Assembly: GCA_951406725.2 (NCBI GenBank)
Contig: OX597826.1
Location: 44,144,001-44,208,000 of the forward strand
Source of the DNA: Octopus vulgaris
Lineage: Eukaryota
Direction: 5' to 3'
DNA: 64,000 bases
Shown: positions 1 to 64,000 of the stretch, piece by piece
Layout: every line of letters begins with the position of its first letter
Numbering within the stretch: the first letter of the stretch is position 1
The notes under the pieces: generated by a model
Database searches by the model: none
What the model saw: the letters and a program-made list of their open reading frames with translations, nothing else
What the model was told of the DNA's origin: nothing
Translations under genes and position numbers: made by a program

Positions 1-1749
1 AGCTTCCTTACATATATAACAATCATATGATGAACTAGTTGATTAGGTTACTGACGTGTTAGGGATTAGGTGGGAAAGTATTGAAAGATAAAGAAAGAAA
101 CGTTATATTGTTCTTCTTTTAAAGGAATAATGAAGCTATACGCAAATATCATATAGCAACGAAGTATGAAAGATAAACATCCCCATGCAACAATGTAAAC
201 TAAATAACACCGGCCTCTCTTGCAATTTCCTACGGCTATCGGTGTTTGATATCCAAAAAGGAAAAATATTAAATCTTGATCGAGAACGTTACGCAGTCGT
301 GACTTGCTGAGTGAATAAGAACAATGTATTGTGTGCGAGGAATAAACATTTTCTCCATTTTAGTCGTTGAATAAGTTACTACAGAAAGGTTATTTGATAA
401 TATACTTTCGACGGTAATATTTTCTGATTCATGGAAACTTTATAGATGTGTCCGTCACTAAAAGAACTCGTAATATAGAAGCGGTCTTCTTTTGCGTCGT
501 ATTGTGTTTTATTATGCTATGAACATTGTGGATTCAACACGACACAGTAAATATTTATATTTTGGATATTTTACAATTATTTCAAGCACTATGAGATGTT
601 TGGTGGCCACAACACATTCGTTTTAGACATTCAGAGTGCAGCAGAACTTATTTACAAGCAAATACAGAAAAAAAGCGCCATATTTGTAGCATGAGTGCTG
701 GTATATATCTAAGCCTTTTTGATTGATGCGTGGAAAATTAACTTTAGGTTGATCCCATTCGTTATGAATTTTTTTTATTCTTTATTTGTCTTATCGCGGA
801 TGTATTAAATTGTAACTCTGTCGTTGTAAAAAGATTTAACAGCAGTGGCATCGTACTTAGCCTTTCTTCTGTATCTATTTTTTGTTGTTGTTGTTTAGAT
901 TTAGTTGTTGGTAGTTTCAAGTGAACAACATAAGAAACCAGATGTTAAGAAAATGACCCTGTCTAACATATTTACCTTCAACCTGTTTGCTGATAAAAAT
1001 CGAGGTCAGACATAGACCTAGACTAAGTAATACCCCATTCATGCTTTACCAGTGTTGTAGACATTATCTTAGACGCCCGTGTATTGATACGATTTAACAT
1101 CCAATTACCGAATTTGTAGGGGGAAATGGTTTATATCAGAGAAAACAGCAAGAGAGATAAATGCATCACACATGAACGGGATACAAGGTTACAAAACCTT
1201 TATTAAAGAAGCTCGACATATTGCTACTCTGTTGCTATACTTTCTAATTATTCTGTTTAGATTAACTTATTTTATTTTAACTTGTGGTATTTTATTGCTT
1301 GATACTATATAACCTAATTGCCCACTGCAATTAAATTGTGATTTTTATCGATATGTTTTTGTTATTGATCTTTCATAACCGCTTACAGATATAATCGAAA
1401 TTTTAGAAAATTTTAAAATATATTTTGGATATATATATATATTTTCAATAATTTTCTATCTTATTAATTGTATCACACTAATAGTATTTAAGATGAAAGT
1501 ACGTTAAAACAACACAGAAAAGTTAATTAAATGAAAAAGAAGAACTTCAAAGTATACATATCATTTTATTAGTGCTTAATATACATGACTTGATAAAATC
1601 GGATAGAAACCTATGAAAATGGCTCCATATAACTCAGCATCAAACAGAATTGCTAAAAGCATATTCACCAAGTAAAGGTTCTATTAATGTATATTTGATC
1701 TGCATGCTTTTAAGTTAACGGACAATCCTTCATTTAGGAAGAATTCTTG

Positions 1750-2350
1750 CTTTACGAAGCCTTCTCAGTCGCTAATATGTCTCGAAGCCCATTTCTAGCA
1801 AACACATGCTTTCCTGTTTCCGCTTCTTTATTCTTAAATATTATTAATTCTGGCCACCCGTAGTATGCATCAATAAGTATTATGAAACTTCCATTATTCT
1901 TGACGTAAGCATGATTCATGTGCACATGTTTCCATGCTTTAATTTCTGAGGCCATGCGTGCACTGCGTGTGTGCCGTTCCACATCTTCATATTCATAACT
2001 ATACAATCTTACAGATTCACAGTAACTTGGTCATCATGCTTATAACTTCAACCGATTCCTCGTTGGCGTTGAGCCACAATGAACAGCATCATGCGCACAG
2101 CTTTTATCATTAATGTTCTTAAACAGGTTGATGGAACAATTAAATTCTTCGTTACATCATTTTCAACTGTTAACTTATATTTCAATGACTTCAGCAATAA
2201 TTTCTCCATGAGAACAATGGCTCCAAATGTTAATAGAAATCTCCTTTAATGCATAGGTTACAACATGATTAGAAATTCCCACTCTTTACATGTATGTTTA
2301 AATATATTTATCGCAGTAACATCTCGTGCTCTTGTACGCATTTCGATATA
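1750..2350 (-). mobile_element. Ty3/Gypsy LTR-retrotransposon pol relic (integrase region), degraded
   Basis: Minus-strand translation gives WKHVHMNHA..ILIDAYYGWPELI..VFARNGL, resembling the Gypsy integrase W.RVH.D...L..VDAYS.WPEV...FAR.G.P. Upstream LIVPSTCL matches the region before the Zn finger. Stops and frameshifts present. Confidence 0.7.
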
Positions 2351-2771
2351 ATGACGCAATCTCTTAAAATCTAATTTAACAAAATAACTCAGAGCTCAAG
2401 AAGAACGTAATAGCAATCAGAAACTTGATGTTTTAATTTACTCCCACGTTTTATAATCACAATATATATATATCCTCAGAACTCCACCCGTCTTTTACCT
2501 AAATACTAAAGGAGACGTGTGTTTATTTATAATCTGTACATCGCGAAGATATTAAAAAAGCCATTCAAGAATGAATTTTCTTAGCTTTACTATGACTAGA
2601 CGTGTTAGTAATGACATAACATTGTATAAATTTTGAGAATAATGTTATGCTTTAAACATCGAAACCAACCAAATTGTCTTAGAAACTCGATCTTATGAAT
2701 AAGTGCATACTATGAATATTCACCTCAAAGCAAACCGTAAAGGAACGAGATGATGAGTGTATATATATATA

Positions 2772-3162
2772 CTCGCTTTTCTCTTTTAATCTTGTACTTG
2801 TTTCAGTCATTTGACTGCGGCCATGCTGGAGCACCGCCTTTAGTCGAGCAAGTAAGCCCAGTACTTATTATATCGGGGTCTTTTGCCGAACCGGTAAGTG
2901 ACGGGGACGTAAACACACCAGCATCGGTTCTCAAGTAATTCTAGGGGGACAAACACAGACACACAAACATATACACACACACTTATATATATACATATAT
3001 ACGACAGGCTTCTTTCAGTTTCCGTCCACCAAATCCACTCACAAGTCATTGGTCGGCCCGGGGCTATAGCAGAAGACACTTGCCCAAGATGCCACGCAGT
3101 GGGACTGAACCCGGAATCATGTGGTTGGTTAGCAAGCTACTTACCACACAGCCACTCCTGCG

Positions 3163-3165
<3 letters not shown>
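2772..3165 (-). mobile_element. tRNA-derived SINE, family A (CORE-like ttgggcaagt domain, internal TA/CA microsatellite), near full length
   Basis: Head AGGCGCAGGAGTGGCTGTGTGGTAAG...GGTTCAGTCCC with A/B-box-like motifs. Homologous copies at 14285, 23000, 39105, 53845 and 60560. Confidence 0.9.
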
Positions 3166-3207
<42 letters not shown>

Positions 3208-5114
3208 TAAAAGCTCGTCAACAAATTATTGAGACGATAGTGTGCAGCTGTATGGACGCTGACAACTTGGCACGGCTGAATGGACAACGAACATGTTTTG
3301 GTGACAGTGCGTTTTGGCGCTGGAGCCAAGCACGAACATGCGTACGAGCGCACACACAGTCACGTATATATGAGCACGCGCTGAAATATATAGACACAGA
3401 GTAAGAGAGAGAGAGAGAGATAAATAGAGAGAGAGAGAGTGAGAGAGAGTGAGAGAGAAAGAGAGAGAGAGAGAGAATGAAAAAATATCAAAACTTTTGA
3501 TCTTAAATGAGTCCGCATCGATGCAGCAACGCCAAAAGAACGGCGCCGAACGGCTGTACCAAAATGTCTCGTATCCGATTTACTTTATATTCAGCTACAA
3601 CGACACTACACTACTGGCAGGTTTTATTCATGATCTTCCGAAATCCAATAAGTACTCTATCAAATGGTTTTAAGTTGAGATCACACATTTGGGTTTTTCA
3701 AATCAATCCAGGGATTTGGGGGTAATTCAAATACTTGACTACCAGTGTATCGTTGTAGTATTGTAGGGCAATTGCATATATACTTGTAGAATTTTTATTC
3801 TTAATTTCTTCCATTTCCTTAACCAAAGTGGTTTTTCTTTCACATTAAAAAATAAGTTTTACCATATGCAAGATAGTGCATGCTTATATCTATAAAAGCG
3901 AAATTTCGAATCAGATTTATAATTCTTTCTATCAAAACATGACACAATCATATCATGAAGATCACCATTACTTTCTGTTGTTTTTATATTCTTTGGATTG
4001 GAGTTACATGAAGCTTAGATATCATTTCAAGCTTTTGAATGAATGTACGGTACGCATTAAGTTTTCGGTGATCTGATTGAATATATATTATAATACTTAC
4101 TTTCATTTGATGCTCTGATCATTTCACATTATCTATAGGATTCATTTAAGTCATGCATTTACACTATTTTATGGAGTTCCAATCTATTTATAAAAAAAAA
4201 TTCCTTAAAAAGAACTCAATCACGTATTCTCTGAATTGATTCAATCATATTTTCGATGTGATAAAAATTTGACAATATCCGAATTTCCTAATTTCTTTTT
4301 CATGAAGCCTTGACAACATTATTACACACCAATTTCTTCAAGTTCCTGGCTTTTCGATCGTACAGAAATATTTGGTATCACTATCACATGTTTTCTGATT
4401 GAAACAAGTCTATTATTTGCTTTAAGTCATTCGGTGTCCAAAAGTTCCTCCGTATTTTCAGTGGCAGCACAATATTAACAGCCAAGCCTCTGTCATCGTG
4501 CGGACGTCTGTTGCTATTTACAGTCGGCACCATTGTTTTGTGCTATAATTATGTGGCTGCACGGCATCTTATACTCTCAGCAAAGAAAAAAAAAATCTTT
4601 CTTTATTGGATTACCAACCCTTTGACATTGAATTATAGTGATCTGCTTTAAATAGAATCAACAAATGAGTAAAATTCCTGCAATGCTACCAACATTAATA
4701 TGATAACGATATTACAATTAATTATTTTACAACAGCAATTTTGCTTATGAAAAAGCATCAACACACGAAAACATGTTGGACAGCTGCAAAAGGAAGACAT
4801 TCAAAGAGTAAATCTCATTTTACTAGCACCTAATGAATTTTATTGCGAGAGTTAAAAGCAATGAACAAGTATAGCGTCTTCGGTGCGATATTTATAAACT
4901 ATTTATGCTGATTTTTTTCCGGCTCCGGTACATGGCCGTATATTTATTGATGTCGGGGTTATTCCATTACAAATATACAAGTACGTTTGATTTATAATCC
5001 ATAAATTGATCGAATTTTTCAGATGGCCTAGACGTATTTTCCCATTAAAAAGGCTGATAGAACCAATAGAACTTGTAGATTATAACGATTGACACATCTG
5101 TCGTTTAATATATT

Positions 5115-5600
<486 letters not shown>

Positions 5601-5994
5601 GATTTACATAAAGAAATTAAAAAAAAAGATATATAGGTATTGAACTGATGCCAATTCCAGGAATGTGTCGCAAATGAAATAAAAGACTAAATTTCCCACG
5701 ATGCAACCGTGTTAATAATGATTTCTGAAGTGATTTACAAATAGGAAAAATGAAAAAAAAATGTGTAGGTGAAATATCTATTCGATTCAATTTCTCTAGA
5801 TATTTGATTATTATTTTGTAGTTTTTAGGAAGACAAAAGTCAATAGGAACTCCAGCGAGCGGCGATCGAGCCGCAGTTTTCGCATGTAATGAATGGAGGT
5901 TTATATTTTTCCATGCTCTAGCGATCCAAATATATTTTGAGAGTACAGTAATAATTGTTTATACTAGGAGCACGTATCCTCAAATTTTAAGGGA

Positions 5995-6177
5995 TGAAGC
6001 CGATCGCATTGCCTCCAGTACTTGGATGATGCATATTTTATCATGTCCAAAAGGATGAAACGCAGAGTCAATCTCGGCGGGATTTGAACTCAGAACATAA
6101 AAACGGACATAAAAACGAACATAAAACGGACGAAATAACGCGACGCATTGCGTCCGGCAAGCTAATGATTCTGCTAG
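5995..6177 (-). mobile_element. SINE family B, degenerate copy
   Basis: aaaggatgaaa..gtcaatctcggcgggatttgaactcagaac matches the copies at 11882 and 15997-16620. Confidence 0.8.
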
Positions 6178-6235
6178 ATCAATGACTTTGAGCATTTTAG
6201 TAGTTGATGCTTTTGAAGTTCTTGTTTTTTTTTTC

Positions 6236-7446
6236 CTAGGTAATCTCTGATTAAAATTTCCAGTTATTTTAAGTGCATGAAACCCAGACGTCCATTTCCT
6301 AAAGAACTCGGAAGGTTGGTCTCCCAGCCTGGCCTCTGTGGCAGCGATCACTTCCTAATCGGAGTGAAATTTCGTTCCCTTGAGATGCTTCTTCAGTTAT
6401 AGAAAGACATGATAGTCAGAGGAGGCCAAGTCAGGAGAGTAATGTAGATGGTCTACCAATTCCAAGACATGATCGCGTATTTTTCGTGGAGTTTCATGTA
6501 CTGTGTGTGTTGGAGCATTTTTCTCCAAAAACAGGAACCCATGACTCATATTTCCACGGCGTTTCTACTTTAAAGCTGCATGTAGTTCGTCCTATAGATA
6601 TATTTTGCGTTGATGGTGCGGCACTTTCGCAGGTATTTTATGAGGAGTACACCGTCTTTGTTCCAGAACACTGAAGCCAGAATGTTTTCAGCTGACTTCT
6701 GGGTTCGAAACTTCCTGGGACATGGCGACTGCTATGGTGCCACTCTATTGATTGCTGCTTGATCTGGGGATCATAATGATGAAGTTAAGTTTCATCCAAG
6801 GTGACTAGACGAACCCTAAAATCAGCATCTGACGCTGCAACCCAGTCCAAAGTCGCCTTTGATGCCCTCACTCTGATGCGCTTCTGGTCTGCGTTCAAAC
6901 ATTCTGGATCCCATTTTACAGAAGGTTTTTCCACATCCAGAATGTTATGTGGGATGTAGCCAACTCTTTCGCGGAAAATTCCAAGAGCCTCAGCTATAAT
7001 TCTAGCTGAAATCCGGCGGTACTTTAAAATTATGACATGCACAACGTCGGCTTTGTTCTCTGAGGTCGCAGAAGTTGGCTGTTTTGATCGGGGTTCATCT
7101 GTGACCTCAAAATGACCAGTTCGAAACCTTGACAGGCAGATTTTTCCTGTGAAGTAAGATGAGCAGCTATTTCTTCAATACTTCCTTACTCTCTCCATGT
7201 ATTCCCTCAGCTCCTTTGCCTTGCAAAAAGAGGAATTTCGTGACTACCCCTGTTTCAAATTTATCCGAAATCCACTGTAGGAGCTACTGTCATGCGTTAA
7301 ATCTGCAAAAGAGGGCAAGATGTATTCTAAAAATCATGATTGTTTACATATTTTCTCCTAAACAGTTGCCCTACCTCCTACCACAAGGTAACAGCTCTAC
7401 CTGTTAGCGATACCCTTAAAGGCAGGTTCTTTTTAGCACCCTCTTG
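6236..7446 (-). mobile_element. mariner (DD34D-type) transposon relic with broken transposase
   Basis: Minus strand: KWDP (WVP-like), LVTLDET, YSPDLASSDYHVF. A 5' TIR-like end (TA)CAAGAGGGTGCTAAAAA lies at about 7446; the other TIR is not visible. Confidence 0.9.
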
Positions 7447-7749
7447 TATGCAGACTAAGTTACCATCTTCTCAAGCTATACCGTTCTATCTTAAAAAATG
7501 AAGGAGCTATTAAAATAATATAGTTCATATATCTTGTCTTAAGATAATATGGGACGGACATGGTTGGAACACTCCAAGCGAACATTTACTTGATTAGGGC
7601 TAACCTAGTCGAAAAAATAAAACAATGTATACCTGTACCTAAATGGGAAATTACACATTTACATATATAGAGACAAACATAGGTGGCAGTTTGTGCGTTT
7701 TGAGGAAACACAGCCTATCCCTCCCCATCCCTCATTTTCCTTCCTTGTA

Positions 7750-8032
7750 CATCCATCCGTCCATACATCCACCCATCCATCCATCCATCCATCCATCCAT
7801 CCATCCATCCATCCATCCATCCATCCATCCATCCATCCATCCATACATACATATATACATACATGCATACATATGATGAGGGAGTGTCACTCTGGTTTTT
7901 AAAACCGCAAATATAACGCAAGCTTCACTGAGGCTTCTCGTGAAGTGGAGTTGAAACCAGCGTTGGTACAGAAACAATTGTATCTGATCGCTAAAAATGT
8001 GTTTAAGTCTTCCTTTATCTTTTTATTCGGAT

Positions 8033-8066
<34 letters not shown>

Positions 8067-8163
8067 TGTATGTATGTATGTATGTATGTATGTATGTATG
8101 TATGTATGTTTATATATCTATATCTATATTATATATCTATAGCTATATCTATCTATCTATCTA

Positions 8164-8238
<75 letters not shown>

Positions 8239-8260
8239 ATATATATATCTATATATATAT
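7750..8260. repeat. (CCAT)n, (TATG)n and (TATC)n tetranucleotide microsatellites
   Basis: Read directly. Confidence 0.95.
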
Positions 8261-8848
8261 ATGGCAAGAAGAAAATGGAGGGAAACCAGACGTAGTATTC
8301 ATCAGCTGTTAGACATTATATTATGTCTATTTATTTATTTTAAACAGTTCAAATAATATATAAATACACGTGTAAATTACTAGTAATTTCTAGACTAGAG
8401 AAAGAAGACCAGTTTCTTACTGTCAAGAGGTCAGAGTACCCCACATGTTATGTGGCAGGCATACCCAAGTACCCAAATTTTATCTTCAGATTACTACAGT
8501 ACACTGTAAGAAACTGCTCTTCTTTCTTTATTCTACAAATTACTGATACTTTACACATGTATTTATATATAATCTGAACTGTTTAAAATTTATAAATAGA
8601 CATAATACAATGTCTAATATCTGATGGATAGTACCTCTGGATTCCCTCTATTTTCTTCTTGGCATATAAATTAAGGGTAAATTAAGGATAAAAACACTTA
8701 TTACCCTCGCCTAATTATTATATTCAAATATGTAATTGCACACAATAACCAACACTTGTGTATTAAATTAGGTATTCTACCAGCAGTATATTCGATAGAT
8801 ACTATTCCTTAGTTGGTTGGCTTCACAACCTCTAACTTTCTTTGAACT
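8258..8848. mobile_element. Fold-back segment (arms about 8258-8420 and 8506-8668) between TA tracts, probable Penelope-like pLTR derivative
   Basis: About 160-bp imperfect inverted arms; both ends of the segment abut (TA)n. Confidence 0.6.
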
Positions 8849-9831
8849 ATATATATATATATAAATGTATGCATGTATGTATAGATAGACAGGCTCAGAG
8901 ATAGATAGATGATTTATTTATATCTATATGTGTGTATTAAGCGTAATTGGAGCAATTTCATTTCAGTTATGCTCCATAACATTCTTGGAATCGATCAAAA
9001 AACATCCTATGTTTCTTTCCCTCTCCCTTCCTCTTTTCTTCTCTCTTTGTTTATGAATTTAGAATTTAATATTTGTGAAATATGATTCTGGGATCTACTA
9101 ATCTTGTTTCGTTAAGCTGATACGTAATCAAATTGTTTCCTTTTTAAAATTACATAAAAGTTCAAAGTCTATGGAGCGGTATAAGATAATGAAGCAACTA
9201 CTGCGTGAAATTACGTTGCTTGGAGGTGTTCATCATGCAATCTTAGAGATGGCTTACAGAGTAGCTTTAACTATTGAGAGTACAGTGACAGAAACAATTA
9301 TTTGCTGAAATCATGAAACGCGATATAAGAAGTAAGCTGACATTTAATGCTACATATATGTGTAAATGATTGAAACATTATCGTATTATAATACAGGAGA
9401 ACACTAATTAATGCTTGGAAACGTTACAAGAAATATTTTCGAGCAAGGTGCTTCTCCTATGACTTTTGCAGGTCATTCAATTCCTGGGTCAACAATTATA
9501 GGTAGATGTTTTCTGGCCTCAATGATAAAGATACTCCAGTTTCTGTGATGTAAATTTTGTTAGGTTAAGGATTGTAGGTCGCCATCGAAGATTCAGTCAC
9601 AATGAGAGATACAATTTGTAGTGACCTTTCTCTATATATGTATTGATTACAATGTCTTTATATTGATAAAATACGATTGGAATATACCCGTTGAAGAATA
9701 ATGTTTGAACTATCTGTCCGTGAAAGCAGTAGATTTATGAGTGTATATTGTATTTCTTTTCTCTCTTTGTCCCTCCAATTTAAGATACATTTCATCAACG
9801 AGGGGTTACATTAAATTTTAAGTTATGCATA

Positions 9832-9897
<66 letters not shown>

Positions 9898-9905
9898 TTG
9901 CGTGC

Positions 9906-9985
<80 letters not shown>

Positions 9986-11136
9986 ATTCATAGGAATTCC
10001 AACTCTGTTTTTTATGTTTTATTTATATTTTTTGTAATATTAATGTAGAATATAGAATATATAGTATAAATACTATATATAGTAAAATGAAATTAAGTAT
10101 TGATTGTCTTATTGAATAGATGGAATATTGAATATCGAATATTGAGGGACTAGTATACTTTCTTGCATTAAAGCAGTTTTCAAGGTCCCAGTTTGTGACA
10201 GGATATGAATACACAGTCTTAATTTTAGTGATAGGGATAAGAGACATGAGACATAGAAAGATGTCAATAATCATTAGCTTTTAAGAATATGTTTCTTGTA
10301 TATATTCATGCTTTAGCAAAAACTGAGATGGTCTTTCGTAACGTTGAAATAGTCATTCCCGTTACATTAACGCATTAAATGAAGAAACCGATATTAACAC
10401 TTTACTAAACGACACCATTTTTTTCTATCCATGTCATATTAATGAATAAGTAAAATAAATGAATAAATATAAATAAAACAGCAGCAACAACAACAGCAAC
10501 AATAATTGATTATAATGATAATTATGATGATGATGATGACGTTGACCGGTGGGTATTGGGGTTGGATGGTCAATCCCATCGATTTCGACGTATGAGTGTT
10601 TGAAGGAAAGCTTCTACAGAAATAGTAGCTCCATATATTTGTGATGGATGCATAGACACAAATTAAGTCCAGGCATGGGTTTTGCTAAATCGCAACTGAG
10701 GTTTTGATGAATTTGTTTGGGATTTTACAAATGCGTCTCGTGATTGCACGGTATAATTTTTTTTTATCATTATGTTTCTTCATCACAAATTAATTCGATG
10801 CATCATGACACATTTTACGCCATTCAATCAATCTAGAGAATAACATTCCCAGAATGTTAAATTAAGCTGTTGGGTTTTTAGTGATTGTTTCAATTCATCC
10901 TTGTACTTTAGCTGGATTCTCTTTTACCTTAGAATCTGTTTTGTGGACGCCCCCAGACGACGAAGTAGGCTAGCCCAGTACGTAGATATAGAGGGAGAAG
11001 TCTAGACGTCGGGAGTTGAGCAGAGGTCATCGGAACGTGCGATATAACAGAATCCATCTACATATTACTAAAATGTTTTTGCAATGCGTCTATCATGCAA
11101 AATTGGAGCAACATGTCCTCCCAATATGCACTGAAT

Positions 11137-11235
11137 TCTCAGCAGCAAGCTTTCAATGCTGGAGATATTCTCAGCAGCATGCTTTCGATGCTAGAGGTAT
11201 TCTCAACATCATGCTTTCGTTACTGGAGATATTAC
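11137..11235. repeat. Three copies of a ~32-bp tandem repeat
   Basis: tctcagcagcaagctttcaatgctggagatat / tctcagcagcatgctttcgatgctagaggtat / tctcaacatcatgctttcgttactggagatat. Confidence 0.85.
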
Positions 11236-11881
11236 TCTTTAAAATTTTGGCATTTGCTATCCTACCTTGCCATTTTATTTTTAGATTTTCTGTAGATTAC
11301 GCATGGGTAAAGGTTTCGGGTGTCTTTGTATGACTATGGTAGGGAATCTATGTTTCTGCCCAATACAAATGTGTACTCAAAATACCTGATTTGTCTAAAC
11401 TTATATTAGTTTTCAAACTGACACCGTGTTCATCCTATAAGCCAATTAAGCAGTTATCTGCGACAGTAATGTAGCAGTAAATGAGTTTGATAACGGATCT
11501 CTGTTACATGGTGTTGATTTTAAGGATATATTTGAACAACATCTCGCAGCAGATGCCATTATTACGAATCATGACTTTTTCCATTTTGAATAGTAATGAA
11601 GGAGGTGAATCTATCACACCTTTAGCTTAATTCCATCGATTCTTTTATCGAAGTTCGTTGTTAAAAGCATTCTTTCTCTACCAAGTTCCCGGTGCATAAA
11701 AGTCAGCTGATCATATTATTTTGGAAAGGTCTGCTAAGGTTGTGGGCAATGTTCCTGATCATAAATTTTTTGTTTGCTTTCCCGGAAAAATACACAAGAC
11801 TTGATGTTACTGTGCGAAATGATATTGACAGTGGACAATTTGTAGAAACGGTAAGAATTACCTATTTCGAATGATTCGGAA

Positions 11882-12255
11882 AGGCGGTGAGTTGGCAGAA
11901 TCGTTAGCACGCCGGGCGAAATGTTTACCGGAATGTCGTCTGTCTTTACGTTCTGAGTTCAAATTCCGCCGAGGTTGACTTTACCTTTCATCCTTTCGGG
12001 ATCGATAAATTAAGTACCAGTTACGCTCTGGAGTCGATGTAATCGACTTAATTCGTCTGTCCGTCCTTATTTATCTCCTCTGTGTTTAGCCCCTTGTGGG
12101 TAGTAATGAAATAGGTATTTCGTCTGTCTTTACGTTCTGAGTTCAAATTCTGCCGAGGTTGACTTTGCCTTTCATCGTTTCAGGGTTGCTAAATTAAGTA
12201 CCAGTTGAGTACTGGGGGCGATCTGGGCCTTGTGCCTAGAGTAGAAAAGAATATT
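11882..12255 (+). mobile_element. SINE family B, head-to-tail dimer
   Basis: Head aggcggtgagttggcagaatcgttag, B box gttcaaattc, central gacttt(a/g)cctttcatc..aagtaccag present twice. Confidence 0.9.
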
Positions 12256-12973
12256 GAGTGATTCAGTAATATGAGAATTAGCCACACACGCGGCTGCTTC
12301 AAATAAATGACAATGAGCAGAAAATATAATTATACATCAAGAGAGCTATATAACATTCTGCTAGAGTTCACATCTGCGCATTTTCCAATCCTTCTAATAC
12401 GTTCTAAGATAAGTGATTGTTTCTCTTAATTCTTAGAAATATACAGATGACTATTCGTAAGATGTAATGAAAACTTGCAATGAAAGCTGAAGCGGTTCTG
12501 TATTAACCTCTGATTGAAATTTTACAAGTAAAGCTGTACATATCTTTATAAAGCATGTCTACGTTTAGATGTCTAAATGGAGCCACCTAATCGTTTGTAT
12601 GTATTTTTGTAAAACACTTGTTCTCAACCTTTTGCAACCCTTTTCACCGATTGGCTTTGCACAAAACTCTCCCACTTAGATTTCTCCAGCAACAGATATC
12701 TCCGCTTAGATATCTCCATCAATAGGATTTTTATACATAGTTTAGCACAAGAATTGAGGAGTGTATTAAACGGCCAGAATAGTTAAATAAAATACATTTG
12801 TTTTAAGAAAAAAAACCGTTTTACATGGGTCAGTGTCTTCTGAAACTGATAAAACCGCCTTTTGCAAAAGAATTTCATTCAAAAACATGTTTTCTTACAG
12901 AGGGTTTATTGTACAATTCCTGTTTACTAAAAGCACCCACCTACTATATGTATATTTGATAAAAATTGGTAAA

Positions 12974-13050
<77 letters not shown>
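12974..13050. repeat. (ATT)n microsatellite
   Basis: Read directly. Confidence 0.95.
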
Positions 13051-13658
13051 GTAAAACAAATGAACATTGTGTTTATGTTTCCTTCTAGTTTTCAGTATAT
13101 CTTTGCAGTCTTAGACATGTACAAAGCAATTAACTGCTGATGTATTTTATATTCTATTTATAATTACATCTTTTGCACAAAGAACCTCAACAGCGAGATA
13201 AACGTTATGTTTATATTATTATAGACACAAAACCTGCTAATAAGAACGACCGTTTTACATTGTGTACAACAGTCGTATACAATCTGGGGACTAGGCTCCT
13301 TGAATACTGATATAATGCATTTTATTATTTACCAGCATGCCGCTCCTGGAGAGATATGTATGTATGAAATTGCAGCGACTAGGATGCATAAATGCATACG
13401 GACCAATGTGTAGTTGCTGCAATTCAAACATATGTTGGTTATTGTTATATATACTGTAGAAAACGTTTTTAATAAAAAAGTTTTGGAAGTGAATGAATCT
13501 CCACTCTTCTTTTTCAGTTATATATATACATGTGTGTGTGTGTGCGTGTATGTATATATATATATATATATATATATACAATATAATAAATAAATAAAAT
13601 ATATGCATGTATACATAAATATATGTACATACTTACATCTACATGTATATATATACAA

Positions 13659-13710
<52 letters not shown>

Positions 13711-14250
13711 GAATACAGGACACCACAATTATACGTAGAACACAACGAAAACATAAAATCAAACAAGGAAACTGACTTTTTTTAACAACGAAAAAACAGA
13801 GTACAGGACAAACAATACAAGGAAAATTCCCCTTCATCAGCTGCCCCTGTTTCGAAGGTAAGGGCAGAACACGGCCAGGCCGAAACAATCCTTCCTGCAA
13901 AGGGAATTAAATAAAATTATTTTGCAGAGGGGTAAAACAAGTGACAAGAACAGGACGTAAAAGCAATACAAATGAAGAAAAACAGTAGAAAAAAACAGTA
14001 AAAATAGGGAATAACAGGACAGGGAACCAACAAAAAGGGACTTTTTAGGCCTAGACGGTGGAAAAATTAGTTAGAACGCATATACACATAATGACGACGG
14101 TGATTACTAGAAATATAAAACCAAAATGGAAAGATTCCGTTGTCACTAATAATGACTTAGGATGCAAGGTAGCAACTACATGACAAGAAACAAGAGTCAA
14201 GATCTTCATGGCCACAAAAGGCACATTTTCTATGTACTGATAAGGGATGT
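13711..14250 (-). mobile_element. TA-adjacent interspersed repeat, related to 62155-62530, probable PLE terminal derivative
   Basis: Both copies start right after (TA)n with tacagga...caac...acgaaaac...cccttcatca(g/a). Confidence 0.5.
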
Positions 14251-14284
14251 AACTGCCTCAAAGCGAGCAGGGTCACTATACTAG

Positions 14285-14518
14285 CAAGCTAGTTTCGGGC
14301 GATGATGGGTGTACAAACACAGATGCACACATATATACACGCACAACACACACACATATACGGCAGCTTCTTTCAGTTTTTGTCAACCAAATCCAGTCAC
14401 AAGACTTTGGTTGCCCCGAGGCTATAGTAGAAGATACTTGCCCAAGATGCCATACAGTGGGACTGAACCGAGAACTATGTGCTTAAGAAGCAAGTTCCTT
14501 ACCACGCAGGCACACCTG
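14285..14518 (-). mobile_element. SINE family A, partial
   Basis: cttgcccaagatgcc..gtgggactgaacc matches the 2772-3165 copy. Confidence 0.85.
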
Positions 14519-14696
14519 TATAGATACACAAAACGTATGTGTATATATATATAAATACATACATGTATACATATACATATATATATGTGTGTGTGCGTGT
14601 GTGCATTCTCCGTCTTTGTGTCTCTCTTAGTATATACATACGTATATATATATATATATATGTATATGCGTGTGTATATATATGTAAATATATGTA

Positions 14697-14895
<199 letters not shown>

Positions 14896-15571
14896 AGAAC
14901 TAGTGAAAAATGCTAATTGGATTCAACGACATATTCTAGCTTTTGAAAATATACCATGTTTATATCAAATAATGGGATACGCTTCGGATAATTAAAAGAT
15001 GTAAACCTGAACACTATAGATTTTTATTTTTCGACAGATAATCAAAGACCGAATTGCAGATTCAGAAGAATGACCGGTTACATTGACACGAATCTCGGAA
15101 GTGAACTCATTTGATATTTTGTATTCGTAACATTTTAGTTTCTAATACAAAATATCAAACGGATTTGACGGAGGAATACTCAGTGTCGATGGAACTCTAT
15201 CATCGATCACGCTTTAGTTAACTAATGCATGATAAGTGCACTTAAGTGCACTTATCACTTGACTAAAAGCCAACTTAACCCTTTTACTGCGGAAATCAGA
15301 AATATCTACCTCAAGTTTCGTTGTTCTTAACTTTGAAAATCAGTTTTATATACCCATCTATCTTTGCTGAGGTATGTCATGTTTGAAAATAGCTTCTGTT
15401 GGAGTATGTCAGTATCATGCGGCAATGTGAAAATGCCAATTCCATATACTTTTTATACTTCAGCAATACGGATTCTATACTTTGCTGGATAATTCAAATA
15501 ATACGTGAATATACGTGAAACTAAATTACACAGTTAAATGGTTAATATTTATGGAATTTGGCGGATCATTA

Positions 15572-15760
15572 CCACGCCGAGCAAAAGCTTAGATGCATTT
15601 CTTCCGTCGTCACACTCTAGGCTAAAATTCCGCTGAAGCTGAAATTGCTTTTCATCCTTCCGGGGTTGATAAAATAAGTGCCAGTTGAACACTGGGGTTG
15701 ATGCAATTAACATACACGTTCCACAAAAATTGCTGGCCTTGTACCAAAATTTGAAACCAT
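15572..15760 (+). mobile_element. SINE family B variant, degenerate
   Basis: aaattccgctgaag..ttgcttttcatccttccggggttgataaaataagtgccagt is the family B core. Confidence 0.7.
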
Positions 15761-15996
15761 CATTTATGAAAGTAAGATTACTTGTGTGGATCTCGAAATA
15801 TATCGTTACGAAGTGGTACGAATTGTGAGCACGTAACAGATTACAGCTATAGCGCATGAACATAACGCTGTAAAATTCACTGGAAAACTTTTGCGTTACT
15901 TTCGTCATATTTTACTCAGTTGAATTCTAAATAACATCAAATGAAGATTTTGAAAGTATAAACACCTGAACTGCTTACGGTATTGGTTGAGTAATC

Positions 15997-16620
15997 TTAT
16001 TTCTTTATCGCCCACAGGGGGCTAAACATAGAGGGGACAAGCAAGGACAGACAAGGAGGTTAAGTCGATTACATCGACCCCAGTGATTAACTGGTACTTA
16101 TTTTATCGATCCCGAAAGGAGGAAGGGCAAAGTCGACCTCGGCGGAATTTCAACTCAGTACGTAATGGCAGACGAAATACCTATTTCTTTACTACCCACA
16201 AGGGGCTAAACACAGAGTGGACAAACGAGGACAGACAAACGGATTAAGTCTATTATATCGACTCCAGTGTATAACTGGTACTTATTTAATCGCCCCGAAA
16301 GGATGAAAGGTAAAGTTGACCTCGGCGGAATTTGAACTCAGAACGTAACGGCAGACGAAATACCGTTCAGCATTTCGCCCGACGTGCTAACGTTTCTGCC
16401 AGCTCGCCGCCTTCTATTTATTTACTACCCGCAAGGGGCTAAACATAGAGAGGACAAACAAGGACAGACAAACGGATTAAGTCGATTACATCGACCCCAG
16501 TGCGTAACTGGTACTTAATTTATCGACCTCGAAAGGATGAAAGGCAAAGTCGACCTCGGCGGAATTTGAACTCAGAGCGTAACGGCAGACGAAATACCGC
16601 TAGGCATTTCGCCCGGTGTG
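15997..16620 (-). mobile_element. SINE family B, tandem trimer
   Basis: Three ~200-bp units ggggctaaaca.agag.ggacaa...gaaaggatgaaaggcaaagtcgacctcggcggaatttgaactcag. Confidence 0.92.
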
Positions 16621-19449
16621 TAGAATGAAATCGTCACCAAATACCAAATGCGTCTCGCTTTCGGAATGCTTTGTATCCTACACATTACAAAAGCAACCTT
16701 CGCTGTAAAGCTGTTTCCAAACGTGACATATATTCACCTACATTTAATGAGAAAAGAAATGCTGAACTCAGATGTATCACGAGAATCGAATTTGCGTGTT
16801 GTAATTTCAACATGGTTTGTTAAAAATTTAAGTTGAGAAAAGGACGCAATAAGAAATAACATTATTTGTGTTGTGAATTCATTATCTACATCCAATAATC
16901 ATTGCTTATTTTATAATTAATTATTTATCTTACCTTTCGTTTGTGTTACAAAAGATTGCATGAAAAAAGAAAGGAAAATATATTTTACTTAATCTTGTTA
17001 GGGCACATGTGGTCAAAGAGAAACCGTTACGACTAATACATACACAGTTCCGTGATATCAGTTACAAACAAACTCGGTAAATATTAATGATTTATTGGCT
17101 GAAGTAATTTACATATAATGTGAAATCAGAATTAATAGTCTCTGTTGATGGCCTGAGTCGGAAATAAGTAGCTCTTATGAGAATTTATAGAAAGTTTTGA
17201 TAACTAAAATCGGTGCGAATGCCCTGGCGTTTCTCACTGCTAGTCCGCGTTTGAGAGTGTAGAAAATAGCTGAAAGTGGGTTGTTGCTTCAGTTGAAGGC
17301 AATCAAATAATAAAGGAATTAAGGTGATAAGTAACTTTAAGAATGGTGGGGGAATGAGGAGATAGGATCTGGCCGAAGTGATTTAAAAAAGTACAATGAA
17401 GAGATGAATGGAAGTAAAATTAGACAGGGACGAAAGCTCTGATGCTTCCAATCTAGCAAAGGTGGTGTTTTATTAAAAAGGGAAAGTAGGAATAGTGATG
17501 AATAAAAAAAAATCAAGAAACGAAACAAAGATAATCTACCCAGAAGTTTAGTTAAAATGAAAGACACACCAAATTCTATTTGTGTGAGAGGCGTCTCTTA
17601 TACATTCTAAAGTTATGATCACAATTTTTGTTTATAAGTGAACTTTTCAGCAGAAGATTACACATATTTTTGTCCATTGTGAATAAGATTATATGAAAGC
17701 CTAATTATAGCGATTGCTGCATGGATGGTGTTCTGCAATGGTTTGGACTAAAGTGGAGGGTTGGTAGACTGGAAGAATTTGGTTTCTGTAGAGAGACTAT
17801 GGTAAGACATTGGCTGGTTGATTACTTGGGTTTTGGCTGATGGTAGTGCCCATAACTGCTTGCGGTACCTGTATGAGAGGAACACGTAGGATATGTTATT
17901 CGACATATCATCTAAATCGTTAGCCTCACTTTAGAGCTGCCGGAGCCAGAGCAACCGCAGTAGCAATGAAGTATTTGCAAGTTTATAATAAACAGTGGTG
18001 AAAAGCTAGATGCTAAACCTGTAATAAATGTTATCTCAGCGGAGCAAAGTGGGGGAATGAATCTTATGTCTTTTATATACGAGATATTTTAAACAAAATC
18101 CAAGATTATAATTCACTACAGATACGTATTTTTACACATTAATAGATACAAATATATATCTATTCGAAAAAATGCAGATTTTTCAGAGTTTATAAATAAA
18201 GCAAATATACTGAAAATTTCCATTTTTTTTTATGCGCAAGCGAGCGATAAATAATATGTGCAAATATAACTGAATATATTTCCCCAGCTGATATCCCATA
18301 TCCATTAATAGTGTCTCAGGTTTTTTTCTTTGCAATAACATTATATATTCTAGTTTTCTTCACGACACAAGTTAGCTTATAGTTTGGGAAGTGAAAAGGT
18401 GGAGAGCTTCTTAAATGGTGCATGTTAGTATTTCTTGATATGGTCTATGAATTTTGGAAAATATAAAACATCACGTTTCACAAATGACTTAAAGAAACCA
18501 CATTTTTATGAATTCTAACTCTAGGCATTCATTTCATAGCGTGTCTGGAAAAATACTATCCTTGAATTACTGATGTTACTTTACTCTTCAGAAGAAGCTG
18601 GGACTGTACTAAATTGCTACATATAGTTCAAAACATGGCGGATAGATTAGCTTATTGAATCGTTAAACGTCTCTCCGAAGAAAGATTACTGAACAGTATA
18701 TACATGAAAAAATACGGTATCATTTTAGTGTTCACTTTTGAATAATAACTAACAATGCTGTTTGGTTTTGGTTCCGCTTCGTACAAAAAAAAATCGAATG
18801 TTTTACTGGCTAGTTAGATATAAATTCAATAATCTGTATAAAAATGACCGGAGTCAAAGTAAAAGTAAATATGCAACGCGAGGCAAAGATAAGTACAATG
18901 GAAACAAATTCAAAGTCAATAGAAAATGGAGAAAAAAAGAAGGATAAAGAAAAGATAGAGTTAAGAGAAATCAATACAAAGGACTGTAGTAGAGAATGAA
19001 GAGAAATATAAAAGGAAAAGTAGGAAGATAGCTAAAAAAAATAGGTGAATAATAAAGCTAGAATGTGTAGAATAGATAAAGAAATTAAAAAAATAGACTA
19101 ACCAAAAGACAAGAACACAAGATAATGTAAAGAGCAATGTTTTGATTTCGGTTGTGTATATTTAGTAGACGGAGAAAATAGATTTTAAATGGACAAGGAA
19201 CCTAAACGAGGAAAGTCTCCAAGAAAACGGCTCTGAGCCGGATAATCGAATGCTATGGTTTCAGTAGAACCGTTGAAATATGCATTCAGGTTGCATCTAC
19301 TCTATGGTTTTATGAATTAAGGAAAAGTATACAAAAATGTTTACTTTCCTTTATGGAAGAAGTTTTAAAGTGATATGTAAATGAAAATGTTACTAGAAAT
19401 AGGTCAGATATTTTTAATCTTGTTTTGCATCTGAAGTTATATATATTAA

Positions 19450-21500
19450 CTTTTAAGGATAGTCTTTTTTTTTTAAGATTTGATCTGTAGGAAATGACTT
19501 TGACTATAGATATATGGTATGATGTTCCGCTTCGACGTCTGAGGGTTAATGGCTGTAGAAGAAAAATAGGAATGGATATAGTCTTAATGGAAGGTTAGAT
19601 GTTCTGCGGACCCAGAGGAAGGTGGACACATTATGGATGTCGAAAAATGGAGAGACAAGTGAATTTGTGAAGATGAATGCAGTGGCTCGAGACCAGGCAT
19701 CTCTGAGAATAAGAGGTCATGGTGGTAGCGATGGAAAAGATAGTGAAATCATATAGCACGCAAAATGTTCGAGTTTGATATTAAGTGAGACTGCCTGCTA
19801 ATTAGTAATTTCTTGGTTGCGGGTTTAGGCTGTGCGTTTGGGCAGTAATAACACAACCCATGATGTGTGATCAGTGTCCCTGAGCAGCTCTAACTTAATC
19901 CTTTTAAATCCCCAATTAGGCACTATTGCGACCTATAATATTTGCTGCTCTGAAGTGTAAAACCAGTCTTCGTGGTGCAGACTTGATAATATTGAGGAGT
20001 TGGGATCCCCAATCGCGATCATCAATGACAGCAAGGCCTAGTACTTGTGACGACGTTTGAGCTGAAATAGTTATCTATGCGTCATATTTATAGACCAGTT
20101 ACCCCAGTATTATTCCTGAGATAATCTCTTTTGGACGTGAGCACGTCCATAACAGATGTTACCAAAGGAGGAATACCGCAGTAATCGCCTATCAACGATT
20201 ATATATACATTAACTATGCTATAAATAGCTATTGTAATTTCATACTATCTCAGTTAAATATACCAAACCATATTGTTTTATTGTTGATACGAAGTGGTAG
20301 AGTTTTTGTCTTGTTGAATAAAATTATATTAGCATGATCTTATTAGAGAATGACTTTGAGGTGGTGTTCATGATCACAGTGCATGTTTGGCGTGACAAGT
20401 CTAAGTTGCTTATGAATGTTGGTTGAAAACAGGTCATGAAGGAAGGGTGGTAATATATGGTTAAGAGAGGAGGTCGTTGGCGTTGATGCAAATAGGTCTT
20501 TGGCGTATATTAGGAAGAGTCAGGGTGATAAAACAAAATCTTAGGACACGCTAGATCAGAGTATAGGTCAGATGGAGAGAGTGAGAGGGGGCAGAAAGAT
20601 AGATATCATTCTGCCCCTCATTTTCATAAACTAATTTATATTTTATCCATCTTAATGCGGGTTCCCCATATATTATGGGGCAAGGAATTTTTTACCATCT
20701 CTTTCTTTCACAGACTGTCAGGAAGAGACAGACAGATAGACCACTGAGAGATAGATAGATAGATAGATAGATAGTTAGAGAGAGAGAGAGAGAGAGTGAG
20801 TGAAAGAAAGAGAGAGAGAAATTCCATCAAGAGACACTGCGATAGTATGGATTTGCAAGGAACTTCATAACCTATAGGCAAGAAACTTCCTATCTTGGTC
20901 TATCCCATGGGCAAGAGGCAAAGCTAAGATATTCCCCTGACAGATACAACCAAATGCCAACTATTACGGCGTTTTCTCTCATTTCTTCAGAGGTGAGACT
21001 ACAGTGTATGAGATAAGAGAACAGGGTTTCAGTAGATTTAGTTTCACGGGAGCCATATAGATGTCATTAGCAAGAAAGGAGCATTCAAATTGTTATGGAT
21101 TGTGTTTGTTAATGACTATCTTCATCACTTCGTGGTATGGGAATTGAGATCGATAGTTCGATAGTTCACGGGTTACAGAGGTTTCTGTTATTAGCAATGG
21201 ATCACACTTTAATGTGCTTCTGAAAATCAGGGTAGCGCCCTTAAGTGAAAGGCGGAGGTAGACGGGGAGGAGGGAAATGGAGAGAGAGAGAGAGAGAGTG
21301 GGAGAGAAAGTGGGAGAGAAAGTGGGAGAGAAAATGATAGAGAGAGAGTAGTAAGAGCGAGAGAAAGACAGAGAGAAGTATCTGGTGAGGATAGGAGTTG
21401 ACTCTGCAGTACATTGTCTAAAATTGAAAGAACAGATTTGGGGTTCTGTTGAATCTGTAGATGAATTATTTATCACTGATAAACCAAACCATAACTAAAT
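19450..21500 (-). mobile_element. Highly decayed LINE (CR1/L2-like APE endonuclease plus RT) relic
   Basis: Only faint motif remnants on the minus strand (FIYRF; DPLLITE..YH, resembling DL...SDH). Interrupted by GA-rich microsatellites. Confidence 0.3.
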
Positions 21501-22999
21501 AATATCTGATTATGCTCTTCTATTTTTCTAGTTAGTTTTTTTAGTGATCTTTATGAGGTCCATACTGGAGCAACACTGTCGCAATACGAGACAAAAAATT
21601 ACAATTAGATTTATTATTTTTAACTAGTCACCACTTTTCTTCCATAATCCTGGTTCTAATGTTCTCAACAATGAATTATTTTGATTAAGCATATCTAAAA
21701 GTTATGTTAGGAAAGAGAGAGCTTATTTAAAGAAATCAACCCCTAAACGTAATGATTGCCGAATTTCCTATCGATTAAAAACAGAGACATTCAGATTAGA
21801 GTCTTGAGGAATCGTGACGTGTCTCCTCTGTCTCATCCGTCATTCGTATATTATGATTTATACAGTAAAATAATCTTGCACTATAGGCAAGGGAACCTCT
21901 GTATTTAAATAAGCTAATTTATGACTACAGGTATTATTATATCTTCTCATATAATATAGCCGCCTTTCAATTAACACATATTTAAATGCATTCAATCATT
22001 ATTAAGATTAATATCATATTCTACCAAATCTCATTTAATTGAATAAAGAATTTCTATATTTAACACTGGGTTTGAAAAAAAAATACACTTTATTTTTCAA
22101 TGTCAGAAGAGATAAATTCTAATGTAATTTTATGAGATGGGAACATTCTTTTTGTCAATAATAAAATCTTTATATATCCACAGCATAACTGACATTTGAG
22201 CTGTTAGTAGTCGTCATAACTCTAAACCGACAGTGCACATATGGCATATAAGTATCTACTTGGTTTCGGGGATGTTAGGATTCTTTTGTATTCACTGCAC
22301 TCTATAGATGCACATATTAGAGCAATTGACGCCGGAAATGCAAGCCGTTTTGGCGTCTAGTAAATTAAGAGAAGAAACATGTGTTCGAAAGTCTTAACTA
22401 CTTTCTGTGTCAAAGCAATGTCAAACACATGTCTGTAATAAAAGATATTCTGTCTGAGAAAACATAAAATAGAGAGAATAGCTACAAGGCACTAAGAAGT
22501 ATTTGCAAGTAATATAATCGAGCATTAGTATCTAAAAACTTAAAAGAATAAATTTAAAAAATATGTATAAATTATGAGTGTAACCAATACAGGAAGGTAA
22601 GGAGACAGCTACATTCAGATACTAATATTTTTTTGTTTACATTTTTCTGAGAATACCAATTGTAAGTTAAATATGTTCTGAATGTAAAAGAAAAGAAGAT
22701 ACAAATGTTGTTGTTGAGGTCTAATGAAAGAGTGACCTGCATCCATTGATAGTGTATCTCGGAACAAATTTCCCAATGTGCTATACTATTTCTTGTTCTA
22801 GGAGAGCAGTGTGTGATTCGAGAATGATGTGACATTTCTAACTGTACATGCTTCGAAATAGAAACTCCAGCCATAGCTCAGATTTACCAATTGTTTGATG
22901 AAAACATCGAAAAAGTTTCGATTTTGAGCGTTGAAAAACGTTTTGAAGCATTTATAAATGTTATAACTTTGTATATATAATTCTCGCTTATCTCTATGT

Positions 23000-23440
23000 T
23001 TTATCTATATTTGCTTCAGTAATTGAACTGGAGTAAATGCTGGGTATCGCCTGAAAGTCGTTAATAAATCAGTTTGATTGCACAGTGTTTTTAAATCTGG
23101 TACCAACTACATCTGACTCTTTATCCGGCTAACAATGTTAGCCGGATAACCTAGACAAACAACACTTGTTGTCAAGCAATGTGGGGAAACCTCAGACACA
23201 TGCGTGTGCATACACAGACATACATATATATATACACAAAAAAGGCACATACACAAACACGCATGCATACAAATATGCAACGGTATTCCACACATTTTCC
23301 AGTCTGCCAAATTCATTCGTAAGGTATTAATCGAATCTGGGTCAATAATAGAAAACCCTTGACGTGGGTGGGCGTAGTGGAATGGAACTCGAAATCACAA
23401 GATGCTGAAGCGTATTTCATACTCATACATCGACGTTTCC
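23000..23440 (-). mobile_element. SINE family A, old degenerate copy
   Basis: ttgcttcagtaattgaactg tail, gtcaagcaatgtgggg, ccagtctgccaaattcattcgtaagg. Confidence 0.7.
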
Positions 23441-24599
23441 ATTATAAACCATTATAAACCGCCTAAACCATTATACCCTGCCTGAGAAGCCCTAACATTT
23501 AGGGTCATATATAAGAATTTTGACTTCAAATTATTCTACATTGCAGTTTATTTTATGACTTGTAAATATATATTTTGAAGCCTCAGTGTTTAATAGGTAT
23601 CGTCTTAATTCATAGTATGCTCATATCACAGGAACATTTTAAATAAACGTACACATACACAAAGATTATATGGATGTATTATATACATATATAAACACAC
23701 AAGCAACTATATAATCTCTGTGTATATATGTATATATATGCATGTATGTATGTATGTATGTATGTATGTATGTATGTATATGTATATATATTTATATATA
23801 GTTTTTGCTGACAAATTTTAATAAATGATATAAAGGAAATGTGTATTGAAGAGAGAATAATAACAATAAATTTGGTATTCATAAATAAAACAACCTGGTC
23901 AGGCTGGCAGGAATGTTTTTAGCAGAAAGTTTTAAGTTAGAACACAACCTAAGTGTAATCCATCTGATGCATTAAGATATCTTTGAATATACTTGAAATT
24001 TAAAAGGAGAATCAATCATAAAAATAAAATAGAGATTGTTAAAAGATAACAAAAATAAGAGAGTCATTTTGTTATACTTTAATACAGCCAGAATAAGTTA
24101 TTTCAGTTTGTAAGTTAAGTCATGAAAAATCTATATCAAACAGATAGCGACATATTTAATATATCACGGTAGTCGCCGTCGTCGTTATCAGCAGTAGTAG
24201 AAGCAGTAGCAGTATCATGAACGAAAATAAGAAGAATATGAAGAAGTATTAGAAGAGTAACAAAATATATATCAATAGAAGAAGATGCACATAAATTGAT
24301 TATAATGGTAAATCTATAATGTCTATTGTAAAACGAATGGCTTGTGAAGATAAGACTGTTGAGAGACAGAAGGAGATACTGAAGAATATTTATTGGACAG
24401 TTTCGGACTAAGCAATTGGCTTTGAGTTCGCTTTGTACTGTTTGATGTATTTTATTGCACTCGCGAACAACAAGATGTGTGTAATAATCAAAGTAAGTAA
24501 GTAATACTTGAGCGAGTGTGTAAAGTCGAATAATTTGGAATATATAAAATGGATCTTCAATTACCGAAATGGTAGGAATTTATCTTCGTCCAAGTTTGG

Positions 24600-24647
<48 letters not shown>

Positions 24648-24808
24648 ATACATACACACATGTATATATATATATATATATATATGTAAAAATACATACA
24701 TATATTTATGTACATATAAATATAAGTAACAATACATACATGTATTTACATGTATGTGTATACATCTGTATATATGGATAAATATAAAAATATAATTCCA
24801 TCTAAATA

Positions 24809-24848
<40 letters not shown>

Positions 24849-25382
24849 GGTGTGAATATATATCTATCTTTATATGTATATATGAATATATATGTAAATA
24901 TCTATACACACACACACATATGAATAAATATACATATTTATATATAAATGTACAAGTGTGTGTATATATATATATATATATACTTGTGTATATATGTATG
25001 TTTACACACACACACACACCCGCAAACACAAGCACACGCACAGAAACACACACGCACACACATACCCACAAACATACAGAAGAGGAGTGGTGGAGGAATA
25101 TGTGTGCGTATGTATGAGTTTACCAAACCGGCGCCACTGAGATAATACTTATTTTACTATCTTAAACTGTATTCTTAAAATTAAAACTGATGATAAGTGG
25201 GGTAAAATCTGACTGACAACTAGAAATTATTATTCCTTACATGATTTATTTCGAGACTTCTCTCTATTTTAGTTATGTTTGTAAGCTGTTCAATAGATTA
25301 TATTAAATATATAATCTTCGTTTAGTTTCTGTAGCACACTTAATATATATAGAACTCAGAATGTGCATGCATATATATATAT

Positions 25383-25456
<74 letters not shown>

Positions 25457-25523
25457 GATATGATATATGTACATATGTATATGTATATATGTATATATAT
25501 ATATATATATATGTGTGTGTATA

Positions 25524-25577
<54 letters not shown>

Positions 25578-25580
<3 letters not shown>

Positions 25581-26830
25581 GGTCATCCCATAAATAATGC
25601 GGTGATTTTTATACGTCTTTTATTGGTCAAAATTACGATAAACAAAGTTCGTTTTCAATCTAAAATATACTCTCCTTCATTTTCTACAATACTCTTCCAT
25701 CTAACTGGTGGACTTGCAAGGCCCTCTTCCAAAATTCACTTGTCCGTGACGTAAAATACCCTTCCAGTACTGCTGTAACCTCGTCTACAAAATTCATATT
25801 TTCCCCTTCGAAATGATTTTGAAAACTGCGGAATAAGTGATAATCAGATGGAGCAATGTCCGGCCCATATGGTGAGTGGGGCATCGTTTCCCTTTCAAAC
25901 TGTTCCAGCCTTAAGAATGCAATCCTCGTTGTATATGGCCGAGCATTATCCTGATGGATGAAACCCTTTCGTCTTGAAACCAAAGGTGGTCATTATTTTC
26001 TTCTAACGCTGGCTTACGCTGCTCAGGCTGCTCGCAATAGATCTCCTTTATTATTTTTTGGTTTAGTTTTAAAAGTTCAAAGTGGACTAAACTTTTCATA
26101 TACCACCAAACAGATAACAACACCTTACGTGGGTGAAAACCTTTTTTGGCCTCGAGTGCCCGTGTTTCTCCTTTCCCTACCCAATGTCTTCGCACATTTG
26201 ACATTTTTATCGAGAACCCATTTCTCGTCACCAGTCACTGTCCAGTCTATAAAAAAAAGTTTCATTCGTGAGACGTGACTACAAAGAAGATGACATGTTC
26301 ACTCTCTGCGCGCGATTAAACTCGGAAAATTTGTGACGAACCCATTCACCCAATTTGCTGACTTTTCCGATGGTACGCAGGTGTCGATAAAAAGTTAAAT
26401 GACCAAATACAATCTTCTTTGCTAGTTCCTTAACAGTTACGATGAGGTTTTGTTCCACACGTTTTGCAGGACATCCTCGACGAGCTCTACAGACCTTCCA
26501 GAAAGAGGTTTGTCTTCTAGGTTGTAGTTTCCGGACCGCAATTTCTGGAAACACCGTTGACACCGGCTTACGCGTATTGTCCGATCCCCATATACAACGT
26601 TAATATTCCTCCCACTTTCCGTTGTGTTGTTGCCTGTATTGAACTAATAAAGTAAAATATGCTGAATATCATCTATTATAGCTTTGAAAAATTAACTGTT
26701 AATATCGAACTGCACTCTTCAAAATTTCAAAACTAAGAATAAGTACAAGATATAATTACTATCTGCTTTTATAGCAAGCTGATGGAGATTGTTTACCTCA
26801 TGCCCACCCCGACTTTTAGTTCATGCAGTT
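25578..26830 (-). mobile_element. mariner (DD34D) transposon, near full-length pseudogenised transposase
   Basis: WVRH (WVPH-like), TGDEKW, HQDNARP and YGPDIAPSDYHLF across frameshifted ORFs 26279-26563, 25911-26231 and 25684-25983. TIR-like end gtgggtcatcccataaataatgcgg lies next to (TA)n. Confidence 0.95.
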
Positions 26831-26860
26831 ATGAGTGTGTGTGTGTGCATGTGCGTGTGA

Positions 26861-27019
26861 GGATCTAAACAGATTGATTCAAATTCGTTAGTACTCTTGG
26901 GTTTCAAGCGCGATGATAGTCGTCGAGTATTTCGAATTTCAAATTCGAAATGGCTGATGACTAGCATCACGCTTGAATCTCAAGAATACCAAAGAATTTG
27001 AATGAATCTATTTTGATCC
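26861..27019. repeat. ~80-bp-arm fold-back palindrome containing two decayed hammerhead copies
   Basis: Left ggatctaaacagatt...ttcgaattt pairs with right aaattcgaa...ttttgatcc; CTGATGA at 26954-26960. Confidence 0.85.
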
Positions 27020-27162
27020 ATACATGTAACTCTCAATAAACTGGTTGAGTATCCTTTCGTTTGTCCAGTCACTCGTGTATATATATATTCGGTGTGTGGT
27101 GAGGCAAATCGTTGCTAAACCCTTAATTACTTAGTATTACTTATATATATATATATATATAT

Positions 27163-27546
27163 AATTCCAAAATTAGAAATTCCATTTACCAATGTAAAAT
27201 TTCTTCCGGTACCGATGTCTTCTTCTACATTGGGGCAACTACTTCTAAATTAGCCCACAGGATCTCCAATCATTATTCAACTTTCCGAGATAAGAGAAAA
27301 CAACAAAGCACAGGACTAAGTAAATTAGTTTGGCGTCTTAAGGACAGCAATACAACTTTAAAACTGGAATGGTCCATATTGTCTGTATCCTTTCCGTTTG
27401 ATAATGGCAGAAAATTTTGTGGCGTCTGTAATTCCGAACTTTTCCATATATTGTTCGCCAAAGTCCCTTTAATAAATACAATGGTCGAGAAATCCTATAG
27501 GTGCATGTACTGGCAGAAACACACCTTTCACTCATATAAATGTTGA
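27163..27546 (+). pseudogene. GIY-YIG endonuclease C-terminal domain of a Penelope-like retroelement (5'-truncated, no start codon, otherwise open)
   Basis: Manual translation: NSKIRNSIYQCKISSGTDVFFYIGATTSKLAHRISNHYSTFRDKRKQQSTGLSKLVWRLKDSNTTLKLEWSILSVSFPFDNGRKFCGVCNSELFHILFAKVPLINTMVEKSYRCMYWQKHTFHSYKC*. It has IY..YIG, R..NH, LSK..W.LK, C..C..E and N motifs. Confidence 0.9.
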
Positions 27547-28077
27547 TTAATATAGATAACCTACTTGAATTTTAATAATATAGTCCCATTTATATATCAC
27601 CCCCATAGTCAATTTTTATACCCATAAATGACTACTACCCAAGGTATGTTTTACCTTTGTCTCTCTACCTCACCCTCCTCTCTCTCTGTCCCTCTCTCTA
27701 TCGTAAGCACAATCAAACACACAGACACAAACCTGTCACTTCACCACTGTCTGTTTTTGGCATCTATCCAACCACACACACATACACACACATAGACATG
27801 AATGCAGTTATATACATACACACACATAGGCACTCAATCACAAAAGAAAACAACAACAAATCACCATTCATATGACCTGCACCCTGTCACCTTCCTATTC
27901 TTAGACCTCTCTCCTCCAACCTTGTTTGAACCCTTGAACCTTCTAGAATCTTCTAAATTCAACCATTTTTGACGTCACTGCTTATAACGGAATATTTAAA
28001 AGAAACACTCATTATCGCTATGGGCTCCGTGTGGGCAGTCATCTAAAAGTTTTTGTTCATCATGATGCTAACATAAG

Positions 28078-28176
28078 TTCCTTGTTTTTCCTGATGAGAA
28101 AGCGGCATAATGCACCGCTTATTCCTTCGAAATTAGGAATATGCAGCCACTGAAACATATGTCGAGAATAAAGGAA
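28078..28176 (+). ncRNA. Type I hammerhead ribozyme motif (minimal stem III, degenerate stem II base)
   Basis: ttccttgtttttc-CTGATGA(28091)-...-t-GAAAC-atat-GTC(28163)-gagaataaaggaa. Confidence 0.7.
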
Positions 28177-28209
28177 TTTTGTTAATTCGTCGTTCAACTC
28201 CATTCTTTC

Positions 28210-28277
<68 letters not shown>

Positions 28278-28306
28278 GAGTGACTGTGTGTATGTGTGTA
28301 TGTGTG

Positions 28307-28382
<76 letters not shown>

Positions 28383-28429
28383 AATATATATGTAGAAGAA
28401 AACAAGTAATTGGAAGTTAATTGGTATTA

Positions 28430-28650
28430 TTCATTACGCATGTTTCATTTGCCGATAGGAATTACAAAATTGTACATGTTAGATAGTCATGTAAATATTT
28501 CCTATTAGAAATTCTTCAGACAGAGTAATTAAATAATACACACATTATAATATATAGAAACATTTACATGTGAATATTATTTACTTTGTTTGTGTGAAGA
28601 ATTTTTAGTAGGAAATTCCTCACATGTCTATCTAACATGTAACAATTTGT
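28430..28650 (-). ncRNA. Degenerate HHR (28430-28525) overlapping a fold-back (28464-28538 / 28574-28650)
   Basis: Minus strand: CTGAAGA-atttctaataggaa...ttcctatcggcaaat-GAAAC-atgc-GTA; stem I weak. Confidence 0.55.
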
Positions 28651-28777
28651 CATATAGTAATTCTACAAATAATTTGTATGTTGCACACAGCAACGTAGGC
28701 TACATACTGAATTGTAATAACGGAATAGGCAGATGTGCTCCAAGATGAATTAGTTAGGTTTTACCCGAACTATCAAC

Positions 28778-28830
<53 letters not shown>

Positions 28831-28834
<4 letters not shown>

Positions 28835-29175
28835 GGTAAAGACCCCCTTCGGTCATGAGTGACCATGGGTTTGCACCTAGAGGTTACCCTCTGAGGCACA
28901 AGTCTGGGCAAGGTTGTTTTTATGGAAGACCAGTAGTCGCCCATGCATACCGGCCTCCCCTCTCCACGCCACCAGTGTTATCCAAGGGAAAGACAAAGGT
29001 CGATACAGCTTGGCACCTGTGACGTCGCAACTCCTTTCTACAGCTGAGTGAACTGGAGCAACGTGAAATAAAGTGTCTTGCTCAAGAACACAGCACGCAG
29101 CCCAGTCCGGGATTCGAACTTACAACCTCACGATCGTAAGCTCGACGCTCTAACCACTGAGCCATGCGCCTTCAC
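28831..29175 (-). mobile_element. tRNA-derived SINE, family C (CORE-like ttgagcaagacac), full length, inserted in (TA)n
   Basis: Head gtgaaggcgcatggctcagtggttagagcg...gttcgaatccc; close match to 63590-63923. Confidence 0.92.
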
Positions 29176-29189
29176 TTATATATATATAT

Positions 29190-30588
29190 ATATAATATTA
29201 AATTAGAGATAAAACCACTATTAGGCAAATCAAAAATTATTTAAATAATTTAAACTTATAAATTTTATATATATATACAAATATATATATATATATATAT
29301 GTATGTATATTTTTATATTTATATATTAATTAATCAATTAATTTATATATTTATTATTATTATTATTATTATTTTTTTAAATATCAAAAGTATTAAAAGT
29401 TTAAGAAAAGATAAAGAGTAAAACACTACGATCGTTTCATAGCTGTACCAATTCGAATAACAATAATTTAAATTCAATTAATAATTCGATTTATGGTTAC
29501 AGTCAATATTCAGGTTAATTGAGGTATTTTAAAAATAATCAGAAATATTTAAACAATATTTTTAAGATATAAATAATATAATTTTACTTATAATTAACTC
29601 TATTATAAAACTAGAAACTTAAAACTTAACAATTATTATGTTAAATATTAATTTTAATTTATAAGGTAAGAAACCCACCAATAATCTAATATCAGCAATA
29701 GTCTATATCTAATTACACAAATATAAAAAAAATGACTATTATATATCAATGAAAATATATAAATGTATATACATATTATAATTAAGATCTAAAATAATCT
29801 CTATAAATAAATATATATGCACATATAATAAATACCTAATAAATTAATTTTTCATATTTAAAGATGAAATAGCTAATTTCAAAAATACAAACAAACAAAC
29901 TGAAACAAACTTTCGGAAATCTTATTTAAAATACTTATAGAAATAATCAATTCGTAGTTATATAGTATCGAATAAATACTATAAATACTATAAATATAAT
30001 TATCAATGGGAATAACTAGCGAATATCAATTTAAAAAGACAATAACTAAGTTATGCTATTAAGTTAGACATGGCCTGGACCAATCTTTAGTCGAAACATA
30101 TCTAAGTTTATCAAAGTTTATCTAATTTTAATTATAAGAAATTTAAAACTACAATTAATACTATTAATACATGTATATACAAAAGCCTAACTTTAGACAC
30201 CTCGTATACTTGCTATCAAACAACAAATCTATCGTTAAGTAATATCTTACGAATAAACTTAAATTTAATATCTAATAATATAGAAAATTACGATAATTAG
30301 ATCATTACATAAACAACGATATTTACATAAGGAAAATATTATTACAACGAAAGACTTATAAAATATTAAAATTTACAATTTAAAGACCTTAAATATAAAT
30401 AAATACTTATCTTAGCGAGGTTTTGTAATGAACTACAAAATGAATTACAAAACCTCGCTAAGATAAGTATTTATTTATATTTAAGGTCTTTAAATTGTAA
30501 ATTTTAATATTTTATAAGTCTTTGGTGTAATAATATTTTCCTTATGTAAATATCGTTGCTTATGTAATGATCTAATTATCGTAATTTT
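29190..30588 (-). mobile_element. Extremely AT-rich TA-adjacent element with decayed HHR (29421-29520) and terminal fold-back (30284-30429 / 30444-30588)
   Basis: Minus strand CTGAATA..gactgtaacca/tggtacagc..GAAAC-gatc-GTA; ~145-bp near-perfect inverted arms. Confidence 0.6.
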
Positions 30589-30788
30589 GCCCGTAATCCA
30601 TTATTTTATTTGCTGATTAGAAACACCCAACCCTTGGTTGAATCATAACTGACTAAAACCTCTGCAGGTTCATCCGTTTGTAAATTTATTGTAAAATTAT
30701 TTTCATGTAAGAACAATTCCGGTCGAAGCAGATCAGCTGTTAACTAAATTGACTCTGGTAAATTAAGGTCACTTTATTTTAAAGGCCC

Positions 30789-31015
30789 TGAAAGGCACGT
30801 GATCTAGTGGTTAGGGGTTTTCACACACAATCGCAAGATCGTGTTTTCGATTCCCGCAGTAGGTGGTGCATTGTATTCTTGTGAAAAACACTTCATTTCA
30901 CGTAGCTTCCTACGATGGACTAGTATCCCGTTGAAATAAAATGTTGTGGTCTCGGCCACTTGTACACCATGGAAACCAAATAAACAGCCTTGTGAGTACT
31001 AGGAATTGAGACGAA
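30789..31015 (+). mobile_element. Old SINE related to family C
   Basis: gaaaggcacgtgatctagtggttagg..ttcgattccc..cacttcatttcacg. Confidence 0.65.
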
Positions 31016-31761
31016 GGTGATAATGATGAAACCGAAAAAGCAAATTTGTCTTTGGTGGGATTTGAAGTCAGAACTAATTAATCACATCAACTTGTCAAAC
31101 ATTCTACTGATTATGTTAATCCTCCACCATTACAAGACAGAAAAAAGATGGTAATTTTCTAGCCTTATCTATCTTCCATAACATTCTCGTTTGATGTTTA
31201 TAAGGAATACCATACACAATTCAATACTGGAACTGAAAATAGCATAAAAACAGAGTAAAACGATAGCTCTAATTCTGAGGAAAAATGTTCTCTTCTTCCG
31301 TTTTATAGACTTTACAACTATTAATATAATACTTAACATATCATACATAATTGACAGTGTCTTCTTAAAAGGTTATTTACTGCTAATAATCCAATTAATG
31401 TCTAACTCATTCTCTCTATTTTTTTCGGAAGGTCTGTTTGAGGTGGATCGGTTTGAAAATAAGCTAGGCCTTCATTGTTTGTAATTTCATAGTTTTCATT
31501 TTTGAGGCCCAGTTTGTATGGGATGTCTTTTGCATTGCTGTAGCGTGTTTGAGGTTTTCACTTATTTTCATGCTGTTAGTAGATTGTAACGTATAACTGA
31601 GGGTGTGTTATGCTTCGAGGAATAGTTTTAAGAATCCTTCTATTACTTAGTTATATTGTTAACGTTAAGTACTACATCATCTACGTTGATGGTGTGTTGA
31701 GCTGCACTTCCACAAAAAGCGCATAAAGTTGAGTTTTTTACCTTGTTAATTAATGTAAGAT

Positions 31762-31834
31762 GGGGAATTAGCTCAGATGGTAGAACGTGCACACATTATG
31801 CAAGGGGTACCGGGTTCGATACCTCGATTCTCCA
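31762..31834 (+). pseudogene. tRNA-Ala(AGC)-derived pseudogene
   Basis: GGGGAATTAGCTCAGATGGTAGAACG...GGTACCGGGTTCGATACCTCGATTCTCCA aligns base for base with the metazoan tRNA-Ala GGGGAATTAGCTCAAATGGTAGAGCG...ATTCTCCA, but the anticodon arm is disrupted. Confidence 0.85.
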
Positions 31835-31856
31835 AACGACGTCTCTCGAATTTTAA

Positions 31857-31925
31857 CAGGAGCAGGCGTGGTTCTGTGGTAAGAAGTTTGCTTCCCAACC
31901 ACATGGTTTCGGTTTCAGTTGCACG
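31857..31925 (+). mobile_element. SINE family A head fragment
   Basis: ggagcaggcgtggttctgtggtaagaagtttgcttcccaaccacatggtttcggtttcag. Confidence 0.8.
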
Positions 31926-32598
31926 CAAACACACATACAAACACAGGCACACAAACCCATATATTGAGGAAAGCATAGTAACTTATCGGTACAAAATGAG
32001 AGTTTTGATACATATTGTAGACTAAAATATTTGTTAATTTGTATATTTCTGATCAATCTAATTTCACAGCGGTGGCAAACATTTCTGGACCATAGAAGAA
32101 ATGCCTTGAAATGTCACAACCGAGGATAGCTTTTACAAAAACTGTTGGACATATTCGACGCTCATAAGGCTTAAGCTTGATAGGACTATTTTGTAGTGGT
32201 ATTTATGTTTGGTGAATACAAATTAAGCAAACCGCAAGCCCTGGAAAAAATGTGAGGTATCTTAGCGGTTTTGATTGGACGAAGCTTGTTGCAGAGGCGT
32301 TTATTTCTAGTATTAACGTTGTATACTGTCGCAGCTGGTGAAATAAAGGTTTAAGCGACAATAAAAATGTACATTATGTTGATTCTGATGTAACCAAGGC
32401 GCTATAATTATATACATACATAGATACATACATACATGGATAAATACACACATATAACTATATAACATGTGTCCGTGCGTGTATATGTATGTGTGTGTAT
32501 GTGTCTCCGTGTGCGTGTGTGTACGTGTGTGATCATGCGCGTGTGTGTCTGTGACTTCAGTAACACTTGAAATAGATGAAAGTGGAGATATGAGCGTT

Positions 32599-32658
<60 letters not shown>

Positions 32659-33127
32659 TTGTTGATCATATAGAATATTTTTTCAATTTTAAATTCGAAA
32701 ATCTAAAGAAGGAAATTAACATAAAAACATACTTATGAAAGCATATTGATTTTTAACTGATAAGTTTAAAAGCAGGAGTATAGAGCTATACCATTTTATT
32801 ATTTGAATAGGAATTGCGAAAATGTATATATATTATCCTATCCTTTCGACCAATGTGTATTTTCCTATGTCCTAACCAACAGTAAGCTTCAACAGTAGAT
32901 GATATTCATCAGTAAACAGCTTCAAGGAATTGAATTTTGTAAAACATGGCAGCCTTGAACATAAAAACGAAAAGGAGAGCAATTATGAAGAAATGGGCAA
33001 AGCTGTTTCATGTAAAAATATTGAAAGTTTATAAAAGATTAAATTTTCAATCTCTTTGGGGTTAATTCTGCCATTTTTCAACATATATTTAATAAACGTT
33101 CATGTATGTAAATCGAATATATATATG

Positions 33128-33181
<54 letters not shown>

Positions 33182-33289
33182 TGTGTTTGCATATATATGT
33201 AAAAATGTGTGTATATATATATGTATATATGTGTATATATACATATATGTATATATAAGTGTATATACATAGGAAGAATATATATATGC

Positions 33290-33321
<32 letters not shown>

Positions 33322-34657
33322 ATGTATATATACATCGATGTGTGTGTGTGTGTGTATGATCTATATATATATATATATATATAGGATGTTACCTTCGAGA
33401 ACGAAGAAAAAATATTTATTGAATAGATAAGAAGAGAAGGAAAGAAGCGATTATTTTCGAAATTGGTGTAGGAAACGTCGTCTTTCAGTATTATTCCCTT
33501 ATATTGCGTTTTATAAAGACATTTAATGAGTTTGTGGAAATTGCTCAACTATTAATAACGTCAACTGGAATGCCATTCCCTTTTTTTCTTAAGGAACTTA
33601 GGTATAATAAAGAAAACTCAGAAAGTAAATATATTGAATATCTGCAAACTCAATATCTTTCTTTTTTTGAAGAATAAAAAATAGAAAGCTCGTTTTGACA
33701 ACATGTAATATTATACCAACCTCTTCCTTATTTAATCGTTTGTGGAGAATGATTCTTCAGAATTGAAATTAAATCGTAGATTGTGTAAAATCTGGTGAAA
33801 TTGAGAACATAAAAAACCTAAAGAGAGTCAGGTAGGTGTAAATGATTGCTATACAATTCAGTTTCCTCCATTCTATCTATATATATATATATATTCCTTG
33901 CAGGAAGCAACAATAATTAATCGAATATAAAGGGATCGTAAGAAATATGTTCTAGAGTTGCAATCTTCACTCTGAAGGAAAAAATCAAATAAAGTAATAA
34001 GATAAAAATTGATTTTGTGAGTGCGCTTCGGAGGAGAAATAGGATAAAAACGATAAAAATGATGGACAAGAACAGTATAATATATCTTAGTTTAACCTTA
34101 TCGTATCACATCTCATAGGATAAAGCCATATAGGCAATTCTAGTTAAAATTTAAAGTAACTGAAAGGAAAGAATTTCAAACAAAATATTTCGCTTTTTAT
34201 CGAGTTAAAGACCACCGCAGGATATTTTGCTTTCCCATCTCATATTTGCGGACGTTGACTACCGTGAACCTGGGGCATACGTTGTAGTGTTTAGTTTATG
34301 AAAACAACCACAATATTCATCTTTTAACTTTGTGGTTTTCTATCGATGAATTTTTTGTTGCACTGCAAGTTTGCAGGAACGTAAAAAAAACCCTAAAAAT
34401 GTCCTCAAAAATTCAGAAACATTCGAGAATATTAGAATACTGGAGATGCACACTCACACACATATATATATACACACACACAGACAGACAAATATATTTG
34501 CTAAGTGTGCGTATATCTGTATATATGTGTGTATATATGTACATATGTGTGTGCGCGTGTGTGTGTGCGTGTGTGTATGTCTGCATGTATATATGTATGT
34601 ATATATGCATGTATGTATCTATTTCTTTATTCTTCTATTTTTTTATGTATATATATG

Positions 34658-34733
<76 letters not shown>

Positions 34734-34799
34734 TATATATGTATGTATATATATGTATATATATGTATATATATATTTTTCTATATATATATACATATA

Positions 34800-34892
<93 letters not shown>

Positions 34893-34895
34893 AAT

Positions 34896-35580
34896 AAAAA
34901 ATAAGGGTGAAGAAATTGGATATTAATTTTTTAATAACATCAATTTAACACCAAGAGGTTTAGAGCATAAAAACTGGGATACAGTAAAAATTAATACACA
35001 AATATAAGAGAGGGTCCACTATGTGGACGATCTTGCGCTAAAAGTAGATCTGCAATGGTCTCAACCACCAAGTAGTGGACCATTTCTTATATTTGTGTAT
35101 TAATTTTTACTGTATCCCAGTATTTATGCGCTAAACCACTTGGTGTTAAATTGATGTTATTAAATTAACATCCAATTTCTTCACCCTTATTTTTGATTTT
35201 AATTATACTGCAGTAAATTATTTATGCAGTATTTGTTTCCGTAATTTTGGCGCGCTATAACGAGGGCATTCGAATCATAACTGCGAATATAATAGACTGA
35301 ACCACACGTGTGTTTGGCTTTATGTTAAAATCTGGCGTGCGGTTCCATAACTTATATTCATGACGAATTCTACTGATGAGCTGTGGATCTATTATGTAAG
35401 TAACGTTGCATAATCCATTAACAGTGAAACAATTGTCTAGAATTAATCTACAATTTTGTTATTTTTCATTTGTCCTGCTCGTTTACGTTCATAGTTGTGC
35501 TAATTCTCCTTGGGAACAATTCTTGGCGGTTGAGACCATTGCGGATCTATTTTTAGCGCAAGAGCGTCCTCTCTTATATT

Positions 35581-35586
<6 letters not shown>
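34896..35586 (+). mobile_element. PLE-type pLTR insertion (inverted partial copy plus forward copy with HHR) between (TA)n tracts
   Basis: Arms 34896-35021 / 35073-35194; 35523-35586 is the reverse complement of about 34995-35072; HHR at 35366. Confidence 0.8.
35366..35444 (+). ncRNA. Type I hammerhead ribozyme, intact core, minimal palindromic stem III
   Basis: aattcta-CTGATGA-gctgt..ggat..ttatgtaa/ttgcataa..atcc..acagt-GAAAC-aatt-GTC^tagaatt. 7-bp stem I; predicted cleavage after 35437. Confidence 0.88.
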
Positions 35587-35634
<48 letters not shown>

Positions 35635-36828
35635 CATACATTTAACTCATACACCTGTTGTTTTCACACTCCTCTTCGTCTTTTGTTTTGTTTGTTTGGG
35701 TTTTGTACGTTGCAGCTTATATGCACATATATAAGTATATATACATATGTAAATATAAGTGTGTATATACGTACACATATTATTACATATACTCACCATG
35801 TACATTAAATATTTATATAATGTAAATTCAATTTGAAATGTATGAATTAATAGAACCATGTGGTAATTAGTAGAACGATCCTCCAGTGGAACTGGTTATA
35901 TGCCACATAATAATCGAACACCGAGAAGTGTAGTGTAGAATACTATGCAGCCGAAATGAAGTAGATACAGCCAATGAAATTATTTCATGAGACGTATATA
36001 AAACATAAATAGTTCGGAAGTATGAGAGATGAATATATTTATTCCATTGGATATTACGTCATGAAGGCTGGGAAACGGCTGTCATCTGACGGATACCGAT
36101 TCGTAAAATATATATAGTCATCTCATACCTCTTGACTTTTGATAAGTTATTTATGAGGTATACACACACGCGCGCGCACGGTGTGCGCAGGATCTCACAC
36201 ATATGTTAACCCTATTAACGAGGATTACTAAAAGATTAAATATCCCTATCACCATAATTTTTATAGCATGATTTGGATAAAATTTCCATATCAAATTTTA
36301 GAAAATGTTGCATGTGTCTACTGTTCCACTTACTGATTATACGACAGATGTTATTCAGCAGTCAGGTTGTCTTTGTAGTCCCCTATCTCAAGTTTTGAGA
36401 TTAGTATTTGGAGAACCAAAAACGTAAATACAATTAGTTTCTGAATCTGAATCTCTGGAGTTAAAATGTATGTCTCGAAGTAATCGTCAATAAATTTCAC
36501 TCATCTTTCTAGCTGATTATAAAAGAAGTGTTTACATCTTTGAAGCAGTAAATCTGTCTATGTATGTACTTTTAACTTTTCCGACAAAACCCCTTGTTAA
36601 AACGTAAAAGACATGCAAATACATACACCTGCAAATCGCATACATATATATGTGTGTATATATAAATGCGTTTATATATAAATACACACATACATATATA
36701 TACATATGCATATACATATACTTGTGTATCTATAACCACACGCGTACACACATTTATATAAATAACATAGACCATCATTGCCAAGGCCAGAAAATTTGTA
36801 AGAAACATATTTCAACTAACCTAAATTG

Positions 36829-36901
<73 letters not shown>

Positions 36902-37760
36902 CGATGGATATAAGCAGTTAAAATCTGTATGGTTTGGTGGTCTACTATCACCTGCATTTCGTGCTGTATTCCAAGGAATATACAATAAGATTGGAGTATA
37001 TGATTTTTCACAACTTAAATTTCGACTTGGTCACGAGGTTCGTCTAGTGCCCACGAAAACCTCAGAGATTCTTAATTTGATGAAGCGCACCCATACACTG
37101 GGGTTGCAACATCAGCGGAGATTCCTAGGCAACAGTATTGATGACTTGGTTTGATTTGCGCGACACATATTTTTCGCAGGTTCGTATGTTTAGCTGACCT
37201 GCAGTTTTTTACCATGTACATCTTGAGTTTGGAGATTTGGTCTCTACAATATTGCTAGGCGTCCATTCAATTTTAGTTGGTAGTCCATATACTGAGTATA
37301 AAATCAACTCTCGTATTCTACAGCAAGTTAATGGAAGATATGAGCATCTATGACCTAAGTGTTACAGGGACATTCTGATTCGGCTTTTCTAGACTATTTG
37401 GAACTGGAAATTATGGGCAATTTATAAAGATTCTTGTTAATGTGTGGATTTATCTCTCAGAGAGAAACTGTACAGGTGTGGCTATGCTGGTGCCATCAGT
37501 TACCCAAATTGTCCGAGATATACACAGGGTGGATCTTCAGAATGTTAAGTATCGAAAAGATCGTTGTTTTAAGCGTACCTATTTTCATTTCGTAATGAAA
37601 ATAGATAATTGTCTTCTTTTTGGTGGATATGGCTAAGAAAATTGTGTGGTAGAAAAGGTTTGTAAAACTTGGGGAAGTATATTTTAGTATCAGGTCAATG
37701 CTTTCCCAAATTCTTTAAGTACCACTTGAAGCCTAAGGTGAGGTCAGGGAACGAAATAAA

Positions 37761-38164
37761 TCTATCTATATCTATAAAGCTGAAGTTTTCTGTGCGTGGC
37801 AGGTTTGGTAGCCTTCAACTAACACTATCTCCTCCGAGACCCTGCGGCTCAAGTTGACTAAAATTGATAGAATGATAGTAGGAAAGAAGAAGGCTTGCTC
37901 TTCATTCCATAGAAGAAAAAATTCAAAACGGACCATGTTAACACTAAAAATTATTTACATCGAAAATGTGCTTTTTTTCTATGAAAATCCCTATCTTTTA
38001 TGACTTTTTTGACTGCTGTGTCGTCATTTTTGGGTGTATTTCAACCAGAAAAAATGTTCCCTTAAAGATAATAACAAGCTACATAATGCAAAAGTTTTAC
38101 TTTCCAAAAATTCCAATTCTAAAGGGTCGAAACAAACCCGAGCAACGCCGGGTGATACTGCTAG
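37761..38164 (+). mobile_element. Non-autonomous Helitron
   Basis: A|TC 5' end (tctatctatatctataaag), subterminal hairpin acccg-agcaacgc-cgggt, 3' CTAG|T, no TSD. Confidence 0.85.
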
Positions 38165-39104
38165 TTTATGATAGACATGACTGACACAACAGGATTGACT
38201 GAATAGGCTTACATTAAATATGCATCTCCAGCGTTATCACAGTAACACGCGCTACTATATTAGGGCAATCTGGTTGTACCAAAACATCCGAGGTGATAAC
38301 CCTCCCCTATTTTTGAAATCCTTGTTGGTATTTTGTTATTTCGTACAGTTATAGATATTTCTTAATATCTACCTAACAATGTATGTTCATTTTGTTGTAA
38401 ATCTCCCTCACCCCCACAGTGTTTCTCCTTACAACTGTCTCAATTTCTTGGGACTCTAGTCCAATAAAATTAATTATTCTTATTGTTTTTACTCTTGTTG
38501 TTGTTGCTGCTGCTGCTGTTGTTGTTGTTATCATGTTATTGTTGTTGCTATCGGAGAAAAACGCTACGAAGTTCATTAATGCTTGTCGAAATCAGAACTT
38601 TTCCTGGGAATATTTCTTCAAGTTTATCGATTTTACAGTTGAAGCATTGCTATTCCTGGCTATTAAAATTAGAAAAATTAATCTGAATTTTGTGATCAAT
38701 CAAATCTCCTGGAATGTTTTCTACTCCATTAAGTTTTACAAAACAAATTATTTTTCAGATATACTAATCTGCAACTTAATGGATTGCCTCAGCTCTCAAA
38801 TAAATGCAAGTTTACTCAAATAAAACGTACAAGAAATTTCTTCGGTTTATCTAATACAGGCTACTTGTATTCGCTTTGATGATTTCGTTTCGCGATAAGA
38901 GATTTTCTGAAAAATATATATAATTATGATACGTATGGGAGGACGAGTTGAGAGAAATAATTGTAGATCACTCACCCCTACACACACACACACACACACA
39001 CACATGCTCACAAGCACACGCACACACACACACACGTGTGTGTATACATGTATTATGTATATATTGATGACTGTAATAAGCATATATCGTTACATATATA
39101 TACC

Positions 39105-39260
39105 TGTGGGTGTATGGCAAGAAGCTTGCTTCTCATTCACATGGATCTGAGTTCAGTACCACTATATGGCACATTGGGCAGGTGTCTTGCATTATAGCAT
39201 TGGGCCTACCGAAACTAATCTGAGTGGATAGTGGATTTCTTAGATGGAAATTGAAAGTAA
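39105..39260 (+). mobile_element. SINE family A, degenerate 5' half
   Basis: gaagcttgcttc..gagttcagtaccact..ttgggcaggtgtctt. Confidence 0.75.
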
Positions 39261-39435
39261 AAATACATACATACACATGCATACCTACATACATACACGC
39301 ACACACACACACACACGCACACACACATACACACATATATAACTCAGATATGGGAGTGACAGTACTATTAAAATACCATGACTAGTGGCAAGCGAATACC
39401 AGCCGCACAGGTAAATTAATAAAATATACACACAA

Positions 39436-39489
<54 letters not shown>

Positions 39490-39495
39490 ACACAA

Positions 39496-39542
<47 letters not shown>

Positions 39543-39738
39543 AGACATGTACTTATAAATATATATATATATATACACAAGGTTACTACATGGGTACCTG
39601 CATCGCTAAAGATAGAAGTTAAAAATACTTCTGTGCCACAGAACAGTCACAAAATTAGTCCAGGCATGGTAGAAAAAAATTCCAGTGAACAATAAAATCA
39701 TTTTACCTCTGCTAGGTTAGCGAAAGTAATGCTGGTTA

Positions 39739-39797
39739 ATCTGATACCATGGTTTCCAAGGTAACTCCAAAACGGTGCCTGATTTCCTCAGTCAAAA
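39739..39797 (-). ncRNA. Type I HHR motif with imperfect stem II, in a ~255-bp TA-bounded segment
   Basis: Minus strand: ttttga-CTGAGGA-aatcaggcaccgttttggagttaccttg-GAAAC-catg-GTA-tcagat. Confidence 0.65.
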
Positions 39798-39831
39798 TCT
39801 GCCATCTAAGTACTACTGAAATTAACCCCCA

Positions 39832-39878
<47 letters not shown>

Positions 39879-40054
39879 TTATATGTAAATGTTATATGTG
39901 ACAATTATTCGGTAGCCATGATAAAACTCCGAGAGAGTAAATGTGAACGTAAACGAAAATAGAATATGTTATGACTAGTAAAAAACTTAGAACTGATGTA
40001 GCAATTCATATAACGCTCATGTCAAAAATACCAACTCCATTTACGTTAAAATCA

Positions 40055-40480
40055 TCTATTATATAAAATTCGTTCTGTCTGTCTGTGTGTGTGTCTTCTA
40101 GGATCCCGGGCATCCTCCATCCTATTGCGCTTAAATTTGATCTGTAGATACCGACGGTATCAGGGAGTGTATAAGTCTTGAAAAAATTACAAAAATCGAT
40201 TCCAGGTGAGAATGCGATTGATAAGCATATTTGTGTGAATATAATCGTTTTTCTTTGGAATAGAAAAAAAAAGTCCATATTTATGTCTTCTTTTGCTGGT
40301 GTTTCAAATTTAGGTTAAATCAGTGTTTCTCAAAGGGAAGTCCTATGGGACGGTCCGACAAGTTGCTTTGAGAAAATTTGGTTTAAATGTTTGACAACTC
40401 AGCACCGTCCATTGGAGTGGGGGAGGGCGTTTTGCTCGTAAATTTATACGAAAATTGTTGCAGAAGTAATTATTCTAAAA
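40055..40480 (+). mobile_element. Helitron-like 5' portion
   Basis: A|TCtattatataaaa followed by (ctgt)/(gt) repeats, typical of non-autonomous Helitron 5' ends; no 3' CTRR seen. Confidence 0.5.
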
Positions 40481-41789
40481 ATGTAAAGGAAAAACAAACC
40501 AATAACTAATCCCAGGAGAATCTTGTTTACGTTTCTTAACGGTTCAGTGATAAGGTGACCGTTAGAATAAGCCCTGGGATAGACATGATCGACAACAATT
40601 TCGAAGGTGGTGCACCAGCATGGCCGTAGTACAATAAATTAAATAAGTGAAAAATAAAAAGGTAAAAGAATATAAGATAAAGAATTTAATTTTTATATTC
40701 TGGAATCCAATCACTTTAATCCGATATAAATTTTCCTCGTTAATTATGATTGAAATAAATTCATTTGTCTGAATGCCGCACTTTGGTATTAGTGAAAATG
40801 ATTAATATTTGGAGTTAAATTTTAGAGAATTAGGGTACGGCCAACATGGATGGTTAAGGAGCTGACTTTGAAATCACGAGGACCCAGGTTCGATTAAAAT
40901 ACGTTGCATCTTGAGTGACTCGACACTAGCCTTGTGTGTGAAATTTCGTAGATGTAAACAGTGTGGAATCTCATCGGATGGTTTGTATTTGTAATTTCAA
41001 GATCCAGTTTTCTCAGTGTGTGTTATGTTGACTCCTACTTAGACTGATACACACTGTGGAAAGTGCAGCCATCTTGAAATTAATTCATAGAAGAGGTAAA
41101 TCAGTCAGTCGAAAGGCTCAATGCTCATCGTCAAAACTGTCGGAAATCCATTTAATAATTTATTTTTTCAAACGCAAATATACAATTTGAAATATCTTGC
41201 TGTCGTGCAAAAATCTCATGTCATATAACAAAAACATAAAAATTTAATAGAATTTTTATTGTTTTGATGTGGAAGTCAGCGATTCTTTAAATATTAACGC
41301 AGCACTTTTCAGTAGAGTAACATTGTCTATCATAGCTGATTTATGTGTGAATTATAGCTAATCACCATCTGTATGAGTTGCTGTCGGAATATGGTAGAGG
41401 TGACCTGATAAATTGAATAAACAAAATCTCTTGAAATATATGATGTTTAACCATCTCACGTGTCTTTTCTTCAGTTATCAGGATTCGTACAAAATTATGC
41501 TAAGTAACGCAGCTTTAAAATATTTTGAACTAATGGTATTGCGAATATTAAGCTGATTGAAAAAATGGACAGTACAGGAGTTTTCTCAGCTTTGTTAGTT
41601 TATCTTAATGGTAATCAACGGATATGATGCTCTCAGAATATGATGCTCTTAAAACTAATTAAAAATATTCAATAGGAATGTTTGGCTTCTGATGGCCAGA
41701 TATGCTGATTCTCGTCTTCAGTGGTTAAAATAAATGAGTGAATAAATAAGAAAAATAAATAAATAAACAGATAAAAATAAACTTTCAGT

Positions 41790-41970
41790 GTCTCAATACA
41801 AATCACAGGAGAGAAGGTGGAAGTCTGCTCTAATCTGCTGGAAACGTTTGAAATCAATGGAGACACGTAATATATTTTCAATGTGTTGACTGGGGATAAA
41901 ATGTGGGCGTATCTTAAAATTCCAGAAACGGATTTTGAATGAGACCAAACTAGCAAGATGATGTATTTTG
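41790..41970 (+). mobile_element. mariner transposase fragment
   Basis: KVEVCSNLL..GD..FNVLTGDKMWAY..PET resembles R..IC..LL...IVTGDETW.Y..PETK. Confidence 0.65.
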
Positions 41971-43584
41971 CATCAACGCTCTTTCACGTAGATATAAATA
42001 TGGAGGTATATTTGTTTAATTTAGACAAACGTGATTTTAAAAGATAATAGAGATACAGGGTATTATACAACTTGCAAAACTTTACCTTTTATATGGCGAC
42101 AGGTGTGTGCTGCTTCAAAATTTGATTAGAAAATCGTTTACTGAAAAAATAGTGGGAATATGGTTCTTGGTTTGATAGTCATAATCTTGCATTAAGAAAC
42201 TAATTATACTTAGGATGACTCACTTGATTCCGTTTCTCGGAAATTTTATACCCTTTCGTCTAAATGTTCCCCTTCGTGATGTAATTTTCGCAGAAGTGAT
42301 ATACAATTTATTTTGAAGTTAACTTTTTCATTATATCTCCTCTCCTAACCACACCTCTCTCTCCCTTTCAGTTTAACTGAGGAATATATTATATTTTCAA
42401 AAACATCAACTCATTTATAAATGGATGCTAAGAAATAATGCATCTGTCAACTCTACCGACAATAAAAAGCAAATTAAAGACTTGAAATATCGTCGAGATC
42501 TTCTATTCCTCCTCTCAACGTAAAAGTTATTTTGGGGAATCATAGAGATACGTAGTATTTTAGAGTACTGTTTTCCGCTCTTCTCTCTCCTTCTCTCTCT
42601 CTCTCGGTCCCTATCTATCTTTGTGCATGGCGTTTCACATCATTAATCTCTCTCCTTTCATACATGAAGACTTTCTGCAAATTTCAAGATTTTTCCATCC
42701 AGTATATCTGTGTTATATAAGCAGTCTCTGGATATAATCACAGTGAACTCGTACAACTGTTCACAGGAAGATTTTAGAAATTCAACAGCAGAATGTTTGA
42801 AATGGAATTTCATTTCACTACAGTGTTTACAAGGTGTACAATCTGGTAGCCTCTTATCAAGAACCGTCCTGCAGACGTCTCAAAATCTTAAACCCCATCC
42901 CCAAAGCAAAACAAATGAAACAGTGTAGTTACTTTCTTTACACACGTAATCCCGATATTTTGGAATACTCTTTCATAATTGTTATGTCGCACGTTCGGAT
43001 CCTCTACTCAACTCTCTCTACTCTTCTACAACGTCTTGACCTCTCCCTCTATATCTACGTATTGGGCTAGTCTACTTCATCGCCTGGGGGCGCCCACATA
43101 ACAATAATACAAAAGAATGTTTACATTATTTGAGAATAATGCATTTGTCCCCAAATAAATCTTTTAACTAGGATTATGTTATTGAAATCATCAGTAGCAG
43201 CAAGGTACCTTCCCCATGTTCAGGGTCGGCTTGACTCTCCAGTTCCCCCTGTGTTGTGCATGCATAGAATAAGCCATACTTTGATGTTGTCATTTCACAG
43301 ATGACTTCGATGGCCTCTAGCTCTTTTACTCTGGTATAAATGTTTGTTCTTGCAGCATATTTAGAAACACTTTCTTTCTTTATTCATAAGATTTCCTTAC
43401 AGAAAAAACAAAAAAAAACAAACTAATATTCTATGTAAAGTATTTGATGTTTAAGTGTCTCGGATGTCGCTTGCATCACTGACAAGTGTGTATTGTTAGC
43501 ACGCATTATCTTAAGGCAGAAGTTGCTCGACAGCGAATAACATCGAATATACCTCCAAGTTTATTGGAACGTATGAAGAGTGAA

Positions 43585-43637
<53 letters not shown>

Positions 43638-43737
43638 CATACATACATACATACATACATGCATGCATGTATACATACATACATACATACATACATACAT
43701 ACATACATACATACATACATACATACATACATACAGA

Positions 43738-44135
43738 AGTTACGGAATGGAGTAGGGAAAGTTCGGGCTACATATGTTTCATAGCGAGTGGAACCACAGA
43801 AGTGTTAAATCCCATGCGAGCGCTATACCGCTCGTTTGGATTTTACCACTTCTGAGGTTCCACTCGTTATGAATCATATGTAGCCCGGATTTTTCCTACT
43901 TCATTCCGTAACTCTTATATTCTTTTTCGCACACTCGGCAACCTTGGTCGCCTTCGATGGAATATAAAATTAACTTTTTTTTCTACTCATCGTTCTTTGA
44001 TAAAGTAAAAATAATCCGCAAACGTCCATCTCAATAAACCACTGGTGTTCTTGAAAAGTTTTTATTATATATTTACTCCGGTTTGCTCGGTCGCTGGATC
44101 TTACATTCCTCCGAAACCTCGATCACTGGCTCTTA
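43738..44135. mobile_element. Fold-back (43738-43913) with HHR 3'-half in each arm, plus pLTR-like tail, between microsatellites
   Basis: ~85-bp arms around the loop ctatac (43823-43828); tGAAACatatGTAgcccg on the minus strand and tGAATCatatGTAgcccg on the plus strand. Confidence 0.75.
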
Positions 44136-44187
44136 CATTTATATCTATATCTATATCTATATCTATATATCTATATCTATCTATCTA

Positions 44188-44268
<81 letters not shown>

Positions 44269-44326
44269 AATCGAAAATAACAATAAATACAAATGTCAAA
44301 AGAACATATACAGAAAATGCATTAGG

Positions 44327-44442
<116 letters not shown>

Positions 44443-44680
44443 ATATAAAATACAAAATACAGTTATATCTTCAAATTGCTAGTAATAACAATACTCAAAT
44501 TATAACACAGACTGTAGTCGCAATGCCCCAAATGAGCTATATTCCACTTCTTTATATCCGTTCTGTAGATGTAAATAAATATATGAATACATACATGTAT
44601 GTATTTGATCTTAGTGCGTGTGGATCTTAGTAATGTTCCTTTAGTTCCTGCTCGCATTGCCTCCGCTCAAATTAAGAAGT

Positions 44681-44724
<44 letters not shown>

Positions 44725-44729
<5 letters not shown>

Positions 44730-44920
44730 GTGTATATTAAGGGATAACCATATATGGTTATCCACCAAGTGGTTATCCCTTAATATACACATGTATTGCA
44801 TTTTTTCTGATTTTTCAGTCTACTGGTTTTAAATTGATATTAATTAAATTAATATTCAATTTATCACCCTCGTTATTTAAATTATATATATATATATATA
44901 TATAATTTATCACCCTCGTT
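44725..44920. repeat. 26-bp perfect inverted repeat plus duplicated end motif atttatcaccctcgtt within TA tracts
   Basis: tacatgtgtatattaagggataacca / tggttatcccttaatatacacatgta. Confidence 0.8.
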
Positions 44921-46479
44921 TTATATATATATATGTGTGTATATATATATATATGCGCGCGCGTGTGTATGTGTGTTGGAATGTATTCGAATTTAATTTT
45001 GAGTAAACAAAAACGTTATAATTTTGGGCGGTTCTGTTTCGATCAACAACGCAAAAAATTGTTTCAGAAATAATTTTGAAAGCATAAAGAATCTGCTTAG
45101 AATAAAGTATCATATTTAATTGGAACGATTTAAACGGATTACTGTCGATATTTCATGGAACTATTGCTATTCCCTTTGCATTGCTTTTATAATCTCTTGT
45201 TGATTCATGTCGGTACAAAGTTTCAACTCTTCATCTTGTTTTGCCTGAAGCAATAATTCATCGCACAAAAGGAGAAGCTTTATTAAAAGAATATCTTATC
45301 ATTCTTAATGACCTCGAAAGTAGATATTTGATTTTTATACTTTTCTTTCAACGTTTATTTTGAATGAATAGTTATATATTCAATTCCACTTGCAAAACAT
45401 ATCAATTGAACAGACGTCTCCATTCGTGATGTGACGACGATGAGTTAACAATGGAGCGAGTGGAAAATTTAGATATGTTAATTTTGTAATAACGTGATTG
45501 CTTAGGAAGTCGAGTGTCGCCCGTGGCTAACCGTATAACTATTTCTGCATTCCAGTCTTTTCGACGGTGAATATAACAAAATCGATGGACGAAAATTCTC
45601 TGATGCAGCTCGTGGCATCCATGTTCTATTTTAAACTTTTTCCATCGTGTATTCCGACAATTAGCTGCAAACCACAGACAAAATAGTAAGGACAACTTCA
45701 ATGCTAATACACAACTTCAAAAGTAAAAGAAAGAGGAAAAAAAAACTAAGTTGCGATTATAAAATAATGGACGATTTAGATAAAAGTCAACCATAAACTT
45801 GATATCAATATATTAAAGTCCTAACTCTACCAAATCATTTTCTAAAGTTTATTTGCCTACTGTTATTCATTTCGATTATCGTAGATTTGGAATTTAGCCA
45901 GAATACAAGAGGTTTTGTGCAATAGACAATAAAGTTAATGTATAACTGACAGTGACTAAATGATTCATTTCAAACGATCAATTTGTAAATAAATAAAAAA
46001 TAAATCCCAATAATTCAAGTTTGTATATATATATATATATAATATCCAATACGGGATTTGATTTAAGATTCTTCGTTTATTTTTTATTTTCCGCGTCTAA
46101 TCCACAACTGTATTGACCTCTTGATATTACACTATAAGCAAGGAACGTTTTACAAGATGTTTCACTCTTTCATATAATTTGATTTTCAGTAAATAATCTT
46201 AAGGGATTGATCCTTGCAATATACGTGATAAAAATAAGAAAATGAGACAGAGTTACAACGGCCAGTATTTCTTTTAATATACTAGAAAAGATTAGTCTAC
46301 AGAAGTGTATCGATTTTTTACAGCTATGGATTTTGCATTCTATATTTATCTGTTTTCTCTGGCACTGTTGGGGTTAGCCGGCTGACGCTTTCGTCTTCAT
46401 ATTTTTTGGCCCTAAAATACTTCTTTTATACACAGTGGGACAATATGGAAACAAACGACCAAGGAATCGGCTTTCAGTA

Positions 46480-46920
<441 letters not shown>

Positions 46921-46944
46921 TTCCTCCTACTAAAGGCATAAGAA

Positions 46945-47060
46945 CTGAAATGTTGTGGGGGAAGCTAGTTGATTCTATCGAGCCCAGTAGTCAACTAGTA
47001 CTTATTCTATCGACCCCCGAAAGGATGAAAGTCAAAGTCGACATCAGTGGAATTTGAAAC
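46945..47060 (-). mobile_element. SINE family B fragment truncated by (AAT)n
   Basis: gaaaggatgaaagtcaaagtcgacatcagtggaatttgaa. Confidence 0.8.
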
Positions 47061-48845
<1,785 letters not shown>

Positions 48846-49364
48846 ATTACAGATAGTCACAGCGAAGACACCCAGATTTTATCTGCCTAAATATCGGGAT
48901 CGAATCAGACAGCTTATACCTTAACCGAGCCTTCTGTGTAGCAACAGGAGCTGCTGTTCCAGATAAACTTAGACTTTATAATCTGACGTAGAGACTATAG
49001 AAAGCCTACCAAAGGTAAGAACGAATATCTTTGTGTCTTGATATGTATCTCGCTCCGTTTCAAGTAAACCGCAGTTCGGAAGGAGTTCTAATCAGTTTGA
49101 GAAGGATTTTAAAACTGAAATAAGCAGGAAATCTACTAAAAATAAAAGAAAGCAACTACAAAATCTATATTAGAACTAGCAATAGAACTCACTTTAAATT
49201 CAGTAACTGAACACTCTATAGTTTCTAGCATGAATGGAGTCCTTGTAGTGTGACCAAATATAGCACCATGTATTGGAAAACAGAACTCTTAACCAAACAA
49301 CCATAGTAGCGGTTATTAATTTTAGAGCTATTTAAACCTCTGAACAATTGCAATATAAGTTTAG

Positions 49365-49960
49365 GAATATATATGTGCTTATAATATATATGTGCTTATA
49401 ATATATATGTGCTTGTAATATATATGTGCTTATATATATAGTGTTAGTAATATATATATTTGTTTTGTTTGGGAATAAGGCTTGGGACATATGTCTTTAT
49501 AATATTCAAATCATTGTAGAACAGCGCTAGAAATATAAATTGCTTTCATATAACATACAAATCGTTATAGAACAAAGTTAGAATATATATATTTTGTAAC
49601 ACTTAAAGTGATAGAGAGCATAATTTGGAATTCATATATGCTCATAATACATTGGTTGGGAACAAAGCTATGAATATATAAGTCAAATTATTGTAGAACA
49701 GGATTGGAAATATATATTTTTATTACATGAATTATTATAGAACAAGGTGAGGATACATATATTTTTATAGCACTTAAAGTATTATAGGACAAAGCTTGGA
49801 ATATATACATCGTGTGCTTATATTACATCTTTGTAGAACAAAGCTTGAAATATACGTTTTTCATAGCAATTACATTATTCTAGAACAAAGCTAAGTATAT
49901 ATAAGTGTTTATAACACTGAAATTGTTGTAGAACAAGGGTAGGAATATATAAGTTCATAG
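49365..49960. repeat. 17-bp tandem (atatatgtgcttataat) followed by degenerate ~45-50-bp minisatellite (attgtagaacaaagcttggaatata)
   Basis: Recurring tagaacaa(a/g)g...gaatata units. Confidence 0.7.
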
Positions 49961-51818
49961 ACTTGTTGGTGTTATATATCGTTAGATAGATTCAAAGAGT
50001 AAAATAAATTAACACCTTAAATATGTAACGGTTAGGCACCAGCGTCCTACAAGATCAATATTTTCATAGCAATATAATTATAGCTGCCTTTTTGAATTTG
50101 ATAAATCTTACTTAACTTTCAGAGTTTAGCAACCAACTTTGTATTGATTCTACTATCCTCCATCTAAATTTAATTGCTTATATGCATGGCTGTACTTGTA
50201 TTTAAAAAAAATGATGACAGTCGACATAAAATAAGTGAGACTTTAGTAACTGCTGATAATCATGATTGTTAATATGAATGATAGTCCCACTGTATACTGG
50301 AAATATCGATATGTTTATACGGCAACATTATATGCTGAATTAGACAGATATCCAATTAAGATAAACAGTCAACACAGTGAAACGAATGGAACATTGTTTT
50401 CATCATTAAATGGAAATGCATATTTTTTTATCAAATAAATTGCTCTTTTATCGTAAATTTTATTTTACAAATCTTTTTTGGGGGGAAAATTATGGCTAAA
50501 AATTTGTTGGCTGATACTAAAAAGAGAAAGTTACGCTACGAGATAAGAAACATTTGAACTAAGAGAGAAGCTTCGTTTATTGCACAAACTGAAAACAAAA
50601 CAAAACAAGACAAAACAAAACAAAAAAAGAACCACACATACACACAACAACAACAACAACACCAATATGTGCAAGTGTTTGTAATGAATGCGAATCTAAC
50701 AGCAAGCCTAAAAATAAGTTCCTATGAGTAATATCGAATTAAGATACGCATAAGCAAGAATGCAGTTCAGGTTTGTCAAAATTAAAGAAATAAACGTTAA
50801 AACTGTATATAAAACTTATTCAATATTTCTAAGGATATTGACAAACATTTAGGGAAAGTAAGAATATGGGAATTTAAAAAAGAGAAATGTTCTTGAATGT
50901 GATGACATCAACAACATCTCTACGTACGATTAGTCATACATTTATTAGATTCCTGTCCTATTGAGACGTTCTTCACTCCACACTATTGAAGCAGTGGACA
51001 TATAATTCCCAACAATAACAAATACTGAAACTAGGAAACGGTTGAATTTATCACATAATTTTGAAGGGTTTTAGTTGGGAGGAATTTTACAGCTCCATAA
51101 AACGTACATGTTCAGGAAAAATCAATATCTAGATTACTTCTCAATAGAGTGTATAAATCTAATTTCTTTTGGTAACTTTAGGCTAGAGATATAAGGGATT
51201 GGCTTTACAGCACCGATTAATATTTGTAAAGTGCGATATCTCTAAATATATCCCGATATATTGGGAAATATTTCCTATAAAATATTTTCTCGTTAAATAA
51301 AAAACAACCAGTTATTTTCACCGCCTAGTTGCACATCATGCTTGACAGATGTTATTCATTTTTTAAAACAGTTTATCCAAAATAGTACATAGCCAACCAA
51401 CTAGTATACTATTTTAAACTTATATATTTTATTTAAATTTTCTTTATGCACTCAGAGACATATTTCTTCCTGAGGCATTTATTCATTTAAGGTAAGAATT
51501 CAGTTTTTAATATATCACTCCTTGTGTGCAAATAAAACACAACATCACAAACCAATATTTTCTATTTCGAGATTTCCAACAACTCCACCCCGGAGCTAGC
51601 TGTAAGATTAGGAAAAATCACTGAATATTATTGAGCTTCCCATAAATAATATTGTGTAACTGAATCAAAAATGATTTCATTTGAAAATATTTTCTGATTA
51701 ACACTATTAAAGCTGTATACGGTTATGTGTATGCGTTCACACACACACACACTCATACATATTCATACATATACATACATTGTATGTATATATACCTGTG
51801 TGCATGTCTGTATGTATG

Positions 51819-51865
<47 letters not shown>

Positions 51866-51962
51866 CTAAATATATTTATATATATGTATATATATATGGG
51901 GCGGGTAAAATTCTACAAACATATATATATATATATGTTTGTCTATCTATCTATATACTTTG

Positions 51963-52034
<72 letters not shown>

Positions 52035-53289
52035 TCACACAGTCTAATCGATATGTCTAACATTATTAATGTATATGTAAGTGTAAAACGGCGCTAAAAT
52101 TTTGTCACAGAAAAAGTAAGCTCGTCTATGTGTGTTTAAACTACGGGATGGCGTTAATGCATCATCAGAGGCCGGTGCCGCGGCCTCATTTGGCCTCCTC
52201 AATCACGGACGCCCTCTTGTGTTTTGAGATCGTCCAAAGCCGTGGTTCAGATATAGAAACCAAGAAACAAAAATTTAGCTTATTTGAACGGATGCTGAAG
52301 GGGGGGGGCTTTAATATCGTGCCTCAGAAAAAAAGAACCCTGAAAAGATTCTTGTGTATTAAAAACATACAAACATACACGCGCACACATGTATAAATAT
52401 CAACATATATCTTCATATTTGTATTCTTTTATTTTGATTTTCGTGTCTGCATCTTATGTTTGTGTTTTATTTATATAAATATATATATATATATTATTGC
52501 ATGTTTTACGAATATGTGTGCACTTGTTTATATATGCCTATTGATCTATAAATAAATGTATACAAAGAAACACATAATTCTTATTATTACCACTCCCTAC
52601 ACTCGACTGACCCTTTTCATATATTTATTTATTCAAAATATATAAAGTCTTACTAATGGATATTGCTATAATCTTCGCGTCCCTTCACAAATCTTCCCTC
52701 TTTAACCCCTACCAATATCTAAATAAATTAGTAAAGTTACGAACCATTGAATATTCACGAAGAAAATTCTTATGCTCCCTACAATGACTAACACACTCCT
52801 ATTTACACAACGAAGTGTGTACAGCTTACTGACAAATTTAACTTATCAACAGTATTTTATTTTTCTCATCAGGATACAAGACATTCATCTTTAGACATAG
52901 CGTAGATCTGCCCATCTCTATACACATCACTAAACTATTCCGCACTAAAATCACTGTCTCGAAATATTGGCTAATAAAAATGGAAAGAAACAATGAAAAT
53001 GGATTCTTGGTCGGGATAATTCTATTATTGAGGTGTTCCCACACCTAAAATATATTGTTGCTCCAACAAAGTTATTGAGTTCTCTGTTTCTTTTATAGAG
53101 TTGTGTTTTGTACATTTTATTTGTAAGTTGGTTGATCTATCTGTCTGTCTATCTATGAAGCCATCGATCAATAGGTCTATCGATCTGCTTGGCTATCTGT
53201 CTATCTTATCTATCTCTCTATCATCCCTCTACCTACCCACCTACCTACCTAGCTACCTATCTACCTACCTACACACACACACACACATA

Positions 53290-53368
<79 letters not shown>

Positions 53369-53844
53369 CTATCTCTATGTATGTAGCCATCTATGTAATT
53401 TCTACATATTTTGAAAATCGATCTTGGCATAATAACACTACTTGACAAAGCATTTCTGGTTTTGAATATAATATCTTACATAGAATATCAAGAATTAGTT
53501 TGAAAGATCATGTGATAAATAGGACAGTAATATATAGAGGCATTGTATCACCAGTTGATAACTTTATTACGTTGTCAGGTTATAGCTAGATGGAACATAT
53601 CTACAGCTGAGATAAATATCTTGTTTGGGATATACATTGCTTGACAGTACATACTAGAAGCGGAACAGAGAAGTCGCAAGACAAATATTAAGAAAGATGT
53701 GAAAAAAAAGCAGGACAGGAATATTAGAACAAGTTCGATGCTGGACGAATAATGGTACATTGGTGAAAACAGATGGAAGTCCTTCCAGTTTGTGTCCTTC
53801 CTACTTTGTGTAGAAATCTTTTATTCAAGTTGTTTAAGTGAATT

Positions 53845-54210
53845 GTGGTAAGAAGCTTGCTTCCCAACCACATGGTTCCGTGTTCAGTCCCACCTTGGGC
53901 AAGTGTGTTCTATTATAGCCTAGGCCCGATTAAAGCCTTGGGAGTGTATTGGTAGTTGGAAACTGAAAGAAGCTAGTCGTATATATATGTGACCTCGTGT
54001 GTACCGTTGGCGATTTTTTCCCTCTGTCTTCCTTTCTCTGGATCTTTCCTTCTATGTTTCCGACGAAGAGCTCCGCTCGAAAAGTTAAACCCTACTTCTT
54101 TCCTTCTTTCCTGAGCGTCCAATAATACTATATTTGTTCCACGTCCTCGCGTTGTTGTGTTTTTTTTTGTGCTTTCTTGTTTGGATTAACTATATATATA
54201 TATATATAAA

Positions 54211-54256
<46 letters not shown>

Positions 54257-54515
54257 TATATATATATATGTATATATGTAATTACATTTATGTATGTGTG
54301 TCTGTGTTGGCCACTCCAGCATTGCTTGACAAACGATGTTGGTGTGATAACGCCCCCGTAACTTAGTAGTTTGACAAAAGAGGGCCATACAATAGGTACT
54401 AAGCTTACAAAAAATAAGCCATGTCTGCAGTCGATTTGTTCAACTAAACTCCCCTCATGGTGGTGCTCCAGCATGGTCGCAGTCAAAAGCTTGAAGCAAG
54501 TAAAAGAATAAAAGA
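53845..54515 (+). mobile_element. SINE family A interrupted in its internal (TA)n by a pLTR-like insert (about 53989-54190)
   Basis: Head 53845-53980 and tail 54290-54515 match the two halves of the 2772-3165 copy. Confidence 0.85.
54056..54090 (+). ncRNA. Minimal Penelope-type HHR, mutated
   Basis: gttt-C(C)GACGA-a-gagc-tcc-gctc-GAAA(A)GTT-aaac; two substitutions from CTGACGA..GAAACGTT. Confidence 0.6.
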
Positions 54516-55151
54516 ACACTTATATTCTATCCACTCAAATTATGATTCGCCGGTTTCCATATACTTATAGTTTCTGCTTTGTCAATAAGAGGGTCCTTTC
54601 TGTTCTTTTCTTTTACTCCTTCTCGATAACAACTTGGTTGATAGGTGAGAGTCATTCAATCAATGGATAGGGCAAATGGCACAAGTATTCCATTGACTAG
54701 ATGAGCAGTAATCGAGAGTTGTGGGAGATTCTTACTGCTGCTGAGTAATTTACATGAATCATCCTCATCAAAACAAGTTCTAAAGCAAAAGATCTGACAT
54801 ACTATGCAAAAGAACGCACTATGAAATTCTACACTTTCCTGACTGTTCAATATGCAACGGTATGTTTCGTACCGGTACGAAAGAGCTACGAACACATATG
54901 CTCTTGGAGTCCACTTACCTCCGAGTGTAGCCATGGTCATCACCATTCAGGTAGGTTAAACAAAATTCGAACGCTTAGAGTGTGTGTACACATACATACA
55001 TTCTTAAAACGCGCGCACGCGCACACACACACTCAATCACAGAAATATGCATACATTTATTTATAACTATACACACACAGACACAGACAATGATACATAG
55101 GCATATATATATATATATATATATATGTTTATATATATATATATATATATG

Positions 55152-55195
<44 letters not shown>

Positions 55196-55216
55196 ATGTA
55201 TATATATATATATATA

Positions 55217-55499
55217 TCACGTGATCACGTGACCGACCAGACCATCAGATGTTGCTACACATCGCTAGTCACAATGCTAGTCACAATGCGTTCGAATGGC
55301 TAAGCGAGCAGGCCAACAGAAGAAAGAGTGAGAGAAAGAATGGTGAAAGAGTACAGCAGGGATCACCACCCCCTGCCGGAGCCTCGTGGAGCTTTTAGGT
55401 GTTTTCGCTGAATAAACACTCGCAACGCCAGGTCTGGGAATCGAAACCGCGATCCTACGAACGCGAGCCCGCTGCCCTAACCAATGGGCCATTGCACCT

Positions 55500-55502
<3 letters not shown>
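55217..55502 (-). mobile_element. tRNA-derived SINE, family D
   Basis: Minus-strand head tggaggtgcaatggcccattggttagggcagcg...ggtttcgattccc; flanked by TA and CA tracts. Confidence 0.8.
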
Positions 55503-55568
<66 letters not shown>

Positions 55569-55578
55569 ATATATATAC

Positions 55579-55641
<63 letters not shown>

Positions 55642-55645
<4 letters not shown>

Positions 55646-56193
55646 ACAATTAAGGATAAAATCTTAATAAGGAATCTTAACAAGAAATTATCAGGTAGTT
55701 AGCGTGAAAAACCTCATAAGAGAAAAATTCGAAAATAATTTTTTTCACTTGAAAATATTAATTTATATCGTATAGAGGGCATTATTACACATAAATGCCA
55801 CACGATAAGAGGGACATAAGTCATTACTACCAAAATTTAACTAATCATACCTAATGCAGCTCCCGAAGCAAGACATTTAAAAAACTGAATTTAGTTCTAT
55901 ATCACCTCTGATTTCGCAATTAACGTATCAAATACGTCTTTTGTTCATCAGTAGAACAGATTCTGAACACATCATAAATAAACAACCAACATACCTAGCG
56001 AAGCCAAACAGACATCTGCTCCCCTCGGCGAAGCACATGGAAATATTTATTCATCATATATTCGGTAAATGGCGGGCTTTTTCGAACTGCATGTTGGTAG
56101 GAAAAGTTTTCTAGGTATGATTAGTTAAATTTTGGTAGTAATAACTTATGTCCCTCTTAGCGTGTGGCATTTATGTGTAATAATGCCCTCTAT

Positions 56194-56197
<4 letters not shown>
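55642..56197 (-). mobile_element. PLE-type pLTR insertion with inverted terminal segment (55770-55853 / 56112-56195)
   Basis: 84-bp inverted arms enclosing an HHR; TA tracts on both sides. Confidence 0.78.
55894..55957 (-). ncRNA. Type I hammerhead ribozyme with full stem III and AUA cleavage triplet
   Basis: Minus strand: gttcta-CTGATGA-acaa..acgtat-ttg-atacgt..ttgc-GAAA-tca-gagg-tga-TA^tagaac. Confidence 0.8.
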
Positions 56198-56238
<41 letters not shown>

Positions 56239-56639
56239 TGGATTCTCTCATTGAAGACGATGAATGAGTGTTAAGCAAATAACTTTCAACAATTCCTAAG
56301 CCTTGTGACACCGCTTGTGTATTTTCAATACAGCATATATATATATATATATAAACATATGCCATACGCACGTACATATGTTTATGCACATATATACATA
56401 GTTACGCATGTATATTCATATATTTATATATTCATCTTTTATTTTGGTGTTTCATCTCGTTTCAGTCATTGGACTACGGCCATGCCGGAATACATTTCTA
56501 AATATATATATAAACTCATTCAATCGTAACTTAACGTCGTCATTATGTATCTGGATTTGTGTCTTTCAATGAAATCACGCAAATAAATGCAAAGCGAAAC
56601 CATCATAATTGTACTGTATATCTTATGGTATCTTACATA

Positions 56640-58239
56640 CAGTTGCAGCCAAAATGTTCAGAACGGCATTGTTTTCGTTAGAAAAGTAAGTGTAAGTTTT
56701 TATCAACGTTGTTTTATATTCTATAATTTTCACAGACAATAAATACAATATTATTTGTTATTGTCTGAGATTTTGGTGTAATTTGAGAGGATAATACAAA
56801 AGTTATGAATGATTTAGTGATTTACTGCAAAACCCATGGCGGCCAAAATGATCAGAACGGTTGCTTTTACTCCGTGTTTTAGTATATTTAACCGGCGAAC
56901 TCTAATGCTTTGAATTTGTTTACTTGACGGTTCGTTTACTAAACATTAGTAAAAATATCTACAGTATACTTTGTTAATATAATGCCACTTACTCCGTTAC
57001 CAATTCGTCAGCAGATTATTAAGCTTCGAAAGAAGGATAATTTTAGTATTGGGTCTATTGCAAACATTGTTAACAAGTCAAAAAGTGTTGTTCAAGGTAT
57101 TCTTAAGGTCTACGATAATTGTGGTTCGTGTGAAGCAATACAGTCTACAGGTAGGCTAAGAAAAACGACCAAGAGAGAAGATCGTGCTATGGTAAAGTTG
57201 GTTAAAAAGGACAGATTTAAAACTGCTGCTGCTGTTTCTCGGGAACTGAGCCTTGTACTGAAGAAAAATTTATCTCGAAAAACTGTGTCTCGTCGTTTAG
57301 TTGAACATGACCTACAAGCAAGAGCACCTGCAGTGAGGCCACTGATCAGCTCCAAGAATAAAAAGTGTCGTCTTACCTGTGCAACCGAACATGGCAAACT
57401 ATGCATTGCAGTGATGAATCTAAGTTTATGTTATTTGGCTCAGATGGGAAAAGGTACGTTCGTCGAAAAGTAGGTGAAAAATTGTTGCCTAAATGCCTTA
57501 AGACTAGTGTTAAATTCGGTGGAGGAAGTGTCATGGTTTGTGGGATGATATCTGGAGATGGCGTGAGCCCTTTGGTGCCATTACATGGAAAGGTAAATGC
57601 AGGAGTTTATAAACAACACTTGTAAAAGATCATGTCTTGCCTGTGCTGAGAAATTCAACTAAGCGACCACCCATATTCATGCAGGACAATGCCCCATGTC
57701 ACATGGCTAAGGTGGTCATGAACTTCCTCAAGGCTGAAAAGGTTATTGTTATGGATTGGCCTGCTCAAAGCCCAGATCTCAATCCTATTGAAAATGTGTG
57801 GAATATTCTGGGAGAACGTTTGAAAGCCAGAAATCCTAAAACAACCGAGCAATTATGGAATGCCCTTCAGGAAGAATGTATTAAAATCACCCAGCAAGAA
57901 ATTGAAAATTTAATTTCCTCATGCAGTCAAAGTGTGATTGAAGCTAAAGGGCTTCACACTAAATATTAAATAATTCCAGTATTCTCTGTCATTTTTGATT
58001 AATTTGTTATTTTTTCAACCGTTCTGATCATTTTGGCCGCCATGGGTTTTGCAGTAAATCACTAAATCATTCATAACTTTTGTATTATCCTCTCAAATCA
58101 CACCAAAATCTCAGACAATAACAAATAATATTGTATTTATTGTCCGTGAAAATTATAGAATATAAAACAACTTTGATAAAAACTTACACTTACTTTTCTA
58201 ACGAAAATAAGGCCGTTCTGAACATTTTTGTCGAAACTG
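56640..58239 (+). mobile_element. Tc1-family (DD34E) DNA transposon, IR/DR type, complete ends
   Basis: 224-bp TIRs (56640-56863, 58016-58239) each with two direct repeats resembling gccaaaatg(t/a)tcagaacgg; TA TSD at 56638-39 and 58240-41; 1600 bp. Confidence 0.97.
56982..57969 (+). pseudogene. Tc1 transposase, frameshifted
   Basis: HTH region with TGRLRKTT, then SDESKF, GGGSVMV, QDNAPCH and WPAQSPDLNPIENVW over three ORFs. Confidence 0.95.
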
Positions 58240-58898
58240 TATATTTACAATATATTTACCATACAGTAGATGCATTTTGGAAAAAATATTACTATATTAC
58301 AATGTTTGTGTTTGACCTAAAGAAATTTAGATATATCTCATGTCATATGAAATAATAATATTATATATGTGTGGAATGTAAGCTTACAGCGAATAGTGAA
58401 AAAATATTCCACATTTGGTAAATGAACTCTGATTAGAATCTTGTCTGGCAATATATTATGTGCTGTAACAAGACCGCAGCGAGACAAATATTGCTCATGT
58501 ATGTTATGTTGATATGTTAAACGAAGTCCAGTTTCAGCATATTTAACTTAAAATGTGTTCGATTTTACCAGCGTGGGTGTACTTGCATGTGTATGTGTAT
58601 ATATGCATGTGTATGTGTGTATATGCACATTAATGTATGTTTATGTATACACATGCATATATTTTTAAAAAATAAAACTGTCCGACGAACGGGAACGTGA
58701 AACTCTGAATAACTGCTTTTGTTATATTTCTGCTGCTTTTAAATAAAGTATATATGTGTATATAGATGAATATATATGTATATATATACATTATATATGT
58801 ATATATAATATATATATATATACGTATATATGTATATATATATGCACTTACATACATATATACATACATGTATAATTATATATGTATGTCTATCTATC

Positions 58899-58929
<31 letters not shown>

Positions 58930-58952
58930 TTATCTGTGTGTCTGTCTCTATT

Positions 58953-59020
<68 letters not shown>

Positions 59021-59059
59021 CATAATTCTGTAGAGAGCTTATTTGATTGTCGATTGTCT

Positions 59060-59300
59060 AATTTGGAGTAAGTTCTAGTGGCAATAGTATACAGGCTATG
59101 CGGGACAACGTTTTATTTAAGCTTTTAGAGTTCAACACATGCATGAAAAACACTAACAATGGTTTCAAGTTTTGGACATAATGGGTAGTGCAGAAAAACA
59201 TGGTTGAACTGGATGCATCACAAGTTCCGAGAAATGGATAGAGGAATGGAACGAGGCAACCTAAATGGTAGCGATAAGATACCAACCAGAATCGAAAAAC
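59060..59300 (+). mobile_element. Possible RTE-like LINE 3' coding relic
   Basis: FGH..., ..ERG.. remnants resemble the RTE C-terminal FGH..R / RGRP..RW; weak. Confidence 0.3.
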
Positions 59301-59861
59301 AGAGTTGATTCTAAATTAGCGTTTAAAATACTTGACCTTGTAAAATCTATTCAGAATTTGAAACGAAAATACCATCAAACAGTTATCAATGAGTATTAAA
59401 TATTGCAAATGCATGAGAAATTCAAGTAGAAATTTTTAAACAAAACTTAAGTAGAAATGCATTAACTAGCTTTGTCCAGATAGTGATAAAAGGCTTAAGT
59501 AACTACGTAGTGTTGATAAAATTTTATCGTTACCCAGTCTAATACCACATATTAAAAATCGCGTATATGGGGATTTACTTGTGTGCGACTATGAAATACC
59601 AGATTGGGGAAATATATCTAACATAGTTAAAGAACACACATATTAAAATGGCGTAGACGAGGATTTAGTTTGTATGGGAATTATATCTTTGTATGATAAA
59701 GCATTCGTCCATAAGTTTTTTTCTTGTCGGTTGATTTATATGCATATGTTCGAAAATGTATTTAATACATAAACACTGAAAACAACTGATGACCTTGAAA
59801 GATAACAGGTTATTTATATATGTATATATATATATATATATATACATTTATACGTTGTGTG

Positions 59862-59908
<47 letters not shown>

Positions 59909-60054
59909 TATATATATATATGTATGCATATATGAATATATATATATTTATACATACATATATATATATATATATAAATATATATATATAGATAGATATA
60001 CATATATATATACATACATGCATACATACATAATATTATATATATATTGTATGT

Positions 60055-60091
<37 letters not shown>

Positions 60092-60559
60092 CGTACATAC
60101 ATATATAAACATATATATATATTTGCTATGTACAAAAACATATATATGTATGTATGAATGTTTCTATGTATTTCTACATACGTAATACATAGGCGCATAT
60201 ACGTAAAAACATTTATACAGTCTCACATGCATGTTCAATCTTGACTAATAATATCAAATTTTCAGCTTGAATGCAATATCAGATATCATAAATATATGTA
60301 AACCCCCAAATGGTGATATCAAAACAACAGCGAATCCACTGATGGGAATATAATCATGCCTATCTTGTGCACACAAACACACCCATACACGTGCGGACAT
60401 ACACAGACACGTACACACATGCACACACACATACACACACAAACACACACAGACACACATATATACACACTAGCAGTTATAGGCATATAATATACCCACG
60501 CGAATATGTGTGCATGTCTGTGTATATATTTATATATGAACATATACATATATATATTC

Positions 60560-61195
<636 letters not shown>

Positions 61196-61199
61196 TTGC

Positions 61200-61545
61200 G
61201 GAACTGTTTCCGGCGGGGAACGCAATGTTTCAGGATGATAATGCACCAATTCACATAGCTAAAGTTGTTACTGAATGGCACGAGGATCATTTTGGTGAAG
61301 TTGAACATCTTATCTGACGACCATTGTCCCCAGATCTGAATATTATTGAACATTTATGGTGCATTTCAGAAAAATAATTAAGTAGTCGATATCCTTCACC
61401 ATATGACTACAAGAACTGGGGACTGTTTTAGCTGACGAATGGACAAAAATTCATTTGGAAACAATTCAAACTTTTTACGAGTCCTCTACCTCGTAGCATT
61501 CAAAAATGTGATTACTGCTAATATCAATTTCTACTCTTATTAAAT
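61200..61545 (+). mobile_element. Tc1-like transposase 3' fragment
   Basis: QDDNAPIH...PLSPDLNIIEHLW. Confidence 0.85.
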
Positions 61546-61747
61546 TTTATATTAAATAAATATGTTCTCTAACCGGTAAACTGACTGCTGCTACTTCTTA
61601 GCTGCAGGGTGGTTTTTCCGGTCTCAGCGCGCCAAAGTGAAGGCATTTGAAAAATACATTTAAATATAATCGGTTGAACTCCATGCATGCGAGACTCCGG
61701 TCAATCGTTTTTGCATCTAGTCCAGCAAATTGTATTTTATATAACAG

Positions 61748-61814
61748 ACCATGCTGACGAGATTACAGTTTATCCTTGCAGATAATAATAATCGAAACTG
61801 ATTCAGTACATGGT
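61748..61814 (+). ncRNA. Type I hammerhead ribozyme, canonical core and three paired stems
   Basis: accatg-CTGACGA-gatta..ttatc/gataa..taatc-GAAA-ctg-att-cag-TA^catggt. Predicted cleavage after GUA at 61808; the host segment ends at (TA)n at 61975. Confidence 0.92.
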
Positions 61815-62120
61815 TAATTATTTTTATTTCGTATATTTTCATTTGTCTTGTTTACTGCTTTGGTTTTGTGCTGAGTTTGTATTTGAGAACATACCCTTTG
61901 TGGAAAATAGCGATTTGACGTCTATATCTAGCATGTTGACTGTCCACTTTTCGTGTTCAGTCCTTTAAATTTTGTATATATATATATATATATATATATA
62001 TTGGTGAATTGAAGAAATGGAGCTGAACGCAGATTGAACAGAAATCGTTGTGATTTTTGCTACTAAGGTATCGGTTAAACTTTTGATTAATCTACTACAA
62101 GATTATTCATCTTTCTATTT

Positions 62121-62154
<34 letters not shown>

Positions 62155-62155
<1 letters not shown>

Positions 62156-62530
62156 GTACAGGAAGTCGCCTACAGTAAACAACATGAAATACGAAAACGA
62201 ATGAGTTTAATACGCAAACAATGAAGGAAAGAAATGGAAAACAGGAAAAGTAATACAAAGAACGACCCTTCATCAATTGTGGGCTGTATATCTGCTCTTC
62301 ATATCGAGCAGTGAACTTCAATATGAGTCTTCGAAAACAGTTACTTCCATAAATACCAACATATAATTTTGGATTTATTGAGGGTCAAAGTTGGGAACAA
62401 AAACAGGACAGTGGAGACATACAAAGAAACCGAACGAAAACCAACATAGGGGGTCGTTAAACCAGAACGAGGGTATAATAGCGAGCGCTGGAGAAATACT
62501 TTCTTTGAAAAAGGATAAGATAGCCGAGAG
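62155..62530 (-). mobile_element. TA-adjacent interspersed repeat related to 13711-14250
   Basis: Shared start tacagga..., cccttcatca motif and aacaggaca blocks. Confidence 0.5.
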
Positions 62531-62836
62531 AGATAGTAGACGTTTATATAAATATATAAAAGCACATACATATATACATATACACGCACACACATGCACA
62601 AACACCATGTATACAGCAAGTGCAAGTAAGAGAGACCAACACACAGACAGACGCACACAGACACACAGACACAGACACAGACACAGATACAGACAGACAC
62701 ACACACGCGCACACACACACATATATATAGGTATCCACATATATATCAATATATTTTTCTCTATATTTACACGCATACATGTGTATATATATATATTTGT
62801 ATTAAAACCTTTTCGCATGTGGTTTTAATTCACATT

Positions 62837-62899
<63 letters not shown>

Positions 62900-63589
62900 T
62901 ATGCATATGCTTTTATGTATTCTGTCTGGAAAAAAACAACCTTAGGCAAGTATGTGGATCTAAAGATATATTATATACTCGGAACACGTACGTACTTTTG
63001 GTAACCGGGCGTATATTAAAATAACAACCTAAATTTCCTTGGACTGCAGGGCAAACAAAAGATAATTGAAATAAACTAAGTTATATACAATCACGAATTG
63101 GAATCTGTAACACACGAGGTGTAAATAGTAAGTTAAAATGTCTGTGAATTCAAATCACATCAGTTTGTCCATATACAATATATAGCAAAGTACACCAACA
63201 GCTTGAGGCTTAATATATATGCTGGGAGCAATAAATTACATATAATTTTCAAAGTGCCACAAGAATGTACTTTCTTTTGCAGATTACTACTAAAGGTATC
63301 AATGAAATTATACTGAAAACAATATGAATTAAGATTAACTGGAGGCACATGAAGCAGCGTTGAACGAACTTTGTGTATAGTTATATTTAACGCGTTCCTG
63401 TACATTTGGACGTGGAAATATGTTTCAGTGGAGAAAAAGTTGCAGTAGAAAATTTTCTTCACAGGCAATGTGATTAAAAATATATTATTTGGCTACGAAT
63501 GACATCATCGTACAATGGATCGCAGCATTTTTGAAATAGAATCATTCACATGATTTAGCCTTCTAAGAACAGTTGCTCTTATATATAAC

Positions 63590-63923
63590 TTTTTTTTTTC
63601 TGAGACCTCCTCCGGTCACGACTGACCATGGGATTGCTCCTAGAAAAGTCCGGGCAAGGTTGGTTGTTTATGGAAGACCAGCACCTGCCCATGCATACCG
63701 GTCACTCCTCTCCACGCCACCGATGTTATCCAATGGAAAGGCAAAGGCCGATACAGCTTGGTACCAGTGACGTCGCAACTCATTTCTGCAGCTGAGTGAA
63801 CTGGAGCAACGTGAAATAAAGTGTCTTGCTCAAGAACACAACACGCAGCACGGTCCGGGATTCGAGTTCACAATCTCACGATCGTAAACTCGACGCTCTA
63901 ACCACAGAGCCATGCGCCTTCAC
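63590..63923 (-). mobile_element. SINE family C, full length
   Basis: Close match to 28831-29175. Confidence 0.92.
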
Positions 63924-63933
63924 ACACACACAC

Positions 63934-63979
<46 letters not shown>

Positions 63980-64000
63980 TTATCAATCTATCTATCTATC

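Follow-up and report, generated by a model that had tools for sequence, protein, structure and literature searches.

Within the window, the whole stretch of 64,000 nucleotides from Octopus vulgaris contig OX597826.1 that was analysed, an open frame of 127 codons (27163-27543, stop codon 27544-27546) begins directly 3' of a (TA)10 tract and contains IY, YIG and CxxC motifs, as a preliminary description of this DNA had stated. Read from stop to stop the GIY-YIG frame comprises 139 codons, the first 12 of which extend into the TA tract. Two further features of that description were also recovered, a hammerhead core (CTGATGA, at 28091) situated 545 bases past the stop codon, where about 530 bp had been given, and a (TA)n tract that restarts at 28213 (Table 1). 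All 29 other fetched copies of the same family (family A) carry element sequence upstream at the point where the window copy meets (TA)10, and this tract is likely one half of the target microsatellite. As a locus the window copy is ordinary transposon debris.

Table 1. Features of the window copy, its flanks and the neighbouring insertion (window positions).
Feature	Position	Strand	Basis
(TA)10 tract bordering the truncated 5' end	27142-27162	.	sequence
C-terminal GIY-YIG endonuclease part of the element ORF, severed from linker and RT	27163-27546	+	
3' UTR/pseudo-LTR with CT-rich and CA-rich stretches inside; short ('tail-less') 3' end	27547-28212	+	
Predicted type I hammerhead, stem II weakened in the window copy	28075-28180	+	conservation across families A, B and C
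Parts of the predicted hammerhead: core CTGATGA; long stem II; GAAA	28091-28097; 28098-28151; 28152	+	
(TA)n-rich tract, 3' flank	28213-28391	.	
Separate neighbouring insertion: 3' UTR of Hydra-type family E, with fold-back end	29188-30588	-	

The identity of the peptide as a GIY-YIG endonuclease held despite a Pfam GIY-YIG score below the cut-off (E=0.0016, 19.1 bits against 22.6), since a profile made from 23 homologues matched the window frame with E=3.6e-24, the sole match below E 0.5 among the 1574 frames of the window. The residues Y9, Y22, G24, R33, H37, C86, C89, E92, N105 and C114 are retained in the window copy, while Tyr116 stands where the CxH motif has its histidine, giving CxY. 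Searches of PDB sequences with the peptide and with a 103-row profile gave no match. The predicted structure of the family endonuclease domain (mean pLDDT 82) resembles I-TevI (Z 9.2, rmsd 2.5, 90 residues aligned) and T4 EndoII (Z 8.8, rmsd 3.6, 110 residues aligned), and a Foldseek search with the same model returned nothing at E<=0.001, the top seven rows nonetheless all being GIY-YIG nucleases.

A search of the octopus genome with the window element revealed 1350 first-look candidates, a figure that is not a copy number, and all 40 matches that were scored are 94-100% identical, these being the best-scoring copies and not a random sample. In one alignment 27 of the 29 other fetched copies reach the same 3' point as the window copy, and the 5' ends of family A copies vary from 50 to more than 1500 bases upstream. 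The longer copies reveal what has been lost: one (L031) has an open frame of 833 codons in which an Asn-rich spacer separates the reverse transcriptase (RT) from the endonuclease, and another (L250) has about 879 codons from a Met with one stop, no fully open full-length ORF being found among the copies fetched. The best homologue has E=4.8e-103 (23 hits). Pfam found no RT family in the long frame, and the RT was identified by its motifs compared with Fig. S7 of Craig et al. 2021 (PMC8557442) and by its homologues. That the frame in the window could instead be a domesticated exon of a host endonuclease, as its openness and catalytic residues might suggest, is scarcely credible, as its sequence recurs in very many dispersed copies, the frame begins at a TA junction without a start codon, and a conserved His is changed. 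At one locus (L033) a family A insertion lies ~1.3 kb from an intronless frame of 335 codons (1718-2722 of that locus) which by eye resembles an aminergic G-protein-coupled receptor.

Family A copies have two types of 3' end, situated either at the end of the window copy or ~155 bases beyond. The ~155-base tail, which the window copy lacks, is the 5' UTR of a next unit and leads into the ATG in tandem copies. The tandem joint, with a unit of 3538 bases, was found in contigs of all four public runs examined, which carry three organism codes; parts of it are also covered by runs presumed to come from RNA, a coverage that is not indicative of expression. Inverted arms are frequent. Of 12 loci that carry several 3' ends, 11 combine a single tailed end with a single tail-less one. 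This layout matches the Penelope-like one in Fig. 2 of PMC8557442, and the features of endonuclease-bearing (EN+) Penelope-like elements that were found comprise a single ORF with RT and GIY-YIG, partial tandems with pseudo-LTRs, inverted 5'-truncated arms, a tail at one end and a putative hammerhead motif in the pseudo-LTR. The Penelope-like nature proposed earlier is thus supported by the longer copies with RT, the tandems, the inverted ends and the tail.

Among the Penelope-like clades Neptune, Poseidon, Nematis and Naiad had been proposed for comparison, a list that omits the one that fits by motifs, Hydra. According to Craig et al. 2021 (PMC8557442) Hydra elements have a C-terminal GIY-YIG without CCHH, the motifs RWK and DKT, a CxCX5C linker, CxxC and CxH, a hammerhead and insertion at (TA)n, and the supplement already lists a Hydra element from an octopus, Hydra-1_Obim of Octopus bimaculoides. 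Family A has a C-terminal GIY-YIG without CCHH, as well as DKT and the motif GLYRDD, which also agrees with the Hydra description, and in families A, B and C, the last two being related to A, CxxC and CxH are present around a conserved E and N. Neither an N-terminal endonuclease, as in Naiad and Chlamys, nor the endonuclease CCHH of Neptune, Nematis and Penelope-Poseidon was found in the family. The (TA)n insertion is present (121 of 125 3' ends, see below) and the CxCX5C linker is absent in A, B and C, so the group is classed as a Hydra-related variant and not as a member. Judged by these motifs the closest clade is Hydra and not Neptune, Poseidon, Nematis or Naiad, a placement that rests on the motifs in the supplement of PMC8557442 and on the homologues, the RT tree containing no named Hydra sequence. 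That tree (25 rows, midpoint root) holds homologues with the Hydra signature together with family D from the same genome, and contains no RT of family B, while P0022, P0023 and P0025 were left out. Families A and C group together (100/98), with family E as sister (98/97) followed by the homologue P0003. Another locus (L115, minus strand) bears a Penelope-type endonuclease of another sort, probably Neptune or Naiad, whose linker is CX4CxxC-like.

The absence of the linker cysteines was addressed by comparing linker regions. No CxC was found in 33 readings from families A, B and C, of which 26 have no Cys and seven have one (some loci were read twice), while the Cys motif is present in all 22 homologues that reach it, the 23rd ending short of it, and in all nine Hydra rows of Fig. 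S7 (PMC8557442), an alignment in the supplement that displays nine of 27 listed Hydra families. As the two neighbours of A+C in the RT tree, family E and P0003, both have linker cysteines, the loss in A-C is, on this comparison of sequences, likely derived. In its place the three families share a motif of 26 residues without Cys (core SEVNPNRLKF) upstream of GIY, preceded by an Asn-rich spacer of 121 (A), 138 (B) and 23 (C) residues. The motif is more conserved between families (59/78 identical) than the sequence elsewhere (209/357; p=0.005, with silent sites saturated), and the structure model is of low confidence over the first half of the motif (pLDDT ~50). Among 150 representative protein hits 56 have CxC, 20 have a partial set of cysteines, 49 are too short and 21 fall in none of these classes, and four show the new motif by pattern with ~2 more by eye. 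No description of a Hydra family lacking the linker was found in the literature searched, the scope of which excluded most subscription journals as well as Repbase and Dfam, and the first part of bioRxiv 10.64898/2026.07.22.740005 held nothing specific.

When tabulating the insertion flanks of homologous copies, as had been proposed, a 3' end was counted as TA-flanked if (TA)4 or more was present within 31 bases. This was the case for 55 of 58 ends in family A (including L014, a row labelled as tandem which is a TA end), 41 of 41 in family B (28 rows skipped as internal, and L120 left out as a duplicate of L119) and 25 of 26 in family C (nine rows that continue into the tail dropped as internal), together 121/125 against a window background of 8.7%. 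At the 5' junctions of family A nine are TA, three are other sequence, 11 are joined to another element piece and seven lie beyond the locus, so that TA is found at nine of the 12 that are not joined to other pieces. No TA is present at the tandem junctions, so the tract does not derive from the element's own template. Contigs of four DNA runs showed no joint of an empty site, but they break at TA repeats, and this absence therefore carries no weight.

Two other repeats served as controls. One is a young LINE (L179-L208; 4168 candidates, 99% identical, with (GAT)n tails), which from its peptide we take to be of RTE type, with TA at 17 of 31 3' ends, second matches in two loci being included. 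The other is a SINE-like repeat of 345 bases at 28832-29178 (4489 candidates, 97-99% identical), the label resting on size and layout only, with TA at 24 of 40 junctions. Both values are far above background, and together with the preference for AT-rich DNA of Penelope/Poseidon enzymes, which have no linker finger (PMC11167929), they favour the explanation that the TA association reflects the genome and not the enzyme, TA tracts being general landing or survival sites for retroelements or expanding after insertion. The frequency of 121/125 exceeds both that of RTE (p=1.6e-8) and that of SINE (p=2.3e-8), with the reservation that ends in the same locus are not independent, and an explanation by the genome as a whole is therefore considered rather unlikely. 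The controls also limit what a TA boundary can tell. The earlier suggestion that the TA-bounded segments are Penelope-like extends to 29188-30588, likewise a Hydra-type 3' end, and fails for the SINE-like repeat, which is equally TA-bounded; TA boundaries alone do not mark a Penelope-like element, as RTE and SINE also adjoin TA.

In PMC8557442 the preference of Hydra, Neptune and Naiad for (TA)n is tied to the Cys linker, as a proposal. Families A-C retain the TA bias although they have lost the linker cysteines, and the aiming therefore likely lies elsewhere than in the linker finger; the linker Cys motif is likely not what directs A-C to (TA)n. The endonuclease itself may prefer TA, and the aiming would likely come from the GIY-YIG core with the C-terminal CxxC/CxH, from the Cys-free motif directly preceding it or from TA tracts being readily accessible. 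Targeting without the linker is less surprising as Chlamys elements target repeats without this finger (PMC8557442). Another explanation would be that A-C depend for their movement on a Hydra protein with the linker, supplied in trans by family D or E, and in that case the loss would be uninformative about aiming. Family D, with a CxC linker like that of Hydra-1_Obim, and family E, whose only copy read (L249) has three cysteines in its linker, do share the genome with A-C, and E is young (97-99% identical). Against this, the endonucleases of A, B and C are under purifying selection (pN 0.20-0.30 versus pS 0.73-1.0) with catalytic residues kept, and D seems to be older and less numerous (69 candidates, most of them 76-88% identical), making movement in trans improbable. 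Returning to aiming by the proteins of A-C themselves, we tentatively propose, as an idea with the odds against it, that this Hydra-type lineage swapped the linker zinc finger for the Cys-free 26-residue motif, which would do the same job in elements that are still strictly TA-targeted. If so, a zinc finger would be unneeded for microsatellite targeting by Penelope-like elements, and the finger-bearing sister families would be controls within the genome. Three successful families without the linker beside two that bear it, in one genome, make the idea of targeting by the linker directly testable; the lineage is of interest to specialists and bears on what aims Penelope-like enzymes.

The putative hammerhead was examined in all three families. 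Its predicted stem III consists of two pairs with a palindromic loop, and cleavage is predicted after C28163. Rfam gave no hammerhead at the gathering or E-value threshold, the miRNA matches being TA/CA repeats, and the bare hammerhead pattern occurs nine times in the window with 3.0 expected, so the motif alone is weak evidence. Across 15 sequences selected from A, B and C there is no variation in CTGA-GA, GAAAC or the G of the GUH site, apart from a core deletion in one sequence, and 90.1% of 345 cells in the alignment are paired as compared with 34-45% in slid controls. Five of the 23 pairs are altered on both sides, a count reached in 80 of 500 shuffles that ignore kinship. The conservation in three families thus supports the assignment as a candidate hammerhead. 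The first GAAA (28129) was considered as closing element and rejected in favour of the second (28152), the fold of 28060-28160 built on the first one having a z of -1.3. The window copy holds 20 of the 23 pairs, and the pairing probability of stem II is 0.00 compared with 0.99 in two other copies (L003 and L020). Three more hammerhead-like cores, likewise with a palindromic loop on stem III, are located at 28519 (minus strand, inside a fold-back segment at 28467-28648), 35373 (plus) and 39791 (minus).

The preliminary description took the open frame as a sign of recent activity. The frame is open in 21 of the 30 top copies as well, and openness is consequently weak evidence. The window copy differs from the family majority at only 8 of 378 bases (~2%, with a mean of 2.7% over 27 in-register copies), which would agree with recent movement. 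For changes private to a copy the ratio is 0.60 (76 non-silent, 32 silent; transitions not corrected for), which is near neutral, and variants shared within family A have been under selection (dN/dS ~0.27). In addition the window copy has no RT and no start codon, the CxH motif is altered and stem II is weakened, and the top matches of the RTE (99%) and the SINE-like repeat (97-99%) are closer than those of family A. Recent activity of this copy is for these reasons very improbable, and the suggestion was not upheld. In PMC13282606 a recently active copy is within 2% and has at least 90% of full length, and the window copy lies outside both limits; on the octopus scale used there, where 0.09 corresponds to 25 million years, family A would roughly be some 6-7 million years old.

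Taken together, 27163-28212 is very probably a 5'-truncated, Hydra-related Penelope-like copy without the linker Cys motif. It is no longer active and likely entered an existing (TA)n through target-primed reverse transcription. Anatomy, ends, flanks and selection were observed here, and the course of insertion may be pictured from what is known of Penelope (PMC11167929). A tandem transcript would be translated, the protein would nick AT-rich DNA and the RNA would be copied from one of two internal start points. For the window copy, copying may have started at the short end and aborted after 1.05 kb.

Other repeats surround the element. A decayed Tc1/mariner is located at 25578-26760 on the minus strand, right after a TA tract (Pfam Transposase_1, E=3.7e-14; HTH_48, E=5.6e-9), and just upstream of the element an imperfect inverted repeat of 159 bases (26861-27019, 80%) contains the word CTGATGA. 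In the neighbouring family E insertion the hammerhead core, which starts at 29513, is mutated. Family E has 918 candidates and a very long AT-rich UTR, and its long copy (L249) is sister to the group without linker.

Compared with known systems, the element is most like Hydra (PMC8557442), with which it shares a single ORF with RT followed by GIY-YIG, DKT, the lack of CCHH, CxxC/CxH, a putative type I hammerhead and (TA)n. It differs in that Hydra has the CxCX5C linker where A-C have the conserved Cys-free motif and the Asn-rich spacer, and in the N-terminal RWK, which is RWL in A and C, a position where the third residue varies in two homologues too. The family A unit of 3538 bases (~3.5 kb) is also larger than is usual in the clade (<3 kb; complete listed families 2.1-2.7 kb). 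Family A is not Hydra-1_Obim, which by eye is resembled by family D; over 150 residues of the RT, D and A are 38% identical. Penelope/Poseidon elements, with PAc of Anolis (Frangieh et al. 2024, PMC11167929), are similar in having no linker finger, a preference for AT-rich targets, pseudo-LTR tandems, the tail signature and a hammerhead near the ORF start, but they have CCHH in the endonuclease and DKG, whereas family A has the Hydra-type C-terminal CxxC/CxH. Neptune, Nematis and Naiad (PMC8557442) are alike in combining GIY-YIG and RT, with a microsatellite bias in Neptune and Naiad, but have CCHH and a CX2-5CxxC finger, both missing in family A; in Naiad, furthermore, the endonuclease is N-terminal and a canonical hammerhead is missing, neither of which holds for family A. 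The minimal hammerheads in pseudo-LTRs of Penelope-like elements (Cervera and De la Pena 2014, PMC4209133) resemble the predicted one in their type I fold, short stem III and mostly palindromic loop, a form associated there with dimer-dependent cutting, while the predicted hammerhead of families A-C has a far longer, bulged stem II of ~54 nt.

Follow-up and report, generated by a model that had tools for sequence, protein, structure and literature searches.

Positions 34892–35587 of the window, a 64,000-nt stretch of Octopus vulgaris contig OX597826.1, hold a single inserted copy of a 505-nt repeat family that is dispersed and non-coding; it is set inside a (TA)n microsatellite. We take it to be an aged non-LTR retrozyme insertion. 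Copies of its family terminate within (TA)n at either of two fixed points separated by 101 nt, and the insertion was likely written in trans by a Penelope-like reverse transcriptase (RT)/GIY-YIG protein, which would have used both ends of the cut TA repeat as primers; we give this reading a probability of about 0.8.

The element sits between two (TA)n runs that are evident in the sequence, at 34785–34891 on the left and 35588–35629 on the right of the target, and any target-site duplication is masked within the TA run. The original prediction had placed the element at 34896–35586; the element is there, with its true ends at 34892 and 35587. It consists of two arms joined head-to-head. The inverted, 5′-truncated arm (34892–35072, minus strand) runs from position m427 of the monomer to about m101, and its outer end is E2, the second of two fixed 3′ ends. 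The forward arm (35073–35587, plus strand) holds a full 505-nt monomer plus ∼25 nt (∼1.05 monomers) and ends at E1, the first fixed 3′ end. The tail, the interval of ∼101 nt from E1 to E2, occupies 34892–34993 of the inverted arm (minus strand), where it terminates in the word CCCTTATTTTT, with a predicted hairpin before the word. An internal tail copy (35101–35199, plus strand) forms with the inverted arm a fold-back that had been predicted at ∼125 bp and that self-BLAST of the window recovered as inverted arms of ∼128 bp (34892–∼35020 and ∼35073–35199) around a spacer of ∼51 nt. The whole inverted self-match is 266/314 (E 1e-98). In agreement with a further prediction, that the end of the element is complementary to the fold-back spacer and part of the left arm, the terminal segment (35522–35587, plus strand, last letters CTCTTATATTTGTGT) aligns with the reverse complement of 34994–35072 (62/79), the forward copy lacking 13 nt. 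This deletion takes out most of the hairpin that precedes E1 in other copies. The two arms of the window copy differ by 6%. As predicted, no coding sequence was found: the longest stop-free frame wholly within the element has at most 67 codons. No host gene is known in the window, where 20 of 22 scanned frames (51 listed) had no Pfam match and the other two matched transposase.

The predicted hammerhead ribozyme, with its 7-bp stem I, long stem II and GAAAC-aatt-GUC strand, was located in all its elements on the plus strand at 35366–35444. Stem I pairs 35366–35372 with 35438–35444; the core comprises CTGATGA (35373–35379), GAAA (35426–35429) and C-AATT-G (35430–35435) followed by TC, and the 46-nt stem II region lies between the first two (35380–35425). 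Cleavage is predicted after C35437. Helix III is a single C-G pair capped by the palindromic tetraloop AAUU, which makes this a type I hammerhead motif of the canonical, short-helix-III kind. The motif had been called an intact minimal hammerhead. The core is indeed intact, but the strict minimal form (min-HHR) has no helix III or loop 3 and a helix I of 4–5 bp (PMC4209133), so that label does not suit a motif with a looped helix III and a 7-bp helix I. A short helix III with a palindromic loop needs a dimer, according to the available portions of PMC4209133 and PMC7229834, and the hammerhead studied here would be expected to act chiefly as a dimer, cutting to release monomers. In structure prediction the monomeric hammerhead fold (−12.1 kcal/mol) lies 6 kcal/mol above the minimum free energy fold (−18.3 kcal/mol). 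Only one hammerhead core is present at the locus, so self-excision of a monomer should not be possible there, and the window copy is probably dead.

Conservation of the hammerhead among copies, on which the original prediction depended, was borne out for the core. Among 28 aligned copies CTGANGA is kept in 26, with position 7 the variable one (T, A or G), and GAAA and TC are kept in all 28; exact matches to the core number 72 genome-wide, compared with 0 for a control. Within the helices 94.6% of cells can pair and compensatory changes occur in helix I and helix II (2/25 pairs), a level of covariation no better than in shuffled alignments (score reached in 35/500, pair count in 487/500). When the whole window was searched against Rfam, the 150 best of the 205 hits contained microsatellite-driven miRNA hits only and no hammerhead. 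A GTAAGT resembling a splice donor lies at 35395–35400; most copies have it, inside hammerhead loop II, and E2 is followed by a T-rich tract with a terminal CAG that resembles an acceptor (35192–35215). PLEs (Penelope-like elements) often carry an intron in the 5′ UTR; no joint between this donor and this acceptor was found in contigs from three runs presumed to be RNA.

A search of the AT-rich, 2.8-Gb genome with the element returned at least 1378 candidates and 47 scored matches, and a 27-nt motif at the E1 end has 101 exact matches (control, 0). We surveyed 130 loci, 102 of them distinct once overlaps were removed, chosen by three queries with a bias towards long arms, tails or the E1 motif. 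In copies that extend further 5′ the sequence repeats with a period of 505–506 nt. The unit is thus a monomer that wraps on itself, which leaves no room for an ORF and is not in keeping with an LTR/PBS/PPT organisation. Long arms have a median identity of 89% (42 arms); together with the 6% difference between the arms of the window copy, this indicates that the family is not young. Few tandem hammerhead units were seen: copy L020 has two intact cores 504 bp apart, copy L026 has a second core that is mutated, and the 72 exact cores include one same-strand pair (504 bp apart) and no triple. At G000:C24:12.45–12.59 Mb four identical cores lie 26–52 kb apart and copies L164 and L165 have near-identical flanks, probably through segmental duplication; both of these duplicate-like copies were retained in the survey. 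A look-up of the element listed no RNA data set that contains it; the contigs from the three presumed RNA runs span parts of the unit. In two of the three runs the best-covered contigs start at 35256 with a TA flank resembling that of copy L023, so they may derive from a host transcript or from DNA.

Two further traces of related sequence were noted in the window. A distant relative lies at 61480–61980 (plus strand; local alignment score 152, shuffled maximum 94.5), with its own hammerhead at 61754, a longer helix III and a T-rich end word before (TA)n. A decayed piece of the family tail lies at 44824–44886 (plus strand; 79% over 68 nt); it ends at a TA run, after which its last 20 nt recur.

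Among 164 arms at the 102 loci, 78 end at E1 (window 35587), 62 at E2 (window 35199 and 34892, ∼101 nt further) and 24 elsewhere, and a TA run abuts 121 of the 140 arm ends classed as E1 or E2. The 5′ ends are scattered over the whole unit. In head-to-head pairs the two ends combine in a regular manner: of 48 such pairs, 35 join E1 with E2, one has E1 twice, one has E2 twice and 11 have an unclassed end, which gives E1+E2 in 35/37 fully classed pairs (p 5e-9 against 0.5). These fixed 3′ ends, the pairing and the TA targets support the predicted PLE-type insertion. The 5′ inversion of the prediction is not one of the ordinary LINE type: the inverted part duplicates sequence of the forward arm and has a fixed outer end, E2, of its own.

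The original prediction had itself pointed to an alternative, namely that the arms are fixed terminal inverted repeats (TIRs) of a DNA transposon. A MITE or fold-back DNA transposon with TIRs, a TA target duplication and a chance hammerhead might be suspected from the inverted arms and TA flanks of the window copy, and a Tc1/mariner remnant does occur elsewhere in the window. The survey makes this extremely improbable: the arms are not fixed, their lengths varying between ∼35 and 879 nt, and the sequence at one outer end is unlike that at the other. Many copies are single-armed, and different copies carry circular permutations of the monomer. The Tc1/mariner transposase remnant itself lies at 56943–57969 (plus strand), in two frames with matches to HTH_Tnp_Tc3_2 and DDE_3.

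The arms of one insertion are related to each other more closely than to the rest of the family. Arm-to-arm identity within an insertion is 95.0%, compared with a median of 90.1% to other copies, and is the higher value in 31/32 cases. The 5′ stops of paired arms lie at most 50 nt apart in 18/35 pairs (10.7 by permutation, p 0.003) and more than 50 nt apart in 17/35; a model of equal-length arms fits just 3/35. At the joints the arms overlap by −1 to −28 in 22/35 pairs. Such same-variant arms, matched stops and the E1+E2 rule would also result if a cDNA primed at E2 snapped back and was copied back on itself, and an endonuclease then cut the copy at E1, a resolution site on this view, so that it could be joined to the second target end. 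The short overlaps at many joints favour this course of events, as does the suggestion, in the accessible part of PMC8557442, that the tail arises by EN-mediated resolution. If the cDNA were copied back, however, the E2 arm should invariably be the one that extends further 5′, and by circular difference it is the E1 arm that does so in 16/35 pairs; the E1 arms of the window copy, L030, L140 and L024 contain hundreds of bases that their E2 partners lack. Moreover, the text available for PMC11167929 reports that a PLE starts reverse transcription at both tail ends in vitro. We therefore regard snap-back as unlikely, and prefer two separate priming events.

The template of these events can be narrowed down from how far the arms extend. 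The hammerhead cut site is crossed by more than 25 nt in 57/140 arms, and 21/140 exceed one monomer, with a maximum of 879 nt; a cleaved linear monomer cannot therefore be the sole template. The predicted terminally redundant or circular RNA thus holds in the sense of a multimeric or circular template. A circle specifically fits the data, and we consider it slightly more probable than not; an uncut multimer has a nearly even chance. The lack of any visible long master array leans towards the circle, although an old master could have decayed. An RNA circle closed at the hammerhead cut site would leave no visible joint. Stops at particular sites add little: 10/46 arms at risk stop at the hammerhead cut, compared with 13.6% in flanking bins (p 0.09, not significant), stops of E1 arms at E2 (3/7 at risk) are too few, and E2 arms show no pile-up at E1 (4/46).

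The same genome contains the machinery that the proposed reading calls for. It has 148 GIY-YIG matches and many PLE copies with RT and GIY-YIG. One abundant PLE family retains an intact 781-aa RT + GIY-YIG ORF (L093:3245–5590 and related loci). Its pLTRs are 99% identical and its tail is 40 nt; 14/20 arm ends fall at one point and 6/20 at another, and all 20 are followed by TA-rich sequence. Both the enzyme and the insertion footprint thus exist in this genome. Hammerhead-like motifs with altered cores were observed in the pLTRs of the L093, L100 and L073-flank PLE families.

With coding PLEs this abundant, the copies might be 5′-truncated pLTR remnants of an autonomous coding PLE, and their ends, target and hammerhead position are those of PLE pLTRs. 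Arms that reach far 5′ nonetheless run through the tail into another E1 with the period of 505–506 nt. The 5′ ends share no common non-monomer sequence upstream, and among 30 of the 148 GIY-YIG loci, Hydra and Naiad loci being left out, none matched the monomer outside microsatellite. We consider this origin very unlikely; what the original prediction described as pLTR architecture is a non-autonomous 505-nt monomer wrapping on itself, not the pLTR of a coding element. Both the MITE and the coding-pLTR identities were rejected on the copy survey, with its variable arms, two ends and wrapping monomer.

A partner PLE was also sought in other ways. None of 12 longer stretches matched the element convincingly. 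PLE fragments lie within 1.5 kb of five distinct family loci; the three inspected are separate insertions, and the flanks of L025 and L144 were judged from coordinates only. The length of the tail speaks against a PLE acting in trans: it is 101 nt, compared with a published 30–40 nt and with 40 nt in the intact PLE family. In favour are the properties reported for PLEs. As described in the part of PMC11167929 available, the protein, a predicted dimer, cuts AT-rich DNA on both strands and extends each of them; it starts reverse transcription internally at two sites, the stretch between which is the genomic tail, and hammerhead cleavage is dispensable in vitro. The available sections of PMC8557442 describe inverted 5′-truncated copies as typical of PLEs, frequently with a tail on just one side, and with a bias towards (TA)n, and bioRxiv 10.64898/2026.07.22.740005, in the portion available, proposes that animal retrozymes depend on PLEs.

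On the proposed reading, a PLE protein would nick both strands of the TA repeat. Synthesis would begin from one 3′-OH at E1 and from its counterpart at E2, with a single RNA or identical RNAs as template, and each start would lie just 3′ of a predicted hairpin and at a CYCUUAUWUUUG word. The RNA template would be multimeric or circular. Both cDNAs would stop at variable, loosely matched positions, and head-to-head joining of the truncated products would involve a few overlapping or filler bases.

The start sites themselves show some resemblance. Similar words stand at both ends, CTCTTATATTTG at E1 and CCCTTATTTTTG at E2 (10/12 by direct reading). When the forward arm was scanned as 12-mers with a one-base shift, E2 did no more than tie at 9/12 with two other places, and the end word is by itself weak evidence for this reason. 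A hairpin is predicted just 5′ of each end word in a consensus fold of 30 sequences; the fold of the tail region has a double change in 1/37 pairs, that is, little covariation. The end word followed by (TA)6 has 202 matches in the genome, overlaps included, compared with 4 for a control.

Some of these matches belong to other repeats. Among 23 distinct fetched sites with the end word and (TA)6, seven lie outside the 505-nt family. Two of the seven sit downstream of different hammerheads. Three belong to a second family with two arms, in which CCCTTA-like words mark both ends at spacings of 101, 119 and 120 nt (L188, L190 and L196; also L102 and L168), and of which a fragment is present at window 27082–27132. 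The tail of this second family is marginally similar to that of the 505-nt family (the score was reached in 1/1000 shuffles); the bodies of the two families are not similar, and no hammerhead was found in the examined parts of the second family. Further unrelated hammerhead repeats lie beside TA runs (L091:3770–4370, L185:1150–1520, L199:1100–1515, L101:2500–2850 and L102:1421), one of them with a period of ∼447 nt. We tentatively suggest, as a possibility for which the odds are against rather than in favour, that both break ends prime on one RNA circle at two sites 101 nt apart, each consisting of a hairpin and a CYCUUAU word, and that otherwise unrelated non-coding repeats have this long-tail module in common as a portable signal for the RT to start (in the L188 family, too, both ends bear this word, 101 nt apart), which would point to a PLE with a start-site spacing of 100 nt. 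The 101-nt tail with its repeated word yields a concrete prediction of what the RT recognises, one that the in vitro PLE system could test.

Retrozymes, their proposed PLE origin and the Penelope insertion footprint are already published; the sole detail not covered by the papers cited is a tail of 101 nt with its repeated start word. The element itself is ordinary; its value is as a natural record of Penelope machinery copying non-coding hammerhead RNAs, a link that has so far been proposed. On cephalopod retrozymes or hammerheads PMC8557442 was the one relevant paper, and no cephalopod retrozyme is described, in the literature searched, whose scope did not extend to subscription journals and Repbase, and the family may already be catalogued.

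Three known systems invite comparison; except for min-HHRs, it extends to the portions available of the sources cited. Like retrozymes (PMC7229834; bioRxiv 10.64898/2026.07.22.740005), the 505-nt family is non-coding, low in GC and dispersed, and has a type I hammerhead and partial tandems. Its one-pair helix III, closed by a palindromic tetraloop, resembles that of the axolotl HHR_Amex1, and its length falls within the range of 51–972 bp given by Li et al. (bioRxiv 10.64898/2026.07.22.740005). It is longer than the retrozyme RNAs of 170–400 nt in PMC7229834. Unlike metazoan retrozymes as described there, it showed no long tandem arrays among the 72 exact cores, and most copies are truncated two-armed inversions. 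The window hammerhead shares with min-HHRs a long helix II, palindromic 15.2/16.2 and loop 3 and the expectation of action as a dimer; it differs in having a looped helix III and a 7-bp helix I in place of 4–5 bp, and lacks the extra base between positions 9 and 10.1. It also differs from the Hydra-1_Obim hammerhead in the supplement of PMC8557442. With EN+ PLEs (PMC8557442, PMC11167929) the family has in common two fixed 3′ ends, a one-sided tail, an inverted 5′-truncated copy, partial tandems, a (TA)n target and a hammerhead upstream of the start sites. Unlike them it has no ORF, a tail of ∼101 nt instead of 30–40 nt, no sequence link found to a coding family, and a similar CYCTTATWTTTG word at both of its ends.

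Follow-up and report, generated by a model that had tools for sequence, protein, structure and literature searches.

A hammerhead motif of Octopus vulgaris is part of a non-coding, tandem-forming retrozyme family with paired insertion arms

A 67-nt sequence with the appearance of a complete hammerhead ribozyme lies within the window, by which we mean the whole 64-kb stretch of Octopus vulgaris DNA analysed here. An earlier note on this DNA had read it as a canonical, probably active monomer, and the locus raises the question of what the motif belongs to, whether it would act alone or in pairs, and how its carrier reaches new genomic sites. We find that the window hammerhead sits in a truncated copy of a repeat that codes for no protein and forms tandem arrays. 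This repeat family is an animal non-LTR retrozyme, an element of a known kind (Table 1). Our main reading, to which we assign a probability of roughly 0.8, is that enzymes of Penelope-like elements (PLEs) likely copy this repeat from RNA into (TA)n, and that the palindrome of stem III is predicted to allow an active dimer within a tandem transcript.

Hammerhead motif and repeat family

Every motif element claimed by the earlier note was found at its proposed position: by inspection, the stem I strands are ACCATG (61748-61753) and CATGGT (61809-61814), the core CTGACGA occupies 61754-61760, the base of stem II pairs GATTA (61761-61765) with TAATC (61789-61793), GAA follows at 61794-61796, and stem III pairs ACTG (61797-61800) with CAGT (61804-61807) around the loop ATT. 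Position 61808 corresponds to A17, and the cut is therefore expected directly after it; the TA tract, claimed to lie about 160 nt downstream, begins at 61975, 166 nt past this predicted cut. The motif has the CUGANGA core, GAAA, UH and three helices of a type I hammerhead and is open at stem I. A structural descriptor matched it with stems of 7, 5 and 4 pairs, and at thresholds of 6/5/4 this was the sole match in the window, with 0/300 block-wise dinucleotide shuffles matching. A loose core pattern that ignores pairing gave 44 overlapping matches at 9 core sites in the window and is uninformative. Elsewhere in the window, a minus-strand core match (CTGATGA ... GAAA; 55880-55951) with a possible two-tier stem II failed the pairing descriptor. 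At the level of sequence, the type I hammerhead motif at 61748-61814 is thus confirmed as real, its self-cleavage being a prediction. Searching Rfam gave no match at the gathering score, and the 32 matches at E<=10 included no hammerhead family; the long stem II is the likely reason, and a library match does not define a ribozyme. The fold of the 67-nt hammerhead alone is not unusually stable (z -1.28).

Two details modify the canonical picture. The inner hairpin of stem II, which has a UUGC loop in the family, is present as the earlier note described, with the correction that position 61780 of the window copy forms a C-A mismatch in place of the C-G pair of most copies. Furthermore, the sixth stem I pair, A61748-U61814, is private to the window copy because the family reads CATGGGT and CATGGTT was found in 2 of 84 extracted family hammerhead regions; the canonical look of the window copy stems from this private pair.

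Table 1. Coordinates of features in the window
Feature	Position	Strand	Basis or remark
Type I hammerhead ribozyme, GUA site, predicted cut 61808/61809	61748..61814	+	Sequence, descriptor, covariation
Long stem II, two-tier: 5-bp base, internal loop, inner hairpin	61761..61793	+	Compensatory changes
Palindromic stem III, ACTGA-T-TCAGT; would form a 4-bp hairpin with triloop in the monomer or a 5+5-bp duplex in the dimer	61797..61807	+	
Stem I extension past an internal loop: ATAA/TTAT here, ATGA/TCAT in other subfamilies	61740..61820	+	2/4 pairs change on both sides
5' strand of the long helix enclosing the hammerhead	61623..61658	+	Predicted; one pair changes from G-C to A-U in 3/20 copies
3' strand of the long enclosing helix	61831..61875	+	Entry coincides with the stop zone of most short arms, +43 to +66
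5'-truncated single arm of a non-coding retrozyme unit, 457 bp	61518..61974	+	About 60 bp of the unit missing
Read-through copy of the region of alternative 3' end B	61519..61552	+	In the unit, end B follows end A by 93 nt
Hairpin GACTG/CAGTC, then 3' end A	61938..61974	+	Inferred start of reverse transcription
(TA)n target tract	61975..62001	+	Most family arms end in (TA)n
Broken Tc1-like transposon end flanking the arm	61191..61521	+	9/9 fetched relatives align; labelled Tc1-like by us from a translated motif
Broken Tc1-like transposase	56943-57969	+	DDE_3 match, E 1.7e-13
Fragment with YRPITYLPLVWK ... EQKG motif	48011-48463	+	Taken by us to resemble a non-LTR reverse transcriptase
Second retrozyme-like insertion, with inverted arm	34890-35585		Hammerhead core 35373 (+), palindromic stem III ACAATTGT
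3' end of a coding Penelope-like element, endonuclease-like frame 27127-27546	27127-28213		Ends in (TA)n
Two tandem copies of a 233-bp repeat, 90% identity	16181-16615		Probably a SINE, we assume

The paired strands covary among family copies. In 21 chosen variants, 96% of 501 cells were paired in register, as opposed to 31-47% in slid controls, and 9/24 pairs change on both sides, counts that are inflated by the relatedness of the copies and are not independent evidence. These changes span stem II, its inner hairpin, stems I and III and the distal extension of stem I, and within stem II they are compensatory at 3/4 counted base pairs and at 2/6 pairs of the inner hairpin. RNAalifold missed stems I and II because MAFFT had misplaced an extra nucleotide after A9, which is found in several subfamilies.

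The segment carrying the motif is non-coding, as the earlier note had stated (no open frame >=110 aa over it), with a length of 457 bp rather than the claimed 430 bp or so; the unit has a GC content of 0.33 and no LTR. The best 30 genome copies found by BLAST begin at 61518/61519 in window terms, and at other loci the sequence continues for about 60 bases and then starts again, with a unit length of 502-529 bp (23 measured units). The family thus consists of head-to-tail repeats with one hammerhead per unit, of which the window copy has a single unit; one locus carries a tandem array of 4.2 units together with 2.5 units in inverted orientation, the 505-bp units being 98-99% identical. At least 69 matches were obtained with the best 40 of 2075 candidates scored, a 24-mer near the 3' end of the segment has 2303 exact matches in the genome (reversed control, 0), and the pattern of an intact hammerhead has at least 706 exact matches in the 2.8-Gb genome. 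The genome search proposed by the earlier note therefore returns thousands of matches and arrays of up to 4.2 units, and the segment is multi-copy and covarying among its homologues. A variant common to 7/7 listed units of one array is found in none of the remaining 93 listed matches. Assembled contigs from three sequencing runs presumed to be RNA and one of uncertain type cover parts of the family, with no piece across the window locus, and are neutral on expression. Promoter-like words were noticed by eye (TCATTT near +33, TGACGTC near +103 and TATATAAA near end A), and their start sites conflict.

The window copy itself has decayed slightly. Six of its substitutions (61661, 61814, 61855, 61879, 61895 and 61953) are absent from all three close relatives compared, and its arm folds at z -5.69, with 0/100 shuffles as stable. 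Relatives of the flanking transposon end align at 87-90% up to 61503-61521 and then diverge (9/9 fetched); a 33-aa piece of this end had no Pfam match. The arm joins the transposon end through a CTAA overlap and the last ~75 bp of the transposon are absent; a deletion removing a second arm is a possible history of the locus. As a single A arm with one ribozyme, the window copy is therefore likely a dead end, at most slowly cutting a read-through transcript, and a single unit alone cannot make a circle.

Palindromic stem III as monomer or dimer

The RNA of stem III reads as the palindrome ACUGA-U-UCAGU, a feature overlooked in the first reading. It was parsed in 82 of the 84 extracted regions, giving 16 variants of 10-12 nt, 13 of which are self-complementary to within one central letter, the other three being confined to 1-2 insertions each; self-complementarity is thus kept through changes of length and letter. 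All 21 of 21 aligned copies have the central A-U pair, one that a hairpin of 11 nt is unable to form, and sister families carry 8-nt palindromes (10/12 in one, 8/8 parsed in another).

Predicted energies for the window copy favour pairing between molecules: the stem III hairpin is computed at -0.5 kcal/mol against -11.3 for the self-duplex, and the strand-swapped active dimer at -32.7 against -24.4 for two minimum free energy (MFE) monomers, about 8 kcal/mol more stable, values from a nearest-neighbour, standard-state calculation without Mg2+ or tertiary contacts that overstates the dimer at low concentration. In the predicted monomer MFE the core is buried, CUGA pairing with UCAG of stem III, and the active monomer makes up about 0.04 of the predicted ensemble, lying 1.0 kcal/mol above the MFE. 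The swapped active dimer is the cofold MFE, or within 0.2 of it, in 11/11 variants; for a 12-nt palindrome the predicted active monomer fraction rises to 0.23-0.33, longer palindromes stabilising the monomer too. The ribozyme is accordingly predicted to fold best in pairs, a conserved design that would keep the dimer route known for PLE and amphibian hammerheads (PMC4209133, PMC6765202), including the dimeric PLE hammerheads of Lunse et al. as reviewed in PMC6765202. In a Xenopus study, 8 of 9 dimers assayed failed to cleave (10.64898/2026.07.22.740005).

The proposal that the motif stands apart from dimeric PLE ribozymes as a probably active monomer is therefore not favoured, given the palindrome, the two stem III energies and the core-burying MFE. 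Monomer cleavage is possible all the same, because invertebrate retrozyme hammerheads with a shorter helix III cleave from single repeats, those of coral and mussel at about 0.8 and 0.1 per min (PMC7229834); it might then be ordinary rather than special. A stronger version of this alternative holds that the ribozyme cleaves well as a monomer, that a 4-bp stem III suffices when the inner hairpin of stem II makes loop contacts with the internal loop of stem I, and that the palindrome is an inherited leftover. It draws on the coral and mussel rates, on the small energy gap between the active fold and the MFE, on the covarying stem I extension and on the presence of 4-bp stems, which can form, in the larger young subfamilies. 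We lean against it while granting it a real chance: 13 of 16 variants are palindromic to their centre, every aligned copy has a central pair that the 11-nt hairpin cannot use, sister families carry 8-nt palindromes, and the core of the window copy can pair with UCAG. The series of 10-, 11- and 12-nt palindromes provides direct test material for monomer versus dimer action.

Insertion scars and the RNA template

Insertions were sampled as the loci behind the first 100 of the 2303 listed 24-mer matches, all on a single contig (C1), which amount to 54 insertions. Their arms stop, mostly into (TA)n, at one of two 3' ends: A, at window position 61974, or B, which lies 93 nt farther along the unit. 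Each end is preceded by a predicted hairpin and a similar CCTT-AAT-TA stretch. In 41 of the 54 insertions two opposed arms could be classed, and all 41 combine A with B, none being AA or BB; of the others, 12 have one classified arm and one has none under automatic classing. Within an insertion the two arms show on average 0.96 differences over ~94 letters, as compared with 4.2 between insertions (24 insertions), and to judge from these sequences both arms of an insertion derive from the same variant. The junctions between arms contain short fillers copied from nearby sequence or are located at palindromes. In four insertions (L092, L110, L114 and L123) the head-to-head junction coincides with or adjoins the stem III palindrome or the GTAC of the cut site, which palindrome annealing or cleaved RNA ends could explain. 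Partial tandems, an inverted 5'-truncated copy, a tail at one end and a microsatellite target together make up PLE-type scars, and the link to PLEs drawn by the earlier note is to this extent borne out.

For the 5' ends of the arms, stop statistics were computed on 99 of 104 mapped segments, with 5 fragments dropped and 5 ends outside the automatic windows assigned by hand; one of these 5 (L128), cut by the edge of the fetched stretch, was taken as A. The cut site is crossed by 36/99 arms, and 10 cross two. Of 71 arms reaching +66 (in nt past the predicted cut), 32 stop between +66 and +43, followed by 1/39 between +42 and +19, corresponding to stop rates of 0.188 and 0.011 per 10 nt; because the sample was selected by an exact 24-mer (+104 to +127), rates above +66 are biased, the contrast below being unaffected. 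Both 5' ends fall within 5 nt of each other in 20/45 two-armed insertions, whereas the shuffled mean was 3.6 and 0/10000 shuffles reached 20. The circular unit folds at z -6.6 (40 shuffles), with a predicted helix between +21 to +62 and +325 to +362 that encloses the hammerhead and is predicted in the window copy and in the sister family as well, where the block of its 5' strand has a conserved counterpart (35250-35302). At family level, the pairing of A with B and the helix-linked stop zone deserve to be followed up.

A mechanism can be proposed in which these observed scars are joined by putative transcription, cleavage, circle formation and enzyme action. A tandem array would be transcribed; neighbouring hammerheads would pair via stem III and excise a unit-length RNA, and the ends of this RNA would be joined to give a structured circle. 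A Penelope-like reverse transcriptase (RT)-endonuclease would then cut both strands of (TA)n, and reverse transcription would start at the hairpin-flanked sites A and B, 93 nt apart, each serving one DNA end. Both cDNAs would often stall on entering the long helix 43-66 nt past the cut, or else continue round one or more units, and their ends would finally be joined head to head. In its most specific form, which we hold only tentatively and at somewhat less than even confidence, both cut DNA ends are primed by a Penelope dimer, each at its own hairpin-flanked site on a single retrozyme RNA and always as A+B, the helix acts as a brake that sets insertion length, and the palindromic hammerhead cuts tandem transcripts only and spares the circle.

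Several observations suggest that cleavage may not be required. No accumulation of arm 5' ends is seen at the cut, where 4 of the 38 arms at risk end between -5 and +18, and the scars are therefore without direct sign of cleavage; core-mutant hammerheads fill whole insertions, CTGACAA being present in both arms of L013; and for a lizard PLE, ribozyme activity was described as unnecessary for insertion in vitro (PMC11167929). The main rival for the stop zone is that most insertions were templated by a linear RNA with its 5' end ~35-65 nt past the cut, either a transcription start within the unit or a trimmed end, so that both arms run off the same end and arrays arise through tandem read-through with no circle. 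The agreement of paired 5' ends and the sharp fall in stop rate would both follow from such a template, and an internal promoter is described for the terminal repeat of Penelope (PMC2377424). We nevertheless regard a linear template as rather unlikely: the stop zone coincides with the entry of the predicted helix, where both RTs would stall at the same position even on a template that does not end there, and many arms pass the zone.

Penelope-like relatives and known systems

Enzymes suited to the proposed role are encoded in the genome: GIY-YIG matches occur in open frames of up to 781 aa, and one frame has both RT and GIY-YIG Pfam matches. A PLE family of high copy number (L037, L042 and L039), whose 781-aa frames have a CxxC motif preceding GIY-YIG, is, we presume, Neptune-like; by eye, its 3' end is a region rich in TGACGTC and ATTGG words, and at about 2690-2740 of L037 there is a possible hammerhead variant with a U3-A8 core (TTGATAA ... 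GAAACATGTTA). The coding element in the window at 27127-28213 carries a hammerhead at 28091 with the palindrome ACATATGT, and in its relative L154 an open frame of 623 aa combines an RT-like YRDD motif with an extended Asn-rich linker; this RT-endonuclease family thus bears at its 3' end a hammerhead of the same build as the ribozyme studied here. The sister family represented at 34890-35585 has at least 85 matches (best 40 of 2623 candidates scored) and two blocks in common with the studied family, besides the enclosing helix.

Identity with an autonomous PLE was rejected, as units follow units with no RT-GIY-YIG frame between them, and a search by blastn for an autonomous partner with sequence similarity found 0 in 30 GIY-YIG loci (of 148 matches) and 0 in 12 loci of the 27170-28212 family. 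The segment might still be merely the terminal repeat of a 5'-truncated autonomous element, with which it would share its scars, and truncated PLEs are described as leaving single hammerheads genome-wide (PMC4209133). This is very improbable: upstream of the hammerhead, copies run into the previous unit, for up to 4.2 units, inspection of 84 mapped loci (the 30 best copies and the 54 C1 insertions) found 0 that enter other element sequence before a full unit repeats, and the 42 RT/endonuclease loci show no similarity to it. A chance match in AT-rich DNA, with which the Rfam result and the ordinary 67-nt fold would agree, is rejected as practically negligible on the strength of the covariation and copy number, together with the absence of matches in shuffled sequence.

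The single window ribozyme, a lone and slightly decayed copy of a known kind of element, matters little. The family, in turn, is a usable natural experiment in which thousands of insertions yield exact priming and stop sites for a small RNA template, and retrozyme write-back, PLE tails and inverted ends are therefore testable in vitro with a 505-nt RNA.

We found no description of cephalopod retrozymes or of A+B arm pairing in the literature, where supplements may list such families, and the main text of an Octopus vulgaris repeat annotation contains 0 occurrences of 'ribozyme' or 'hammerhead' (PMC13282606). The closest counterparts are the metazoan non-LTR retrozymes described by Cervera and de la Pena 2020 (PMC7229834), which are alike in being non-coding, low-GC tandem repeats with one type I hammerhead per unit, a highly self-paired predicted circle and co-occurring autonomous PLEs. 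The octopus family differs from them in its unit of 502-529 bp as against ~170-400 nt, in its long two-tier stem II and 10-12-nt palindromic stem III, and in that its circle is a prediction. Non-LTR retrozymes have been presented as non-autonomous PLE derivatives by Li, Clavereau and Pollet (10.64898/2026.07.22.740005); theirs likewise occur as monomer, dimer and multimer copies, the octopus unit lies within their range of 51-972 bp, and the window copy fits their 'monomer' class. Their link to PLEs is drawn from terminal-repeat homology and co-occurrence, whereas here it comes from insertion scars, no homologous terminal repeat having been found.

With the minimal hammerheads of PLEs (PMC4209133, PMC6765202) the octopus ribozyme shares type I topology, a large helix II, a palindromic helix III region, dimer capability and, in several subfamilies, the extra nucleotide after A9. 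The family hammerhead is not itself a minimal, dimer-only motif, because its helix III can form 3-4 bp as a monomer (4 bp in the window copy), in contrast to the absent or 1-2-bp helix III of minimal motifs. As to insertion, PLE copies are described as inverted and 5' truncated with a tail at one end (10.1101/2021.04.23.441226), and Poseidon of Anolis carolinensis has two internal RT start sites, cuts and extends both strands, and favours AT-rich targets (PMC11167929); the octopus scars are alike in their two putative internal RT start sites, apparent use of both DNA strands, one-end tail, AT-rich target and inverted 5'-truncated copy. The octopus family departs from Poseidon in having no open frame, in a tail of 93 nt instead of 30-40, and in its strict pairing of A with B, where the start sites of Poseidon in vitro were reported not to differ between strands (PMC11167929).
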